Source: Candidatus Latescibacterota bacterium (GTDB taxonomy: Bacteria; Latescibacterota; UBA2968; GCA-2709665). From it: a stretch of 64,000 bases of DNA. How positions within the stretch are numbered: the stretch's first letter is position 1; every line of letters begins with the position of its first letter. The stretch spans positions 2,272,001-2,336,000 of the forward strand of contig OZ242358.1 in assembly GCA_965208835.1 (NCBI GenBank), in the 5' to 3' direction. The notes under the pieces are model-generated. The model saw only the letters and a program-made list of their open reading frames with translations. It was not told where the DNA came from and did no database searches. The translations under genes and the position numbers were made by a program. Positions 1 through 64,000 of the stretch are shown piece by piece.

Positions 1-191
1 CAACGCACAGTTCAGCCAGTGGTCCGCCAGCCGGACGCCGGAGCCGCAGTTCCATGCGCCGGACGATTTCGGGCGGGTCAGGTTCTCGGACGTTGCGAGT
101 CCATTCTGGAAGCGATAGCGCTTCACCGGTCGGGGGTGGGTCGAACAACAGGGCGGCGGGCGCTGGGCGCCGCATTGGAAGGAAGCACCTG

Positions 192-944
192 ATGCTGACA
201 GCGCGTACAATCGTACTGTCCTGGCTGGTTCTGGGGAGCGCCGGCGCCGGTGTTGCGGACGAGATCCGGGACATTCAGGTACTCGTGGACCGCATGGACC
301 GGTTGTACCGCAGCGAAACCAGCTTCGCGGAATTGGAAATGGAAATCCAGACGCCCCACTGGCGGCGGACGCTTCGGATGAAGATGTGGACCGAAGGGAT
401 GCAAAAAACCTTCGTCACGATTCTGGCGCCGAAGAAAGAAGCGGGCACCGCGACGTTGCGCGTGGGCACACAAATGTGGAATTATTTTCCCAAAGTCGAT
501 AAAGTGATCAAGATCCCGCCTTCGATGATGATGGGATCCTGGATGGGTTCGGATTTTACGAATGACGACCTGGTAAAGGAGAGTTCGCTGGCGGTGGACT
601 ATAGGCCCGCCTTCGGGACGGCCGGAAGCGACTCGGTGTACGAAATCGTGCTGATTCCAAGGGATGAAACACCCTCGGTTTGGGGCAAGATCGTACTCAC
701 GATACGGAAGTCCGATCTGATACCACTGTCGTACGTGTATTTCGACGAGCGCGGCGATCCGATGCGGGAGATGACGTTTTCAGATCCCACGGATTTCAGA
801 GGACGTACTCTGCCTGCGGTTCTGGAAATGAAGCCCTTGAAGAAACAAGGGCACCGAACGGTAATACGATACCTTGATGCGCACTTCGACAGGGGCCTGC
901 CGAAGGACACGTTTACCCATCGGAATCTGCGGCGCCGACGATGA
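192..944 (+). CDS. Outer membrane lipoprotein-sorting protein (LolA-like)
   Basis: Signal-peptide-like N-terminus from ATG192 (MLTARTIVLSWLVLG); family motif SWMGSDFTNDDL; first gene of an ABC operon. Confidence 0.85.
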   Translation: MLTARTIVLSWLVLGSAGAGVADEIRDIQVLVDRMDRLYRSETSFAELEMEIQTPHWRRTLRMKMWTEGMQKTFVTILAPKKEAGTATLRVGTQMWNYFPKVDKVIKIPPSMMMGSWMGSDFTNDDLVKESSLAVDYRPAFGTAGSDSVYEIVLIPRDETPSVWGKIVLTIRKSDLIPLSYVYFDERGDPMREMTFSDPTDFRGRTLPAVLEMKPLKKQGHRTVIRYLDAHFDRGLPKDTFTHRNLRRRR

Positions 945-1013
945 ACGGGAAGCAGCGCGCCGCTGGGAGCGTTAATACGGATTCCTGGTGGGTTGAGAGC
1001 TGGAAGGTCGTCC

Positions 1014-2228
1014 ATGGTGCTCAGAATCGCGTTTCGGAATTGCTTTCGCCAGCGGCGGCGGTCGGTCCTGACCCTGGCGGCGATGGCGGGGGGTTTTGCG
1101 CTGTGTTCACTATCCATCGGGATTTCCGATGGCACCTATCTGGGGCTGATCGAGGCGTTTACCAGGGACCGGACGGGCCACGTACAGATTCACGGGAAAG
1201 GGTATCTTGACAAACCCACGCTTTACAATACCATCGACAATCCCGGTCGGTTGGGGGAGACCGTCGAGTCGTTGGACGTTGTGGAGGCATGGACGCCCCG
1301 GGTGTATTCTCCGGTGCTGGCCGCGGTGGACAACAAGACCGCGGGCGCGCGGATTGTGGGTGTTTTGCCCGGCCGGGAAGCACGGACGACCCGTCTAAAA
1401 TTAAAGGTAAGCGCGGGTCGGTTTCTGGCCATGCGTTCCGAGCCGGAGGTCATGCTGGGTTTTGGACTGGCGGAGTCGTTAGGCGCGACCACGGACGATG
1501 AGGTCATATTGATCGGGCAGGCAGCGGACGGATCCATTGCCAACGACGTTTACCGCGTTGTGGGAATTGTGGGCGACGGCAAGGATCCGTACCAGCGAGT
1601 GGCCTGTTATATGCACCTGAAGGAAGCGCAGAGTTTCCTGGAGCTGGGTCATCGTGTTCACGAAATGGCGGTTGTACTCGAGGACCCTTCGGCGTCGGTG
1701 CGTACTGCCAGTCAACTGAAGAGTCTCCTGGCCGGCGGCCAGGTCGCGGTCTCGCCGTGGCAGGTGGTAGAGAGGGCGTTTTATCGGGCAATGCAGGCCG
1801 ACGTCCAGGGGATGTGGATCTCGCTGGGCATCATCAACCTGATCGTGGCCATCGGTGTGCTGAATACAGTACTGATGGCTATTATGGAGCGCACACGGGA
1901 ATTTGGCGTGCTTCGGGCGCTGGGTACGCGACCAGCTACCGTGTTTCTCCTGATCCTGGGCGAGACCGCCTGTCTATCGGTTTTCGGCGTGCTGATCGGA
2001 GGGGGGCTGGGTATGATCTGCAACACGATCCTGGCAAAACACGGCATCGTCTATCCGACGCCCGTGGAATACGGCGGCTACGTTTTCGATCGGCTGATCA
2101 GTATGGTTTCGTTCCGGTCGGTCTGGATACCGGCGGTGCTGACCTTCGGCACCGCCGTTCTGGTGAGTCTGATCCCGGCGACGCGTGCGGCCAGAGTCGC
2201 GCCCGCACGGGCGATGCGGACTCATTGA
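1014..2228 (+). CDS. ABC transporter permease, LolE/MacB-FtsX family
   Basis: IAFRNCFRQRRRSVLT N-terminus, periplasmic domain, C-terminal TMs with ERTREFGVLRALG. Confidence 0.9.
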   Translation: MVLRIAFRNCFRQRRRSVLTLAAMAGGFALCSLSIGISDGTYLGLIEAFTRDRTGHVQIHGKGYLDKPTLYNTIDNPGRLGETVESLDVVEAWTPRVYSPVLAAVDNKTAGARIVGVLPGREARTTRLKLKVSAGRFLAMRSEPEVMLGFGLAESLGATTDDEVILIGQAADGSIANDVYRVVGIVGDGKDPYQRVACYMHLKEAQSFLELGHRVHEMAVVLEDPSASVRTASQLKSLLAGGQVAVSPWQVVERAFYRAMQADVQGMWISLGIINLIVAIGVLNTVLMAIMERTREFGVLRALGTRPATVFLLILGETACLSVFGVLIGGGLGMICNTILAKHGIVYPTPVEYGGYVFDRLISMVSFRSVWIPAVLTFGTAVLVSLIPATRAARVAPARAMRTH

Positions 2229-2323
2229 GCGGTGTTTGAAGCCGTCCCTTTTCGACCCGCCGCAGCACCTCGAACACCCGCGTGGTCGGGATGGGTACGG
2301 GCAATCCGATTGGTCCGCCTATC

Positions 2324-3550
2324 ATGTTGTTTTTGATCAAAATAGCCTGGATGAACTCCTTTCGAAACGCACGACGGACGTTGCTGGCCGGGCTCGCGAT
2401 CGGAATCGGACTGGCGGCGTTGATCTTTACGGACGGTCTGATGATCGGGATGTCCGACACGATCGTTCGGATTGCGACGGACACGTTCATGGGGCACGGG
2501 CAGGTACACGCGGAGGGCTTCAGGAGTACCCGCGATGTGGCGCGGGTCGTGAGGGGGCTGCCACGGGTGCTGGAGCGTCTGAGGAACGATCCGGAAGTGG
2601 AACGCATGACACTTCGCGTGCAGACGCCCGGTATGCTGGCCTCGCCGGCCACGTCCGGCACCGTGCTGCTCTACGGCGTCGACCCCAGTCTCGAAAGGCC
2701 GTTCTCCAGGGTGGACGAGGCCATCGTTGAAGGGTCGTTCCTCGAGCGTGCGGACCGGCGAAAGATCCTGGTGGGTTCGAAACTTGCCGAAGCGCTGGAG
2801 ATTGGTCTGGGAGACAGGGTGGTGGTGACAGCGGCGCAGGCGGAATCCGGAGAATTGGCCCAGGATATGTTCCGGGTCGGGGGGATTTTCCGCTTTGGCG
2901 TCCGTGAACTGGATGGCGGTGTGGGTTTCGCGCATATCGAGACCGTACAGCGCCTGCTCGGACTTCCGGATGAGGTACACGAGATTGCCCTTCATCTCAA
3001 GTCATTCTCGGGTACCGAGGCAATGGACGCCGGTTTCTGGTCGCGGTTTTCACGGAATGGAAACGAAGCCCGGAGCTGGAGGGAACTGATGCCCCAACTC
3101 AGCGCGATTCTGGACATGTCCGGGTTTTCGTCGTTGATTGTAGGCGTGATCCTGTTTGCGGTCGTGTCACTTGGCATTGTCAACACCCTGTTCATGTCGC
3201 TGCACGAAAGAATATTCGAGTACGGCGTCCTGCGCGCAGTGGGCACGAGTCCGGTGCGCATGGCGATGATGATCCTGTTCGAAGCCGGCGCACTCTCATT
3301 GCTCAGCATCCTGATCGGATGCGGTATCGGTTTCGCTGCGACGTTCCTCTATTCCGTTCTGGGAATCGATTACTCAGGCATTGAGTTTGCGGGCGTGACC
3401 CTGCGGGAGTTGATCTTTCCGGTCCTGCGGCTGGAGCAGTTCGTCCTGTTTCCGGTGTGTGTATTTCTGTTTACGCTCGTCGCCGGGATCTATCCTGCCG
3501 TTTTCGCTGCCCGGCTGAAACCCGCGCAGGCGATGAAGATGTACGAATGA
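2324..3550 (+). CDS. ABC transporter permease, LolE/MacB-FtsX family (second paralogue)
   Basis: IAWMNSFRNARRTLL; ERIFEYGVLRAVG; start codon uncertain (2282-2324). Confidence 0.9.
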   Translation: MLFLIKIAWMNSFRNARRTLLAGLAIGIGLAALIFTDGLMIGMSDTIVRIATDTFMGHGQVHAEGFRSTRDVARVVRGLPRVLERLRNDPEVERMTLRVQTPGMLASPATSGTVLLYGVDPSLERPFSRVDEAIVEGSFLERADRRKILVGSKLAEALEIGLGDRVVVTAAQAESGELAQDMFRVGGIFRFGVRELDGGVGFAHIETVQRLLGLPDEVHEIALHLKSFSGTEAMDAGFWSRFSRNGNEARSWRELMPQLSAILDMSGFSSLIVGVILFAVVSLGIVNTLFMSLHERIFEYGVLRAVGTSPVRMAMMILFEAGALSLLSILIGCGIGFAATFLYSVLGIDYSGIEFAGVTLRELIFPVLRLEQFVLFPVCVFLFTLVAGIYPAVFAARLKPAQAMKMYE

Positions 3551-3578
3551 GCGAGAACCGGGGGAATGGGAGGGCCGT

Positions 3579-4283
3579 ATGCGTGGAGGTTCCGTGTTGA
3601 TCGAAGCGGAGGGATTGAGCAAGAGCTACCGCGTGGGGGAGGTTGACGTATCCGCGTTGAAGGCCGTGGACCTCAAGGTTGGGCGTGGCGAGTTCACCGC
3701 GATTGCGGGACCGTCGGGATCGGGAAAATCCACGCTGCTGAATATCCTGAGCGGACTGGATACGCCCTCCGCCGGCCGGGTGAGCCTGGCCGGTACGCCG
3801 ATCAGCGAGATGGGTGGACGCGTACTCTCCGATTTCCGCCGGGACCATATCGGGTTCATCTTCCAGGCGTACAATTTGATCCCGGTGCTCACTGTGCTCG
3901 AGAACATCGAATACGTCATGCTGCTGCAGGGCGTTTCGCGCCGCGTCCGCCGGGAACGTGTGCGGGAGATGTTGTCTACCGTGGGCCTGGAGGGGTTGGA
4001 GGACAGGCGTCCTCCTCAGCTCTCGGGCGGGCAGCAGCAACGCGTGGCGGTCGCCCGGGCGATGGTCTCGGGACCTGACCTGATTCTGGCGGACGAACCC
4101 ACGGCCAATCTGGATTCGGGCACCGGCGCCGCGCTGCTGGATCTGATGAGGGAATTGAACGAGCGCCGCGGGATGACCTTTCTCTTTTCTTCGCATGATC
4201 GAATGATCATGGATCGGGCCAAACGGCTGGTGGTGCTGAAGGATGGAAGCCTTGTACAGGATGTCACCCGGAGTGGGCCTTAG
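3579..4283 (+). CDS. ABC transporter ATP-binding protein, LolD-like
   Basis: Walker A GPSGSGKS, signature LSGGQQQRVA, Walker B ILADEPTANLD. Confidence 0.95.
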   Translation: MRGGSVLIEAEGLSKSYRVGEVDVSALKAVDLKVGRGEFTAIAGPSGSGKSTLLNILSGLDTPSAGRVSLAGTPISEMGGRVLSDFRRDHIGFIFQAYNLIPVLTVLENIEYVMLLQGVSRRVRRERVREMLSTVGLEGLEDRRPPQLSGGQQQRVAVARAMVSGPDLILADEPTANLDSGTGAALLDLMRELNERRGMTFLFSSHDRMIMDRAKRLVVLKDGSLVQDVTRSGP

Positions 4284-4467
4284 TGTCCTGTCCCAAAAAT
4301 ATCTAACCATTCGACCACCGATTCATCCCGTCTTGCTACGTTGCCTTCGCTCGCCGACCTTACGCAGGTCGCCTGCGCTCCGACGCTGGTTCCTGAGCCT
4401 GTCGAAGGATGCCAGCCGTGCGACTCGACGGCCGAATTCAGGCAACCTATTTCTGGGACAGAACACT
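4282..4467. mobile_element. MITE family B, copy 1
   Basis: Terminal inverted repeats AGTGTCCTGTCCCAAAAATA ... TATTTCTGGGACAGAACACT; internal sequence shared with 7061-7224 and 28831-28987 in opposite orientation; overlaps the TAG stop of the ABC ATPase. Confidence 0.8.
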
Positions 4468-4488
4468 GGAAATTCGCGCCCGGCAGCG

Positions 4489-5709
4489 CATGGGTTGTTC
4501 CTGTGTTTTCTGGTTTTTCTGGCTCTGATGCCAGCGAGGGGGGCGACGGACGAAGGCCGAATCAGGCTGAGCGGATATGCGAAGTCGTTTGTCATGTTGG
4601 AACAGCGGGTGTCCGTCCCCGATATCCGGAAACCGGAGCCCCGGCGGATATGGTTGAACCGCGTTCGCGTGAAGCTGTTCTGGCGACCGGCCCCGGTGTT
4701 GTCGGGCGAATTCGCGTACGATTTGTCTGCACGAGCCGCCCGGGCGCCGTCCGCGGGCGCGCCGTGGCTACCGGCGTCCGCGTTGTTCGACTACCGGGTG
4801 AAGGACCTCGGGGCCAGACTGTATCCCCGCGCTGACGGCACGGACCGCAGCTTAACCGTAACTCAGAATCTGGATCGGGCGCTGTTGACGGTTTCGCTGC
4901 CGAGCGCGGACGTCTACGTCGGCCGGCAGGTTGTCGCGTTCGGCTCGGCGCGAGCGGTGAATCCGACCGATGTCATCACGCCCTTTTCTCCAGAAGTACT
5001 GGACAGGGAAGAACGCGTGGGTGTGGATGCCGTCAGGCTGCGTGTGCCGGTTGGCATGATGGGGGAACTCGACGCCGGGGTGATTCCAGGATGGGATGTT
5101 TCGAAACAAAGTGGCGCCGGGTTTGTTCGCGGGGGGTTCATGGCGCACGGCGCGGACGTCCATGTGATGGCGTTGGGGTTCCGGGAGCATTTGCTTCTGG
5201 GCCTGGACGTGGCCGGATCGCTGGGGGACGCGGGAGCCTGGCTGGAGGCGGCGTGGACCAGAAAGCCGGACGGCCGTTCGTTTCTGCGGATTTCGACGGG
5301 ACTCGATCATCGAATCTCGAACGGAGTCTACGGAACCCTCGAGTATCACCTGAACGGGGCCGGTGTTTCCCGCACCCGCGACTATTGCACGCTGCTTGAG
5401 GACAGGACCTATGCCGCGGGTGGGGTCTTCCTGCTGGGGAGGCATTACGTCGCGCCAGGTCTGGCGTGGCAACTTACGCCGCTCTGGTCGGTTCGCATGC
5501 CCGTTCTGTGGAACCTCTCGGACCGGTCTGCGTTCCTGTCGCCCGCGATTGATTACGGATGCTTTCAGAATGGGACCGTCTCGGGTGGCGTACTCCTGGG
5601 GCTTGGCAGGGGTTCCGGGGCGCCTCCATCTCGTGCTTCGAATGGCGTGCAGTCGGAGTTCGGACCGTTTCCGACGCTTGGTTTCGTGTCCATGAGCTAC
5701 TATTTCTGA
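4489..5709 (+). CDS. Hypothetical outer-membrane beta-barrel protein associated with the LolA-like ABC operon
   Basis: Hydrophobic signal-like segment (GLFLCFLVFLALMPARG), amphipathic strands, C-terminal YYF; the 5' part of the 4243 ORF is MITE sequence, so the true start is uncertain. Confidence 0.6.
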   Translation, partial: HGLFLCFLVFLALMPARGATDEGRIRLSGYAKSFVMLEQRVSVPDIRKPEPRRIWLNRVRVKLFWRPAPVLSGEFAYDLSARAARAPSAGAPWLPASALFDYRVKDLGARLYPRADGTDRSLTVTQNLDRALLTVSLPSADVYVGRQVVAFGSARAVNPTDVITPFSPEVLDREERVGVDAVRLRVPVGMMGELDAGVIPGWDVSKQSGAGFVRGGFMAHGADVHVMALGFREHLLLGLDVAGSLGDAGAWLEAAWTRKPDGRSFLRISTGLDHRISNGVYGTLEYHLNGAGVSRTRDYCTLLEDRTYAAGGVFLLGRHYVAPGLAWQLTPLWSVRMPVLWNLSDRSAFLSPAIDYGCFQNGTVSGGVLLGLGRGSGAPPSRASNGVQSEFGPFPTLGFVSMSYYF

Positions 5710-5802
5710 TGGCCGCGGCGTACAGCGAAATGGCATTTCGCGCTACGGAATTAAGAGCCGTCGTGCCAAATGATCACGTCGAACCTTGAAGTGGAGAGAT
5801 TC

Positions 5803-6846
5803 ATGACCGATCGAAACGAAGCCGCACGCTTGCATAGGGACGCCCTGGTGATCGATTCGCATAACGACGCGATCGTCAACCACATTCGCCGGGGGAATCT
5901 GGGTTTTTCCGGGAATCCCCCGCCGGATGGAGACCGCCGGAACGCCACCGTGGCCGGATTGAGAGGGCGCTTGGATCGGTCGGACATCGAATCACCGGTA
6001 CAGATCGACTTTCCGAAAATGCGAAAGGGAGGCGTGGATGCCGCTTTCTTCGCCGTAGACGTCACACTTGCGGTGAAGAACCATCTGACCTATGCGCTGG
6101 ACGCAATGGGGTTTTTCGACTCGGAAATGGAAGCGCACGGTGCCGACGTGGTATTGGCGAAATCCGCGGCCGATATTTCGCGCGCGAAACGGGAAGGCAA
6201 ACTGGCGGTCGTGCTGGCAATCGAAAACAGCGACGGGGTAGAGGGCAGCATCAACGTGCTACGCATGCTGCACAGGGTGGGCGTGCGCTCGATCGGACTG
6301 ACGCACGACGTCAGCAGCCTGGCCGCGGACGGAAATGCCGAGGCGCGCAGCCGGGGCGGACTGACGCGTTTCGGCGTGCGGCTTGTGGAAGCAATGAACA
6401 ACCTGGGAATGCTGGTGGATGTTTCTCACATCAGCGATGCGGGATTCTGGGATGTGATGGAGGTTTCGCAAAAGCCGGTGATCGCTTCCCACAGCAATTG
6501 CAAGTCGGTGTGCGACCATCCAAGAAACCTGAGCAACGAACAGATCAGGGCGCTGGCGAAGAATGGTGGATCGATGGGCATTACGTTCGTACCCCGGTTT
6601 GTCGACAAGACGGCGCCATCGTTCGCTCGCCTTCTTGACCACGTAGACCACGCCGTCCAGCTGGTCGGTGCCGACCACGTGGGCATCGGATCGGATTTCG
6701 ACGGCGGGGGCACGTTGATGGAGGACGCGACCTCGTTTGCCCTGATTACCGTGGGACTCCTGGACAGGGGTTATTCGGAGGCCGACGTCCGCAAGATTCT
6801 CGGCGGCAACCACCTCAGGGTCTTTTCAGAAGCAGTAGCGAACTGA
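5803..6846 (+). CDS. Membrane dipeptidase family (peptidase M19)
   Basis: IDSHND, VDVSH, ASHSN and GIGSDFDG motifs; GGAGAG RBS before ATG5803. Confidence 0.92.
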   Translation: MTDRNEAARLHRDALVIDSHNDAIVNHIRRGNLGFSGNPPPDGDRRNATVAGLRGRLDRSDIESPVQIDFPKMRKGGVDAAFFAVDVTLAVKNHLTYALDAMGFFDSEMEAHGADVVLAKSAADISRAKREGKLAVVLAIENSDGVEGSINVLRMLHRVGVRSIGLTHDVSSLAADGNAEARSRGGLTRFGVRLVEAMNNLGMLVDVSHISDAGFWDVMEVSQKPVIASHSNCKSVCDHPRNLSNEQIRALAKNGGSMGITFVPRFVDKTAPSFARLLDHVDHAVQLVGADHVGIGSDFDGGGTLMEDATSFALITVGLLDRGYSEADVRKILGGNHLRVFSEAVAN

Positions 6847-7060
6847 AACCGGCCCGCGACCGCAATCGGCCCGATCGCGACGCTGTCTCAGGCGGTCTCG
6901 GGTAACTCCCAGCGGGTTCCGCCGATCCGGGGTTATCAGCCCGTTGAAAAAGTCCATCCGGGCTACGGCCGGCCCTTGCGGTCGAAATACTGCGTTGCGC
7001 TCCCTCGCCGAATCGAGGGATGGGACTCGGTCGCGCGCCTTGTCTTCGACCACAATGGCA

Positions 7061-7224
7061 AGTGTTCCGACCCGGAGATAGATTGCCGAGATTCGACCGC
7101 CGAGTCGCCCGGCTGGCAAGGCGCCTGAGCAAGGAGACCTGTCCGTGGTCGCCGAGCGAAGGCAACGCCACCAGACGGGATGAATCGGCGGATGAATGGT
7201 GACATATTTCCGGGGCGGGACACC
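7061..7224. mobile_element. MITE family B, copy 2
   Basis: Ends AGTGTTCCGACCCGGAGATA ... TATTTCCGGGGCGGGACACC; shares ATTCGACCGCCGAGTCGCCC and GACGGGATGAATCG with the copy at 28831. Confidence 0.75.
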
Positions 7225-7263
7225 ATGCCTCGCCTGCAGAGCGACTTTATCAACGGACTGCTG

Positions 7264-8133
7264 CTATTCGATGGACGGCACCTCGATTTTCTCGCCCTGC
7301 ACGATTGATTTTTCAAGCGCTTCCAGCACGGCGACCGGTTTCAGCATGGATTCGCGGGTTTCGTCGGTGTTGCCTGTCTTGAACATGTCGCAGAAGGCGC
7401 TTGTGCCGCCCAGATATGGATTCTCGTCGTAGCCGATCACCCGGTCGACCCGCCCCTTTTCGCAGATGACGGACACGTGGAAGGCGCTGTGCCCTTCGGT
7501 GAAGAGATTGAGCGTGGAGACGGAGCCGCTCGACGAATACAGCGTGCCGGTATGGTTATGCTCGCCCAGGTTGACCTGCGCGTGGGTGACGTCGTTGTCG
7601 AGCAGCCGCACGGCCATGTCCACCTGGTGGATGCCATAGAAGAAAACGCCGCCCCACTCGGATTCGACGTCGCAGGGGCCGGTTGTGACCACGGAGACAA
7701 CCCGGCCCATATCGGCGATGTCTTCCTTGAGCCGGCTGAAGGACTCCTGTCGGGGTAACACGGAGAATGAGCAGACGGGGACCCCGAGTTCCGACGCGCG
7801 GTCCAGGAAGCGCCTGCCCTCGGAGACCCGATAGCAGAACGGCTTGTCCACGAATACCGGAATTCCGGCTTCCATCAGCGGCCAGACCGCTGGCAGGTGA
7901 TATTTCGCGTCGCGATGGTCCACGCACGCGGCGTCGACCTGACCGATCATATCCTCGGGTTTTTCGACGATAGTCGGAATCTGTCCCCGGTCCTGTGCGT
8001 CTTTGGCGTACCGGGCGGCTTCGCCCCAGACGTGGGTGACGCGGCAGCCCGGTACTTTTTTGTCTATGTTCAACGTTTTCGAAATGGCGACGGTGTGACT
8101 GTTTTCCGCGCCGACAATACCGATGTTGATCAT
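7264..8133 (-). CDS. Gfo/Idh/MocA family oxidoreductase
   Basis: N-terminal Rossmann IGIVGAENSH, VFVDKP, FFYGIH; AAGGAGG RBS. Confidence 0.88.
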   Translation of the reverse strand: MINIGIVGAENSHTVAISKTLNIDKKVPGCRVTHVWGEAARYAKDAQDRGQIPTIVEKPEDMIGQVDAACVDHRDAKYHLPAVWPLMEAGIPVFVDKPFCYRVSEGRRFLDRASELGVPVCSFSVLPRQESFSRLKEDIADMGRVVSVVTTGPCDVESEWGGVFFYGIHQVDMAVRLLDNDVTHAQVNLGEHNHTGTLYSSSGSVSTLNLFTEGHSAFHVSVICEKGRVDRVIGYDENPYLGGTSAFCDMFKTGNTDETRESMLKPVAVLEALEKSIVQGEKIEVPSIE

Positions 8134-8166
8134 TTTGTTCCTCCTTGGTTAGGTTCAAGCCTGCGG

Positions 8167-9366
8167 TCAAGGCCTCGCGGGTGACCCGTCGGGGAGGCGG
8201 GCCTGCGTCCAGCCGATGATTTCATCCTGACAGGGATACCTGGAGGCGAGTTCTTCGTCGACGTCGATTCCGAAGCCGGGGTTATCGTTGGGATACATGA
8301 AACCGCCCTTGACTTCGGGCGTGCCGGGGAAGATTTCGCAGACGCGTTCGTCGAATCGGCACCACTCCTGAATTCCGAAGTTGGGCGCCCAGAGATCCAG
8401 GTGCAGATTGGCGGCATGGCCGACCGGAGAAACGTCGCCGGGTCCGTGCCAGGCGGTACGAATGCCGTACATGCCGGCGAATGCCGCCACGTTGCGGGCC
8501 GGCGTGAGGCCGCCCATCTGGCTGATGTGCATGCGGATAAAGTCGATCAGCCGGTCCTGGATGAGCGGCGTCCACTCGCGCGGGTGGTTGAAGAGCTCCC
8601 CCATGGCGATGGGCGTGGCGCATTGCTGCCGGATGTTATGGAACCACTCCAGGTCTTCCGGTGCGAGCGGGTCCTCCAGGAAGAACAGCCTGAAGGGTTC
8701 CGCGTCTTTCGCGAACTGAACCGCGTCCACAGGTACGAGCCGTTCGTGAATGTCGTGGAGGAGTTCGATGTGCGGGGCCGAATTTGCACGGACGTGGCCG
8801 ATCATGTCGAGGACCCCCCGCGCGTATTCCCGCGGGTCGTAGCGGGCCCCTTCCTGAGCCCCTTCCGGGCCGCGCAGGCGGGACGTTCTGCCTCCGTACC
8901 CTCCCATCTGAACGCGGATGTGCTGATAGCCCTGTTCATGGAATTTCAGAACGTTGTCCAGGACTTCGTTTTTCTCCAGGCCGTCGGCGTGCGCGTAACA
9001 GGCCGCGGCTTCGCGGCATTTGCCCCCCAGAAGCTGGTAGACGGGCATCCCCGCGCGCTTGCCCTTGATGTCCCACAGCGCGATATCCACGCCGGAGATC
9101 GCGTTGTTGAGCACGGGACCGTTGCGCCAGTACCCGTTGACCATGGATATCTGCCAGATGTCTTCGATGCGGTCGACGTCGCGTCCGATGAGAAACGGTT
9201 TCAGGTGTTTTTCAATGGCGGCATGGACGGCGTGAAATCGCTGGGTAAACGTGGCGCAGCCGAGACCGTAGAGTCCGGGTTGGGACGTGAGGATCTTGAC
9301 CACGATGAGGCGCGATCCCGCGGGCTGGGTGAGGATGGTTCTGACGTCGCGTATGGTGACGGGCAA
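8167..9366 (-). CDS. Enolase-superfamily acid-sugar dehydratase (RspA/mannonate dehydratase-like)
   Basis: YWRNGPVLNNAISGVDIALWDIKGK, LLHDIHER, FFLEDP, MGELF, TAWHGPGDVSP. Confidence 0.92.
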   Translation of the reverse strand: MPVTIRDVRTILTQPAGSRLIVVKILTSQPGLYGLGCATFTQRFHAVHAAIEKHLKPFLIGRDVDRIEDIWQISMVNGYWRNGPVLNNAISGVDIALWDIKGKRAGMPVYQLLGGKCREAAACYAHADGLEKNEVLDNVLKFHEQGYQHIRVQMGGYGGRTSRLRGPEGAQEGARYDPREYARGVLDMIGHVRANSAPHIELLHDIHERLVPVDAVQFAKDAEPFRLFFLEDPLAPEDLEWFHNIRQQCATPIAMGELFNHPREWTPLIQDRLIDFIRMHISQMGGLTPARNVAAFAGMYGIRTAWHGPGDVSPVGHAANLHLDLWAPNFGIQEWCRFDERVCEIFPGTPEVKGGFMYPNDNPGFGIDVDEELASRYPCQDEIIGWTQARLPDGSPARP

Positions 9367-9533
9367 GGGTGGACTCCGGGTTATTGGAGATGGACATAGA
9401 CGTTAACCGCGCCCACGGGCTTCTTTAATAAGGTCTGCGCGGTGAATTGTCCACGGATTTTTTCGGGGGTGGCCGGGTGATGAAACCGAACTGGTGCCAC
9501 GCATGGACGCGTCGGAAGGAATACCGATTCTAA

Positions 9534-9767
9534 GAAGCCGGTTTAAAATTACCGGTGAGTTCCCGAGCGCGAGCGAAAAAGCGGCGGTTAAGAGGCACGA
9601 GGGGCGCGTAGTGCCGAGGCACGAGGGGCGCGCAGCGCCGACGGGAAAATCCGGCTATGAGAGGCGAGCAAGCGCAGCCTCGATCTCGTACGACGGGCGG
9701 ATTTGACCAACGCCGACCGGCGCTTTTGCAGCCGTGCGAAGACCGCGGGGAATTTTAAGACAGCTTC
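9534..9767. mobile_element. MITE family A, copy 1 (longest)
   Basis: TIRs GAAGCCGGTTTAAAATT ... AATTTTAAGACAGCTTC; flanked by TAA on both sides; contains an internal 24-bp tandem duplication (GAGGCACGAGGGGCGCGYAGYGCC x2). Confidence 0.82.
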
Positions 9768-11071
9768 TAAAGCCGTCCTTCTTTCTGAAGGATGTCTCCC
9801 GCGATGGCGTAGGTGGTTCCGTGCATGCCGATGACGACGAGACCCAGGCCCTCGGCCAGGTATCCGCCGGGGTACATGTTCGGAATGACGGTGCATTCAT
9901 AGTTGTGTGGATGTGTGGGCAACTGATGGACCTGGAAGCGGTAGTTATCGTATTTTTCCACCGTGCGAAGCGGTGGAAATCCTTCGAAAAGGGAGTAATC
10001 CACGATGCCGCCGATTTCGAGGATGACGTGGTCGACTTCGAGCGTTTCACGGCTGCCATTGTGGCCAAGGTCGACGAGCCCTGCGGATGCTCCCTGTTCG
10101 AATCCGGTAACACGGGTCTCATAGCGGGTGTTCAGGCGGGGGGACCGGCTTTCCATGATTTCGGCGATCCGCGCGTAGTATGGCAGGCCGTAGCGGCTGT
10201 CCGATATGAGGCGCCAGTGACGATCGAAGGGCTGGCGCATCACGTAGTGGACCTGTCTGCCCGCATCGTGCAGTTCCGTTGCCGCCCAGTCGGCGGACCG
10301 GCCTCCACCCACGACGAGAATGCGTTCGCCGGGATAGCTCCCGGGTTGATCGTAGCCTGATGTGACGAACGGTAGATGTTCGCCCGGTACATCGAGTTTC
10401 CGTGGAATGCAGCGCTGGCCCACCGCGTAGACCAGGTACTTGCACGTGTAGCGACGTGTGGTTTCCGCGCCTGAGACGCGGGATGTGAGCATAAATCCCG
10501 CGTCGTGGGGCTGGATGCGGGTCACACGTTCGTTTATGCGAATTTGGTCTTCGACTTCGAAACGGCCCGGTACGGCGTGGTAATAATCCAGGAGGTGATG
10601 TTTCGCGATCAACGCGTTGACGTCCAGATTGATCTGTCGTTCGCGGATGTGACGATCAAGCGGATAAAAGGCAAATTCCATCCATTGCCCCGGCGAGAGC
10701 GTGAGCATGTTTTCCGGTACATTGTTCCACACGCCGCCGACCTCTTCCTGTGTGATCAGCAATACGTCGACGGGTTCGTGCCTGCGGAATTCGAGGGCGA
10801 TTTCATTCTGCCCGCGGAATTTCTGTCCGGGATGGTGGAGAATGCGAAACAGGTCCACGGGACGGATGCCGGCGTTCACCACGGCTCTGAAATCGAGGCC
10901 GAGCAGCGTGCCGTTTTCCCCGCGAAGATAGCGGTCGACCTGCTCGTATCGACTGCGGAACAGGTCGCCACCGCGATAATGCGGGTGCCATCCGCCGAGT
11001 ACGGCGGCCAGCGGCAGACCGGCCGGACCCCCGCCCACGATGATGACGGTATGGTGTTCGGGTGTGACCAT
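9767..11071 (-). CDS. FAD/NAD(P)-dependent oxidoreductase, OSGIN1/2 (OKL38)-like flavoprotein
   Basis: FAD motif IVGGGPAG, NAD(P)H motif VVGGGRSAD; segments GGVWNNVPENMLTLSPGQWM and PVDLFRILHHP recall OSGIN. Confidence 0.75.
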   Translation of the reverse strand: MVTPEHHTVIIVGGGPAGLPLAAVLGGWHPHYRGGDLFRSRYEQVDRYLRGENGTLLGLDFRAVVNAGIRPVDLFRILHHPGQKFRGQNEIALEFRRHEPVDVLLITQEEVGGVWNNVPENMLTLSPGQWMEFAFYPLDRHIRERQINLDVNALIAKHHLLDYYHAVPGRFEVEDQIRINERVTRIQPHDAGFMLTSRVSGAETTRRYTCKYLVYAVGQRCIPRKLDVPGEHLPFVTSGYDQPGSYPGERILVVGGGRSADWAATELHDAGRQVHYVMRQPFDRHWRLISDSRYGLPYYARIAEIMESRSPRLNTRYETRVTGFEQGASAGLVDLGHNGSRETLEVDHVILEIGGIVDYSLFEGFPPLRTVEKYDNYRFQVHQLPTHPHNYECTVIPNMYPGGYLAEGLGLVVIGMHGTTYAIAGDILQKEGRL

Positions 11072-11229
11072 GGAATCTTCGCCAAAACGGTCGGACGGCC
11101 AGGGGCCGCGGGACGTCGGCAGCCGCCCTTACGCGCACGGTCTGCGGGCCGTACAGGTGGTCCGGAACCCCGCCGACGGGGGGCGAACCGGGGCGTGGAT
11201 GGTTCGGCCGAATACCAGCGGGACAGACC

Positions 11230-11258
11230 TTGACTTCAACCCTTGAATGCCGTATGAT
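11230..11258 (+). promoter_or_regulatory. Sigma70-type promoter of the aminotransferase operon
   Basis: TTGACT-17 bp-TATGAT. Confidence 0.65.
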
Positions 11259-11342
11259 GGTGCTCCTGCAGAAGCGGCTACAAAGTAGATCGGTGGCCCC
11301 GGGGAGTCAAGCCGAATATAGTCGATCAGAGGGGGGAAGTCT

Positions 11343-12710
11343 ATGGCGGACGCAGAACAGCTGGATGTTGGGGAGATTCGGGCGCAGGACCGGGCGCACG
11401 TGTGGCATCCGATGGTACAGCACCGGACTCTGGAACACCGGGATCTCATGGTGGTCCACCGGGGGAAGGGAACCACCGTCGTGGACGCGGAGGGTCGGGA
11501 GTTCCTGGATGCTTACGCGGGGCTCTGGAACGTCAACGTCGGATACGGCCGCCGTGAGATCGCAGACGCCGTATACGAACAGATGCTGCAGCTTTCCTAC
11601 TATCCCCATCTCCAGGTGAATCTTCCCGCCGCCAGGCTGGCATCCAGGCTGGCCGACCTCCTGCCCGGTGATCTGAACCATCTGTTCTTCTCCAACAGCG
11701 GCTCGGAGGCGAACGAGACCGCGCTGAAGATCGCGCGGCAGTATGGTCGGCAGAAGTACCCGGGCGAGAACCGGTTCAAGGTGATTGCGAGATACCAGGG
11801 CTATCACGGGTTCACGTTTGGTGCGATGTCCGCGACTGGCCAGGTTGCCAGGAGAGCGCGGTTCGAACCCCTGATGCCGGGGTTTCTGCACGTGAACCCG
11901 CCTTATTCTTTTCGCTTCGGGACGAAACTGACCTATCCCGACGGCGGCGTTGCGTGTGCGAACGAGGTCGAAGAGGTCATTGTCCGGGAGGACCCGGCAA
12001 CGGTTGCGGCGGTCATTGCCGAGCCGATCATCGGCGGCGGCGGCGTGATCATCCCGCCGGACGGGTACCTGCCGCGCCTTCGTGAAATCTGCGACCGATA
12101 TGGCGTGCTGCTGATCTTCGACGAGGTCATCACGGGTTTCGGCCGGACGGGCAAGCTGTTTGCCGCCGAGCACTGGGGTGTGGTTCCGGATATGATGACC
12201 ATGGCGAAGGGTGTGTCCAGCGGCTATCTGCCTCTCGGAGCGTGCGCTGTGACACCTGAGGTGTTTGAAACCTTCATGGGCGATCCCGATGAGCGTCGGG
12301 AATTCTCCTCGGTGTCCACGTATGGCGGGCATCCGGTCTGCTGTACGGCGGCTCTGGCGAATCTGGATATTCTGACCGCCGAACGACTGTGGGAGAATTC
12401 CGCGGAAGTGGGGGCTTACCTTCTGGATGGGTTGAAAGGGCTGAAGTCTCCGTTCATCGGCGAAGTGCGGGGCAAGGGGCTGATGATCGCCGTCGAGCTT
12501 GCGGCCCAAAGCGGCGATATGCTGGATGCCGCGCGGGTTGCCGCGGTGCAGGCCGGCATCCTTGAACGGGGCGTGATCGTGGGTCGCATGAGCCACGTGA
12601 TGGACGGACCCGAAAGTATTTTCTTCCTGGCGCCGCCCCTGATCCTGACGCAAAGCGAAGCCGACCGGATCGTGTCGGCGTTCGATTCCGGGCTTAAACG
12701 GATTTCCTGA
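11343..12710 (+). CDS. Class III PLP-dependent aminotransferase
   Basis: SGSEANETALK, YHG, LLIFDEVITGFGRTG, MAKG(V)SSGY, STYGGHP. Confidence 0.95.
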   Translation: MADAEQLDVGEIRAQDRAHVWHPMVQHRTLEHRDLMVVHRGKGTTVVDAEGREFLDAYAGLWNVNVGYGRREIADAVYEQMLQLSYYPHLQVNLPAARLASRLADLLPGDLNHLFFSNSGSEANETALKIARQYGRQKYPGENRFKVIARYQGYHGFTFGAMSATGQVARRARFEPLMPGFLHVNPPYSFRFGTKLTYPDGGVACANEVEEVIVREDPATVAAVIAEPIIGGGGVIIPPDGYLPRLREICDRYGVLLIFDEVITGFGRTGKLFAAEHWGVVPDMMTMAKGVSSGYLPLGACAVTPEVFETFMGDPDERREFSSVSTYGGHPVCCTAALANLDILTAERLWENSAEVGAYLLDGLKGLKSPFIGEVRGKGLMIAVELAAQSGDMLDAARVAAVQAGILERGVIVGRMSHVMDGPESIFFLAPPLILTQSEADRIVSAFDSGLKRIS

Positions 12711-12778
12711 CGCGGCCGGAATCCGAATCTTCGTTAGTTCGGCGACGCTCATCCTCCAGTCACGCTTGTAGATCGCGT

Positions 12779-14344
12779 ATGCAGGCCTGTTTCCGACACT
12801 ACGTCGCCCTTCGGAAGGAGATGGACGCCTGGCTGGCGCAGAGCCGGCGCATGGACCCTCCCGGGAGGCACGGCGGCGGCGAGGACGAAGCCAACTACGC
12901 CCTGGCCTGGTTCCCGCACTTTCTTGCGACGGGCAATACGGCGGTCGTGGAGCACTTCGAGTGTCTCCTGGATCAGCTCGCGGGCTGGGTCCGCCGCGAA
13001 TGTCTGCACGGGTACGAGCCGGAGGCCGAGGCGCATCACGGTACCGAGCCGTTCCTGCTCTTTCTGCCTCGCTACCTGGGCTTGTTTCCGGAGGATCGGG
13101 TGGCGGCGCGACTGCTTGCGGATGCGGCCGAACACATCGGGAACTGGGAGAAGGAGATCCCGGCGTGGTTCGACTGGGACCGCAACCGGTTCTTCGGATA
13201 CCACATAGGTACGCGCACCGTGGGGCGGGACCCGGAGCACGCGGTGGAACTCGCGGAGCACTTTCGGTTCATTCACATCGCGCTGTCGGCCTACCGCGTG
13301 CTGAAACAGGACCGGTATCTGGACTGGGCGCTTCGGTACGGCCGGCGTCGCGCGGAGATGATCGTGGCGGCGCCGGAAGGGGACCTGCCCGTGATGTGGG
13401 GGCCGGCCGGCCGGCCTCTGGGCGAATGCGAATATACGGAGTCGCAGCGCCGGATGAGCGGCGCCAGCCACCATTTGCCGGGCGATCCGGCACGGGGCGT
13501 GGAGGCGCTGCTCGCCTCCGGAGCGGTCCACGCGCTGGGCGATCTGTACCGCATGTCGGGCGAGATCGTTTTTCGGGACGCGGGATTTCGGATTGTCGAG
13601 CCGCTCGTCGGCATGCTTCACGACCCCTACTGCGATCCCGGCGCCGCTGCCGTCTCCTTCTTCCGTGGGGCCTTCGGCGACAACAACCTGGATGACCGGA
13701 TCCGGGAAACGGTCGGGCGGCTTCCCGACGAGGAATCCGGCGAACTCATGCTGATGGTGACCGAGAAACCGAGGATGATCCTTCCGGGCGTGGGAAAGCG
13801 GGCGGATATGCTGCACTGGGGTGTGCAGGCGGAAGGCATAAATCGAGTCGCGCCGACGCGTGAGCCCTGTACGGCCACGTTGACGCTGGCCTACCAGATA
13901 ACCGGCGACGCGTCGTTCGCGTCGCGGGCATTGAAGCAGGCGGCCCGGAGGCTGAAGGTGGCGCGGCGTGTGTTGAGGGGAGGAAGGGAGCACGCGGACA
14001 TGGGCGGGGCGGTCTGCTCCGTCGCCGCCGGCCACGGGCGAAACTGGGGTTCCGGCGCCGTGACCGGATGTTACGGATCCTTGTTGCTCGGCGCCCGGGA
14101 ACACCTGGGCGCGGTGGTGCCCACGGTGGAATTCCGGCGGTCGGACGGCGGTCCCGGTCTGCCGGAGCAGGTGGTTTCACTGGTAATCCCACCCGGCCCG
14201 TTCGCCGGAAACGTCCGGCTCTACAACGGCGGCGGCTCGGATGCGGCCGTCTCCTGGAGGCAGCCGGGGGCCGCCTGGCAGGACGTCTCGCTCCCGCCCG
14301 GCGGCGAGGTCGAGACGGCGTTGCCAGAGGAGGATTGGCGATGA
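12779..14344 (+). CDS. Hypothetical protein (possible alpha/alpha-barrel carbohydrate-active enzyme)
   Basis: 521-aa ORF whose stop overlaps the next start (ATGA); repeated Y-x-x-TG-D / Y-L-D-W-A helix-end motifs. Confidence 0.6.
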   Translation: MQACFRHYVALRKEMDAWLAQSRRMDPPGRHGGGEDEANYALAWFPHFLATGNTAVVEHFECLLDQLAGWVRRECLHGYEPEAEAHHGTEPFLLFLPRYLGLFPEDRVAARLLADAAEHIGNWEKEIPAWFDWDRNRFFGYHIGTRTVGRDPEHAVELAEHFRFIHIALSAYRVLKQDRYLDWALRYGRRRAEMIVAAPEGDLPVMWGPAGRPLGECEYTESQRRMSGASHHLPGDPARGVEALLASGAVHALGDLYRMSGEIVFRDAGFRIVEPLVGMLHDPYCDPGAAAVSFFRGAFGDNNLDDRIRETVGRLPDEESGELMLMVTEKPRMILPGVGKRADMLHWGVQAEGINRVAPTREPCTATLTLAYQITGDASFASRALKQAARRLKVARRVLRGGREHADMGGAVCSVAAGHGRNWGSGAVTGCYGSLLLGAREHLGAVVPTVEFRRSDGGPGLPEQVVSLVIPPGPFAGNVRLYNGGGSDAAVSWRQPGAAWQDVSLPPGGEVETALPEEDWR

Positions 14345-15321
14345 AATATCGTACGCTGGGACAGACAGGTCTGACGGTTTCGGAAATAGGGCTTGGCGCC
14401 TTTCCCATATCCGGAATGCAGCGGCAGGAGGACGGTACCCGGTTCGGATGGACAGGTACCGAGGATGCCGAGTCGATTTCGCTGATTCATCGGTGCGAAG
14501 AACTCGGCATTAATCTGATCGACTCAGCTGAGAGTTACGGGGACGGACACAGCGAGGTCCTCACGGGCAAGGCGCTGCGCGGACGGAGAGATAAGTGGAT
14601 TGTGGCCACGAAGGTCCAGCCGAACGCTGGTATCGATTCTGGATCAAAGGATGTGTCTGCGGTGCGGCGTCGAATCACAGAAGCGTGTGAGCTCAGCCTG
14701 AAGCGTCTGGCGACCGACTACATCGATGTCTATCAGCTGCACGCCGTTCCCTACGAATGGGCGATGCCGGCGGTAATGGACGCGCTTGCCGGGCTCCGAC
14801 AGTCGGGAAAGGTCCGGTGGTACGGCATTTCGACCAATGACAGGCAGGCGGTGGAGAAGCTCGGTTCGTTCGGACCTGTCCACATGTTGCAGGTGGGCTA
14901 CAATTTGCTGGAGCGGTCGGCGGAAGGGTTTTTGCACTGGGCGAAGGCCGAGAATATCGGCACGTTGATTCGCGTGCCTCTTGCAAAAGGGCAACTGACG
15001 GGCAAGTATTTCGGCGCGCAGGCACAGACGATCCCGGAAAACGACGTGCGATACGAACGATTCAACAAACCCGAGACGGTCGATGGCCTGAAGCGCCTGC
15101 CGCAGTTGCTTTTCCTGCAGAACCGCACACGAACCATGGCGCAGGCGGCGCTGCGTTTCGTGCTGGATCATCCGGGCGTATCCTGCGTGATTGCCGGCGC
15201 CAAGAACCGCCGGCAGGTCGAGGATAACGCCGACACCGCAGGAATGCCTCCTCTTACCGATGCCGAACTCGAACGGGCGATTCCGATCGCGGATACAATC
15301 GGAACGCCCGGCTGGATCTGA
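14341..15321 (+). CDS. Aldo/keto reductase
   Basis: MKYRTLGQTGLTVSEIGLG, IDSAESYG, SLKRLATDYIDVYQLH. Confidence 0.95.
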   Translation: MKYRTLGQTGLTVSEIGLGAFPISGMQRQEDGTRFGWTGTEDAESISLIHRCEELGINLIDSAESYGDGHSEVLTGKALRGRRDKWIVATKVQPNAGIDSGSKDVSAVRRRITEACELSLKRLATDYIDVYQLHAVPYEWAMPAVMDALAGLRQSGKVRWYGISTNDRQAVEKLGSFGPVHMLQVGYNLLERSAEGFLHWAKAENIGTLIRVPLAKGQLTGKYFGAQAQTIPENDVRYERFNKPETVDGLKRLPQLLFLQNRTRTMAQAALRFVLDHPGVSCVIAGAKNRRQVEDNADTAGMPPLTDAELERAIPIADTIGTPGWI

Positions 15322-15377
15322 TGTCGGAATTCCCGGTCGCACCGGCGTTACGACGCACGCCGTACGGCACGTTTTCC

Positions 15378-15404
15378 TTTTGCGTCTTTTGTACTTTTTG
15401 TGAC
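15378..15404. repeat. Short 9-mer tandem repeat (3 units)
   Basis: TTTTGCGTC TTTTGTACT TTTTGTGAC. Confidence 0.5.
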
Positions 15405-15520
15405 AATGAAGCCGGTCAGCTATTGGAACGAACTCAAAACCACGCTCATGAAGTCATCGTCGTGGTGTCGCCTCGCTGTGTTTTCAAATTGAGATCAGGC
15501 GACGACTCCGGAGATCGTAT

Positions 15521-16783
15521 TTGTCATCCCCAGTACGTATAGGCGTGATCGGTTGCGGGCGGATCCTGAACGCACATTTGCGCGGGTTCCGTGTCCTGCA
15601 GGATTCCGGGTTCGGGGATTGCTTCCGGGTTACGGCGCTCTGTGCGAGAAGAGGTGAGGACGCCCTCCGATTTCGAATCCGCGGCGAAGGACCGGGGCCC
15701 AGACCGGCGCCGGTGGAAGCCCCTGGTGACCCGTTGAACGCGCCGCACGCGTACATCAGCGATTTGCATCCCGGTCAGGAAACGGCGGTTTACACGGACT
15801 ATCGCGAGATGCTGGAACGCGGGCCGGTCGACGCGGTGTGCATCCTGACGGGGCACGATACGCATCACACCATCGCCATTGATGCCATGCGTGCCGGCAG
15901 GCACGTGACGGTCGAGAAGCCGATGGCGATCTCGGTAAGGGCCGCACAGCGGATGTGTGAAGTGGCTTCCGAGACGAACACGGTGTTGAGCGTCGAGGAA
16001 AACGTGAATTTTACTCCCGCGGTGCGTGCGAACCGGTGGGCCGTCAGGGAGGGATTGATCGGCGACGTGCAGATGGTCTACCGCGGATCGATCGGGTTCC
16101 GGTCTCACCGTCCTGATCTCGTCGCCGCGCGCACGCCGTGGAGGCAGTTGAAGCTGGGCGCCGGGGGCGGGGTGTCGATCGATCTGGGCGTGCATCTCTT
16201 CAACGGGGTTCGGACGATCTGCGGACCGGTGCATTCGGTGCAGGCCCTGTGGCGGACGCTCGAGCCGGTCAGGGTGCTGATGTCGGACGACGACGTGAGG
16301 GTTGCGGATGAGGTCGAAAACCAGGTGGACGACGTGTTCTTTTCGAATTTCAGGCTGGCGAACGGTGCGATCGGGCACATGGCGGTGGCGCGCAGCGCCA
16401 GGGGAACGCAAATCGGGGTGCCGGGTGGTACGAATGTATTCGGCAGCAAGGGGGCGTTGTCAGACGGGAAGATCTATGCGGGGAATGGGACCGGGGAAGA
16501 CGTTTTGCAGCGGTTCCAACGAGAGGCCGCGGATCGAGAGCGGGACGAAGCGATGCCGGGCGGGATCACCGATGCATTCGCGCTGGAGAACCTGGACTGG
16601 CTGCGGGCGATCCGCGACGGTTCGCCGGCGCGAATGTCCGGCGAGGAGGGGACGGTCGACCTGGCCCTGAGCTACGCGATCCTGGAGTCCGGGCTCCTGG
16701 GGCGCGAGGTGACGCTGGAAGAAATGCTTCGCGGCGAGGCCGACGCATACCAGGTGCCGATCAACGCGCATTACGGGCTGTAG
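15521..16783 (+). CDS. Gfo/Idh/MocA family oxidoreductase
   Basis: IGVIGCGRI, VTVEKPMA, GGGVSIDLGVH. Confidence 0.9.
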   Translation: MSSPVRIGVIGCGRILNAHLRGFRVLQDSGFGDCFRVTALCARRGEDALRFRIRGEGPGPRPAPVEAPGDPLNAPHAYISDLHPGQETAVYTDYREMLERGPVDAVCILTGHDTHHTIAIDAMRAGRHVTVEKPMAISVRAAQRMCEVASETNTVLSVEENVNFTPAVRANRWAVREGLIGDVQMVYRGSIGFRSHRPDLVAARTPWRQLKLGAGGGVSIDLGVHLFNGVRTICGPVHSVQALWRTLEPVRVLMSDDDVRVADEVENQVDDVFFSNFRLANGAIGHMAVARSARGTQIGVPGGTNVFGSKGALSDGKIYAGNGTGEDVLQRFQREAADRERDEAMPGGITDAFALENLDWLRAIRDGSPARMSGEEGTVDLALSYAILESGLLGREVTLEEMLRGEADAYQVPINAHYGL

Positions 16784-16861
16784 TACGACCCCCTGCGGGT
16801 GGAATTCGACGATTGCAACGGCCCACCTGCCCCGGGCGGGCCGGTTTCCTTTTCCGGGGTC

Positions 16862-17440
16862 TCATCGTCTTGCGATTTCGAGGTTGCGGAACCAGATCTG
16901 ACTGGCGTGGTCCTGCAGCCCGATGTATCCGGTCCGGTTCATTTCGCAGTATGCGCGGTTGAATTTGTTGGGCGTGCCGTCGGGATTCCGGCCCGGGGTG
17001 GTCCAGCGGCTCAGGTCCATTTCGGTGACTTGGTCGCCGTTCAAATCAACCCGGATGTTGTCGTCCTCGGCGCAGAGGACCATGTGATTCCATTCGCCCG
17101 CGGGTTTGCAGGCGTTGTGCGTGGGGGCCTGGACGTCATAGACCGCGCCGCAGCATTTCGCGGTTGCGGGGTTCCTGCCGTATGTGTCCAGGATCTGGAT
17201 TTCGATTCCGGTCTGCACGGGGTCGTCCAGATCGGTCCATCTGAAGAAAACGCCGCTGTTGGCGCCAGGCGGATGCTTGAACTCGAGCGACAGTTCGAAA
17301 TTCCTGAACCGGTCCTTCGTATAATACAGGTATTCGCCCTTTTCCGCAGTGCAGAAGATACAGCCACGATCTACCGTCCAGCCATCGGGATTGCCCGTGG
17401 CTGCCCAGCCGTCGAGGGTTTCGCCGTCGAACAGGTGCAT
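16862..17440 (-). CDS. DUF1080 protein (3-keto-glycoside hydrolase/hydratase family)
   Basis: LFDGETLDGW, NSGVFFR, EIQILD, GEWNHM, GYIGLQDH, WFRNL. Confidence 0.93.
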   Translation of the reverse strand: MHLFDGETLDGWAATGNPDGWTVDRGCIFCTAEKGEYLYYTKDRFRNFELSLEFKHPPGANSGVFFRWTDLDDPVQTGIEIQILDTYGRNPATAKCCGAVYDVQAPTHNACKPAGEWNHMVLCAEDDNIRVDLNGDQVTEMDLSRWTTPGRNPDGTPNKFNRAYCEMNRTGYIGLQDHASQIWFRNLEIARR

Positions 17441-17601
17441 GTATCGTCCTTTCGATGATCTGGTAATGGAAATCTGCTGCCGTCGGGTTTTTTCCGTCCG
17501 CCGGTATCGGCCCAGGAAACACGGGAACCATTGCGTGGCAATATCTGTCAAACCGGACGAAAAACAAAGCGAAAGTCACACTCGGTTGAGGAGGAATTGA
17601 C

Positions 17602-18903
17602 ATGGTGGGTCGAATGACGCATGGGCTCTTTTTATTGTTTCTCTTACCGGCCGGCATTCACGCCGACAACTGGCCGCAGTGGCGCGGTCCTCAGCAGAAC
17701 GGAGTGAGTTCGGCCCGGAATCTTCCCGCGTCGTGGAGCCTGGAAAAAAATATCGTCTGGAAGGCGGAGCTGCCGTCGTGGAGCGGCAGCACGCCCATTG
17801 TCTGGAACGATCGCATCTTTCTGATGTCTCCATCGCCTGCGCGCACGCCGGAGGAACGGGAACCTGGCGGTCCTGAGATATTCATTCTATGCCTGTCCAG
17901 AAAGGACGGCGGTGAACGCTGGCGGCGCAAATTGGACGAAGGCAACGATCTGTGGCGCAAGCACAACAATACGTCGCCTTCGCCCGTCACGGACGGCGCG
18001 CACGTGTGGGCCGTTACGGGGAATGGCGTTGTCGCGTGTCTTAACATGGACGGAAAGGTGGTGTGGACCCGCGACATTCAGAGGGACTACGGCGAATTCG
18101 GCCTGAATTTCGGGTATGCGTCCTCGCCGATTCTGTACGATGGCAAGCTCATCCTTCAGGTGCTTCACGGATCGTACACCGATGAACCCTCGTACATCGT
18201 CGCGCTGGATGCCGGGAGCGGTAAGGAAATCTGGCGCGAAATGCGCGCGACCGACGCCTCCAGGGAGTCTCCGGATTCGTACACGACCCCCGTGCTTCTG
18301 AATCTTTCCGGCGGCACTCAGATTGTCGTAACCGGCGGGGATTGCGTGACCGGGCACGATCCGGCCACGGGACGTGAAATCTGGCGGGCTGATGGCCTGA
18401 ATCCGGAGCGGCGGGGGAACTACCGCATCGTAGCGTCTCCCGTTGTCGTCGATGATATGATCTACGCGCCGACCCGGCGGCGTCCCTTGCTCGCCTTGGC
18501 TGGCGGCGGGACCGGCGATGTCTCCGGAAATGTGAAATGGAAGTGGGAAGGCGCGGCCGCTCCGGATGTGCCCACGCCGGTCTGTGACGGGAGGTATTTT
18601 TACATGGTTGACGATCGCGGCCTGGCCACGTGTCTCGATGCGAAGACCGGCGCCGTCGTCTGGGGGCCCGAGAGAACCGCGCAGGGTACGGTGAGCGCGT
18701 CGCCGCATCTCGCTGACGGCAAATTGTTCCTGCTGAACGAATATGCCGTGACGACCGTCCTGGCCGCCGGCCCGAAGTTCAAAGTCCTCGCTACAAATGA
18801 ACTTGACGATACGTACACGCTGTCATCTCCCGTTTCCTCCGGATCTCAGCTCTTTATGAGGACGGCAACGCATTTGTACTGCATCGGCAATTTAGCCGAA
18901 TGA
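17602..18903 (+). CDS. PQQ-binding-like beta-propeller repeat protein (BamB-like), secreted
   Basis: Signal peptide then DNWPQWRGP; repeated ALDAxSGKEIW / CLDAKTGAVVW motifs; GAGGAGG RBS. Confidence 0.9.
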   Translation: MVGRMTHGLFLLFLLPAGIHADNWPQWRGPQQNGVSSARNLPASWSLEKNIVWKAELPSWSGSTPIVWNDRIFLMSPSPARTPEEREPGGPEIFILCLSRKDGGERWRRKLDEGNDLWRKHNNTSPSPVTDGAHVWAVTGNGVVACLNMDGKVVWTRDIQRDYGEFGLNFGYASSPILYDGKLILQVLHGSYTDEPSYIVALDAGSGKEIWREMRATDASRESPDSYTTPVLLNLSGGTQIVVTGGDCVTGHDPATGREIWRADGLNPERRGNYRIVASPVVVDDMIYAPTRRRPLLALAGGGTGDVSGNVKWKWEGAAAPDVPTPVCDGRYFYMVDDRGLATCLDAKTGAVVWGPERTAQGTVSASPHLADGKLFLLNEYAVTTVLAAGPKFKVLATNELDDTYTLSSPVSSGSQLFMRTATHLYCIGNLAE

Positions 18904-18935
18904 GAATTGATCTTCTTTGGGAATTCTGATAGGCG

Positions 18936-18963
18936 TTGACACTGTGGTGCAGAATCATATATT
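18936..18963 (+). promoter_or_regulatory. Sigma70-type promoter
   Basis: TTGACA-16 bp-TATATT upstream of ATG19009. Confidence 0.5.
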
Positions 18964-19008
18964 GGTGCCGTTTCTGATAGGGAACCGGATTCGGACAAGG
19001 GAGGTTCT

Positions 19009-20178
19009 ATGGCCACGCGACTGAATATCGGTCTTCTGGGATATTCGTTCATGGGCAAGGCGCACACGAACGCGTTCCGCAAGGTACCGATGTTCTTTCC
19101 CGATACGGGCGTCGAACCGGTCATGAAGGTGATCTGCGGTTCAAACAGGGAAAACGTGGCGGCGGCCGCGCGTACGTTCGGATGGGAGGAGCACGATACG
19201 GACTGGGAGAACGTGGTCGCCCGCGACGATATCGACGTAATCGATATCTGCACCCCAGGGAATCTGCATATGCCGATGGCGATCGCCGCCCTCGAAGCCG
19301 GCAAGCATGTCATCTGCGAGAAGCCGCTCGCAAATAACCTGGACGAAGCCAGGGCCATGCTGCGGGCCGCGGAGAACGCCAACGCGAAGACCATGGTCGC
19401 TTACAACTACCGGCGCGTTCCGGCTGTCGCACTGGCCAGACAGCTGATAGAAGAGGGCCGGCTCGGACAGATCTATCACTGGCGGGCGGTGTATCTGCAG
19501 GACTGGATCATCGACCCGGATTTCCCGATGGTCTGGCGTTTCGAGAAGGACAAGGCGGGTTCCGGGCCGCATGGGGATTTGAATGCGCACATTATCGACC
19601 TGGCGCTGCATCTCGTAGGAGACATCCAGTCCGTCGTGGCCGCCGATACGACGTTTATCAAAGAACGTCCGCTGGCGGATTCGATCGACGCGTCTCTGGG
19701 GGCCACAGGCGGGAAATCGGACCGGATGGGAACGGTCACGGTGGACGACGCGACGCTGTTCCTGGCGCGATTCGGAAACGGCGCCCTGGGTTCGTTCGAA
19801 GCGACCCGGTTTGCGGCGGGCAGGCGCAACCACAACCGGTTCGAAATCAACGGAAGCAAGGGAAGTATCGCGTTCAATCTGGAAAAAATGAACGAACTGC
19901 AGTTCTATTCCCGCGAGGACGAAGGGCATATCCAGGGTTTCCGCGAGATTATTGTGAATGAAGGGGTACATCCGTACATATCGGCCTGGTGGCCGCCGGG
20001 CCATATCGTCGGGTGGGAGCATACGTTCGTGCACGAGGTAAAGGACTTTTTCGAGGCGATCGTCAACGACCGGGAGGCTTCACCGAATTTCAGGGAAGGC
20101 GCGCGGGTCCAGGCTGTACTGGAGGCGGCCAGCGAATCGGCGAAATCAGACCGGTGGCGGGATGTCCCGGAAGTATAA
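19009..20178 (+). CDS. Gfo/Idh/MocA family oxidoreductase (levoglucosan/glycoside 3-dehydrogenase-like)
   Basis: IGLLGYSFMGKAH, ICEKPLA, YLQDW, GDLNAHIIDL, WWPPGH. Confidence 0.92.
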   Translation: MATRLNIGLLGYSFMGKAHTNAFRKVPMFFPDTGVEPVMKVICGSNRENVAAAARTFGWEEHDTDWENVVARDDIDVIDICTPGNLHMPMAIAALEAGKHVICEKPLANNLDEARAMLRAAENANAKTMVAYNYRRVPAVALARQLIEEGRLGQIYHWRAVYLQDWIIDPDFPMVWRFEKDKAGSGPHGDLNAHIIDLALHLVGDIQSVVAADTTFIKERPLADSIDASLGATGGKSDRMGTVTVDDATLFLARFGNGALGSFEATRFAAGRRNHNRFEINGSKGSIAFNLEKMNELQFYSREDEGHIQGFREIIVNEGVHPYISAWWPPGHIVGWEHTFVHEVKDFFEAIVNDREASPNFREGARVQAVLEAASESAKSDRWRDVPEV

Positions 20179-20247
20179 AGCCCTGCATTCGCCTGCGTGC
20201 ATCGCATTAGACGCGGGAGCCGGGGGCAGCTGGAAGGAGCAACGGTT

Positions 20248-21246
20248 ATGGCGAGACCATGTACTTTGTTTACGGGTCAGTGGGCAGACCTCCCCCTCGA
20301 GGCGATGGCGGAGAAAGCCGCAGAGTTCGGATACGACGGTTTGGAGCTGGCATGCTGGGGAGACCATCTGGACGTCCGTGAAGCGGCCTCCAGCGACGGC
20401 TATTGCCGGAGCCGTCACGAGATCCTGGAAAAGCACGGGCTGAAGTTCTGGGCCATCAGCAATCACCTCGCGGGGCAGGCGATTTGCGACATTATCGACG
20501 AGCGCCACCAGTCGATACTGCCGCCGCACGTGTGGGGCGATGGCAATCCGGAAGGCGTGAAACGCCGCGCGGCCGAAGACATGATAACGTCGGCGGAGGC
20601 GGCAAGGGCGCTGGGCGTCAGCGTGGTGAACGGGTTTACGGGATCGTCCATCTGGCATCTGCTGTATTCGTTTCCGCCGGTGTCGCCGGATGCGATTGAC
20701 GCGGGTTTCAGGGACTTCGCGGATCGATGGAATCCCATTCTCGATGCGTTTGCGAAGAACGACGTCCGGTTCGCCCTGGAGGTGCATCCCACGGAAATCG
20801 CGTTCGATACCGCCTCGGCCGCACGGGCGGTAGCGGCGCTGGGTGGCAGGAGCGAGTTCGGATTCAATTACGATCCGAGCCACCTCGTTTATCAGAACGT
20901 CGACTACGTGGCGTTCATCCGGGAGTTCAAGGATCGCATCTACCACGTGCATATGAAAGACGCGTACCTGTCGCCGCTGCCCACGCGAGCGGGGATTTTC
21001 GGCGGTCACACCGAGTTTGGCGACCCCGATCGCTCCTGGGACTTCCGATCCCTGGGCCGTGGCAGCGTGGACTTCGAAGAGATCATTCGCGCGTTGAACG
21101 ACATTGGCTACGGCGGGCCCCTGTCGGTGGAGTGGGAAGATTCCGGTATGGACCGGGAACACGGGGCCGCCGAAGCGTGTGCCTTCGTAAACAGCGTAGA
21201 TTTCGAACCGTCGGCCGTGGCGTTCGACGCGGCGTTCGCGGAATAG
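20248..21246 (+). CDS. Sugar phosphate isomerase/epimerase (xylose isomerase-like TIM barrel)
   Basis: [42 protein letters not shown]. Confidence 0.92.
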
Positions 21247-21271
21247 CAGACGGATGTTCGACTCACGCATA

Positions 21272-21294
21272 CCGTCCCGGAGATAGATTGCCGA
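21272..21294. repeat. Isolated end fragment of MITE family B
   Basis: CCGTCCCGGAGATAGATTGCCGA matches the left end of the copy at 7061. Confidence 0.5.
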
Positions 21295-21370
21295 ATGGCG
21301 ACTCGCTTTCGGGACGCGGGACTCGCGGTCAGCAGGGCGTGTCATCAGGCCTGCCGGCCGCTTTTTCTTA

Positions 21371-21532
21371 GAAGCTGTGTTGGAATTCCCGGTGCGTTCC
21401 CGAGCGCGAGCGAAAGCGTGTCGGTCCAGGCGGGCGAATTCGCCCGTATCTGTGGATAGGTGCGGATTCAACCAACACAGACCGACGCGTTTGCAGCCGC
21501 GCGAAGACCGCTGGGGATTTTCATACTGTTTC
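21371..21532. mobile_element. MITE family A, copy 2 (degenerate TIRs)
   Basis: GAAGCTGTGTTGGAATT ... GATTTTCATACTGTTTC; shares TTCCCGAGCGCGAGCGAAA and TTTGCAGCCGCGCGAAGACCGCTGGGG. Confidence 0.75.
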
Positions 21533-21547
21533 GGAGGGAGATCGTCA

Positions 21548-23110
21548 ATGTGGATGCGTTTTCTGCTTCTGTTCCTGGTGCCGGTACTCGTCGCCTGCGA
21601 GGCCGAACGCCCCAGGACCCTGGTGTTCGGCAGGGGCGGCGATACCGTGGGGCTGGATCCCGCGCTGGAGACCGATGGCGAATCATTCAAGGTCTGCGAC
21701 AATATATACGACAACCTTGTAACCTTCCAGGCGGAAAATACCGAGTTGGCGCCGGGTCTGGCGGAGTCCTGGACGGCATCGGACGACCTCAGAACGTGGA
21801 CGTTTAAACTCAGGCGGAACGTCGTGTTCCACGACGGCACTCCGTTCACCGCGGATGCGGTCGTGTTCTCGCTTGCCCGGCAGTTTAAGCCCGACCATCC
21901 CTTTCACCGCGTGGAGGGCGCGTTTCAGTATTGGAACAGTATGTCGATGAGCGAGATTGTCAGCGATGTGAAGAAAGTGGACGATCATACGGTTTCCATT
22001 GAGCTGACGCGTCCCAATGCGCCGTTTCTGTCGAATCTCGCGATGAATTTCTGCGGGATCGTGAGTCCCTCCGCCGTACGGAAACACGGCGCCGACTTTC
22101 CCCGGCACCCCGTTGGCACGGGTCCGTTTCGATTTGTGCAGTGGATAAAGGACGACCGCGTGGTGCTGGAGAGAAATCCCAGTTATTGGGGCGATGCGCC
22201 TCAGATCGACAGGCTGATCTTCAGAAGCATTCCGGAGAACTCCGTGCGTCTGATCGCGCTCATCCAGGGTTCGATAGACGGTATGGATCATCTGGTACCT
22301 GACTTTATCCCCAATATCAAAAAGCATCCGAGCCTTCGGCTTCTGACCCAGCCGGGAATGAATGTCGGGTACATGGCCATGAACATGGATCGCGCGCCGT
22401 TCCACCTTCTCAAGGTGCGAAGGGCGGTCAACCACGCCGTCAACAAACAGGCGCTGGTGGACAATCTGTATCAGGGTCTTGCGTTGCCGGCGGTCAACCC
22501 GATTCCACCGTCGATGTGGAGCTATCACGAAGGGATCGAAGGATACGGCTACGATCCGGATCGGGCCCGGGAGCTATTGGCCGAGGCCGGTTATGCGGAA
22601 GGATTCAAGACCACGCTGTGGGCCATGCCGGTGCCGCGTCCGTATATGCCTCAGCCCAGGAAGATCGCTCAGGCTATTCAGGCCGACCTGCAGGCCGTCG
22701 GAATCCAGGCCGAGATCGTGAGCTATGAATGGGGAACCTATCTGGACAAGGTTTCGAGAGGGCAGCACGATATGGCGCTCCTGGGCTGGACGGGCGACAA
22801 CGGCGACCCGGACAATTTCCTATACGTACTGCTCGATAAAAGCGCGACGCAGCAGCCCGCGAATAACATCGCGTTCTACCGCAGCGACGACCTGCACGAG
22901 GTGCTCGTGCGGGCGCAGCGGGAAGTGGACGCAGGCATTCGGACCGGGCTCTACCGGAAGGCGCAGGAGATCGTGTTCCAGGATGCGCCCTGGGTGCCGC
23001 TCGTGCACGCGGCGCAAACCGCCGCATTCAAGAAGACCGTGAGCGGCTTCACGCTTCATCCCACCGGAAGCAAGTGGTTCCAGAACGTGCGGATCGCCGA
23101 AACGGAGTGA
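21548..23110 (+). CDS. dppA: Dipeptide ABC transporter substrate-binding protein (SBP family 5)
   Basis: Lipoprotein-like signal (LVAC), FHDGTPFTADAVVFS, PVGTGPF, GWTGDNGDPDNF. Confidence 0.9.
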   Translation: MWMRFLLLFLVPVLVACEAERPRTLVFGRGGDTVGLDPALETDGESFKVCDNIYDNLVTFQAENTELAPGLAESWTASDDLRTWTFKLRRNVVFHDGTPFTADAVVFSLARQFKPDHPFHRVEGAFQYWNSMSMSEIVSDVKKVDDHTVSIELTRPNAPFLSNLAMNFCGIVSPSAVRKHGADFPRHPVGTGPFRFVQWIKDDRVVLERNPSYWGDAPQIDRLIFRSIPENSVRLIALIQGSIDGMDHLVPDFIPNIKKHPSLRLLTQPGMNVGYMAMNMDRAPFHLLKVRRAVNHAVNKQALVDNLYQGLALPAVNPIPPSMWSYHEGIEGYGYDPDRARELLAEAGYAEGFKTTLWAMPVPRPYMPQPRKIAQAIQADLQAVGIQAEIVSYEWGTYLDKVSRGQHDMALLGWTGDNGDPDNFLYVLLDKSATQQPANNIAFYRSDDLHEVLVRAQREVDAGIRTGLYRKAQEIVFQDAPWVPLVHAAQTAAFKKTVSGFTLHPTGSKWFQNVRIAETE

Positions 23111-23168
23111 ACGCGCCGGTACGTCCGCATGGCGACTCCGTTCCGGAACCTGCGAGGCAATACGCGTG

Positions 23169-24182
23169 ATGGGCGTCTACATCCTGAAACGTCTGTTTCT
23201 TCTCTTCCCCATGCTGCTGGGAATCGTCGTCCTGGTTTTCCTGATGATTCATTTCGTGCCGGGCGATCCGGCGCAGGTGATGCTGGGCGAGCGGGCCAGC
23301 GCGGAGCAGGTGGCTGAGTTGCGCAGGCAACTGGGGCTGGATCAGGAGTTGCACGTTCAGCTCGGACTGTACCTGTGGGGACTTGTGCAGGGCGATCTGG
23401 GCCGTTCCTTCAAGTCCCACGCGAAGGTGTCGTCCGAGTTGCTGGCCAGGTTTCCCGCGACGCTTGAACTCACGTTGATCAGCATGTTGCTGGCCTGCGG
23501 GGTCGGGATCATTGCGGGCGTGGTATCGGCATCCCGCAAGGGAACGGTCATGGATTATCTTGGCATGACGGTTTCCCTCGCGGGACTGTCGATGCCGATC
23601 TTCTGGCTGGGCCTGATGGTCATTCTGGTGATGTCGGTCTTTCTTGGGCTATTCCCCGTGTCGGGGCGGCTCAGCACCCATCTCTTCATTCCCAGGGTGA
23701 CCGGACTCTATCTGATTGACAGTCTGCTGGCCGGGGACTTGAGGGCCTTTGTCGACGCCGTCTGGCATCTCGCGCTGCCCGGTCTTACGCTGGCCACGGT
23801 GCCGATGGCGGTGATCGCGCGGATGACGCGCTCCAGCCTCCTCGATGTACTCAAGGAAGATTACGTACGAACGGCGTGGGCGAAGGGACTTTCGGAACGG
23901 ATCGTCATCTTCCGGCACGCCCTGAAGAATGCGTTTATTCCAGTTTTGACAGTAATAAGCCTGCAGTTCGGGTTTCTGCTCGGAGGCGCCGTCATTACGG
24001 AGACGATCTTCGCCTGGCCCGGGGTGGGGCGGTGGCTGCTGCTGGCGGTCTATTCGAGGGACTTCAGGGCCGTTCAGGGCGGGGTGCTGCTGGTTGCGCT
24101 GATGTTTGCGCTGATCAATCTCATCGCGGACGTGATGTACGCGTGGCTGGATCCGCGCATCAGACACCGGGAAAATGCATGA
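23169..24182 (+). CDS. dppB: Peptide ABC transporter permease
   Basis: PGDPA, ARFPATLEL, EDYVRTAWAKGL, ITETIFAWPGVG. Confidence 0.92.
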   Translation: MGVYILKRLFLLFPMLLGIVVLVFLMIHFVPGDPAQVMLGERASAEQVAELRRQLGLDQELHVQLGLYLWGLVQGDLGRSFKSHAKVSSELLARFPATLELTLISMLLACGVGIIAGVVSASRKGTVMDYLGMTVSLAGLSMPIFWLGLMVILVMSVFLGLFPVSGRLSTHLFIPRVTGLYLIDSLLAGDLRAFVDAVWHLALPGLTLATVPMAVIARMTRSSLLDVLKEDYVRTAWAKGLSERIVIFRHALKNAFIPVLTVISLQFGFLLGGAVITETIFAWPGVGRWLLLAVYSRDFRAVQGGVLLVALMFALINLIADVMYAWLDPRIRHRENA

Positions 24183-25081
24183 ACCGGTCATTCCATCCGG
24201 ACGGAGGAACGGGTGTTGGAGCCGCCGGATCACAGGTCCTGGCGGGCGCCGGCTGGGGCGGTCTGTTCTGGAAGCGGCTCCTGAAGAACCGGCTGGCGGC
24301 TGCGGGCGGCGTCCTGCTGCTGGGATTCCTGCTGCTCGCCATCGCGGCGCCCCTGGCAGCGCCGCAGGATCCCTTTGCTCAGAATCTGTACGAACGCCTC
24401 CAGCCGCCTTCGCTGGCGAATCCGTTCGGTACGGATGACTTCGGAAGAGATGTCCTGAGTCGCGTCATTCACGGCGCGCGGATTTCGCTGCGGGTGGGGG
24501 TTACCGCCGTGCTGATCGCGCTGGTCCTGGGCGTTCCGATCGGACTCGTCTCGGGGTACTGGGGCGGCGCGATGGATCAGGTGTTGATGCGGGCGATGGA
24601 CCTGATGCTCGCATTTCCCAGCATCCTCCTGGCCATCGCCATTGTTGCGATCCTGGGACCGGGATTGGAGAATGCGATGCTGGCGGTGGGAGTCGTCGCG
24701 GTGCCCCAGTACGCCCGACTGGTGCGGGCATCGGCGCTGTCCGTGCGTGGACAGGACTACGTTCACGCAATGCGTGCGCTTGGCGCGGGAGATTTCCATA
24801 TCCTGTTCTTTTCAGTTCTCCCGAACTGCCTGACGCCCCTGATCGTGCAGTCCACGCTGGGTCTGGCGACCGCCATTCTCGATGCTGCGGGCCTGAGCTT
24901 CCTTGGACTGGGCGCGCAGCCGCCCTTGCCGGAGTGGGGCGCCATGCTCACCGGCGGGCGGGAACTTGTTCTGCGGGCGCCGTGGGTATTGACGTTTCCG
25001 GGCGTGGCGATCTTCCTGACTGTATTGGCATTCAATCTGCTTGGAGATGGATTGCGCGACGCCCTGGATCCCAGGACCTGA
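24179..25081 (+). CDS. dppC: Peptide ABC transporter permease
   Basis: FGTDDFGRDVLSRVIHGARISL, LSFLGLGAQPP, NLLGDGLRDALDPR; ATGA overlap with dppB. Confidence 0.92.
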   Translation: MNRSFHPDGGTGVGAAGSQVLAGAGWGGLFWKRLLKNRLAAAGGVLLLGFLLLAIAAPLAAPQDPFAQNLYERLQPPSLANPFGTDDFGRDVLSRVIHGARISLRVGVTAVLIALVLGVPIGLVSGYWGGAMDQVLMRAMDLMLAFPSILLAIAIVAILGPGLENAMLAVGVVAVPQYARLVRASALSVRGQDYVHAMRALGAGDFHILFFSVLPNCLTPLIVQSTLGLATAILDAAGLSFLGLGAQPPLPEWGAMLTGGRELVLRAPWVLTFPGVAIFLTVLAFNLLGDGLRDALDPRT

Positions 25082-25099
25082 CGTGGCTGGAGAAAGCCT

Positions 25100-25128
25100 T
25101 TGACTTCCGCATTCCTGTAGCGTATATT
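25100..25128 (+). promoter_or_regulatory. Sigma70-type promoter of a small standalone transcript
   Basis: TTGACT(25100-25105)-17 bp-TATATT(25123-25128). Confidence 0.7.
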
Positions 25129-25155
25129 CGGCTTACACGGAAAGGAGGTGGTCAA

Positions 25156-25191
25156 ATGAGCGAAACGACCAGTGGAGGTGGCTGTAGTTAG
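25156..25191 (+). CDS. Putative 11-aa micro-peptide MSETTSGGGCS
   Basis: AAAGGAGGTG SD, 5-nt spacer, ATG ... TAG. Confidence 0.4.
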   Translation: MSETTSGGGCS

Positions 25192-25333
25192 GTGCGCTGC
25201 CGGGTGCGGGAGAACATCTCGTCTGGTAACGCGCCTGGCGAATCTAAGCAGCCATCGAAAGACAGGCGATCCGTCGTCCCGACGGGCCCCGGCGATTGCA
25301 GGGGCGCCGTGAGATGGAAGCCGTCTCAAAAGT

Positions 25334-25390
25334 TGCGCCGTGAGGAGATGTGGCCGGAGTACCGGCTCCCGAATCGCGGCGCATTTTTTT
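25334..25390 (+). terminator. Rho-independent terminator
   Basis: TGCGCCGTGA / TCGCGGCGCA stem enclosing a GCCGG-AGTA-CCGGC hairpin, followed by T7. Confidence 0.7.
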
Positions 25391-25409
25391 GTAAGGTAAG
25401 GGTTTGTGC

Positions 25410-25438
25410 TTGACAAAATCACGCTGGCTTTATATTTT
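25410..25438 (+). promoter_or_regulatory. Promoter of the rplM-rpsI operon
   Basis: TTGACA-17 bp-TATTTT. Confidence 0.6.
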
Positions 25439-25519
25439 TTGAGGCTTGACATTGCGTGGAATTGTCATGGAGAGGGGGTGAGTTCGAATTCGGCGTCAAT
25501 GTGGACGCCGTTCGGATTT

Positions 25520-25954
25520 ATGAATACGCCAAGCGCTAAAAAATCTGACGTCGAACGCAAGTGGTTTCTCGCTGATGCCGAGGGTAAGGTGCTGGGTCGT
25601 TTTGCGAGCGAGGTTGCCCGGATCCTGATGGGCAAACACAAACCGTATTATACGTCCCACGTGGATACCGGCGATCATGTCATCGTGGTCAACTCCGACA
25701 AGCTTATGGTCAAAGGCGCCAACAAACCCGATCAGAAGGTCTATACACGCTTCAGCGGATATCCTGGCGGCCTGAAGACCAAAACCCTGAAGCGAGCGCT
25801 CGAAACACAGCCTGAGTTTGTGCTGGAACATGCGATACGGGGAATGTTGCCACGCACGAAACTTGGGCGCAGAATGATGAAGAAGGTCCGAATTTACGCT
25901 GGATCCGATCATCCGCATGGGAGTCAGGTGCCTGAAGCGATCGACCTTGCCTGA
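25520..25954 (+). CDS. rplM: 50S ribosomal protein L13
   Basis: WFLADAEGKVLGR, GKHKPYYTSHVDTGDHVIVVN, SGYPGGLK, GMLP. Confidence 0.98.
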   Translation: MNTPSAKKSDVERKWFLADAEGKVLGRFASEVARILMGKHKPYYTSHVDTGDHVIVVNSDKLMVKGANKPDQKVYTRFSGYPGGLKTKTLKRALETQPEFVLEHAIRGMLPRTKLGRRMMKKVRIYAGSDHPHGSQVPEAIDLA

Positions 25955-25998
25955 ATTCCGCCGTATCAAAGCGTCGTTGAACGAGAGGAGGTAGGGTC

Positions 25999-26391
25999 TT
26001 GGCAGAGATCCTTGCTTCTGCCAGAGGCCGGCGCAAGTCGGCAACGGCAAACGTAAAGCTTTTTCCCGGATCCGGAGAAGTAACCATCAACGGCAGGCCG
26101 ATTCTGGATTATCTGAAGCGCGAGACGCTGGTGATGATCGTCGAGCAGCCGCTGGCGGTTACGGAAACGACCGGACAATTCAACATCGTCGCCAGCACCA
26201 AGGGCGGCGGTCTCAGCGGTCAGGCAGGGGCCGTTCGACTGGGTATCGCCCGCGGCCTGCTCGCCCTGAACGAAGACCTCAAGACGCCGCTGCGCGAGGC
26301 CGGGCTTTTAACCCGCGATGCGCGAGAGGTGGAGCGAAAGAAGCCGGGTCGCCCCGGGGCGCGCAAACGGTTCCAGTTTTCCAAACGTTAA
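25999..26391 (+). CDS. rpsI: 30S ribosomal protein S9
   Basis: GRRKSA, GGGLSGQAGAVRLGIARGL, VERKKPG..GARKRFQFSKR; GAGGAGG RBS with TTG start. Confidence 0.98.
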   Translation: MAEILASARGRRKSATANVKLFPGSGEVTINGRPILDYLKRETLVMIVEQPLAVTETTGQFNIVASTKGGGLSGQAGAVRLGIARGLLALNEDLKTPLREAGLLTRDAREVERKKPGRPGARKRFQFSKR

Positions 26392-26441
26392 CCGGTTGTT
26401 GTTTTGTTTTTGGCGTGTTGCGCACGTGGCGACGCGCCTAT

Positions 26442-26520
26442 TTCACATGTGTCCCGACCTCAGGCCGGGTGTCGGTATCCGACTGGTCTGTGGAATGACG
26501 GTCACAGAGGATCAACCAGA
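26442..26520 (+). promoter_or_regulatory. t44/S2-leader-like structured RNA upstream of rpsB
   Basis: CACA..GT..CGAC...GCCGGGTG, hairpin GTCGG-TAT-CCGAC, ending GAGGATCAACC; position and motifs resemble the rpsB leader. Confidence 0.55.
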
Positions 26521-26527
26521 GGTATAT

Positions 26528-26611
26528 GAAGCTGTATTGAAATTACTGGTGAGTTGCCGACCGGCGCCTTTGCAGCCGCGCGAAGACCGCTGGGGATTTT
26601 AAGACAGCTTC
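26528..26611. mobile_element. MITE family A, copy 3 (internally deleted, 84 bp)
   Basis: GAAGCTGTATTGAAATT ... GATTTTAAGACAGCTTC with the shared TTTGCAGCCGCGCGAAGACCGCTGGGG core. Confidence 0.82.
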
Positions 26612-26624
26612 TCAGGAGGATTGT

Positions 26625-27389
26625 ATGGCTGTTGTTGAAATGAAGGCCTTGCTGGAGGCCGGAGTCCACTTCGGGCACCAGACCCGCCGTTGGAACCCGA
26701 AGATGAGCAAGTTCATCTTTATCGAACGCAACGGCATCTACATCATCGATCTTCAGAAGACGCTGCGGCAGATTGAGGAAGCCTACCGCGTAATCAGCGA
26801 GGCCGTGGAACAGGGCGAATCGGTACTATTTGTGGGAACCAAAAAGCAGGCGAAAGACGTCATTCTTCAAGAAGCGAAGCGCTGCGAGATGTTTCACGTA
26901 ACCGAACGTTGGCTTGGGGGCATGCTCACGAATTACCAGACGATTCGCCAGAGCATTCGGCGCCTCGAAACCCTCGACAAGATGGGCGCGGACGGGACCT
27001 ACGAGAAGTTGACGAAAAAAGAGGTATTGCGGCTGGAGCGCGAGCGTGAGAAACTGGAGAGGTCCCTGAGCGGTATCCGGGATATGGGCCGTCTGCCCGG
27101 GCTGGTATTCGTAGTAGACATAAAGAAGGAAAAGATCGCCGTTCACGAAGCGAGGCGTCTCAATATACCGGTTGTGGCCATTGTCGACACCAATTGCAAT
27201 CCGGACGACGTCGACTATCCGATTCCCGGTAACGACGACGCGATCCGGTCCATCGGACTCATTACCCGCCTGGTCGCCGATGGGGTGCTGCACGGGCAGA
27301 AGATTGGGCGGGAAGGACCCGACCGGACGGAAGAGGAACCCCAGATGCTTGGCCCGGAAATTACTGAGATAACCGAAGTCAATGAATGA
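26625..27389 (+). CDS. rpsB: 30S ribosomal protein S2
   Basis: [38 protein letters not shown]. Confidence 0.99.
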
Positions 27390-27435
27390 CGATCAGGCTT
27401 GGAACTGAGAGGCGCTACGTCCGCGGGGAGAACAG

Positions 27436-28035
27436 ATGGCAATTTCTGCGAAGATGGTTCAGGAACTACGGTCAAAGACCAACGTGGGGATGATGGATTG
27501 CAAGAAGGCCCTCGTCGAGAGTGGCGGGGACATGGAGAAAGCTATTGAGCTTCTGCGGACGCGCGGCGTCGCCAAGGCGGAAGACCGTGCGCACAAGACG
27601 GCGAAAGAGGGGTTGATTACATCTTACATTCACACCGGCAGCAAGCTCGGTGTGATGCTGGAAGTCAACAGCGAGACTGATTTCGTCGCCCGTACGGATC
27701 AGTTCCAGACGTTTGCCAGGGACCTCGCAATGCACATCGCCGCCAGCGCGCCGATCGCCGTGAGCCGGGATCAACTGGATGAAGCGGGTATAGAGCGGGA
27801 ACGCAGGATCTTCAGGCAGCAGGCGCTGGATGAGGGCAAACCCGAGCGGGTTCTCGATCGGATCGTGGACGGACGTCTAGAGAAGTATTATCAGGATGTA
27901 TGCCTGATGGAACAGCCCTTTGTTAAGGATCCGGACAAGACCGTCAGAGACCTGTTGATGGATCTGATCGCACAGTGCGGTGAGAATGTGACCGTCAGAA
28001 GGTTCGAGCGGTTTGTCTTGGGAGAGGAGAGCTGA
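27436..28035 (+). CDS. tsf: Elongation factor Ts (short 199-aa form)
   Basis: VQELRSKTNVGMMDCKKAL, EVNSETDFVAR, LMEQPFVKD. Confidence 0.98.
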   Translation: MAISAKMVQELRSKTNVGMMDCKKALVESGGDMEKAIELLRTRGVAKAEDRAHKTAKEGLITSYIHTGSKLGVMLEVNSETDFVARTDQFQTFARDLAMHIAASAPIAVSRDQLDEAGIERERRIFRQQALDEGKPERVLDRIVDGRLEKYYQDVCLMEQPFVKDPDKTVRDLLMDLIAQCGENVTVRRFERFVLGEES

Positions 28036-28140
28036 GTGCGTCAAATGCCGGCGCGATAAACCAGACCGGCCAGCCACGGGGCTCAGGTTCGGAATCTCCC
28101 TATCAGACGACTTCCGTTTATTTGTTAAGGGACGAAGCAG

Positions 28141-28698
28141 ATGGTCGACGAGATTATTTCAGAGACCAGGCAGTCGATGGCGAAAGCCGTTGAAGCGTTC
28201 CAGCACGAAATGGGAACGGTTCGTACGGGGCGTGCAAACACGGCTTTGCTGGACAATATCCGTGCTGAATATTACGGTACGCAGGTGCCGTTGAACCAGG
28301 TCGCGACCATTGGCGTACCGGAGCCGAGGTTGATCGTACTTCAGCCGTGGGACAAGAGCGCGATTCCGGCAATCGAAAAGGCCATCCAGACGTCGAATCT
28401 GGGTCTGACGCCGTCCAGCGACGGGACCGTCATCCGCCTGCCGATACCCCATCTGACGGAGGAGCGCCGCACGGAACTCGTGCGTGTGGTTCGGCAGATG
28501 GCGGAAGACAGCAAGGTCTCTGTAAGGAACGCACGTCGGGACGCCAACGAGATGTTGAAAGACGGCCAGAAAGAGGGCGAGATACCTGAAGACGAATCCA
28601 GGAAGGGGCAGGATCAGGTGCAGAAGCTGACCGACGACTTCGTGGCGGAAATCGACGAGCTGCTGGTGCGGAAGGAAGAGGAGATTATGGAGGTCTGA
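28141..28698 (+). CDS. frr: Ribosome recycling factor
   Basis: VRTGRAN, IPHLTEERR, VRNARRDAN, KEEEIMEV. Confidence 0.98.
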   Translation: MVDEIISETRQSMAKAVEAFQHEMGTVRTGRANTALLDNIRAEYYGTQVPLNQVATIGVPEPRLIVLQPWDKSAIPAIEKAIQTSNLGLTPSSDGTVIRLPIPHLTEERRTELVRVVRQMAEDSKVSVRNARRDANEMLKDGQKEGEIPEDESRKGQDQVQKLTDDFVAEIDELLVRKEEEIMEV

Positions 28699-28723
28699 AA
28701 CCTCGCGATCGTCCTCCGCCAGT

Positions 28724-28764
28724 CGCCGCTTTCAGGTCTTCCGAGGGTGGCGTTTTTTGTTTTT
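28724..28764 (+). terminator. Rho-independent terminator after frr
   Basis: CGCCGCTTTC / GAGGGTGGCG stem (with G-U pairs) followed by TTTTTTGTTTTT. Confidence 0.65.
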
Positions 28765-28830
28765 GTGCTGATCACGAAAAGTTTCGGGACCGGATCCTGG
28801 AGAATCCCTGAAAGGATAACTCGGTAACCC

Positions 28831-28987
28831 AGTGTTCTGTCCCGGAAATAAGTTGCCTAAATTCGACCGCCGAGTCGCCCGACTCGCAAGGCGCCTCCGA
28901 CCTGCGTAAGGTCGGCGAGCGAGGGGAACGTAGCGAGACGGGATGAATCGCCGGTCGAATGGTGAGGAATTTTTGGGACAGGACACC
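28831..28987. mobile_element. MITE family B, copy 3
   Basis: AGTGTTCTGTCCCGGAAATA ... ATTTTTGGGACAGGACACC; the reverse complement matches the copy at 4282-4467 closely. Confidence 0.82.
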
Positions 28988-28989
28988 AG

Positions 28990-29862
28990 GTGCTCATTGG
29001 CTTTGTGGGTGACTTGCACGGGCGTGTGCTTCACGCGCTCGCCCTGATTGTGACGTGGCAGAAACGAAACGGCCGGCGTTTCGACCTGCTGGTCCAGGTC
29101 GGGGACATGGGAGCCTTTCCGGGCATGTCCAGCCTCGAACGGACCGCCAATCGTCACTTTGCTCTGGATCCTTCACAACGCGACTTCGTTCGTCTGATAT
29201 GCGCTGACGAAGGTCTGGCAGAGTCTTTGGGCCGGTTGCGGCGATGTTTGGCGGGACCCGTCCACTTCATCCGTGGCAATCATGACGATTTCGACTGGCT
29301 GGAACGACTGCCGCGGTATTCGGGTTCCGGGACAGCAGCCGTTGATCGTTGCGGGTTGATGCGTTACGTGCCGGACGGTAAGGTGATGACGTTCGGCGGG
29401 TTGCGTATCGCGTTTCTCGGCGGCGTCGAGGAACGGGATGATGCGGCCGGCATCAAACGCGGCGCGTATGAAACGCTTCTGGCTCTGGAACCTGGTAGTA
29501 TCGACGTGCTTGTGACTCATCAGGGTCCGTACGGCAGCAGCACCGGATTCAGAGGCGACATTCATGGATCTCGCATGATCACTGACCTGATCGAGATTAC
29601 TCGCCCGACGTTTCAAGTGGCCGGTCACGCCCACGTCCTTTCGGGCCCGACCCGGTTTGGCGAGACGACGTATCTTGGGCTGGATTGCGTGATTCCTTCC
29701 CCCCTGTATCAACCCGAAGCGCGAGGGTTTCAACCAGGGAGTCTCGGCGTACTCGATACTGACCCTGGCAAGCTGGAGCCGGTTGCCGACGATTGGCTGG
29801 CCGAATTCGAAACGCCGTTCGATTTCAATCGCTGGTACGAAAAGGTTCGTTGCGCTTCCTGA
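28990..29862 (+). CDS. Metallophosphoesterase (calcineurin-like)
   Basis: GDLHG, QVGD, RGNHD, VTH, GHAH motifs. Confidence 0.88.
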   Translation: MLIGFVGDLHGRVLHALALIVTWQKRNGRRFDLLVQVGDMGAFPGMSSLERTANRHFALDPSQRDFVRLICADEGLAESLGRLRRCLAGPVHFIRGNHDDFDWLERLPRYSGSGTAAVDRCGLMRYVPDGKVMTFGGLRIAFLGGVEERDDAAGIKRGAYETLLALEPGSIDVLVTHQGPYGSSTGFRGDIHGSRMITDLIEITRPTFQVAGHAHVLSGPTRFGETTYLGLDCVIPSPLYQPEARGFQPGSLGVLDTDPGKLEPVADDWLAEFETPFDFNRWYEKVRCAS

Positions 29863-29871
29863 CGACTGAAT

Positions 29872-30606
29872 ATGCTATTGTTGACGGTAGTCGCGATCGT
29901 GTTTATCTCCGCGCTGGTCCATTCGACGCTCGGGTTCGGGACGGCCCTGGTGGCGATGCCGTTGCTCGTGACGGTCCTGGATGTCAGCGTCGCGACGCCT
30001 CTCGTCGGCCTGACGATGCTGACGACAATCGCCCTGCTTCTTGTCGGATCCTGGCGGGACCTGGAGGTCAGGTCGGCTCTGCATTTGCTCGCCGCATCCA
30101 TTCCTGGAATTCCTGTCGGTCTGATGATCCTGCGTTTTGTACCCCAGGATGGGTTCAAGGCCGGGCTGGGCATTCTGCTCATTGCCGTGGGTCTCTATAA
30201 CCTGCGTACGTCTGTACTGCCGAGGCTGAAACATATCGGTTGGGCGCACGGGTTCGGTTTCGTGTCAGGCATGCTCGGCGCCGCATACAACGTCAACGCC
30301 GCGCCCGTTGCCGTCTACGGGATCCTGCGGCGGTGGCCTCCGGAACACTTCAAATCGACGCTGCAGGGGTATTTTTTCCCCTCTACCCTGTTCATAGTTG
30401 CCAGCCACGGATTGGCCGGCCTGTGGACGGGCGACGTATTCGGTTACTATCTGCCGGCCGTGCCCGCTGTCATTCTCGCGGTTGTTCTGGGCCGGTTCAT
30501 CGGCGCACGCATTGCACCTGATCGATTTCAGCGCGTTCTCTACGTGGCCCTGATGGCATTCGGTATGATGCTCCTGGTTTCGCCCTTGTTAGCCGCCGTG
30601 GATTGA
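29872..30606 (+). CDS. Sulfite exporter TauE/SafE family protein
   Basis: Multi-TM; STLGFGTALVAMPLL, GIPVG, GFVSGMLG. Confidence 0.88.
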   Translation: MLLLTVVAIVFISALVHSTLGFGTALVAMPLLVTVLDVSVATPLVGLTMLTTIALLLVGSWRDLEVRSALHLLAASIPGIPVGLMILRFVPQDGFKAGLGILLIAVGLYNLRTSVLPRLKHIGWAHGFGFVSGMLGAAYNVNAAPVAVYGILRRWPPEHFKSTLQGYFFPSTLFIVASHGLAGLWTGDVFGYYLPAVPAVILAVVLGRFIGARIAPDRFQRVLYVALMAFGMMLLVSPLLAAVD

Positions 30607-30649
30607 CGCATCGCAAAACCTGAATCGCAGGAACCTGTATTTAGCATGT

Positions 30650-30846
30650 TTTGGGTTTTTCGTAGTTTCGCGAATTTCGGTTTTTGCAGTTTCGTATTCT
30701 CGTAGTTTCGCATTCTTCGCGCCTCTTGCAGTTTCGTGTGTTTTTCGCCTTTCGTAGTTTCGCAGTTTTTTCGTAGTCTCGTATTCTCGCAGTTTCGCAG
30801 TTTTTCGCCTTTCGTAGTTTCGCATTCTCGTAGTTTCGTTTTTTCG
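30650..30846. repeat. Degenerate 8-mer tandem array (TTTCGYAG / TCTCGYAG / TTTCGYAT)
   Basis: Roughly 20 TTCG-containing units; exact 24-bp higher-order duplicate at 30741-30764 and 30801-30824. Confidence 0.85.
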
Positions 30847-30860
30847 AAAGGGAGAGTTTC

Positions 30861-31223
30861 GTGAACGCCACAGAACCCATGGTCGTCCATTACGTCGCGG
30901 ATATGGATAAAGCGTTGCCTTTCTACCGCGATGTCCTCGGACTGAAGGTGGAGTTCGAATCGACGGGATGGAGTACGCTGCGCTGCGGCGGTTGCATCGT
31001 TGCGCTCCATATCCTGTCCCCGGGAATGACCGAGGGCGCGGTCGCCCATGCCGGTCTGAATCTCCACGTGGATGATCTCGATGCCGCCGTGAAGGAAGTC
31101 GCGGCCGGCGGCGGAGAGGTAAAAAACATCCGCGAAGCCGGCGGGGGCATACCGGTGCGTATCGCCGTCATCGCCGACCCGGTTGGCAACGTCTTCGAAC
31201 TCCGGCAGTACGTCGGCGACTGA
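30861..31223 (+). CDS. VOC/glyoxalase family protein
   Basis: VADMDKALPFYRDVLGL ... ADPVGNVFEL. Confidence 0.88.
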   Translation: MNATEPMVVHYVADMDKALPFYRDVLGLKVEFESTGWSTLRCGGCIVALHILSPGMTEGAVAHAGLNLHVDDLDAAVKEVAAGGGEVKNIREAGGGIPVRIAVIADPVGNVFELRQYVGD

Positions 31224-31260
31224 ATCCGGGACCTCTCCCCCGAACCCCTTAAAAGCGGGG

Positions 31261-31498
31261 AGACGCAAGACGGGAGACGGGGAGAAAACCGGGTAGACGG
31301 GAGACGTAAGACGGTAGAAGAAAGGCGGGTAGAGGTGAGAGGGTAGACGGTAGATGATATCCTCGCCCGAAATTTAATTCCTCGCTGCCTCCGGCACGAA
31401 AAGAATCCTCACGAGGCAGGACATCTCTAACCTCTCCCGGCTTACGTCTCACCAGGTGGTGGGCTGTGGTGTGGTCTTCTACCCTCTACCGTCTACCC
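31261..31498. repeat. Inverted pair of 7-mer tandem arrays (AGACGGK and its complement)
   Basis: AGACGCA AGACGGG AGACGGG ... AGAGGGT AGACGGT at 31261-31355; complementary TCTACCC/TCTACCG units at 31426-31498; perfect 14-bp IR 31341-31354 / 31485-31498. Confidence 0.75.
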
Positions 31499-31574
31499 GA
31501 TTCATGCTCTTCGTGGCCAATTGAGCGGTTATCTTTTTTCGAATTGAGTTTAACGACTTGAAGGAGGTCTCTTC

Positions 31575-32102
31575 GTGAAGAATTGTATACTCGCGGTGAT
31601 ACTGTCTGCCGTTGTCCTGTTCGCGTGGGGGTTTATCTCGTGGACGATTTTGCCCTGGCATAACGCGGTTGCGAACAAATTCACAGACGAATCGGCCGTT
31701 TCATCGGTCCTCAAGGAAAACGCGCCTTCGGCCGGGATGTATTATCTTCCGTTTGAGCAGGAAGACCTCAAGCCCGGGGTGTTGTTCGCACTCGCGAACG
31801 TCCTGCCGGACGGGGTCGATATGAATATGGGCGAAATGATGGGAGTTGGCCTGCTCGGTCAGGCGGTCTCCGCCCTGCTCGTAATCCTTCTTCTGTGCAG
31901 GACGTCGAACCTGGACTACTGGGGACGGGTCCGCTTCGTCGCGCTCGCAGGCGTGGCCATCGGTTTTGTGAGCCACTTCCCCTACTGGAACTGGTTCGGT
32001 TTCTCAACGGCGTATACTGCCGTCATCGTTGTGGATTCGCTGATCGCATGGCTTCTGGCCGGACTCGTCATGGCCAGATTCGTGGAAGGGAAATCCGGGT
32101 AG
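31575..32102 (+). CDS. Hypothetical membrane protein
   Basis: AAGGAGG RBS, GTG start, four hydrophobic segments. Confidence 0.75.
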   Translation: MKNCILAVILSAVVLFAWGFISWTILPWHNAVANKFTDESAVSSVLKENAPSAGMYYLPFEQEDLKPGVLFALANVLPDGVDMNMGEMMGVGLLGQAVSALLVILLLCRTSNLDYWGRVRFVALAGVAIGFVSHFPYWNWFGFSTAYTAVIVVDSLIAWLLAGLVMARFVEGKSG

Positions 32103-32127
32103 GTTGCGTTAACGACCGAGGTTTCGA

Positions 32128-33027
32128 ATGGCTTCGCAACAGTCCGGAATGTCATCGCAGGCGCACAGGGCCAGCAGAACGGCGAACCTGGCGGCGTGCG
32201 TGCGCGCGTATCATTGCCGCTGGCACGCGTCGCCGATCTTCGCGGATACCTACGCATTCGACATGATATCGGGTTTTTGGCGGGCGATTGCCAGGCATCG
32301 CCTGTCAAGCTGGATTACCGTTCACACGGTGTTTCGCGCGTTCCGCCCCATACACACGGAAATCGTCCTGCGGTCCCGGTATGCCGAAGACCGCCTGATG
32401 GACGCCGTGGGTGCGGGCGTATTACAGTACGTCATTCTAGGAGCGGGACTCGATACGTTTTCCATGCGCCAGGACGAGCGTTCGGACAGGCTGCGGATAT
32501 TCGAGCTGGATCATCCCGCAACCCAGGAAATGAAGCGTGAAAGATTGCTGAAGGTCTATGGCGCAATTCCAGCCAATCTGGTCTTCGTTCCCATCGACTT
32601 TGAAATCGATCACCTCGACGAGGCGCTTGCAAAGGCCGGATTCGATCCCATGGCGCCGTCGTTCTTTTCCTGGCTGGGGACGACCTATTATCTCTCGAAG
32701 GACGCAATACGCGAGACGCTTGATCGCGTTGCCGGCGTATTTGTCCCCGGCAGCCGTATTGTTCTCGACTATAAACTTGAACGGGAACTCGTTCCGGAAG
32801 AGAGCCTGCCGTTTGCCGACAAGCTGGACCGCTTCGTGGCGCGGCGCGGGGAGCCGATGCTTTCCACGTTCACGCCGGAGGAGTTGAAAGACGTGATGTC
32901 CGGGTTCGGCTTCGTTGAACTGGAAAACCTCCCCGCCGGGGAACAGAAGCGCCGGTACCTGAGCGGGAAATCGGGCCTGGTGGATCCGGCGCCGAACTTC
33001 TCATTTGCATTATATGGCGTGCCTTGA
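32128..33027 (+). CDS. Class I SAM-dependent methyltransferase (LCM family)
   Basis: RSRYAED, QYVILGAGLDTF, FELDHPATQ, FFSWLGTTYYL. Confidence 0.9.
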   Translation: MASQQSGMSSQAHRASRTANLAACVRAYHCRWHASPIFADTYAFDMISGFWRAIARHRLSSWITVHTVFRAFRPIHTEIVLRSRYAEDRLMDAVGAGVLQYVILGAGLDTFSMRQDERSDRLRIFELDHPATQEMKRERLLKVYGAIPANLVFVPIDFEIDHLDEALAKAGFDPMAPSFFSWLGTTYYLSKDAIRETLDRVAGVFVPGSRIVLDYKLERELVPEESLPFADKLDRFVARRGEPMLSTFTPEELKDVMSGFGFVELENLPAGEQKRRYLSGKSGLVDPAPNFSFALYGVP

Positions 33028-33103
33028 TTTGAACGCACAGCGACGTTTACACGATATGCAGTCGCTGTGACGAATCGTCGTCCCGAAACGAAGAGACCGG
33101 ATA

Positions 33104-33562
33104 ATGACAGACGCAGTCAGACGACGCGGCAGAGTTACCTTGCGGCAGGGTCTCGTGTTGATCTTTGTCCTTGGAAGTATCGGGCTGGGCGCCGAACTGG
33201 TGCTGCTGGGTCATTTCCAGGAGTGGCGGCAACAGGTGCCCCTTGTGCTGCTGGTATCAGGCCTGGTCCTGGTAGCGGTGAACCTGGTCTGCAGGCAGCC
33301 GGTCGTCCTCCGGATATTCAGGCTGGCGATGCTGGCATACGTGTTGGGCGGCATCGTGGGATTCTGGTTTCATATCAACGGCAACATGGCGTTTGAATTG
33401 GAAATGAATTCAAAGTTGACCGGTTGGGACCTGGTGTCCAGGACGGCCGGCGGGGCCCTCCCGGTCCTGGCGCCCGGCGCGCTCATCCAGCTCGGTTTGA
33501 TCGGCTTGCTTTACACGTACCGGCATCCCGGTCTGGACGCTGGGCAACGCGAAATGGATTAG
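33104..33562 (+). CDS. Hypothetical membrane protein
   Basis: Four TM segments; ELVLLGH, PVLAPG motifs. Confidence 0.7.
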   Translation: MTDAVRRRGRVTLRQGLVLIFVLGSIGLGAELVLLGHFQEWRQQVPLVLLVSGLVLVAVNLVCRQPVVLRIFRLAMLAYVLGGIVGFWFHINGNMAFELEMNSKLTGWDLVSRTAGGALPVLAPGALIQLGLIGLLYTYRHPGLDAGQREMD

Positions 33563-33658
33563 TTCAATCAGGGAGCATCCGGTTCCCGGCCTTGATCGAC
33601 CCCGGGGTCGCGGCGCAGCCCCGGTCTCCGGATTGGCTGCACAGAGAGAAAGCAAACA

Positions 33659-33688
33659 AGCGGCGCGTCTGTCCGGAGACGCGCCGCT
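33659..33688. terminator. Bidirectional terminator between convergent genes
   Basis: Perfect 12-bp stem AGCGGCGCGTCT / AGACGCGCCGCT with T-rich runs on both strands. Confidence 0.65.
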
Positions 33689-33741
33689 CTTATTTCGGTA
33701 CCGCGGGCGGTTGTCGAGAATTGGAAGTCTCTGAGAAAAAC

Positions 33742-34209
33742 CTAATATTCGATACGGTCGTCCATATTGTGCCATTCCCGGAAGACCGGCAGCGCCTCGT
33801 CCCGCATGAGCTGAAGGGACGGGATTCGCCGCTCGGTCCTCGGGATTTGTATCTCCTGGTAGAACGATTCGTCGTCGAAACCGATTTTCGCCGCATCTTC
33901 TGCCGTATTGGCGAAGTAGATCTTCTCGATCCTTGCCCAGTAGATGGCCGCCAGACACATCGGACAGGGCTCGCAGCTTGTGTAGATTTCGCATCCGACC
34001 AGATGAAACGCATGCAGTCGCGACCCCGCTTTCCTTATCGCCATCACTTCCGCGTGGGCGGTGGGATCGTTACGCGCGATCACTTCGTTGGATCCCTCCG
34101 CAATAATCCTGCCACCCTTCACGATGACGGCGCCGAAAGGGCCGCCGCGCCGCGTTTGCATCTGGATTCGCGAGAGTTCTATCGCTCTTTCCATGAATTC
34201 CCGTTGCAT
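33742..34209 (-). CDS. guaD: Nucleoside deaminase (GuaD-type guanine deaminase)
   Basis: GGPFGAVIV, DPTAHAEV, SCEPCPMC, GFDD, C-terminal Tyr; GAGGAG RBS. Confidence 0.85.
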   Translation of the reverse strand: MQREFMERAIELSRIQMQTRRGGPFGAVIVKGGRIIAEGSNEVIARNDPTAHAEVMAIRKAGSRLHAFHLVGCEIYTSCEPCPMCLAAIYWARIEKIYFANTAEDAAKIGFDDESFYQEIQIPRTERRIPSLQLMRDEALPVFREWHNMDDRIEY

Positions 34210-34663
34210 CTCAATCCGCTCCTCACTGGCGTCAGATGTTCTCAATCCGAACGGCCACCTTGTGTTAGGTATCGTCATGAAGATCCACGTCGTTCAGCTT
34301 CTCGACCCCGTATTCAGGAGATAGTCGGTCTATTCTATCCTTTCCGAGGTGGCGGGAGCGAGTTCGTGACGAAAACGGATAGTTCCAAGGTTCTCCTTTA
34401 GTGAATGGTAAATTATCCTTCATAGCAATGCTTTTCTCGTTGTGTACCACGAAGATCAGCAAAGCCGCGGGTCTACGATTGTTGCGGTAAATCGGCTTGA
34501 CGGTGGTACAACGAAGGCGTAAGTTCCTCCCGTCTGGTAGTACACCGAGAAGCGCGCCGTTCGGTCAGAAATAATAAAGAGTGTAGAGCTAAATTGTCAT
34601 TGAATTTGACTGTCAGGATTCGGTCGTCCGGTGGTGATGGCACCTACGACCTGCGCCGCTCCC

Positions 34664-34739
34664 TGAGCTTGTCGAAGGGTCGGCGACGGTCGTTGAAGAG
34701 TACCATCAAGTAGTGAATGCGGGCATTTCGACAAGCTCA
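34664..34739. repeat. REP-like inverted pair TGAGCTTGTCGAA / TTCGACAAGCTCA
   Basis: Perfect 13-bp inverted repeat; related cores at 4392-4408 and ~48070-48110. Confidence 0.65.
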
Positions 34740-34806
34740 ATGACCGCGTTTCGATGCTCCGCAGTCACTAGAGATTTACTCGATATCGACTTGGAGGAGA
34801 ATAACA

Positions 34807-35763
34807 ATGACGGATTCGTCAGGACTTGGACACATTGAAAAGGCTGAACTCCGCGTGGCTTGGCCCAATGAGAGCAAAGATTTCACACCTTGGCTTGCGG
34901 GCAATATTTCCGAGCTTGGCCAAGTTTTGGGGTTGGAGCTGGAACTGCAGTCTCGGGAAGCTCGGGTCGGCGCTTTTTCACTAGATTTACTGGCTCTCGA
35001 ATCGGGTACAAACCGCACTGTCATAATCGAAAATCAACTGCAGCCAACAGACCATGATCATTTGGGAAAACTCCTCACGTACGCGGGCGGGTATGATGCA
35101 CAAGTAATTATCTGGGTAGCTAAGGAATTCCGGGACGAACACAGGCAAGCCATCGACTGGTTGAATCAGCGTACCGACAAGGAAACGGAATTCTATGGCG
35201 TCGTTGTTGAGGTATGGACTATTGACGGTTCTCGGCCCGCACCATACTTCAACTTGGTTGCGACCCCGAACGAGTGGCAACGCGAAGCCACTGAAACTAT
35301 ACGTTTGGGCAATACTTCCGAAAGGAACCTGCGGTATAAGGCATTTTTCCAGAACCTTATTGACAAACTTAGAGAACAGAGGTTTACAAACGTCTTCAAG
35401 GCGCAGCCGCAAAGTTGGTACAGTTTTTCAGCGGGATATGGCGAACGAGCTCAATATGCCGCCTGTTTCGGTCAAGGAGGAACGGTCAGGGTTGAGGTCT
35501 ATATTAACTCGAACGATAAGGATTGGAACAAGACCTTGTACGATCAACTTTTCGATAGAAAAATGCACATCGAATCCGAACTTGGTGATTCTCTCGTCTG
35601 GGAACGCCTTGACCATAGGCAAGCCAGCCGCGTAAGTCTAGTACGGCGCGGTAGCATTGACGACGATGAGAAGGCGCTTGTGGAGATTAATGACTGGCTG
35701 ATTTCGAAGCTCTTGGAGTTTAAACAAGGGTTTGGGCCGCATCTGGACGAGTTTGCGAGATAA
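34807..35763 (+). CDS. DUF4268 domain protein with N-terminal NucS/PD-(D/E)XK-like region
   Basis: WPNESKDFTPWL, DLLA..IIENQL..TDHDHLGKLLTYA; C-terminal KAQPQSW..IESELGDSLVWE; visibly AT-richer. Confidence 0.8.
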   Translation: MTDSSGLGHIEKAELRVAWPNESKDFTPWLAGNISELGQVLGLELELQSREARVGAFSLDLLALESGTNRTVIIENQLQPTDHDHLGKLLTYAGGYDAQVIIWVAKEFRDEHRQAIDWLNQRTDKETEFYGVVVEVWTIDGSRPAPYFNLVATPNEWQREATETIRLGNTSERNLRYKAFFQNLIDKLREQRFTNVFKAQPQSWYSFSAGYGERAQYAACFGQGGTVRVEVYINSNDKDWNKTLYDQLFDRKMHIESELGDSLVWERLDHRQASRVSLVRRGSIDDDEKALVEINDWLISKLLEFKQGFGPHLDEFAR

Positions 35764-35860
35764 CACCCGTCGGAAGTAAGCAGCCCGGCGTGCCGGTGTC
35801 GCTTTGGTATTTGGAACGACGAATGAGGCGTATTTAGTAAGGCAGGTGGAACACCACAGA

Positions 35861-37186
35861 ATGTCATACGCAACCGATACCCCGCTGCCCCGTGTGCGGA
35901 ACATCGAAGTGATCCCGATCGACCAGGGTGGCGAACGTATGTTCTACGTGCGGGATCCGCTGGAGATCGCCCCGCAGCCGCTGGTGCTCGGACCGGCGGG
36001 AATGCTCGTTCTTTCGCACCTGGATGGCCAACGTTCCATCGGTCAGATTCTCGACTCCCTGCGAAGTGGCGTTCCCGGCAGTGACGTCCGAGCTGACGAT
36101 ATCCGTCACGTGCTGGGCAAGCTGAGCGAGAGCTGCTACCTGGACGACCATGTGGCTGCGGCGAGAATCTCCCGGATACGCGAGGAATTCGAACGCGCCG
36201 AAGTGCGACCGGCATGGCACGCGGGAACCGCCTACCCGGACGACCCTGTGGAACTCGCCGGGATGCTCGACGGGTTCTTTGAAGAAGCCGCCTCGTCGGT
36301 GGACGCGCAAGGTGGAGACAGAAACCGGGCGCATAGGGCGCGGCTCGCCGCTGTCATGTGCCCGCACATCGATCTGAGGGCCGGCGGGGAAACATATCCG
36401 CCGGCGTTTACCGCACTGGCCGACGCGGCAGGCGCCGCTCAGCCGGTTGAACTCTATGTCATTCTGGGTGTGGCCCACAGCGGCGGCACGGAACCGGGAA
36501 AGAGCTTCGCCATCGCGACCGGCAAACACTACGAAACGCCCTTCGGGCGTGCGCCGGCCGACACAAACGTAATCGGAGACTGGTCCAGCCTCGCCGGTCG
36601 CGACATCACGGAACAACAATGGCTGCACCGCACGGAGCACTCCGTGGAGTTCGCGCTGCTGTTTCTGCAGTACATCCATGCCCGGGCGGAACTCCCGCCG
36701 TTTCAGGTGGTGCCGGTCCTGCTCGGAAGCGTGGATCACCACCTGCATGAAGGACGGAATCCCCTGCATTCCCCCGAGGTGGCCAACGAACTCGAAGCGC
36801 TGCGGGCGGCGGTTTCTGCAAGCGGGAAGCGCGTCCTGTACGTTCTCAGCGTGGACCTCGCGCATATCGGCCCCAAATTCGGCGACCAGGCAAGGGTCGA
36901 TGATGCGGCGGCGGCCGCCTGCGAGTCGACCGACCGCGACCTGCTGGGGTACATCCAACGATTCGATGCGGCGGGTTTCTTCCGTACGTTGAAGGCAGAC
37001 GGAAACGCGCGGAACGTGGACGCCGTCTCCGGTCTGTTCTCGCTCCAAACGCTTCTGGCCGGCGCCGAATGCCGCGGCGACCTGCTCAGCTACGGGCAGA
37101 ACCGCCAGGACGATACCGGTTCGCTGGTCAGCTACGCCAGCATGGCCTTCTACCGGATGCCGCCCGCATCCACGCCGGGCGTCTGA
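35861..37186 (+). CDS. amrB: AmmeMemoRadiSam system protein B (MEMO1 family), long form
   Basis: RPAWHAGTAYP, CPHID, ILGVAH, ETPFG, EHSVEF, SVDLAHIG, VSYASM. Confidence 0.88.
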   Translation: MSYATDTPLPRVRNIEVIPIDQGGERMFYVRDPLEIAPQPLVLGPAGMLVLSHLDGQRSIGQILDSLRSGVPGSDVRADDIRHVLGKLSESCYLDDHVAAARISRIREEFERAEVRPAWHAGTAYPDDPVELAGMLDGFFEEAASSVDAQGGDRNRAHRARLAAVMCPHIDLRAGGETYPPAFTALADAAGAAQPVELYVILGVAHSGGTEPGKSFAIATGKHYETPFGRAPADTNVIGDWSSLAGRDITEQQWLHRTEHSVEFALLFLQYIHARAELPPFQVVPVLLGSVDHHLHEGRNPLHSPEVANELEALRAAVSASGKRVLYVLSVDLAHIGPKFGDQARVDDAAAAACESTDRDLLGYIQRFDAAGFFRTLKADGNARNVDAVSGLFSLQTLLAGAECRGDLLSYGQNRQDDTGSLVSYASMAFYRMPPASTPGV

Positions 37187-37360
37187 ACCAGGGGCGCCTC
37201 GCGCATTCTTCGAGCGGCTCGGACTAGCGCAAGCAACTCGCGCTGCGTGCAGAATACTCACCTGTTTCGTTCTGTCCCTCTTTCCTTGTTTCTCGCATCG
37301 TTGCCTGTCGCACGTTATATTTAGCGCACACCGTGACTTCCAATGTTTCAGGAGGCCGAT

Positions 37361-38206
37361 ATGCCCAGGAGATGGTTGCGCGTTGCCGCGGTACAGATGC
37401 ACGCCAATGACGACATCGAAAAGAATGCGCGCGAGATCGTCGACCGGCTGAATGCCTGCGCCGGCAAACGCGTAGACGTGGCCGCGATTCACGAAGGCGT
37501 CCTGTTCGGCTATTGCGACCGACCGGATTTCTGGGCGGATCTGGATCAGTCCCGCATCGAAAGAGCCGAACGGCAGATCGTCCGCGCCTGTCGCGACATA
37601 GGCATCGCGGCCGTCGTCGGATCGACCCATCTGGAAGGCGGCCGCCGCTTTAACAGCTTGCTGGTTGTGGACAGAGACGGCACGGTGCGCGGGCGTTACG
37701 GCAAAATCCATCTTGCGGGCGAACGCTGGTTCGAGCCGTCCCAGCACCTGCCCGTTTACAGCCTGTGCGGCGTACCGTGTTGTTTCCTGATCTGTCACGA
37801 TATCCGCTATCCCGAACTCGTGCGGCTGCCAGCGGCTGCCGGCGCGCAGATCTGCTTTTTCTGCAGTTGCGAGAGTTCCGTCACGTTCGAGCACAAACTG
37901 TCGGCCTACCGGGCGATGCCCATCAGCCGCGCGACCGAGAATGCAATCTACGTGGTTATGTCCAACGCGCCCGCCGACCCAGCCGATATCGACCGCGCGG
38001 GGTCGTCTCACGGCGAGTCGAAGATCATCCATCCGGACGGAAACGTGATGGTTGAAGCCGGGATGTTTTCGGACGAGATCATCATCCGGAGGCTCGATCT
38101 CCACGAGGCGTCGCGAAATGTCGCGATGCGCGCCGTAAACGACGTCACCTGCCTCAGCGGATGGATGAAGGACGGTGTGAGGCTCGTGGACGGGGGAATC
38201 GCGTGA
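37361..38206 (+). CDS. Carbon-nitrogen hydrolase (nitrilase superfamily)
   Basis: HEG (E), YGKIHL (K), LICHDIRYPE (C) catalytic triad. Confidence 0.9.
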   Translation: MPRRWLRVAAVQMHANDDIEKNAREIVDRLNACAGKRVDVAAIHEGVLFGYCDRPDFWADLDQSRIERAERQIVRACRDIGIAAVVGSTHLEGGRRFNSLLVVDRDGTVRGRYGKIHLAGERWFEPSQHLPVYSLCGVPCCFLICHDIRYPELVRLPAAAGAQICFFCSCESSVTFEHKLSAYRAMPISRATENAIYVVMSNAPADPADIDRAGSSHGESKIIHPDGNVMVEAGMFSDEIIIRRLDLHEASRNVAMRAVNDVTCLSGWMKDGVRLVDGGIA

Positions 38207-38237
38207 CGAATCGTTTCAATTCGTTCGAGGAGGATGT

Positions 38238-39695
38238 ATGAGGGGGTCCAGGCCGAATATTCTCTGGATCTGTACGGACCAGCAGCGGTACGACACGATC
38301 GGCGCGTTGGGGAACCCGCACGTCGACACGCCCAATATAGACCGTCTGGTCGCGGAAGGATTCGCGTTTACGCACGCGTATTGCCAGAGTCCGATCTGCA
38401 CGCCGAGCCGCGCGAGTTTCCTGACGGGACAATATGCGAGCGCCGTCCACGTGAACGGAAACGGCAATTCGCATTTTCCGGACGCGCCGCCGCTGGTTAC
38501 GAAATTGCTCGCCGACAGCGGATACGATTGCGGCCTGATCGGCAAGTTGCATCTGTCCAGTGCGTTCGGTCGCGTGGAAGAGCGGGTCAACGACGGTTAC
38601 CGGTACTGGCAATACAGCCACGCGCCAAGGGACGACTGGGAAACCGGACACGACTACGCCGACTGGGTGCGGTCGAAGGGGGAGGTGCTGGGCGAACTGA
38701 CGAAGAGCCTGGACGGAGTGCCCGCCGAGCTGCACCAGACCACGTGGTGCGCGGAGAAGACCATCGACTTCTTGAGCGAAGCGCGTGAGGGCCCGTGGCT
38801 GGCTTCCGTGAATATCTACGATCCGCATCCGCCGTTCAATCCGCCCGGGACGTACCGCGACCTGTTCGATCCGGAACAGGTAGGCGAACCGTTGTTTCGG
38901 GAAAGCGATCTGGCACAACAGAAGGCGCTCGAGTCCATCGACTTCCAGTCCAAAGGCCGGCATCCGCGCGACCTGGACATCAGGAGCCCGGTGATCCCCT
39001 GGACGCAGACCCGCGGACTGGTGGAGCCGGAAACCGGCGGCAAACGGGATGCGAAAACGCTGATCGCCGCGTATTATGCCATGATCAAGCTGATCGACGA
39101 TCAGGTCGGCCGGATCATGGCCGCCCTGGAAGCAACGGGACAGCGTGAGAATACACTCGTGATCTTCAACAGCGATCACGGCGAGATGCTGGGAGACCAC
39201 GGGCTGATTCAGAAGGGCTGCCGCTTCTACGAAGGGCTTGTGAGGGTGCCGCTGATCTTCTCGTGGCCCGGACACGTGTCGTCCGGCCGGAGAAGCGACG
39301 CGTTGGTGGAACTGCGCGATATCGCCCCGCTGCTGTTGGAACTGGCGGGGCGGCCCGTTCCCGAGCGGATGCAGGCGCGTTCGCTGGCGCCGATGCTCAG
39401 CGGCGAGAAACCGGCCGACGAACATCGCGAATTCGTACGCTGCGAGTTCTACGATGCGCTGGATCAGGCCGACGGGACGTTCGCGACGATGTACCGCGAT
39501 CGCCGTTATAAGCTCGTCGTCTACCACGGGCACGGCCTTGGCGAACTCTACGACCTCGATGAGGATCCGGGGGAGTTTGACAATCTCTGGAACAGCCCCG
39601 ATCACGCAGATGTGAAACTCGACCTCATGCAGCGCAGTTTTGACGCGTCCATGCTCGCCATGGACCGGGGCCCCGAACGCATCGGACCGATGTGA
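38238..39695 (+). CDS. Sulfatase (Cys-type formylglycine)
   Basis: PNILWICTDQQR, CTPSRAS, IGKLH, DPHPP, SDHGEMLGDH. Confidence 0.95.
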   Translation: MRGSRPNILWICTDQQRYDTIGALGNPHVDTPNIDRLVAEGFAFTHAYCQSPICTPSRASFLTGQYASAVHVNGNGNSHFPDAPPLVTKLLADSGYDCGLIGKLHLSSAFGRVEERVNDGYRYWQYSHAPRDDWETGHDYADWVRSKGEVLGELTKSLDGVPAELHQTTWCAEKTIDFLSEAREGPWLASVNIYDPHPPFNPPGTYRDLFDPEQVGEPLFRESDLAQQKALESIDFQSKGRHPRDLDIRSPVIPWTQTRGLVEPETGGKRDAKTLIAAYYAMIKLIDDQVGRIMAALEATGQRENTLVIFNSDHGEMLGDHGLIQKGCRFYEGLVRVPLIFSWPGHVSSGRRSDALVELRDIAPLLLELAGRPVPERMQARSLAPMLSGEKPADEHREFVRCEFYDALDQADGTFATMYRDRRYKLVVYHGHGLGELYDLDEDPGEFDNLWNSPDHADVKLDLMQRSFDASMLAMDRGPERIGPM

Positions 39696-39886
39696 GAGAG
39701 GAGTACGGTAGACCGGTTACTCTTCCATCCGACACCCTGAACGACATCGACCGGGACCGTTATCGTGGATTGACGTGCTCGATTCTCAACGATTGCGAGA
39801 CCCGTCTGGTACGTTAATTGCAATAACCTGAACCATCCTCCACTTTCATAGTGGGCCGGCGGAATTTCTGCAAAGGATGGTTCAAT

Positions 39887-41986
39887 ATGACTGAGAAATC
39901 AGACGCACTCGATCTCCTCAGGTTGGCTACGGATGACGCGGACGTTAATTTTCGGCGCGGGCAATGGGAAGCGATCGACTCCCTGGTGAACAGGAGGGCT
40001 CGATTGCTTGTTATCGAGCGCACCGGATGGGGCAAGAGTTCGGTCTACTTCATCGCGACACGAATTCTCCGTAACAGAGGGCGCGGGCCGACCCTCATCG
40101 TCTCGCCTCTCCTCGCCCTGATGCGAAATCAGATCAACGCCGCCCGCCGATTGGGTATCCGTGCGCTCACGATCAATTCAGCAAACAGAGAGGAGTGGCC
40201 GGACGTTCGGCGAGCCGTACGGGAGAACGAGGCGGACGTGCTCCTGATTTCGCCCGAGAGGCTGGCAAACGACGAATTCGTTGAAAGCGTCCTGCTGCCT
40301 GTCGCCTCACGAATCGGGCTGCTGGTAGTAGATGAGGCGCATTGCATTTCTGACTGGGGACACGACTTCCGTCCGGACTACCGGCGGCTGGTCAGTGTAT
40401 TGCAGCGAATGCCCGGCAGTGTGCCGATACTTGGCACGACGGCAACGGCGAATGACCGCGTGGTAGAGGATATCCGGGCACAGCTTGGCGATTTCGCGAT
40501 ACAACGCGGGAACCTGGTGCGTCGAACACTTGCTCTGCAGAAAATGCGATTGCCCTCGCAGGTGGAGAGGCTCGCATGGCTGGCGGAACACATTGATTCT
40601 TTGCCTGGTACGGGAATCATCTATACACTTACCAGGCGCGATGCGAACCTGGTTGAAAAGTGGCTCCGGAAACACGGTATTACAGCGAGAGCGTACTATA
40701 GCGGCGTGAAGCGTGATGACTTCGAGGACTCGAACGCTTATCGTCTGCATCTCGAACGAAAGCTGCTTCGTAATGAAATAAAGGCATTGGTGGCAACGAC
40801 GGCACTCGGCATGGGGTACGACAAGCCGGATATCGGTTTCGTCGTCCACTACCAGGCGCCCGGTTCGATTGTCGCCTATTACCAGCAGGTGGGTCGCGCG
40901 GGCCGAGCCATCTCGCACGCCATCGGATTATTGATGTCAGGAGACGAGGATGCCGACATTCATGAGTATTTCCGGCGAAGCGCTTTTCCTGTGGAAGCGT
41001 GGGTAAAGGCTATACTCGGCGTCCTGGAAGAGAGTGATGGCTTACGTGTCAGTCATATCGAAAGAGCGGTAAATCTGACGCGCGGTCAGATTGAGCAAGT
41101 GCTCAAATTCCTGTCTGTGGACAGTCCTGCGCCGGTCATTAAATCCGGGTACAAATGGGCCCGCACGGCTGTGCGGTATCAGATGGATCGCGAACGAATC
41201 CGGCGATTGACGGAAAAACGTCAAATCGAGTGGCGGGAGGTCCAGGAATATCTCGAAACAGACCGGTGCCTGATGGAGTTCCTCACAAGGGCTCTTGACG
41301 ACGTTGCCCCTCGGCCGTGCGGCAAGTGTGCTTCGTGCCGTCGGCGACCGCTTGTCGATCCCTCCTGCACGCGTAAGACCGCGATCGTGGCAGCACGATT
41401 CCTTCGTCAATCCGAGCTTGTGCTGGAATGCAACAGGCAGGTCGCGAGAGGTGCATTTCACGAATATGGCTTTCGCGGAAATCTGCCCGGTGACCTGCGT
41501 GCGGAGACGGGAAGGGTCCTCTCTCGATGGGGCGACGCGGGCTGGGGGCAACTGGTCGCCGATGACAAACACCGCGGCTATTTTCGTGAGGAGCTGGTGA
41601 ACGCGGTTGTGGAGATGTTGTTTAAACGGTGGAAACCGTCTCCGACACCCAAATGGGTCACGTGCGTCCCCTCCAGGAATCGACCGGACCTCGTCCCTGA
41701 CTACGCGGAACGGTTGGCGGCGGCATTGGGACTGACGTTCGATCCGATCGTAACAAAAGTAAAGAACAACGATCCGCAAAAGTTGCAGCAGAACAGATTT
41801 CATCAGTGCAGGAATCTGGATGGCGCATTTGCGGTCGACCGCGCCGTCCCCAGCGGACCGGTCCTTCTGATTGACGACGTTGTCGACTCCGGCTGGACAT
41901 TGACCGTAATCGCTGCGCTGCTTCGACGAGCTGGAGGCGGCCCCGTCTGGCCGCTGGCTCTCGCGACCTCGAGAATGGCGGCTTGA
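39887..41986 (+). CDS. rqlH: RecQ-like helicase with C-terminal PRTase domain (RqlH-like)
   Basis: RTGWGKS, DEAHCISDWGHDFRPDY, TTATAN, YYQQVGRAGR, C..CGKC..C zinc site, LLIDDVVDSGWT PRPP loop. Confidence 0.88.
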   Translation: MTEKSDALDLLRLATDDADVNFRRGQWEAIDSLVNRRARLLVIERTGWGKSSVYFIATRILRNRGRGPTLIVSPLLALMRNQINAARRLGIRALTINSANREEWPDVRRAVRENEADVLLISPERLANDEFVESVLLPVASRIGLLVVDEAHCISDWGHDFRPDYRRLVSVLQRMPGSVPILGTTATANDRVVEDIRAQLGDFAIQRGNLVRRTLALQKMRLPSQVERLAWLAEHIDSLPGTGIIYTLTRRDANLVEKWLRKHGITARAYYSGVKRDDFEDSNAYRLHLERKLLRNEIKALVATTALGMGYDKPDIGFVVHYQAPGSIVAYYQQVGRAGRAISHAIGLLMSGDEDADIHEYFRRSAFPVEAWVKAILGVLEESDGLRVSHIERAVNLTRGQIEQVLKFLSVDSPAPVIKSGYKWARTAVRYQMDRERIRRLTEKRQIEWREVQEYLETDRCLMEFLTRALDDVAPRPCGKCASCRRRPLVDPSCTRKTAIVAARFLRQSELVLECNRQVARGAFHEYGFRGNLPGDLRAETGRVLSRWGDAGWGQLVADDKHRGYFREELVNAVVEMLFKRWKPSPTPKWVTCVPSRNRPDLVPDYAERLAAALGLTFDPIVTKVKNNDPQKLQQNRFHQCRNLDGAFAVDRAVPSGPVLLIDDVVDSGWTLTVIAALLRRAGGGPVWPLALATSRMAA

Positions 41987-41987
41987 T

Positions 41988-42971
41988 ATGAATTCGGGTG
42001 CCAATACTCAGGCTGTAATGCTTCTCACGGTCTCGTTTGGCAGATCGGACCGGTCGGAGGCAAAACCGCTCTCGTCGAAAGAATGGGCGCGCTTCGCAAC
42101 CTGGCTAAGAGATCGTGATTTGGAGGCCTCGGATCTGCTGAAGGGTGAATTGAGAAGCCAGCTTGATGGTTGGACGGATCGTTCAATTACGCTGTCCAGA
42201 CTGGAAAGTCTTTTTGAACGCGGAGGAGCGCTTGGCCTGGCGCTCGAGAAATGGCAGCGTGCCGGTCTCTGGATCATTACGCAGGGGGATCCACGATATC
42301 CTGAAAGGTTGAAACACCGGTTTGGGTTGAATTCCCCACCCGTACTCTTCGGCTGCGGGAATGAAATGCTTCTTGCGCGCGGCGGCATTGCCGTAGTTGG
42401 CTCCCGAAATGCCGACCCGGAAGACATTGCTTTTGCAGGGAATCTTGGCGCCGCCGCCGCCCGGCAGGGACATTCGGTCGTTTCGGGTGCAGCTCGCGGT
42501 GTGGACCAGAGCGCCATGTTGAGCGCACTGAAGAACGACGGCACGGCAATCGGCGTTGTGGCGGAGAGCCTGATGCGTGCGGTGACGTCCGTGAATTATC
42601 GCAAGTTTCTTCTCTCACGTGATCTGGCGCTGGTAACACCGTTCAATCCGGAAGCGGGATTCAGCGTCGGAAACGCGATGTCGAGAAACCGGTACATCTA
42701 TTGCCTGGCTGACGCCGCGATCGTGGTAAGCAGTACAGCGAATCGTGGAGGCACGTGGAACGGCGCACTGCAAAACCTGGATGCCGCGTGGGTACCCCTG
42801 TGGGTCAAATGTCCTGCAAGAAGAGATTCGGGCAATGCGAGGCTTGTCGAGAGGGGTGCGCGCTGGATTCCCGACGATCTGGAGTCACTGCAGTCCTTGA
42901 CGACATCCGGACCGGAAAAGGCGTTGCGGCTCGAACTACCGCTCTCACGTCGGAGACAGGACAATCTATAG
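41988..42971 (+). CDS. rqlI: DprA/Smf (SLOG) domain protein (RqlI-like)
   Basis: KPLSSKEWARF N-domain, YPERL..SPPVLFGCG, AVVGSR, VSGAARGVD, MSRNRYIY, GGTWNGA; 1 nt after the helicase stop. Confidence 0.85.
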   Translation: MNSGANTQAVMLLTVSFGRSDRSEAKPLSSKEWARFATWLRDRDLEASDLLKGELRSQLDGWTDRSITLSRLESLFERGGALGLALEKWQRAGLWIITQGDPRYPERLKHRFGLNSPPVLFGCGNEMLLARGGIAVVGSRNADPEDIAFAGNLGAAAARQGHSVVSGAARGVDQSAMLSALKNDGTAIGVVAESLMRAVTSVNYRKFLLSRDLALVTPFNPEAGFSVGNAMSRNRYIYCLADAAIVVSSTANRGGTWNGALQNLDAAWVPLWVKCPARRDSGNARLVERGARWIPDDLESLQSLTTSGPEKALRLELPLSRRRQDNL

Positions 42972-43015
42972 TACACGAAACAAATCCAATCGTCTCCCGT
43001 GTTCTCAGATCATCA

Positions 43016-44272
43016 TTACTCCCCCGTGTATCCCTTTGACGCCCAGACCTTTTTGGCCAGCTCTTTGGCTTCATCTGACGGTTCGATGTCGCCCAGGATG
43101 CTGGAGGGCGGCTGTCCGTCTTTCTTGCGCGCGGGGTCGGGCGACCAGTCGTCGTTTTCGTATTGCTTGCGCACGGATTCGTCGCGGAAATCGGGCACTT
43201 CCATAGAATCCGAATCGTTCAGCGCCGAGCGCCACGCCTGGATGCCCGCGATGCTCATGTCGAGACCGCGGTAGACGTCGAGATACGGCTGTTCTCCCTT
43301 GCGGATCGCCTCGGCAAAGTGCCAGGTCGTAAAGAAGTCCCCGCCGCCGTGGCCGGTGCGGGTCGCCCGGTTGTGATGGACGGGGAAGTCGGGCTTGTAG
43401 ACCGTTTCGACCGGATCACCCTTGCGCTTTTCCCATGGTTCGTACCAGACGCGCAGCCGCTGTTTGTCGCCGTGGCGGCAGTTTTCCATCACGCCCCTGT
43501 TGCCGTGGATGCGTACGTAGTTGCCGTGACCGCGCAGCCCCCCGTGCAGGGATTTCAGAACCGCATCGTTGTCCATCCTGCAGATGATCACCGCGGCCGT
43601 GTCCGAACGCCTCATGTTAAGCGTCTGGGAGGGGTCGCCGAAGTCATAGGGGATGACAAAGCCGTTCACTCTGGTCGGCCTGGTGTCAGTGATATACATC
43701 ACCGGTGCGATGGAGTGGGTGCAGTAGTACGTGGCCGGCACCCAGTTGCGCCAGTGGTCTCGCCCGCAGCTGCGCCCCAGCTTGATCTCGGGCGGGTCCG
43801 GGTGGACGTATTCGCCCTCTCCGTATTTGAACTCACCAACGCGCCCTTTTTGATAGAGCCGTCTCATCTCCTGGTTGAAGACCATGTAGGGGTAATTCTC
43901 GGCGAACATGTAGGCCCTGCGGCTTTTTTCGACGGCTCGCGCAAGAGCCACGCCTTCGCCCAGCGTGTGACATGCCGAGGTCTCGCTCATGACGTGCATT
44001 CCGGCGTTGAGCGCCCTGATGGCAAACGGCGCGTGCTCGTGAAAGTAGTTTGCCAGCACAACCGCGTCCATGTCGCATCCCAGGAATTCGTCGTAATCGA
44101 CAAATGTCCGCACGTTCAGCGCTTCGCCCTCCGCGATGAGCCGCTCTTCCCAGGTGTCGCAGATTGCGACAAGCTCCATGCCGGTCGCTCCTGCCGCCCG
44201 CGCAAAGGAGCGTCCCCGGCCGACGCCGACCACGCCGACCCGTATACGCTGTTTGCTCTTTCTTCTGGCCAT
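43016..44272 (-). CDS. Gfo/Idh/MocA family oxidoreductase, GH109-like
   Basis: VGVVGVGRG, GEGEYVH, YYCTHSIAP, GHGGGD. Confidence 0.88.
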   Translation of the reverse strand: MARRKSKQRIRVGVVGVGRGRSFARAAGATGMELVAICDTWEERLIAEGEALNVRTFVDYDEFLGCDMDAVVLANYFHEHAPFAIRALNAGMHVMSETSACHTLGEGVALARAVEKSRRAYMFAENYPYMVFNQEMRRLYQKGRVGEFKYGEGEYVHPDPPEIKLGRSCGRDHWRNWVPATYYCTHSIAPVMYITDTRPTRVNGFVIPYDFGDPSQTLNMRRSDTAAVIICRMDNDAVLKSLHGGLRGHGNYVRIHGNRGVMENCRHGDKQRLRVWYEPWEKRKGDPVETVYKPDFPVHHNRATRTGHGGGDFFTTWHFAEAIRKGEQPYLDVYRGLDMSIAGIQAWRSALNDSDSMEVPDFRDESVRKQYENDDWSPDPARKKDGQPPSSILGDIEPSDEAKELAKKVWASKGYTGE

Positions 44273-44522
44273 ATGTAAATTCCCCGACGTTGCAGTTTCG
44301 TGGGCGAATTCGAGAATTTCGAATTCAACATCCGGTCTACGAAAAGATAGTACTGATCTTCGCACTTCATACTGATTTTTCGACCGCGCAGTACCTGTCG
44401 AAAACTCACATTTCTTGTTACAATAGTTACGAGCGGGCGGCCTGAACTGATTCGTCACTCTTCAAGGCCGGTATCTTACGTCGAATCGAACGACTCATAG
44501 CCAGGCCGGAGAACATATCGAC

Positions 44523-45341
44523 ATGGAATCCGAGACGGAAGAAAGAATAGGACTGACGCCGGCTCAACGTTATTTCTTCGACGTCAACGGCTACGTCCTG
44601 CTCAAGGATGTTTTCAGTCCGGCGGATTGCAGGCGACTGATCGATCTCGCGGACCGGATGGACGCTGACGACGGATGCGCGTACAAGCACGACGGGTATC
44701 CGAAGACGCCGGTGCTGACGATTCTCTCCCGGTGCGCGTGGTATGATCTGCAGTTGCTCGAAACGGCGATGCACCCCGTGCTGTTGCCGATCATGCAGGA
44801 CGTGGTCGGGGGTGACGTGCGCCTCGAGGAGCATCAGTATCTCATCAACTATCCAGTTGAGCCGGAATGTGATACGGCGTTCAATGACTCCCGTGTGGCA
44901 GATGAAGGGTGGCACCGGGGCATCGCGCCGAACTTCGGGAGCTTCGAAGCGGGCGGGCACTACCACTGTATGTTCAGCAAAGCCTTCATCTACCTCACCG
45001 ACAATGGTCCGGGCGAAGGCACCTGGGTCGTGCCGGGAAGCCACCGCATGGACATGCCCATGGCGGCGCTGCGCGAAATTATGGACGAGACCCTGGCGCG
45101 GCAACTCGAGTCCCGGGCCGGAGACGTGCTCATCCTGAGTGAAACGCTGATCCACGCGGGTCCCAGATTGGTGGCTGGCGCACGGCCTCGCTATTCGCTG
45201 GTCTACGGGTACACGGCGCCGTTCATGCAGACTTGGAATCGCTACGACCCGCCGACCGACCTGCTGGAACGGGTGACTCCGGAACAACGCAGCCTTCTTA
45301 CGGGTGAACTCCGTTACGCATTCCGCCGTGGGCAATTCTAA
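44523..45341 (+). CDS. Phytanoyl-CoA dioxygenase (PhyH) family protein with HxG motif
   Basis: FFDVNGYVLL, GWHRG, FIYLTD..GEGTWVVPGSH, AGDVLILSETLIHAG, RYSLV. Confidence 0.85.
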   Translation: MESETEERIGLTPAQRYFFDVNGYVLLKDVFSPADCRRLIDLADRMDADDGCAYKHDGYPKTPVLTILSRCAWYDLQLLETAMHPVLLPIMQDVVGGDVRLEEHQYLINYPVEPECDTAFNDSRVADEGWHRGIAPNFGSFEAGGHYHCMFSKAFIYLTDNGPGEGTWVVPGSHRMDMPMAALREIMDETLARQLESRAGDVLILSETLIHAGPRLVAGARPRYSLVYGYTAPFMQTWNRYDPPTDLLERVTPEQRSLLTGELRYAFRRGQF

Positions 45342-45526
45342 GAAGTTGTTTTAAAAATCCCGGTGAGTCCCGAGCGCGAACGAAAATGTGTCGGTCAAGG
45401 CGGGCAAAGGCGCCTAAGAGAGGCGAGCAAGCGCAGCCTCGACCTTTCGATACGGGTGCTTTTGACCAACGCAGACCGACGCTTTTGCAGCCGCGCGAAG
45501 ACCGCTGGACGTTTTAAGACAGCTTC
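45342..45526. mobile_element. MITE family A, copy 4
   Basis: GAAGTTGTTTTAAAAAT ... GTTTTAAGACAGCTTC; shares GAGAGGCGAGCAAGCGCAGCCTCGA with copy 1; abuts the TAA stop of the PhyH gene. Confidence 0.82.
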
Positions 45527-45885
45527 CAGGGATCGGGGGGAGTCCCAACGCGGCCTCGTCGCCACACGATTCAACAGACAACAGCCGGACGATCGGCGTC
45601 GACCGGCCCCACCCATGCCGTTGCGCGCCAGATCGCGATTGCGCACTTTCTCTACAATCTGGTGGGTGTCGTCGTCATCTACGCCATCCCCGGGCTGCGG
45701 GATGTTCCCATCGTGGGCGCCGAGTGGCTTTCGCGCCTCGGCAGCGCACGGAAATGGCTGGCCATAATGTATATTCTCTTTGCATTCTTCGGCATCCCGG
45801 CGGCGCTCGTGTTTGCTAACGCATGGCTGTCCTGAGTGCAGCAAGCAACGTCCTGTCAATCGTCTCGAATTCAGGATCCTGTCCT

Positions 45886-46911
45886 ATGCCATTTGGTGTC
45901 GCAGTGCTGGGTACCGGCCGCATCGGCGGCAGTTACATCGATGTCGTGAAGAAAACGCCCGGCGCGGACATGAAGGTTGTCGCGGAGCCCGGAGAGGATG
46001 CCGCCGCGCGTTGGCGGAGCCGGCACCCCGACGTCGAATTTGTGGATGACTACCGGAAAGTGCTGGAACGCGACGACGTCGACGTGGTCATCGGGACCCT
46101 TCCGCACTGGCTCCACTACCAGGCGGCGCTCGATGCCGCGGCCGCGGGAAAACACATCTATATGGAAAAACCGCTCGCGGCCTGGGCGTGGCAGGCGGAG
46201 GAGATGCTGGTCGCGGCCCGTGAGAACGGCGTCAAGCTCATGACGGCGCACACGCAACGCTACTTTCCTGCCGTCGCGGCGATGAAGGAAATCGTGGACC
46301 GCGGCGACCTGGGGTCCGTGATCATGGCCTACGACATGTGGCACAAGCCGTACGGTCCCTACAATCGGCCCGAGTGGATGCTGGACCGCGAGCGTGGCGG
46401 CGGCATGGGCCAGATGGACGGCACCCACCAGATCGACAGGTTGCTCTGGATTATCGGGAACGACGTCGCGACCGTTTCGGCACAGCAGGGGCAGTTCACG
46501 TTTCCGAAGTCCGAACATCCGGCCATTGACTGCGACGATACCGGCGTGTATTTTATCCGATGGAAGAGCGGGATTGTCGCCGCTGTCAGCCGCATTGCGT
46601 GGGCGCGCGGGGCAACGGAATACGGCGGCGACTGGTTCTTCACCCGTGGCATGGCGCGCTTCCGTCTGCCCTACGGCGGGGGCGATCCGCCGGCTCTGTT
46701 CATCGCTGACACGGCCGACGGGACATGGCGGCGCGAATCCGTGCCCGTTCGAGACAGCCTGGTGGACGAATTCACCGATTTCATCGAGTCTCTCGAACGG
46801 GGTGACGACGATACGCCGATACCGCAGGTTCACGGCCTGAACGTACTCAAGGTACTCGAAGCGACCGAAGCATCTGCACGCGCCGGCCGCGAAGTTGACC
46901 TTGATTCGTAA
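45886..46911 (+). CDS. Gfo/Idh/MocA family oxidoreductase
   Basis: VAVLGTGRIG, YMEKPLA, GGGMGQMDGTHQID. Confidence 0.9.
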   Translation: MPFGVAVLGTGRIGGSYIDVVKKTPGADMKVVAEPGEDAAARWRSRHPDVEFVDDYRKVLERDDVDVVIGTLPHWLHYQAALDAAAAGKHIYMEKPLAAWAWQAEEMLVAARENGVKLMTAHTQRYFPAVAAMKEIVDRGDLGSVIMAYDMWHKPYGPYNRPEWMLDRERGGGMGQMDGTHQIDRLLWIIGNDVATVSAQQGQFTFPKSEHPAIDCDDTGVYFIRWKSGIVAAVSRIAWARGATEYGGDWFFTRGMARFRLPYGGGDPPALFIADTADGTWRRESVPVRDSLVDEFTDFIESLERGDDDTPIPQVHGLNVLKVLEATEASARAGREVDLDS

Positions 46912-47123
46912 GTCTTCGGGTACGTAAAATCGAATATGTGCTTGTAAATAAAGGCGATTAGACGGCGGATTACCAGGATACACCAGGTCACTGGACGTGA
47001 AGGAAGAAACGTCCTTCTATACGTCGATAACGCCCTGTTTCGGAGGGTTTTATCGCGTCGCCGCGTTGCTGTTTTTTTCGGATTGAGGTTGAGTTGAGTC
47101 TCAAATGAAAACCGGAGGGCAGG

Positions 47124-47858
47124 ATGAAAGAAACCCGCACGTTCTTTGAGGAAAACGGCTACTACCTGGCCAAAGGCGTCTTTTCGCCCGATGAAGTCGG
47201 CCGTCTTGAGAATGAATTCGATCGCATTGTCCGCCAGCTCGGCAAAGACGCCGAGGGCGCTTCGAACGACAACGGTGTCTTTGGCACACGCAACGTGCAG
47301 CAGTATTCGGGATTGTGGATGGCGGCCCTGCTTCACGAGAAGTTCCTCGACATTGTCGAACAGTTCATCGGCCCGGACATCGTACTCAACCATTCCACGC
47401 TCTTCGAGAAACGGATGACAACCGGAACGACACCGTTCCATATGCACCAGGACTGGAGCTATCTGCCAACCGAAAAGAACACCATGATTGCGGGAATGAT
47501 CCATATCAGCGAAGCCACGGAAGAAATGGGCTGCCTCAGAGTCTATCCGGGTTCGCACAGACACGGCAGGGTGGAAGGCTCTACCGCCACGAATGCCGAG
47601 TTCCACGAGCGGTTCCCGTTTGAAGGATCCACGGCGATTGAAGCACGTCCGGGAGACGTCACCTTTTTCGATTACTTCATTGTGCACGGTTCGCCGTCCA
47701 ACCGCTCTGAAATACCGAGGAAGGTTGTGATCGCGCGGATGTTATCCGGTAAAGATCGCAAGGAGGACATCCACCAGTTCAGCGAGAATCTGGTGTTGCG
47801 TGGATGGAACTACCACACGACCGCCGAAACGGCCAGGAAAACCGTCGCCAGGGCCTGA
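47124..47858 (+). CDS. Phytanoyl-CoA dioxygenase (PhyH) family protein, canonical HxD
   Basis: FFEENGY, MHQDW, GCLRVYPGSH, PGDV..VHGS..NRS..PR. Confidence 0.9.
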   Translation: MKETRTFFEENGYYLAKGVFSPDEVGRLENEFDRIVRQLGKDAEGASNDNGVFGTRNVQQYSGLWMAALLHEKFLDIVEQFIGPDIVLNHSTLFEKRMTTGTTPFHMHQDWSYLPTEKNTMIAGMIHISEATEEMGCLRVYPGSHRHGRVEGSTATNAEFHERFPFEGSTAIEARPGDVTFFDYFIVHGSPSNRSEIPRKVVIARMLSGKDRKEDIHQFSENLVLRGWNYHTTAETARKTVARA

Positions 47859-47982
47859 GAGTGAATCGAACGACGTGTGCGTGGACGAGCGCGCCTGGGC
47901 GGACTGCTTGACGCGACCCTTTCCCGTCGATGTCATTTCAGAACAGCTTGCTGATTCATTGGATGAAATATTAATTTTCTAA

Positions 47983-48011
47983 TTGACGAGGTGGTCGCGA
48001 TTCCATATATT
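47983..48011 (+). promoter_or_regulatory. Sigma70-type promoter
   Basis: TTGACG-17 bp-TATATT in an AT-rich patch. Confidence 0.6.
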
Positions 48012-48065
48012 AAATTATTAGTAGATATGGTGAGGAGGAAGGGATGCTTCGCCAGACGGGCTGAC

Positions 48066-48395
48066 CAACCCTTCGACAATCCTTCGGCAGGCTCAGGACA
48101 ACGGCTCAGGGAGAGGCCAGGGAGACCGGCACGAATCCAGCCGAAGAACGAACCGTTATGCTGCATTTCATTTCTGACCGAATGCCTGACGCTTGGGAAT
48201 GACCCCATGCTGCAGTAGATCCTTCGTCGGCCCCGGGGGGCCTCCTCTGGATGACAGCGGGACCCAGCTCGCTTGACTATCGGCCAACATGTCACTCTGA
48301 GCGCGCATGCCTCCTCAGCATAACAGCCCAGACGAACACTTGAAGGATATATTTCACCAGTGGTTTTTGATATTCATGCCATTCTGAGCGCAGTG
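48066..48395. repeat. Cluster of degenerate REP-like palindromic units
   Basis: CCCTTCGACA..GGCTCAGG, AGATCCTTCG..GGATGACA, TGTCACTCTGAGCG, CATTCTGAGCGCAG. Confidence 0.5.
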
Positions 48396-48440
48396 GAGTC
48401 GCGCCAGCCATAGCGTAAGCCTCACATTAGGAGGTGTAAA

Positions 48441-49976
48441 ATGAAGACCGTTAACCTCACCCTATTCGCGCTGCTCCTGCCTGGGACGACAATGGCGAAA
48501 GCGACGCTGACGTTGGACGGCGCTTCCACCGACAGTACGATTACCATCAACTACGTCGTCCCTGAGTCATCGCACGTACAGGTGAGGATCGGATCAACCG
48601 GGGGCATACTCGCAGCACCCCAATACGGATTCCAGGCGCAGGGGGACTACACGATCGTACAGGATAAATCGGGATTTCCCAGGGGCGATTACCTTGTACA
48701 GCTGATATTGGATCGTGATCGCGACAGGGTCAGCCGGCGGAGCTTCCTTCATAGTCCTTCAGGGAGGCCGATCGCACGGTCCAGGCCAGCGCTCAACCTC
48801 TATAATCAATCTTTTATCAGCACCATGTTCGACCCGAATAAGTCGGTAAAACTGTGGAACGAACTTCTGACCCGGTTTCCCGACTACGCGGACAGGGGTA
48901 CAGCGCATCTATATTCAATCCCGGCCAGAATGTCGGCGACAGACAGTATCGACGTCCACGCTGCCGCGGACAGCGCCGCAGCGTTGTACCCGTATCCCGG
49001 GACATATCTGACCATCGGCCGTTTCCTGAGCGGGCTGGAAGTACCGGCCAGCGTAAAGGTGAGGTACCCGGAATCTGCGTTAAAATTCGCTGAAAGGGCC
49101 GTAAAGCACATAGGCGATGTACCGGAGCCCTACCGCAACGAGGCGCTCTATGGCTGCCTGCATCTCAGGGCTTACTGCCTGCAGCTCCTCGACAGGTTCG
49201 ATGAGGCCGAAACGGCTTACAGCGAAGCCATCAAGACGCTCATGTCGTTGGAGGGTATGGGTTCTTATACGGATTTCCTGCAGGGCGTCTGGGCGTACCA
49301 GGGTCTTGCATCGCTTAACGAACAGCAAGGCAGGTACAAAGACGCGATTGAACTTTACGAGAAGGCCGTCAGGGCAAAACCGAGGGATCCCGAACTCTGG
49401 ATGGCCTTGCAGCGCAATTTCAACCTCGCTCATGGGTCCGACACCGGCTATGAGGCATACAGCAGGAAACTGGAGGCCGAGATACCTGGTGGCGCGCCTG
49501 AACACCAGGACGACTTGGTCGGGAAACCGCTTCCTGGATTTGTGCTGACGCAATTGGGAGGGGGCACATTGACCCTGGAACAGGTCATGGGAAACGTGAG
49601 TGTTCTGAACTTCTGGGCGTTCTGGTGCGGGCCCTGCATGGCGGAGTTGCCCGTTATTGCCCGACTCGCGAGAGAAACTTCGGGGAGTGGAGTGAAGGTG
49701 ATCGCCGTTCACACCCCTCTTGAATCCGTTCCAGGCATTTCGAAAGACCAGGTCCCAAAGCTCGTTCGAAATACCGCAAGCAAGTACGGGGGCACGTTCG
49801 AAGTCGTATGGGACAGTAAGGAACAGAGTCTCTATGTGCAGACCGGGACAAAATCCCTGCCCGTAACGATCGTCGCGGACAAAGAGGGGATTGTCCGATA
49901 TAGGATGGTCGGCTTCGATCCGGAGAACGCATACCGGAAATTAAAGGCCGTCGTGGACAGTCTCAATGCCCTTTAG
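48441..49976 (+). CDS. Secreted TPR-containing TlpA/redoxin-domain protein
   Basis: Signal peptide; Ig-like N-region; TPR-like helices (AIELYEKAVRAKP); NFWAFWCGPC thioredoxin motif; AGGAGG RBS. Confidence 0.82.
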   Translation: MKTVNLTLFALLLPGTTMAKATLTLDGASTDSTITINYVVPESSHVQVRIGSTGGILAAPQYGFQAQGDYTIVQDKSGFPRGDYLVQLILDRDRDRVSRRSFLHSPSGRPIARSRPALNLYNQSFISTMFDPNKSVKLWNELLTRFPDYADRGTAHLYSIPARMSATDSIDVHAAADSAAALYPYPGTYLTIGRFLSGLEVPASVKVRYPESALKFAERAVKHIGDVPEPYRNEALYGCLHLRAYCLQLLDRFDEAETAYSEAIKTLMSLEGMGSYTDFLQGVWAYQGLASLNEQQGRYKDAIELYEKAVRAKPRDPELWMALQRNFNLAHGSDTGYEAYSRKLEAEIPGGAPEHQDDLVGKPLPGFVLTQLGGGTLTLEQVMGNVSVLNFWAFWCGPCMAELPVIARLARETSGSGVKVIAVHTPLESVPGISKDQVPKLVRNTASKYGGTFEVVWDSKEQSLYVQTGTKSLPVTIVADKEGIVRYRMVGFDPENAYRKLKAVVDSLNAL

Positions 49977-50060
49977 GCGATGCCTCGATAGGCCGCGTCA
50001 CGGTCGGCTGCAATCGCGGTGATTCGATCATCACCACACCCGCGCGATGGACTGCATGGC

Positions 50061-50082
50061 CAGGTTTCAAACCTGCCCCTGC
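50061..50082 (-). repeat. GTAG-class REP-like palindrome (degenerate)
   Basis: Reverse complement GCAGGGGCAGGTTTGAAACCTG matches the copy at 60536. Confidence 0.55.
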
Positions 50083-50297
50083 CGTTTGTCCGTGACGTAA
50101 CGTATTGGTGCGGAACCGATTTTCCCGGCAGGCGTTAAATCCAATGTGGACCGATCTGAAGACCGATTAGTCGCCAACAGGCCTGTATTCTCGCCAACCG
50201 TCCGAAGGCGATCGAGACGCGGTTTCGTTGCCCGATCCGACTGTCGCAATTTGCGACACCCGGGGGTCTCCGAGAAACATCAAGGAAAAACGCGCCA

Positions 50298-50672
50298 CTG
50301 AGAACAATTCCCAGGATTATTTGTCTATGGCTACCCTTTACCGCATTTACAGCGGCCGGAATCGGGGCGGAGACCGCCTCCCCGCTGCTGCAGGCCATAC
50401 GAGAGGAATTGAACCGCTCCGTTGACCTGCTCAAACGGCAGCCGGTCCCGCCCCATTTTCTGAGTTATGAGATCACGGAAACGCATGTCGGAAATACCGT
50501 CCCCATACGGTCCGAGGATACCTCCTCGCCATTTTCCGGGGGGTTGTGGACGTCTGGTTCTCGTCGGTATCGTCCCCCCCGGATGATTCTGTTCGAGGAC
50601 ATCACGCTGAAGTCGCCCACCGGCGAGGTCGCCAAACCGCCGGTTTCCCTGCATCCCTTCTTCGGTGGATGA
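50298..50672 (+). pseudogene. Internally deleted remnant of a secreted TldD/PmbA-related protein
   Basis: Frame reads signal-like LRTIPRIICLWLPFTAFTAAGIGA, then PLLQAIREELNRSVDLLKRQPVPPHFLSYEITE, joined shortly after to a C-terminal-like MILFEDITLK..KPPVSLHPF. Confidence 0.5.
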
Positions 50673-50715
50673 GTACAGGCCGTTCCGCGAACGGGCGCCA
50701 TCTTGCAATATTGGT

Positions 50716-51720
50716 TCAGACGCCGGTGAACGCTTTGGCCTTGTCCTCCGTTCTGGACGGCCGCGTCTGGCGTTTGCCACGCAACTCGCCCCACAGGGCG
50801 ATCGCGATACCTGTAAGGATGATGCCGCCGCCAATGAGCTGCGCGGGCATGGGCACCTCGCCCAGGATGAGACCGGCGAAGAGCACGCCGGCCACCGGCG
50901 AGAAGGACGACGCGGTGGCGATGTCGGCGGGACCCACGCGTTTGATGCCGGCAAACCACGCCAGCTGCCCGCAGGCGACCACGATCCCGCCGTAGAGGAC
51001 CATCCAGCCCCACAGCACCGGCGAGAAGATGTCGGCGAAGTGCTCGATGCCGAACAGGTAGAGCCCGATTGCGAGGAAGAAGATTGCGCCCAGCAGGTTG
51101 CGGTAGACGCTGAAGATGCCCAGGGGGATCGTCTGAAGCTGCTTTCGACCGATTTCCGCGCCGCACACCAGCAGTACGGTCGCAGCCGCCGCAAAGACCT
51201 CACCGCTGCCCGCGCCGCCCCGCATCCGCGCCGCCGCCATGCTTTCCGGCGACGCGTCCATCTGCAGCACAAGCGTTGTCGCCACGCCCCCGACGGCGCA
51301 CAATGCGCCGAATACGGCCGTTCCGCTCGATTTCTCCCGATAGAACAGCCAGGCCAGCAAAAGGACAAGCGGGATTTCTATCGTCTCGATCAGGACGATA
51401 TTGGTGACCGAGGTGCGCGCGATGGCCGTAAACATCAGGGCAGGCGCGACCGCACCCGATGTAAGGGCCAGCACGGTTTGTACCAGCCACTGGCGGCGCG
51501 ACAGCCTGCGCAGGCGGGCGGGGCGCCATTCCCGGTGATTGAGGCCGAACAGGGTCAGCGCCGCCACGAGATTGCCCGCGAAGAGCAGATTGCAGAATGA
51601 AATCGGATTACGGCCGTCGATCAGATGCGCCTGTCCGATATCCACCAGCCGCGCCACCACCGACGCGGCGGCGGCGAAGATCAATATCGCTATCCACAGA
51701 TAGATTCGTCCCAGGGTCAT
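50716..51720 (-). CDS. DMT/EamA family transporter
   Basis: About 10 TM segments in two repeats; LILGEVP..AQLIGG. Confidence 0.88.
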   Translation of the reverse strand: MTLGRIYLWIAILIFAAAASVVARLVDIGQAHLIDGRNPISFCNLLFAGNLVAALTLFGLNHREWRPARLRRLSRRQWLVQTVLALTSGAVAPALMFTAIARTSVTNIVLIETIEIPLVLLLAWLFYREKSSGTAVFGALCAVGGVATTLVLQMDASPESMAAARMRGGAGSGEVFAAAATVLLVCGAEIGRKQLQTIPLGIFSVYRNLLGAIFFLAIGLYLFGIEHFADIFSPVLWGWMVLYGGIVVACGQLAWFAGIKRVGPADIATASSFSPVAGVLFAGLILGEVPMPAQLIGGGIILTGIAIALWGELRGKRQTRPSRTEDKAKAFTGV

Positions 51721-51914
51721 CGGGCCTCCAGACTGTTCGGGTCGAACGCCTCTCCCGTCGCGCGCACGATCACGATCGCATCGGGTGCGCGCAACACACG
51801 TATGTTCCGGTGTTTTCTCCCGCTTGACGCAGGTCAATCCGGGCTCTTTATTGTACCCAATACCGTGTTTCCACGCAATCGGGTAATCTCCAGAACAAAG
51901 ATAAGAGGATGCCA

Positions 51915-52298
51915 ATGAGCCGGACACACGCCGCGAAACTGACTGGAATGAGCCCTCAGTTCCTGGTCGCCGATCTGGACCGGTCGATCGAATTCTACAC
52001 GGGGCAACTCGGGTTCGACCTGGACTTCCGGTACGAGCACTTCTACGCGGGAATCGTACGAGACGGTCACTCCATCCATCTGAAGCTCGCCGACGCGCCG
52101 GGCGACGAGAGGGAATTCCGCCGCGAACACGAGCACCTGGACATTACGTTTACGGTGGACGATATCCAAACCGCGTATGAGGATGTGCAAAACCGGTCCG
52201 TTCCGGTCATTCAGCCACTACGTGAGATGCCCTACGGTCGTGAATTCTACGTATCGGATCCCGACGGGTATATCCTGGCCTTTGTCGAGACAGTATGA
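51915..52298 (+). CDS. VOC/bleomycin-resistance family protein
   Basis: VADLDRSIEFY..LGF, EMPYGREFYVSDPDG. Confidence 0.88.
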   Translation: MSRTHAAKLTGMSPQFLVADLDRSIEFYTGQLGFDLDFRYEHFYAGIVRDGHSIHLKLADAPGDEREFRREHEHLDITFTVDDIQTAYEDVQNRSVPVIQPLREMPYGREFYVSDPDGYILAFVETV

Positions 52299-52381
52299 CC
52301 CGGGCGCCGGCCTGTCGTTAGCGGGAACGAGGACGAGCTTCAGACGGTTGACATCGGACTTGACATCGTCGATGGATTTTC

Positions 52382-52404
52382 CTATACGTATAATACACGT
52401 ATAG
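52382..52404. promoter_or_regulatory. Palindromic operator overlapping the -10 box of the TA promoter
   Basis: CTATACGT-N7-ACGTATAG perfect IR containing TATAAT (52389-52394); TTGACATCG occurs twice upstream (52348, 52360). Confidence 0.65.
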
Positions 52405-52439
52405 TTGTTTCCCGTGCCGTCTGAATAGGAGAAATACAT

Positions 52440-52670
52440 ATGCGCAAGAAGCTGACCATCACCGTTGACGAAGAAGTGTATGAAGGTTTGCATCAGGTGA
52501 TCGGCCGCCGCCGCATCAGCCGCTTCGTCGAAACGCTGGTCCGCCCGCACGTGCTTCGCCCCGACCTCAAGCAGGCATATGCAGATATGGCGCGCGATGA
52601 AGAACGGGAAGCCGAAGCCGCGGAATGGGCGGAAGAGACCGTGGGAGACGCATTCGATGCGCCGAGGTGA
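52440..52670 (+). CDS. Type II antitoxin (RHH-like)
   Basis: [21 protein letters not shown]-terminus, acidic tail; overlaps the toxin start. Confidence 0.85.
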
Positions 52671-52977
52671 AGTATGGTGGGTGGATTTCAACCCGTCCAT
52701 CGGTGGCGAAGTCCGCAAGAGACGCCCCGCGATTATCGTCAGTAACGACGCATCCAACAGGCATCTGAATCGTGTTCAGGTTGTGCCGTTAACGAGCAAT
52801 CTCGATCGCCTCTATCCCAGTGAAGCCTATGTGTCTGTCCGTGAAGAAAGAAGCAAGGCGATGGCCGATCAGTTGTCAACGGTCAGCAAACACCGGTTGA
52901 GCACGCTTAAGGGGCGTATCTCCGTTTCGGATATGGACGGCGTCGAACGCGCGATAAGGATACAGTTAGGCATGTGA
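52657..52977 (+). CDS. PemK/MazF family endoribonuclease toxin
   Basis: [46 protein letters not shown]. Confidence 0.93.
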
Positions 52978-53111
52978 TGTCAATGGCGCACGTGTATCGT
53001 GTATATTGTATAGAGTCTCAATTGGTCGGGATCGGCGGGTGAATGAACGCCACACGCCGGCATCGGCCGGTGACGTTCACAATCGGGAAACAAAGGAGGA
53101 AGTCAAACACG

Positions 53112-54338
53112 ATGGCGACGATCAATTCCAACTACAACAAACTCTCAGCCGGCTATCTGTTCCCGGAAATCGCGAGGCGGACAGGAGCATACCTCGAAGA
53201 TCATCCCAATGTCAATGTGATGCGACTGGGAATCGGAAACACGACGGAGCCGCTGCCTCCAAGCGTGATTGCCGGTTTGCATCAGGCCGTGGCAAACCTC
53301 GCGGCCGTCGAGACCTATAGCGGTTACGCGGACGGGAGCGAAGGGGAATTGCCTCTCAGAGAGGCGATCGCGAGCCGATATGCGGAGCGCGGCGTCACAC
53401 TTGATCCGGAAGAGATATTCGTGAGCGACGGCGGAAAGCCCGATTCCGCGAATATTCAGTCCATTTTCGGCCTGGACAACGTGGTGGCGGTCCAGGACCC
53501 GGCCTATCCCGTCTACGTGGACAGCAACGTGATCGCCGGACGTACCGGGAACGCCGCGGAGGGACAGTACGACGGAATCGTCTACATGCCCTGTACCGAG
53601 GCGAACGGCTTCTTTCCTGATCTGCCTGCGGACAAAGTGGACCTGATCTACATTTGCAGTCCGAACAATCCGATCGGTTCCGTTGCAACCGGGAGTCAGC
53701 TGCAGACGTTTGTGGATTATGCACGCGAACACCGGGCCGTGATCATCTTTGACGCGGCATACTGCGCGTACATTTCGGATCCTGAACTGCCGCACAGCAT
53801 TTTTGAGATCGAAGGCGCGAATTCCTGCGCGATCGAAATCAACAGTTTTTCCAAGGATACGGGCTTTACGGGCGTGCGGCTGGGCTGGACGGTGGTCCCC
53901 CGGGAACTGGCCGTGGAAGACGCCGGGCCCGGCGTCGTTAACGGGCTCTGGCGCAGACGGCAGAATACGATGTTCAACGGCACCTCCAATATTGTGCAGG
54001 GCGGCGGCCTGGCTGCGTTTACGGAGGAGGGTAAGGCGGAATGCGCCGGGATGGTCGCCTATTATATGGCCAACGCCGCGCGCATCCGTTCAGGGCTCGA
54101 ACGCATCGGGCTGACGGTCTATGGCGGGGTCCACGCGCCCTATCTCTGGATGAAGACGCCGGGCGGCATGGGTTCGTGGGAATTTTTCGACAAGCTGCTT
54201 TCCGAGGCGCACGTCGTGGGGACGCCGGGGGCCGGATTCGGCCCCAGCGGCGAAGGATTCTTCAGGCTGAGCGCGTTCGGACACCGTGAGGATATCGAGT
54301 CGGCCGTGGAGAGCATCGAGAAGAACCTCAGGCTGTAG
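53112..54338 (+). CDS. dapL: LL-diaminopimelate aminotransferase
   Basis: YLFPEIARR, LGIGNTT, FVSDGGK, DPAYPVYVDS, CSPNNP, SFSK..GFTGVRLG, TPGAGFGPSGEGFFRLSAF. Confidence 0.95.
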   Translation: MATINSNYNKLSAGYLFPEIARRTGAYLEDHPNVNVMRLGIGNTTEPLPPSVIAGLHQAVANLAAVETYSGYADGSEGELPLREAIASRYAERGVTLDPEEIFVSDGGKPDSANIQSIFGLDNVVAVQDPAYPVYVDSNVIAGRTGNAAEGQYDGIVYMPCTEANGFFPDLPADKVDLIYICSPNNPIGSVATGSQLQTFVDYAREHRAVIIFDAAYCAYISDPELPHSIFEIEGANSCAIEINSFSKDTGFTGVRLGWTVVPRELAVEDAGPGVVNGLWRRRQNTMFNGTSNIVQGGGLAAFTEEGKAECAGMVAYYMANAARIRSGLERIGLTVYGGVHAPYLWMKTPGGMGSWEFFDKLLSEAHVVGTPGAGFGPSGEGFFRLSAFGHREDIESAVESIEKNLRL

Positions 54339-54422
54339 TTTCCCGTCTGACCCCGGCTGTCCGGTACCGGGCGCCTCGCGGGCGGGGTTCCCTTGCGGAC
54401 GGGGCGGACAGGAGAGATGGAA

Positions 54423-55379
54423 ATGCGACTGCGGGTCCTTGCTTTCTGTATCTCGTTTGGAATGGCGGCGCCGGGCGTTTCGGAGGAGAAGAAACCGCCG
54501 CCGAAACTTTCGGTTGCTTTCCGCTTTGTCTCGGCTTTCGGACAGAAGGGTGGGGGAGTCGGGCACTTTCATGATGCTTCCGCTATCGCCCTCGATTCGT
54601 TCGGCAACTTCTACGTGGCCGATACGGGGAACGACCGCATCCAGAAGTTCGATGCGGACGGATCGTATGTATCGGAGGTTGGCACCTTCGGCTGGGACCC
54701 CGGTCAATTCAGTCAGCCGGCGGGTGTTGCGGTGGGAAAGGGCGGGCTCGAGGTATGTGTTGCAGACGGGAGAAACAACCGCATCCAGATCTTCAGCCCT
54801 CACTTCCGGCTGCTGGGTGTGGTCGGAGGGCGGGACGTCGACGGTCCGATCCGTCTGGGAACGCTCGGCGGGATCGCGGTTTCCGAAGACGGTGAGATTT
54901 ACGTGTCGGATACTGATTCCGACCAGGTGATACAGATCAGCGATTACAGCCCTATGGAAAACCAGTTCGGGGGTTACGGATACGGCGCCGACCGGCTCAG
55001 GCGTCCTTTGGGACTCGCCGTCGGACAAAAGAGCGAAGTCTACGTCTGTGACAGTGAGAACGATCGGATCGCGGTATTTGACCGGTACGGAAGTTTCAAA
55101 AAAAGCCTGGCGGAAGGGTCGCTATCCGGCCCTGCCGGTGTGTGTACAGGGCCTGAGGACGTACTGTTTGTGGCGGACACCGGACATCACCGCATCGTGG
55201 TCCTGGACCTGCGGACGGGGGACGTGGCCTCGCTGATGGGCGGGCCCGATGCAGGACATCGGCCGGGTACGTTCAGGGGGCCGAAAGACGTAGCTTTCGC
55301 CGCCGGCAGATTCCTGTTTGTTCTGGACGGCGGCAACCATCGCATTCAGAAGTTCGAAATGCTGATCAGGAGAAGGTAG
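54423..55379 (+). CDS. Secreted NHL-repeat beta-propeller protein
   Basis: Six repeats of the type YVADTGNDRIQKF; N-terminal signal peptide. Confidence 0.9.
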   Translation: MRLRVLAFCISFGMAAPGVSEEKKPPPKLSVAFRFVSAFGQKGGGVGHFHDASAIALDSFGNFYVADTGNDRIQKFDADGSYVSEVGTFGWDPGQFSQPAGVAVGKGGLEVCVADGRNNRIQIFSPHFRLLGVVGGRDVDGPIRLGTLGGIAVSEDGEIYVSDTDSDQVIQISDYSPMENQFGGYGYGADRLRRPLGLAVGQKSEVYVCDSENDRIAVFDRYGSFKKSLAEGSLSGPAGVCTGPEDVLFVADTGHHRIVVLDLRTGDVASLMGGPDAGHRPGTFRGPKDVAFAAGRFLFVLDGGNHRIQKFEMLIRRR

Positions 55380-55462
55380 CGGACGTCTGACTCAGGATTC
55401 GGGAGTCGGCAGTAAGGCCGCGGGGTCTCGGAACCCGGTCTTTCGGGCTCCCGACCTTTTGT

Positions 55463-58400
55463 ATGTTCAAGACCTTTCCCATCCTGCAGGTCTTCATGAT
55501 CTGCGCAGGCTTTTTGACCGCGGCGGGTGCGGCGCCGCCCCCGGATCGGTTGACCGTCTTCGATATGGAACGGACCATTCGGTCGGATGGCGGCCGGGGA
55601 CCCTACCGCATTTCGGACCGGCCCATTCTAAGTGATAGCGAAAGGGTCTGGGTGGGGGACAGCCTGCTCGTCAGGGGCCCGGACTACGAACTGGACTACG
55701 TCGACGGATTGCTGCTGCTGGCACGGGAACGGCTCCGCGGCGTCGAGCTTCTGGTCCGGTTCCGGCAGTTGCCCCGGGTGCTCCCGAAGGTTTTCAGGCG
55801 CCGTGAGCAGAACGCGCAACGGGCGCCGGTACGGCAGAACCGGGCCCGTCGCCGATGGCGCCGCGCGGCATCGAAAGCGCCGGAGGCGTACGACGAGGCT
55901 CAGACTCGTCTCGACGTCGGGGGCGCCAAGCGCATTCAGGTCACAGTCGGCGGGAATCGCGATCTCGAACTCAGCCAGGCGTTGCGGGTGCATATAACCG
56001 GACAGATGGCGGACGGCGTCGAAATTACCGCGCTGCTGTCCGACCGGAACCTTCCGTTGGGGTTGGACGGAAGCACCAGAAGCCTGCAGGAGCTGGACCG
56101 CGTGATGTTTCAGGTCCGTTCACGGAAGGCTTCGGCTTCACTCGGCGATCTGGACGTTGCGTTTGACGGCACCACGTTCGGCAGGTATCGCCGCAGGCTC
56201 CACGGCGCGCAATTCGCGTTTTCGTCTTCGGGAACGGACCTGAGGGTTTTCGGGGCCGCCGCCGATGGACGCTGGATCAGCCACCGCCTTCTTCCCGTCG
56301 AAGGATATCAGGGCCCTTACAGGTTGCCCGGTGACGCCGGAGCGCCGGGCGGACGAATCGTTGCGGGTTCGGAACGGGTCTTTCAGGACGGACGTCTGTT
56401 GCGGCGTGGCGAAAGCCAGGACTACGTCGTGGACTATGATATGTCCACAATCACGTTTACGCCCGTCAGGCCGGTAACCGGACAGAGCCGCATTACCGTG
56501 GAATACCAGTACGAGGCGCCCGGGTCCCGACGGCGTCTGATGGGCGCGCGCGGCACGCTCGCGCTATCCGACGACCGGCTGAAGCTGGGGGGCACGTTCA
56601 TACGCGAGGCCGAGCGGGAAGGCCCGGTCACGGGCGCCGGCATCTCGTCACCTCCGTTTCAACCGCTTCGACAGCAGCTGGCTGTGCTGGATGCAGCGTT
56701 TGAACCCGTCGGGGGCGTGCGGCTGGACGGCGAACTGGCAATGAGCCAGGCGCCCACGCAGGCGGACGCGCGTGAGCAGCGGCGGGGCGGGGCATTCAGG
56801 CTGGGACTGGATCTGTGGCCGGACGCGCTTCGCTTGCGCGGGCGTGGCCTCGGGCGGTTTCGGCTGACGGGCGCATACAGGCAGGTCGGCGCACAGTTCC
56901 GCGGGATGGAGAGGTCCGTGAGGGTAACGCGTGAGGGGCGGTGGGGCTGGCGGGCCGACGGGCCGGAAGCCGGAGACCGGACGGGCGAAGTTGCTTTGCA
57001 ATACGCCCTGAGGCCCGGCATCCGTCTCGACGCCGGCTATGGCAGGCGTCACGGAAGGGTGAACGCGGTTCGGCGCGACATCGGGTTGCAGATTTCCGAC
57101 GCGCGGGCGCCGCGGGTGTTCTATCGATTCGACGAGGTGTCGCACGGGTCGGGGATGTTCGCCAGGCATCGGGGCCGCATCCGGGCGCCGGTGCGAGGGA
57201 TTACGCCCGGGTTGCGTTTTGAGTCGGAAACGGCGACCGGGGCGTCGGTTTCTCATTCGACCCTGTTCTACGCCACGGCGCCCGATTCCACCCATCGAGG
57301 GATACGCATGCGGACGGGGGCCGTGGACCTTTCCTCGCGGGTACTGGACGCGCTGGCGTGGACTTCGGAGATTTCGATCCGGAGGATAGGCCTCCTGGAG
57401 CACGCGTGGCAGGACAGCCTCCGGGCCTGGACGACGACCCACCGCGCCTCGATGTCAGGCTGGCGCGGGCTGTCTTTTTCGGGGGAGTACAGCAGGAGCA
57501 GGACGAAATCCCCCCTGCATCCGGCAAGGGGGCGAATGACGGACCTTGGCCGGATAAGATGGGGGTACGACGTCTTGAACGGCGCCGTATCGCACAGATT
57601 CTCCTATCGGATCTCCAGTACCGGGGCGCCGGACAGCCATCCCGTGTTCATCGACGTTGGACGTGGTCGAGGCACGCATGTGTGGGAAGACGTGGACGCC
57701 GACGGACTCCGGGATCCGGAGGAGTTCGTGGCCGACGCGGGTGGCGAGTACGTCAGGTTTTACAGCCCCGTCGTCGGATTCCGGCCTGTGCGTGACGCGG
57801 CTCTGGCCGTCCGGACCGAACTCGTGCTGAAGCGTTTGATGCGATCTCCCGCTGGCGTGTGGCTGCGTCTCCTCTCCGGGCTGTCGCTCGACGTCTCGCT
57901 GGAAGCCGACCGGCAGGCGCCGCCGGGCAATGCCGGCGTGGCGCCCTGGGACCTGTACGGTTTCGGTTCCGGCGCCGGGATGCTCCACGGCAGGCGCGAG
58001 CTGCGCACGCGGCTTTACCTGTTCCGATATGGCCGTCCCGCCACGCTGCGTCTGTCCGCCCGCCAGGGTTCCCGCGCGGACCGGAACTTTACCGACGGCG
58101 CGCTGGAGACGACGTCCCAGGTGGCCGCTCTGGGACGTTTCGCGCTTGGACGGACCTCGTCCCTGCAAATAGAGCTGCACGGTGGGATGCGAGACCGGCC
58201 CGGTGACGGGCCGTTTTTCTACCGGATCCGATCGCGACGGCTTTCCATGAACGGGTATCGGCATCTCCCCAAGTCGTGGCAGACGCGCATGGAACTGTCT
58301 CTTGGCAGGGACCGGGAAGAAAACCGTGCGCTGCTTGCCCGCTTTGTAACGGTACGCCCGGAAATGAGGCGCGCCCTGCCCGGCCGAGGGCGGATGCGGA

Positions 58401-58618
58401 TTTCGTGTGACTGGACCCGTGTCTTCGCTTCGGGATCAATGCCGTTGTTCCTTGGAATGGCCGATGGAAACCGCGATGGAAACAACGTGGGCTGGCGCCT
58501 GGGCGTGGACTACCGGATGGGACGGTACCTGACGGCCATGGTCCTGTACGACGGTCGTAAACGCCCCGGAAGATCCCTTCTGCATCTCGGACGCATGGAG
58601 ATGCGGGCCCTTTTTTGA
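55463..58618 (+). CDS. Large hypothetical outer-membrane protein
   Basis: Signal peptide; two GPY..SERV..DYxxDY modules; beta-strand-rich C-terminal part ending in RALF. Confidence 0.7.
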   Translation: MFKTFPILQVFMICAGFLTAAGAAPPPDRLTVFDMERTIRSDGGRGPYRISDRPILSDSERVWVGDSLLVRGPDYELDYVDGLLLLARERLRGVELLVRFRQLPRVLPKVFRRREQNAQRAPVRQNRARRRWRRAASKAPEAYDEAQTRLDVGGAKRIQVTVGGNRDLELSQALRVHITGQMADGVEITALLSDRNLPLGLDGSTRSLQELDRVMFQVRSRKASASLGDLDVAFDGTTFGRYRRRLHGAQFAFSSSGTDLRVFGAAADGRWISHRLLPVEGYQGPYRLPGDAGAPGGRIVAGSERVFQDGRLLRRGESQDYVVDYDMSTITFTPVRPVTGQSRITVEYQYEAPGSRRRLMGARGTLALSDDRLKLGGTFIREAEREGPVTGAGISSPPFQPLRQQLAVLDAAFEPVGGVRLDGELAMSQAPTQADAREQRRGGAFRLGLDLWPDALRLRGRGLGRFRLTGAYRQVGAQFRGMERSVRVTREGRWGWRADGPEAGDRTGEVALQYALRPGIRLDAGYGRRHGRVNAVRRDIGLQISDARAPRVFYRFDEVSHGSGMFARHRGRIRAPVRGITPGLRFESETATGASVSHSTLFYATAPDSTHRGIRMRTGAVDLSSRVLDALAWTSEISIRRIGLLEHAWQDSLRAWTTTHRASMSGWRGLSFSGEYSRSRTKSPLHPARGRMTDLGRIRWGYDVLNGAVSHRFSYRISSTGAPDSHPVFIDVGRGRGTHVWEDVDADGLRDPEEFVADAGGEYVRFYSPVVGFRPVRDAALAVRTELVLKRLMRSPAGVWLRLLSGLSLDVSLEADRQAPPGNAGVAPWDLYGFGSGAGMLHGRRELRTRLYLFRYGRPATLRLSARQGSRADRNFTDGALETTSQVAALGRFALGRTSSLQIELHGGMRDRPGDGPFFYRIRSRRLSMNGYRHLPKSWQTRMELSLGRDREENRALLARFVTVRPEMRRALPGRGRMRISCDWTRVFASGSMPLFLGMADGNRDGNNVGWRLGVDYRMGRYLTAMVLYDGRKRPGRSLLHLGRMEMRALF

Positions 58619-58778
58619 AGCTGTCTTAAAATTCCCAGCGGTCTTCGCGCGGCTGCAAAAGCGCCGGCCGGCGTTGGTCAAACCCACCCGTATGGACAAA
58701 TATGGGCGGATTCTCCCGCCTTGACCGCCACTTTTTCGCTCGCGCTCGGGAACTCGCCGGTAATTTTAAAACAGCTTC
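58617..58778. mobile_element. MITE family A, copy 5 (inverted)
   Basis: GAAGCTGTCTTAAAATT ... AATTTTAAAACAGCTTC; its left end provides part of the TGA stop of the upstream gene. Confidence 0.85.
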
Positions 58779-58791
58779 TGAGAGGTGCGGT

Positions 58792-60507
58792 GTGATTCGA
58801 AAATTGCATGTGTGGCGCTACAGCCTGGTCGTGTCCCTTGTGATGGGAGTATGGGCGGACGCGTCCGCGTCCGGTCGCGTACTTATACGGCAGGTGCGGA
58901 TCGACGGGGCGCACCGGATTTCCGAGGATCGCGTTCGAGGCTGGCTGATGACGCGGGCCGGCCTGCCCGCGGACAGCCTGATGCTCGAGAAGGACATGGC
59001 GCGAATTCTGGACGGATATGTGGCCGAGGGCTACTGGCAGGCTTCCGTCGCGTTTCCTGAGGTGGAGCTGGACCGGGGGCGTGTGCGGTTTCGGATCGAG
59101 GAGGGCAGACGGACCTTCATCGATACGCTCCGGATTACCGGAAATAAGAGCGTTGCGACGGACTCGTTGCTGAACGAGGTATTTTCGCGGAGCGGGTCTC
59201 CGCTCATCAGGGAATCCGTAACGACGGACCTCGAAGCGCTTCTCAGGTATTACGAGAACCGCGGGTATCCCTATTGTTCGCTGGCGCCCGAGGTAAGCCT
59301 GGTTCCGGGCAGCGACTCGGTGCAGGTTCGGATCGCGGTTGACGAAGGTCCCTTCGTTCGGGTGGATACGATCCGCTTCACGGGCAACCGGATCACCCGT
59401 GCAGAGACGCTCCTCAGGGAAATGCGGATCGCGCCGGGCGGCCCCTACGATCAGCGCCGGGTCGACCGTGCCCTTCGTGCGCTCAGACGTCTTCCATTTC
59501 TGCTGGATGTGGATGATGCGGCGTTGACGACCGAACCGGACGGACGTACGGCGCTGGTGGTTTCCGTCCGAGAAGCGCCGGCAGGCAGGGCCGAAGGCGT
59601 CGTGGGCGTTGTGCCGGCGTCGCGGGACGGCGCTCAGGGCCTGACTGGTTCGTTCGCGATCTCGTTCGGAAATCTGCTTGGAACCGGGAGGCGGGCGGAC
59701 GCCTCCTGGTCGCGCAGCGGGAGCGAGGCGTCAGATCTGGATCTGCGTTACGTTGAACCCTGGATCCTGAGGCGTCCGCTGGGTCTTGACGTTGCGCTTC
59801 TGATGCGCCAGCGGCCCGGGTTTGCCGAGAATCGCATGGGTCTCGGCGTCAGTCTGTCTGCGGTCAGCGGCACCGAGGTCCGGTTGGGTGTATCCCGAAG
59901 CGGCGTCCGGCCGGATTCGAGCGGGGCACGCCGGTTTGCGAAGGGCCGTATCACATCTCTGGAAGGTGCGCTGGAATACGACGGACGGAACGATCGATGG
60001 AATCCAATGTCGGGTACGATGTATCGCGTCGGCCTGGTCTGGAGCCGCGTGACGCAGAGCGGCGGCGCAGGCCGGAGGTTGCGCGCAAACGCGGACCTGC
60101 AACGGATTCTTGGGCTGGGACGGCGGACCGCGTTGGCCGCTTCGCTGCATGGCGCGGGCGTGGCCGAAGCCGGCGTGGAGCTTCCCGACGGGCTGTTGCG
60201 ACTGGGAGGAGCCACGTCGATAAGAGGCTATCGCGAGGAAGCGTTTCTTGTGAATCGGGCGTTCTGGATGAATCTGGAGGTGCGGCTTATACTGGCGCGC
60301 AGGTCAAGGGCGTTTCTCTTTGTCGATGCCGGTGTTCTGGGGGATGCCGTGGGTGGTGAAAGGAACGGTCTGCTCTTCCCGCTGGGATTCGGACTGGGCA
60401 TGCGGACGGTTTCCCGGCTCGGGACGATCGGGCTGGATTACGGATTGGCAAGAACCGACAGCCCCGGTCGCGGTAAGGTGCATATACGCATGGTGAACGA
60501 CTTTTAG
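58792..60507 (+). CDS. BamA/TamA (Omp85) family outer-membrane protein with POTRA domains
   Basis: POTRA motifs (YYENRGY, VDEGP, FTGNRIT), NLLGTGR, YVEPW, LGGATSIRGYRE, C-terminal F; start uncertain. Confidence 0.88.
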   Translation: MIRKLHVWRYSLVVSLVMGVWADASASGRVLIRQVRIDGAHRISEDRVRGWLMTRAGLPADSLMLEKDMARILDGYVAEGYWQASVAFPEVELDRGRVRFRIEEGRRTFIDTLRITGNKSVATDSLLNEVFSRSGSPLIRESVTTDLEALLRYYENRGYPYCSLAPEVSLVPGSDSVQVRIAVDEGPFVRVDTIRFTGNRITRAETLLREMRIAPGGPYDQRRVDRALRALRRLPFLLDVDDAALTTEPDGRTALVVSVREAPAGRAEGVVGVVPASRDGAQGLTGSFAISFGNLLGTGRRADASWSRSGSEASDLDLRYVEPWILRRPLGLDVALLMRQRPGFAENRMGLGVSLSAVSGTEVRLGVSRSGVRPDSSGARRFAKGRITSLEGALEYDGRNDRWNPMSGTMYRVGLVWSRVTQSGGAGRRLRANADLQRILGLGRRTALAASLHGAGVAEAGVELPDGLLRLGGATSIRGYREEAFLVNRAFWMNLEVRLILARRSRAFLFVDAGVLGDAVGGERNGLLFPLGFGLGMRTVSRLGTIGLDYGLARTDSPGRGKVHIRMVNDF

Positions 60508-60535
60508 CGACTCGTCCTGGAATTTAGATCGGATG

Positions 60536-60560
60536 GTAGGGGCAGGTTTCAAACCTGCCC
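60536..60560 (+). repeat. GTAG-class REP palindrome
   Basis: GTAG-GGGCAGGTTT-C-AAACCTGCCC between convergent genes. Confidence 0.7.
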
Positions 60561-60607
60561 TTTCTGTTTTATGAATTCCAGCAGACAGAGACGCCTGATC
60601 CAGCCTG

Positions 60608-61423
60608 TTAAAACGGGAACAGGACGGAGGTATTTTCAGGTGTGAGTGCCGCGCCGTATTCGCACACCTGGAAGGCCTCGGCATAGCGGACGGTGCGCCC
60701 ACGGCTCTCACCGTAACGTTTCACGAGAATGTCCCGGTGGCGGTCGGCAACGGCCCTGAACTGCTCCAGTCTGTGTTCCAGCCACTTTCTGCGTTGGCGG
60801 GGCGAATTCGGCACTTCGTCGAGTTTCCCCGCGTTAAAGGGCAACCACTCGTACATCTGCGACGTGTGACAGTGCAGCATATCGAGCTTCTTGTCGACGA
60901 TGTCGTCGATGTCGATCGCAACCTCGGGCATAAACGGTGCGGGAAACCGGAAGTTATCGCTCATGTAGGCGATCACCGGATTGTACGCGAGCGCGGGAAC
61001 GTCCGTACAGACGTTCGGGACGGTGACCATGTAGGCGGCGTCCTGAACGAGGATGCCTGCGTACCGATGGTCCGGATGGTAGTCATTGGGCCGATGGGTC
61101 AGGATCAGGTCGGGCGTGTAGGAGCGGATCATGCGGATGACGTTCTTGCGGTTCTCCAGCGTGGGCTCAAGCTCTCCGTCGTGGTTGTCCGTTACGTGGT
61201 ATTCGATGCCGGCGACGGCGCCGGCGGCCTGCGCTTCCGCCCGGCGCCTGCGGGCGAGCGAGATGCCCCCCATTTCGTGATGGCCCGCGTCTCCGTTCGT
61301 CATGGAAACGAAACGGACCTCATGTCCCAGAGCCGCGTAGTTGATTGCAAGCCCGCCGGCCTTGATATCGCAGTCGTCGGGATGGGCCCCGAAAACGATG
61401 ATTCTGAGAGGTCGGTTCGTCAC
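60608..61423 (-). CDS. PIG-L family deacetylase
   Basis: GAHPDD, TNGDAG, RRAEA, DYHPDH. Confidence 0.92.
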   Translation of the reverse strand: MTNRPLRIIVFGAHPDDCDIKAGGLAINYAALGHEVRFVSMTNGDAGHHEMGGISLARRRRAEAQAAGAVAGIEYHVTDNHDGELEPTLENRKNVIRMIRSYTPDLILTHRPNDYHPDHRYAGILVQDAAYMVTVPNVCTDVPALAYNPVIAYMSDNFRFPAPFMPEVAIDIDDIVDKKLDMLHCHTSQMYEWLPFNAGKLDEVPNSPRQRRKWLEHRLEQFRAVADRHRDILVKRYGESRGRTVRYAEAFQVCEYGAALTPENTSVLFPF

Positions 61424-61430
61424 GGTGTAC

Positions 61431-63143
61431 TCAGTTCGGATCCGGGTGGTAGTCGACCTCGATCGATATCTCGTTTCCATCGCCGGGAATGGTCACGAGG
61501 CCGACGTGTTCACGGTATCGGACATCCTTGTCCGTACGAGCCGTTTTCCCGTCCACCCGGACCTCACCGACTGACCTGCCGGAGAACTGTTGCGGAATCT
61601 GGATGCGGAGATCGGGGTGTTGCGAACGGCCCTGCAGGTTGAATCTGAGTCTTGACCCGTTCCATCGCACGTCGGCGAAGCGCCAGGTATCGCGTGCGCT
61701 CCAGAAGGCCACCCACTGGTCGAATGACCAGATTGGCAGGCCTTTCCTGTTTGCCTGTCGAAGCAGTTCCCGGCCCTGTTCCTCCGAAAATTTCACCCAG
61801 TTTCCGGGATGGATACAGACGCCGTAAGGTGTGTGGAAACGGGTCGTTATATCCGTAAAAATGCGCTCGATCATGACCGAGAATACTGCCGGGGACAGCT
61901 TGTAAGAATAGTCCTGCGGGCCGAACATGCCGTCGTCTGTGAGGTGTGTATGCTGCTGATAGACATTGACGAGGCGCCCGTCCGGGTGGCAGAAGCGCAT
62001 GGGAAGCGCCGCGCCGAAGGACGCGTAGGGCGCGCATTCTCTGTCTTTCATGTAGGTCCCTGAGAAGTAGTTGCCGTCCATCTGCACGCCGAGTCTTTCC
62101 ATGACGTCCACGAGGTCCAGATAACCGGCCCATGCCGTGCAGTGATTGCGCACGGTACGCGCGGGAATCCGGAAGGTCTCCTCGAACAGGCGGATCTGGC
62201 GCTCAAATTCGGCAACGCGTTCCGATACGGGACGCCCATCCAGCGGGCGAAGGTTCGGGTGAGGTCCGATGTCGTGGCGTCTTGCGTATCTTGCCACGTC
62301 CCCGGGCGTGGATTTGGTGAGGTCGGGAATGATATACAGGCTCATGCGTCCCCCGGCGTCGGCGACGCCGTTGAACTCGTCTTCGTTAGACGCCACGTCG
62401 GCGTAGTCCTCGTCGCCGGAGTAGAGCAGGATGCCCCGTGCGGAGCGGGGAAGATGGGACAGAACGGGAACCGGCGCGGGCAGGTACCTGCGGGCCAGGT
62501 CTGCGAACAACCGCGAAAGCAGGTCGGCGTGGGGGATCCATCCGGCATCGTACGGGCCTGTGCGGGCGGCCATGTGCGTCGGCCTCGCGCAGCCATCCCC
62601 GTCGGGAATCCTTTCCGCGAGTTCGGGATCGCCCTGCCGCAGCAGAAGAACGCAACGGGGCAGGTCGAAGGCGAAGGAGACGATTCGACCGTCGCCGATC
62701 CGGGTCTCCGCAATGCCCGCGGTTTCGCCGCCATAGCGCCCCGGGTGAGACAGAAAGGCCAGTGGTTTCGCGGTTTCCGAAAGTTCCCACGTGTGAACAG
62801 ATCCCACGACCGGAACGAATTCGCCGGCCAGGCCGCCGGTGGGATACGCGACGTTGCGCAGACGCAGCGGCGGTTCTTTCGTGCCGCGCACCTTCAGTCC
62901 TGCGGCGCGCGCAAGCGCCCTTCCCGGGAGGAAGCAGAGAACCGTGCCTCCCCGCCGGGCGTAGTCGGACAGCGTGGCTTCGTCATGGTAAGCCGGACAC
63001 ACAAGCACCGGAAAATCGGCCGGTTCCAGTCCCGGTACCATGTCGTCGGAGACTGGCGCGAATAGGGGCAGACCCCAGGTCTTGAGAATCTCGGCGATGT
63101 AGTCCGAGAGTTTGGAACGGTTTGTAATTATGCCGATCTGCAT
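61431..63143 (-). CDS. Hypothetical protein with polysaccharide deacetylase-like (NodB-type) domain
   Basis: YSGDED, DIGPHP, TVRNHC..W, CIHP motifs; N-terminal GATase-like region. Confidence 0.6.
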   Translation of the reverse strand: MQIGIITNRSKLSDYIAEILKTWGLPLFAPVSDDMVPGLEPADFPVLVCPAYHDEATLSDYARRGGTVLCFLPGRALARAAGLKVRGTKEPPLRLRNVAYPTGGLAGEFVPVVGSVHTWELSETAKPLAFLSHPGRYGGETAGIAETRIGDGRIVSFAFDLPRCVLLLRQGDPELAERIPDGDGCARPTHMAARTGPYDAGWIPHADLLSRLFADLARRYLPAPVPVLSHLPRSARGILLYSGDEDYADVASNEDEFNGVADAGGRMSLYIIPDLTKSTPGDVARYARRHDIGPHPNLRPLDGRPVSERVAEFERQIRLFEETFRIPARTVRNHCTAWAGYLDLVDVMERLGVQMDGNYFSGTYMKDRECAPYASFGAALPMRFCHPDGRLVNVYQQHTHLTDDGMFGPQDYSYKLSPAVFSVMIERIFTDITTRFHTPYGVCIHPGNWVKFSEEQGRELLRQANRKGLPIWSFDQWVAFWSARDTWRFADVRWNGSRLRFNLQGRSQHPDLRIQIPQQFSGRSVGEVRVDGKTARTDKDVRYREHVGLVTIPGDGNEISIEVDYHPDPN

Positions 63144-64000
63144 CAGTCTGCTACCTCCGGCATGACGCCGTTGGCCCTGGCGTCCGTCGGACGAAATTCG
63201 GGCACTTTCATCGGCCTGACGCCGCAATCGATGGAGTCCGCCGCGAGGATGGCCGGTGCGGCTGTCTCGATCGCCCGGTAGACGTCGAACTCCAGGGCCT
63301 TGCCGTCGCGGACGGCGTCGCGGAATGCGGCGTGCACGTAATAGTCGGCGTCGCCGTGGCCGCTTGCGCGCGCCTCGGGCGCGGCGTCGGTACGCTCGAA
63401 ACGCCAGTCGACCTCGGCCATGTCGTGCATCTGGTCATCGGCCAGCCACATGAGCGGTCGTCCTCTCTGCGAACGCTTCCATTCAACGCTGCCCCTTGTG
63501 CCGAGTACCTGGTACCAGTGGTGACCCCGGCTGCTGGGGATTTTTTGTGTGAATCCGGCGGCCATCCGCAAAATCGCATCCTTTTCGGTTTTCATCAGCG
63601 CAACCTGGGTGTCGGGCTGGCCGATTTCGGGATGGGAATAGCTCGGCCCGTTCGTACTCATGGCCGTCACTTCCACCACACGGTCGTCCAGGACCCTGAG
63701 CATGGGGCTGAGTTCGTGAGGAAGGTAGTGGATGGGCGGCATTTCGTGAAGCCAGGTCGGCCTGGCGCCGGGGTGTTCGTCCAGCTGTTCTACCGTATGG
63801 AAGTTACCCGTATTCGGGTCCTGAAAGAACTGCCTCGTACCGTAGTAGCCGATATACTGGCCTTCGCAGAAGGTGACCCTGCCCAGCCGCCCCTGCGCCA
63901 CGAGGTCCCTCCATGTGTCCACGAAACCCCAGTACCTCGTTTGCTCGGCCAGGTGATAGACCAGACCGGTGCGTTCAATCTGGGTGACGATCCGCCAGCA
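63143..64000 (-). CDS. Gfo/Idh/MocA family oxidoreductase, GH109-like (5' truncated by window edge)
   Basis: FCEGQY, HYLPHELSP, SGHGDAD; frame open to window end; TGATG overlap with the next gene. Confidence 0.8.
   Translation of the reverse strand, partial: CWRIVTQIERTGLVYHLAEQTRYWGFVDTWRDLVAQGRLGRVTFCEGQYIGYYGTRQFFQDPNTGNFHTVEQLDEHPGARPTWLHEMPPIHYLPHELSPMLRVLDDRVVEVTAMSTNGPSYSHPEIGQPDTQVALMKTEKDAILRMAAGFTQKIPSSRGHHWYQVLGTRGSVEWKRSQRGRPLMWLADDQMHDMAEVDWRFERTDAAPEARASGHGDADYYVHAAFRDAVRDGKALEFDVYRAIETAAPAILAADSIDCGVRPMKVPEFRPTDARANGVMPEVAD

What the first reader, a model, noticed from the sequence alone, without database searches (positions are those of the whole stretch)
25100..25390. Standalone structured small transcript with a 13-nt anti-SD complement and an 11-codon ORF, directly upstream of the ribosomal protein/translation factor operon
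Seen: near-consensus promoter (TTGACT-17-TATATT). About 6 nt after the predicted start comes AAAGGAGGTGGTC (25141-25153), which can pair over 13 nt (one G-U) with the canonical 16S 3' end GAUCACCUCCUUU, far longer than other SDs in the window. It is followed by ATG25156 and MSETTSGGGCS-stop. A second GGAGGTG (25174-25180) lies inside the ORF and is partly buried, with the stop codon, in a long G-U-rich hairpin (25177-25256). Three more hairpins and a branched terminator with T7 follow, and rplM has a separate promoter at 25410. So ~200 nt of structured RNA follows a tiny ORF. It lacks the hallmarks I know for tmRNA, SRP, RNase P, 6S and common riboswitches. Inference: an undescribed ribosome-binding RNA (30S/70S sequestering or storage), a dual-function sRNA/micropeptide, or a leader sensing translational state. 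This is the best candidate for a novel system here.
Basis: partly seen in the sequence, partly recalled or inferred. Interest (0 to 1): 0.82.

Follow-up and report, generated by a model that had tools for sequence, protein, structure and literature searches.

The report
Ribosome-docking small RNA with translated mini-ORF
This is a real, free-standing small RNA gene whose 5' end is an unusually long ribosome-binding site followed by a tiny translated reading frame; it is a distant relative of a known but unexplained actinobacterial small RNA.

Summary
Window 25100-25390 carries a near-consensus promoter, a 15-nt complement to this genome's 16S 3' tail (the strongest such site in the window), an ATG, an 11-codon ORF, a second GGAGGTG, helices and a hairpin+T7 terminator. 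It is single-copy and conserved in 40 of 41 relatives.

It is not wholly undescribed. Rfam gives one sub-threshold hit, Ms_IGR-5 (RF02471, 27.6 bits against a cut-off of 45). A model built only from this order recovers true Ms_IGR-5 genes full-length. With a cross-phylum model the family appears in samples of five phyla: 85/151, 50/101, 17/101, 10/101 and 3/101 genomes.

The new point concerns the mini-ORF. In 76 of 76 family members a start codon 7-14 nt after GGAGG runs in frame to a stop codon at the base of helix P3. Starts vary (ATG/TTG/GTG/CTG) and stops vary (TAG/TAA/TGA). There are no in-frame stops against 160 out of frame. The conserved GAGGTGRCTG is read in three different frames. 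So translation is selected and the peptide is not.

Neighbouring genes differ between phyla, and rplM adjacency is local. Most likely this is a ribosome-engaging regulatory RNA; its function is unknown. I rate it a new variant of a known kind, of moderately high interest.

The parts
25100..25128 (+). sigma-70-type promoter, -35 TTGACT (25100-25105), 17-nt spacer, -10 TATATT (25123-25128)
   Evidence: 10 of 12 consensus matches. TTGACTT and TATA are invariant across the order in the alignments.
25135..25138 (+). Conserved ACAC, the inferred 5' end of the transcript (about 7 nt after the -10 box)
   Evidence: Invariant in A1. It aligns to position 1 of the Rfam Ms_IGR-5 model. The transcription start site itself is inferred, not measured.
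25139..25153 (+). SD1: 15-nt complement (13 Watson-Crick pairs plus 2 G-U) to the 16S 3' tail GAUCACCUCCUUUCU
   Evidence: -26.2 kcal/mol, best site in the window. Family-wide median is 16 pairs, at -29.3 and -27.4 kcal/mol. In 6 of 22 pattern-independent members by my reading, GGUGGUC is replaced by GGUGAUC; both pair with the same U of 16S.
25149..25171 (+). Helix P1 (25149-25153 with 25167-25171), with the start codon in its 13-nt loop
   Evidence: 100% of cells paired in the order. Across phyla 87% paired, with one-sided changes only.
25156..25191 (+). Mini-ORF: ATG, 10 further sense codons (MSETTSGGGCS), stop TAG at 25189-25191
   Evidence: In-frame start-to-stop in 76 of 76 family members, with 0 in-frame stops against 160 out of frame. 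Found in 20 of 22 pattern-independent members with canonical starts, or 21 of 22 if CTG/ATT/ATC are allowed.
25174..25180 (+). SD2: internal GGAGGUG. Its GAGG ends 10 nt before the stop codon, so the last sense codon begins 7 nt after it, the same spacing as SD1 to ATG
   Evidence: The distance from the GAGG end to the stop is 10-12 nt in 75 of 76 members.
25177..25256 (+). Helix P2 (25177-25185 with 25248-25256), closing the core domain
   Evidence: 97.6% paired, 4 of 9 pairs with compensatory changes across phyla. Recovered independently by RNAalifold.
25187..25239 (+). Helix P3 (25187-25196 with 25230-25239), with the stop codon in its 5' strand. It encloses the lineage-specific hairpins P4 and P5 (25198-25228)
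   Evidence: 11 of 11 pairs show compensatory changes across phyla. RNAalifold recovers 7 of these 11 pairs on its own.
25240..25247 (+). Conserved single-stranded joint (GAAUCUAA) between the 3' strands of P3 and P2; the GCGAAU-type motif is shared with actinobacterial members
   Evidence: This motif was not part of the search pattern.
25260..25325 (+). Lineage-specific 3' domain (compound hairpin)
   Evidence: Conserved within the family-level relatives but with indels and substitutions. Not shared with other phyla.
25333..25390 (+). Intrinsic terminator: bulged hairpin 25333-25382, then A and T7 (25384-25390)
   Evidence: A T-rich run ends the element in nearly all of the 31 aligned relatives (my reading). 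The hairpin persists when the first 65 nt are blocked.

Best explanation
A free-standing small RNA gene of about 255 nt, with its own strong promoter and its own intrinsic terminator. It is the Latescibacterota-type branch of a multi-phylum RNA family whose actinobacterial branch is Rfam Ms_IGR-5.

Proposed mode of action: ribosome docking. The 5' end is a 15-nt complement to the 16S 3' tail. A start codon sits 7 nt further on, in the loop of a short helix (P1). An 11-codon mini-cistron then runs through the 5' strands of helices P2 and P3 and stops at a codon built into P3. A second SD-like GGAGGUG lies at initiation-like spacing from the last sense codon, so a ribosome with the stop codon in its A site can again pair its anti-SD with the RNA.

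Shown: the anatomy, the conservation, the helices, and selection for an open frame from start to stop irrespective of the peptide.

Inferred: a ribosome initiates, translates the mini-ORF, necessarily melts P1-P3 and is held at the stop. The RNA would thereby report on, or titrate, translational capacity, and it switches conformation while occupied. The downstream effector step is unknown.
For: Transcription unit: promoter, hairpin plus T7, single copy in the genome.

Conservation: found in 40 of 41 relatives by BLAST. The 5' core is invariant across the order while flanks and 3' domain drift.

Family: RF02471 is the only Rfam hit, with E 2.5e-4 locally and 4.4e-4 genome-wide. Model R1, built from this order alone, finds 37 of 40 pattern-selected loci and all 66 foreign loci searched (76 of 77 sources, counting 10 of this order), each full-length. 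The misses (L077, L111, L131) look like chance pattern matches on reading. Of the 18 loci tested, 9 of 9 actinobacterial and 2 of 2 Blastocatellia-labelled loci pass RF02471's own cut-off.

Structure: 91.4% of cells paired, 24 of 34 pairs with compensatory changes, 0 of 500 shuffles reaching this, and slid controls at 32-44% paired. RNAalifold recovers P2 and P3, with 11 of 16 pairs compensatory.

Translation signature, in 76 of 76 members:
- a start codon 7-14 nt after GGAGG is in frame with the stop at the base of P3;
- starts are ATG 37, TTG 23, GTG 13, CTG 3;
- stops are TAG 70, TAA 4, TGA 2;
- ORFs are 11-14 codons;
- NTG starts by frame are 73 in frame against 17 and 3;
- in-frame stops number 0 against 115 and 45 in the other frames;
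- the stop lies 14, 15 or 16 nt from the GAGGTG start, so the conserved motif is read in three frames.

The same features hold in 20 of 22 members found by model R2 without the pattern, or 21 of 22 if CTG/ATT/ATC starts are allowed.

SD1 is the best anti-SD partner in the window. SD2-to-stop spacing is conserved. Ribosome footprints on Ms_IGR-5 in M. abscessus and M. smegmatis are reported in PMC4974804 (section 9, read).
Against: The ribosome footprints in mycobacteria are described by their authors among footprints on many ncRNAs, so they do not prove translation.

The 80 foreign loci were chosen by a pattern containing both SD motifs. Conservation of those motifs in A2 is therefore partly by construction; the 22 R2-found loci and the order-level BLAST set are free of this bias.

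A2 was aligned to the model's structure, which favours that structure. Related sequences are not independent.

Within the order, covariation is weak: 2 of 34 pairs, with 141 of 500 shuffles reaching that.

An equally long SD precedes one ordinary gene in this genome, so a long SD is not in itself special.

Nothing shows what the RNA regulates.
Confidence: 0.55

Rival explanations
1. Ribosome binding is only a 5' stabiliser, as with STAB-SD-type elements. The effector would be a base-pairing or protein-binding region elsewhere in the RNA (the joint GCGAAU, the P2/P3 3' strands or the 3' domain). The mini-ORF with an early stop would then exist merely to dispose of ribosomes that initiate.
For: SD1 lies about 5-8 nt from the inferred 5' end in all members. 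The sequence GAAAGGAGG equals the STAB-SD type as I recall it, which is not from any call here. The single-stranded joint GCGAAU is conserved without being part of the ORF.
Against: A stabiliser needs no start codon, yet an in-frame start is kept in 76 of 76 members with four different start codons. The position of the stop relative to SD2 and P3 is fixed to within 3 nt. No target complementarity was tested.
Confidence: 0.2
2. It is a gene for a functional micropeptide of 11-14 residues, and the RNA structure is secondary.
For: The ORF is universally kept. Within lineages the C-terminal residues recur: TSGG[GD]C[SR] in the order, S/C-AGDCWG in another family of the phylum, and RTREVA in Actinobacteria.
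Against: The conserved nucleotides GAGGTGRCTG are read in three frames in different phyla, giving unrelated peptides (EVA..., GGGC..., RWL...). Codons 2-4 vary freely and non-synonymously, while codons 5-11 are mostly invariant even at third positions. Conservation and covarying helices extend more than 60 nt beyond the stop. The peptides lack any shared property.
Confidence: 0.1
3. It is a cis-acting leader or attenuator of the rplM-rpsI operon that senses translation through the mini-ORF.
For: It lies directly upstream of rplM here. tblastn finds rplM in 25 of the 31 order-level loci searched. Alternative pairings of the P3 3' strand exist.
Against: It has its own hairpin+T7 terminator and rplM has a separate promoter. 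The terminator hairpin is unchanged when the ribosome-covered part is blocked, in 3 of 3 sequences folded. rplM is not found next to it in L056-L061 of the same order, nor in any of the 26 loci from other families and phyla searched. Neighbours elsewhere are DAHP synthase, an OPT transporter, citrate synthase, and an aminotransferase with a nitrobindin-like gene.
Confidence: 0.05
4. It is a pure anti-SD or 30S sponge: the RNA only titrates the 16S 3' tail, and translation is irrelevant.
For: There are two anti-SD complements within 40 nt. SD1 pairs over about 16 nt at about -27 to -29 kcal/mol family-wide.
Against: The start, the frame and the stop are all conserved, which simple titration does not require. 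A single-copy gene would need very high expression to titrate ribosomes, and abundance is unknown.
Confidence: 0.08

Closest known systems
Rfam RF02471, Ms_IGR-5 (actinobacterial sRNA first reported from M. smegmatis; function unknown)
   Same: The 5' ACAC, the long SD GAAGGAGGUGGUC, the P1 hairpin, GAGGUGGCUG, helix P3 carrying the stop codon, the joint GCGAAU and the P2 closing strand CAGYCAYC all align. It is single-copy and free-standing. A mini-ORF is present in all members examined.
   Different: The element scores 27.6 bits against the cut-off of 45. The lineage is Latescibacterota-labelled, not Actinobacteria. The ORF has 11 codons read one base out of register with the actinobacterial 12 codons. 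The P1 loop is shorter with a 7-nt SD-start spacing. It has its own P4/P5 insert and a different 3' domain. I found no statement of the mini-ORF rule or of the multi-phylum spread in the papers reached by the searches. The original description (PMC3527728) is not held.
STAB-SD 5' mRNA stabilisers of Gram-positive bacteria (recalled, not from a call)
   Same: A 5'-proximal GAAAGGAGG-type complement to the 16S 3' end that binds 30S.
   Different: Those need no start codon or ORF. Here the start, the frame and the stop are conserved.
Dual-function sRNAs with small ORFs (SgrS/SgrT, RNAIII/hld, SR1/SR1P; recalled)
   Same: A structured sRNA that also carries a translated short ORF.
   Different: In those the peptide is conserved and functional. 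Here the peptide changes with the reading frame between phyla.
Leader-peptide attenuators (trp, erm types; recalled)
   Same: A mini-ORF whose translation must remodel downstream helices.
   Different: There is no regulated gene in cis. The terminator is constitutive in silico and the neighbours are unrelated between phyla.
6S RNA / Ms1 (RNAs that mimic a substrate of the core machinery; Ms1 abstract seen in the listing)
   Same: By analogy only: an abundant, free-standing RNA that looks like the natural ligand of a core machine. Here that would be an idealised mRNA start for the ribosome.
   Different: There is no sequence or structural relation. Binding to the ribosome is inferred, not shown.
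tmRNA
   Same: A structured RNA with a short internal ORF ending at a conserved stop.
   Different: The element has no tRNA-like domain. ARAGORN finds nothing in 24500-26000 and Rfam finds nothing at gathering level. Here the ORF has its own SD and start codon.

Membership tests
Rfam RF02471 Ms_IGR-5 | Score at or above the family's gathering cut-off (45 bits) | tested here: not met
   27.6 bits. E is 2.5e-4 over 701 nt and 4.4e-4 over the whole genome, where it is the only hit.
Rfam RF02471 Ms_IGR-5 | Shared sequence blocks in order: ACAC / long SD / P1 / GAGGUGGCUG / UAG in a helix / GCGAAU / CAGYCAYC | tested here: met
   The full-length (1-184) alignment to the Rfam consensus. Side-by-side sequences.
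Rfam RF02471 Ms_IGR-5 | Reciprocal detection: a model built without actinobacterial sequences finds bona fide members | tested here: met
   R1, built from 22 sequences of this order only, hits L067, L101, L115, L070, L075, L083 and L119 full-length at E 1e-6 to 5e-3. The same loci score 85-176 bits with RF02471. These loci had been pre-selected by a 20-nt pattern.
Rfam RF02471 Ms_IGR-5 | Common secondary structure supported by covariation | tested here: met
   P3 has 11 of 11 and P2 has 4 of 9 pairs with compensatory changes, and RNAalifold agrees. Caveat: the alignment was fitted to the model.
Rfam RF02471 Ms_IGR-5 | Taxonomic range Actinobacteria | tested here: not met
   Near-identical elements lie in records labelled Candidatus Latescibacterota (L107, L145).
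Rfam RF02471 Ms_IGR-5 | Expressed as a discrete small transcript | not testable with these tools
The promoter and terminator are predicted only.
tmRNA | tRNA-like domain plus tag ORF | tested here: not met
   ARAGORN finds 0 genes in 24500-26000. Rfam gathering gives 0 hits.
Ribosomal-protein L13 leader / cis leader of rplM | Continuous with the regulated mRNA, and adjacency conserved | tested here: not met
   Its own T7 terminator and a separate rplM promoter. No Rfam leader hit. Adjacency is lost in part of the order and in all other lineages examined.
Leader-peptide transcription attenuator | Ribosome position decides between terminator and antiterminator | tested here: inconclusive
   The terminator hairpin persists with the first 65-66 nt blocked in 3 of 3 folds. 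The script stopped with an error before the other two sequences. These are thermodynamic folds only.
Micropeptide-coding dual-function sRNA | Peptide sequence conserved across the family | tested here: not met
   Three reading frames pass through the conserved motif, and codons 2-4 are variable.
STAB-SD-type 5' stabiliser | 5'-proximal complement to the 16S 3' end that stabilises the RNA | tested here: inconclusive
   The complement and its 5' position are present. Stabilisation is not testable here. The conserved start codon goes beyond this definition.

The most novel reading that the evidence does not exclude
A ribosome counterpart of 6S RNA. This would be an ancient RNA, present in at least five phyla, that imitates an ideal mRNA start. 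It would capture a ribosome with a 15-16-nt anti-SD duplex, let it translate about 11 codons, and hold it again at the stop through a second SD at initiation-like spacing. The effect would be to park or recycle ribosomes and shift the balance between SD-led and SD-independent (for example leaderless) translation according to growth state.
Probability: 0.2. Interest if true: 0.85.

Novelty: new variant of a known kind. Interest (0 to 1): 0.68.

Why it matters
Very few bacterial small RNAs are conserved beyond a family or order. This one keeps the same 120-nt core in samples of five phyla, and yet has no known function.

The analysis makes a previously anonymous Rfam entry testable. What is conserved is a complete translation cycle on a roughly 12-codon frame embedded in covarying helices, flanked by two anti-SD complements, while the peptide itself is free to change. 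That points to the ribosome as the ligand. It also gives precise mutants to make (start codon, stop codon, SD1, SD2 with P2 restored) in tractable hosts such as M. smegmatis or Streptomyces.

For annotation, the Rfam model misses the Latescibacterota, Planctomycetota and some other branches: 7 of 18 loci tested fell below its cut-off.

Tried and rejected
Rfam at gathering level over the whole window gave nothing. The other sub-threshold hits, Scr1601 (E 0.14) and CC2171 (E 2.2), cover only the terminator or a short stretch and were dropped.

tmRNA and tRNA: none found.

Dispersed repeat: rejected, because there is one copy per genome. A different 66-nt repeat does exist nearby.

Protein-coding on either strand: the 229-aa minus-strand ORF and the 73-aa plus-strand ORF over the element have no Pfam match, and indels in the 3' domain are not in multiples of three.

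Read-through of TAG into the 73-codon frame is not conserved; L043 has a stop 11 codons on (my reading of the sequence printed).

The alternative pairing P3b (GCCAGG-GCG with CGC-CCUGGC), proposed by RNAalifold within the order, was not adopted as the ground state. The cross-phylum data support P3a. P3b does appear when the 5' strand is blocked (L017).

CsrA-type GGA loops in the 3' domain are not conserved between the two families of the order.

RF02471 'rings' below cut-off in the Caulobacter and Thermus control genomes but not in Corynebacterium. I could not read those sites and draw nothing from them.

scr4389 of Streptomyces lies, as I recall its numbering, near the citrate-synthase neighbourhood seen. 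I could not verify that it is the same RNA (table rows only).

Literature: seven searches found no description of the mini-ORF rule, the twin SD or the multi-phylum spread. Supplementary files, such as Dataset S2 of PMC4974804 with footprint coordinates and Table S1 of PMC4109619, were not opened and may bear on this. Li et al. 2013 (PMC3527728) is not held.

The count of 50 of 101 for the actinobacterial sample includes five genomes flagged as unpublished (G373, G390, G420, G454, G460), all with a match. Without them it is 45 of 96.

The record labelled Heliobacteriaceae (L088) is placed by the genome tool in the same phylum sample as the Blastocatellia record. I therefore do not count Bacillota among the phyla.
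Full report
**What is there**

Between an OppC-type ABC permease gene (ends 25081; Pfam BPD_transp_1 and OppC_N) and rplM (25520-25954; Ribosomal_L13) lies a 438-nt spacer. Its first 290 nt form a compact unit. It has a promoter TTGACT-17-TATATT at 25100-25128 and the conserved tetranucleotide ACAC at 25135. A 15-nt stretch (25139-25153) can pair with the 3' tail of this genome's own 16S rRNA...GGATCACCTCCTTTCT. ATG follows at 25156, then ten further sense codons and TAG at 25189. A second GGAGGTG lies at 25174-25180. Nested helices follow, then a bulged hairpin and T7 at 25384-25390. rplM has its own promoter at 25410-25438.

The RNA folds better than all 200 shuffles (z = -4.3). Its 5' site is the strongest partner for the 16S tail in the whole 64-kb window on both strands (-26.2 kcal/mol; the runner-up, -22.6, is in the rplM leader). 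The motif alone is not unique. The same 13-mer also precedes an ordinary 2Fe-2S protein gene elsewhere in the genome, and with two mismatches allowed the window count (3) is not far from chance (0.79 ± 0.87). What makes the element significant is its conservation.

**Conservation in relatives**

BLAST finds one copy in 40 of 41 related genomes. At phylum scale it is found in 20 of 21 and 31 of 31 genomes of the two families of the order, but essentially not beyond. In alignments the promoter hexamers are invariant. So are ACAC, GAAAGGAGGTGGT, ATGA, GAC.AGTGGAGGTG.CTGT and TAG, and a T-rich run ends nearly every copy. The 3' domain accumulates substitutions and indels.

The ORF always has 11 codons. 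Codons 2-4 change freely and non-synonymously (S/I/T/N, E/D/K/I, T/M/K/S/L/Q/E). In codons 5-11, 17 of 21 nucleotides are invariant, third positions included. That is the pattern of an RNA-level constraint on a frame that is nevertheless kept open.

**Identity**

Rfam at gathering level finds nothing in the window. In E-value mode one family stands out: Ms_IGR-5 (RF02471), at 27.6 bits against a cut-off of 45, aligned over the full model. It is the only hit in the whole genome (E 4.4e-4).

I scanned one genome per species for GGAGGTGGTC-N8-32-GAGGTGRCTG. They were mostly Actinomycetota. There were also records labelled Blastocatellia, Planctomycetota, Acidimicrobiia and Syntrophobacter, and two labelled Candidatus Latescibacterota whose element matches this window's genus type and its sister family (L107, L145). 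That places the window's organism.

A covariance model built only from 22 sequences of this order (R1) finds 37 of 40 of these loci full-length. In one search it matched 76 of 77 sources, 10 of them from this order, so all 66 foreign loci searched were found. The three misses look like chance pattern matches on reading their sequences. The part of the match outside the search pattern is independent evidence of homology: the P3 3' strand, the joint GCGAAU and the closing strand CAGYCAYC. Conversely, RF02471 itself scores 49-176 bits on 9 of 9 actinobacterial and 2 of 2 Blastocatellia loci. It misses both Planctomycetota loci, L102, L088 and three short Latescibacterota forms (11 of 18 pass). 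The element is thus a distant relative that the Rfam model does not reach.

**Structure**

On the 76-sequence cross-phylum alignment A2, 91.4% of cells pair and 24 of 34 pairs show compensatory changes. None of 500 shuffles reaches any of the five measures, and sliding the partners drops pairing to 32-44%. All 11 pairs of P3, the helix that contains the stop codon, covary, as do 4 of 9 pairs of P2. RNAalifold run freely on the same alignment recovers P2 and P3, with 11 of 16 pairs compensatory.

Three caveats apply. A2 was aligned to the model. The sequences are related. Within the order alone covariation is negligible. P1 is short, and its support is conservation rather than covariation.

**The mini-ORF**

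This is the main finding. In 76 of 76 sequences of A2, a start codon 7-14 nt after GGAGG is in frame with a stop codon at the base of P3.

- Start codons vary: ATG 37, TTG 23, GTG 13, CTG 3.
- Stop codons vary: TAG 70, TAA 4, TGA 2.
- Length is 11-14 codons.
- NTG triplets in the start window are 73 in frame against 17 and 3 in the other frames.
- Between start and stop there are 0 in-frame stop codons against 115 and 45 out of frame.
- The stop lies 14, 15 or 16 nt after the G of GAGGTG in different lineages. The same conserved nucleotides are therefore read as GGA-GGT-GGC here, GAG-GTG-GCT in Actinobacteria and AGG-TGG-CTG in Planctomycetota.

The peptides are unrelated (TSGGGCS, RTREVAAR, NQRWLLQ).

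Among 22 loci found by the cross-phylum model R2 without any pattern, 20 have the same arrangement with canonical starts, and 21 if CTG/ATT/ATC starts are allowed. One of those has only an ATT start. One, the weakest hit, has no stop within the match.

In these loci SD1 is often the perfect GGAGGTGATCC. The G/A alternation keeps pairing with the same U of 16S. The median predicted SD1 duplex is 16 pairs.

The GAGG of the second site ends 10-12 nt before the stop in 75 of 76 members, and 9-12 nt in most of the independent set. This puts the last sense codon at the same distance from SD2 as the start codon is from SD1 in this window (7 nt).

**Distribution and context**

With R2, under the strict filters used for large samples, the family is found in the following.

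| Sample | Genomes with a match |
|---|---|
| The window's own phylum, including a short form of about 84 nt in another family | 85 of 151 |
| The phylum of the Mycobacterium-labelled record (45 of 96 without five genomes flagged unpublished) | 50 of 101 |
| The phylum of the Blastocatellia record | 17 of 101 |
| The phylum of the Planctomycetota record | 10 of 101 |
| The phylum of the Syntrophobacter-labelled record | 3 of 101 |

Nearly every positive genome has a single match. G393, G026 and G106 have two or three, mostly weak.

Neighbours are unrelated between lineages. They are DAHP synthase (Planctomycetota), an OPT transporter (Blastocatellia), citrate synthase (Streptomyces), and a class-IV aminotransferase with a THAP4/nitrobindin-like gene (Mycobacterium). 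Within the order, the permease is upstream in many loci and rplM downstream in many, but neither in all. rplM is not found next to the element in L056-L061 or in any locus from other families. Planctomycetota and short Latescibacterota forms end in a clear hairpin plus U-run right after the core. This is a free-standing gene, not a leader.

**How it most likely works**

Shown: the anatomy, the helices and the selection for a complete open frame irrespective of its product.

Established knowledge: a ribosome covers roughly 15 nt on either side of the P site and must unwind what it covers. Very long SD duplexes slow clearance of the start site. SD-like sequences upstream of stop codons keep the small subunit on the mRNA after termination.

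Inference: the single-stranded 5' end captures a 30S subunit with unusual affinity, and initiation occurs in the P1 loop. Elongation strips the 5' strands of P1, P2 and P3. With the stop codon in the A site, the whole of P3 is open and the anti-SD can re-pair with SD2.

While occupied, the 3' strands of P3 and P2 and the conserved joint are free. In folds with the first 65-66 nt blocked, an alternative helix forms with the P3 3' strand while the terminator stays intact (3 sequences). The RNA would therefore exist in two states set by ribosome traffic.

Three readings remain open. The output could be titration or parking of ribosomes. It could be exposure of the freed strands to a partner. It could be mere stabilisation of the RNA. 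Ribosome footprints on Ms_IGR-5 in two mycobacteria are reported (PMC4974804, section 9), though among footprints on many ncRNAs. Expression of Ms_IGR-5 homologues in Streptomyces is reported in PMC8079986 and PMC8780764 (passages read).

**Comparison and novelty**

The nearest known entity is RF02471. The element shares its architecture but fails its score cut-off and lies outside its taxonomic range, so I call it a new variant of a known kind. It works somewhat like a leader-peptide switch without a gene to control, and somewhat like a STAB-SD stabiliser with a real ORF. By analogy only, it resembles 6S RNA or Ms1 as an imitation of the natural ligand of a core machine.

In seven literature searches I found no account of the mini-ORF rule, the twin anti-SD complements or the multi-phylum spread. 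The original description and all supplements were out of reach.

**Limits**

- The foreign loci in A2 were pre-selected by a pattern.
- Counts across relatives are not independent.
- E-values from my models are rough.

**Verdict**

The feature is real and conserved, the mechanism is inferred, and interest is 0.68.

Noticed in passing
window 25469-25486 (+) and 25982-25999 (+): The second- and third-strongest predicted duplexes with the 16S 3' tail in the whole window lie in the rplM leader (GGAGAGGGGGUGAGUUCG, -22.6 kcal/mol, about 34 nt before the rplM ATG at 25520, followed by a GGCGTC...GACGCC hairpin) and just before rpsI (-20.6). The first could be a stand-by site or part of an r-protein leader.
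   Followed up: no
window 21480-21545 and 26559-26624: A 66-nt direct repeat (83% identical). Each copy sits immediately upstream of a gene start (a solute-binding protein gene, and rpsB with ATG at 26625) and includes the RBS region (first seen as shared [10 protein letters not shown] in ORF translations).
   Followed up: partly
G000:C1:1837375 (L225 176-188): The only other exact AAAGGAGGTGGTC in the 5.18-Mb genome is the RBS of a 154-aa ORF that looks like a 2Fe-2S (CoxS-type) subunit by my reading of its sequence; no domain search was run. It is likewise preceded by ACAC and followed by a GTG start after 7 nt. R2 does not match it.
   Followed up: partly
L088 (= G170) against L140 (= G168): The public record labelled 'uncultured Heliobacteriaceae' (8.4 Mb) is placed by the genome tool in the same phylum sample as the Blastocatellia-labelled record; the same handles were returned. 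Its label is probably wrong.
   Followed up: partly
L061 (G038) and G026:C1:4613923-4613971: One genome of the sister family has a copy that keeps only the first 65 nt or so (SD1, ORF, SD2, stop) and then diverges (still 53 bits with R2). Another genome has a weak second partial match.
   Followed up: no
window 27436-28698: tsf (199 aa) is followed directly by frr, with no pyrH between them.
   Followed up: no
Rfam RF01867 (CC2171) consensus: The consensus of the Caulobacter sRNA CC2171 begins with GAAAGGAGGUGAUCC followed by GUG after 7 nt, which is the same 'perfect anti-SD complement plus start' arrangement. RF02471 also rings below cut-off in the Caulobacter control genome. It is possibly a further branch or an analogue.
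   Followed up: no
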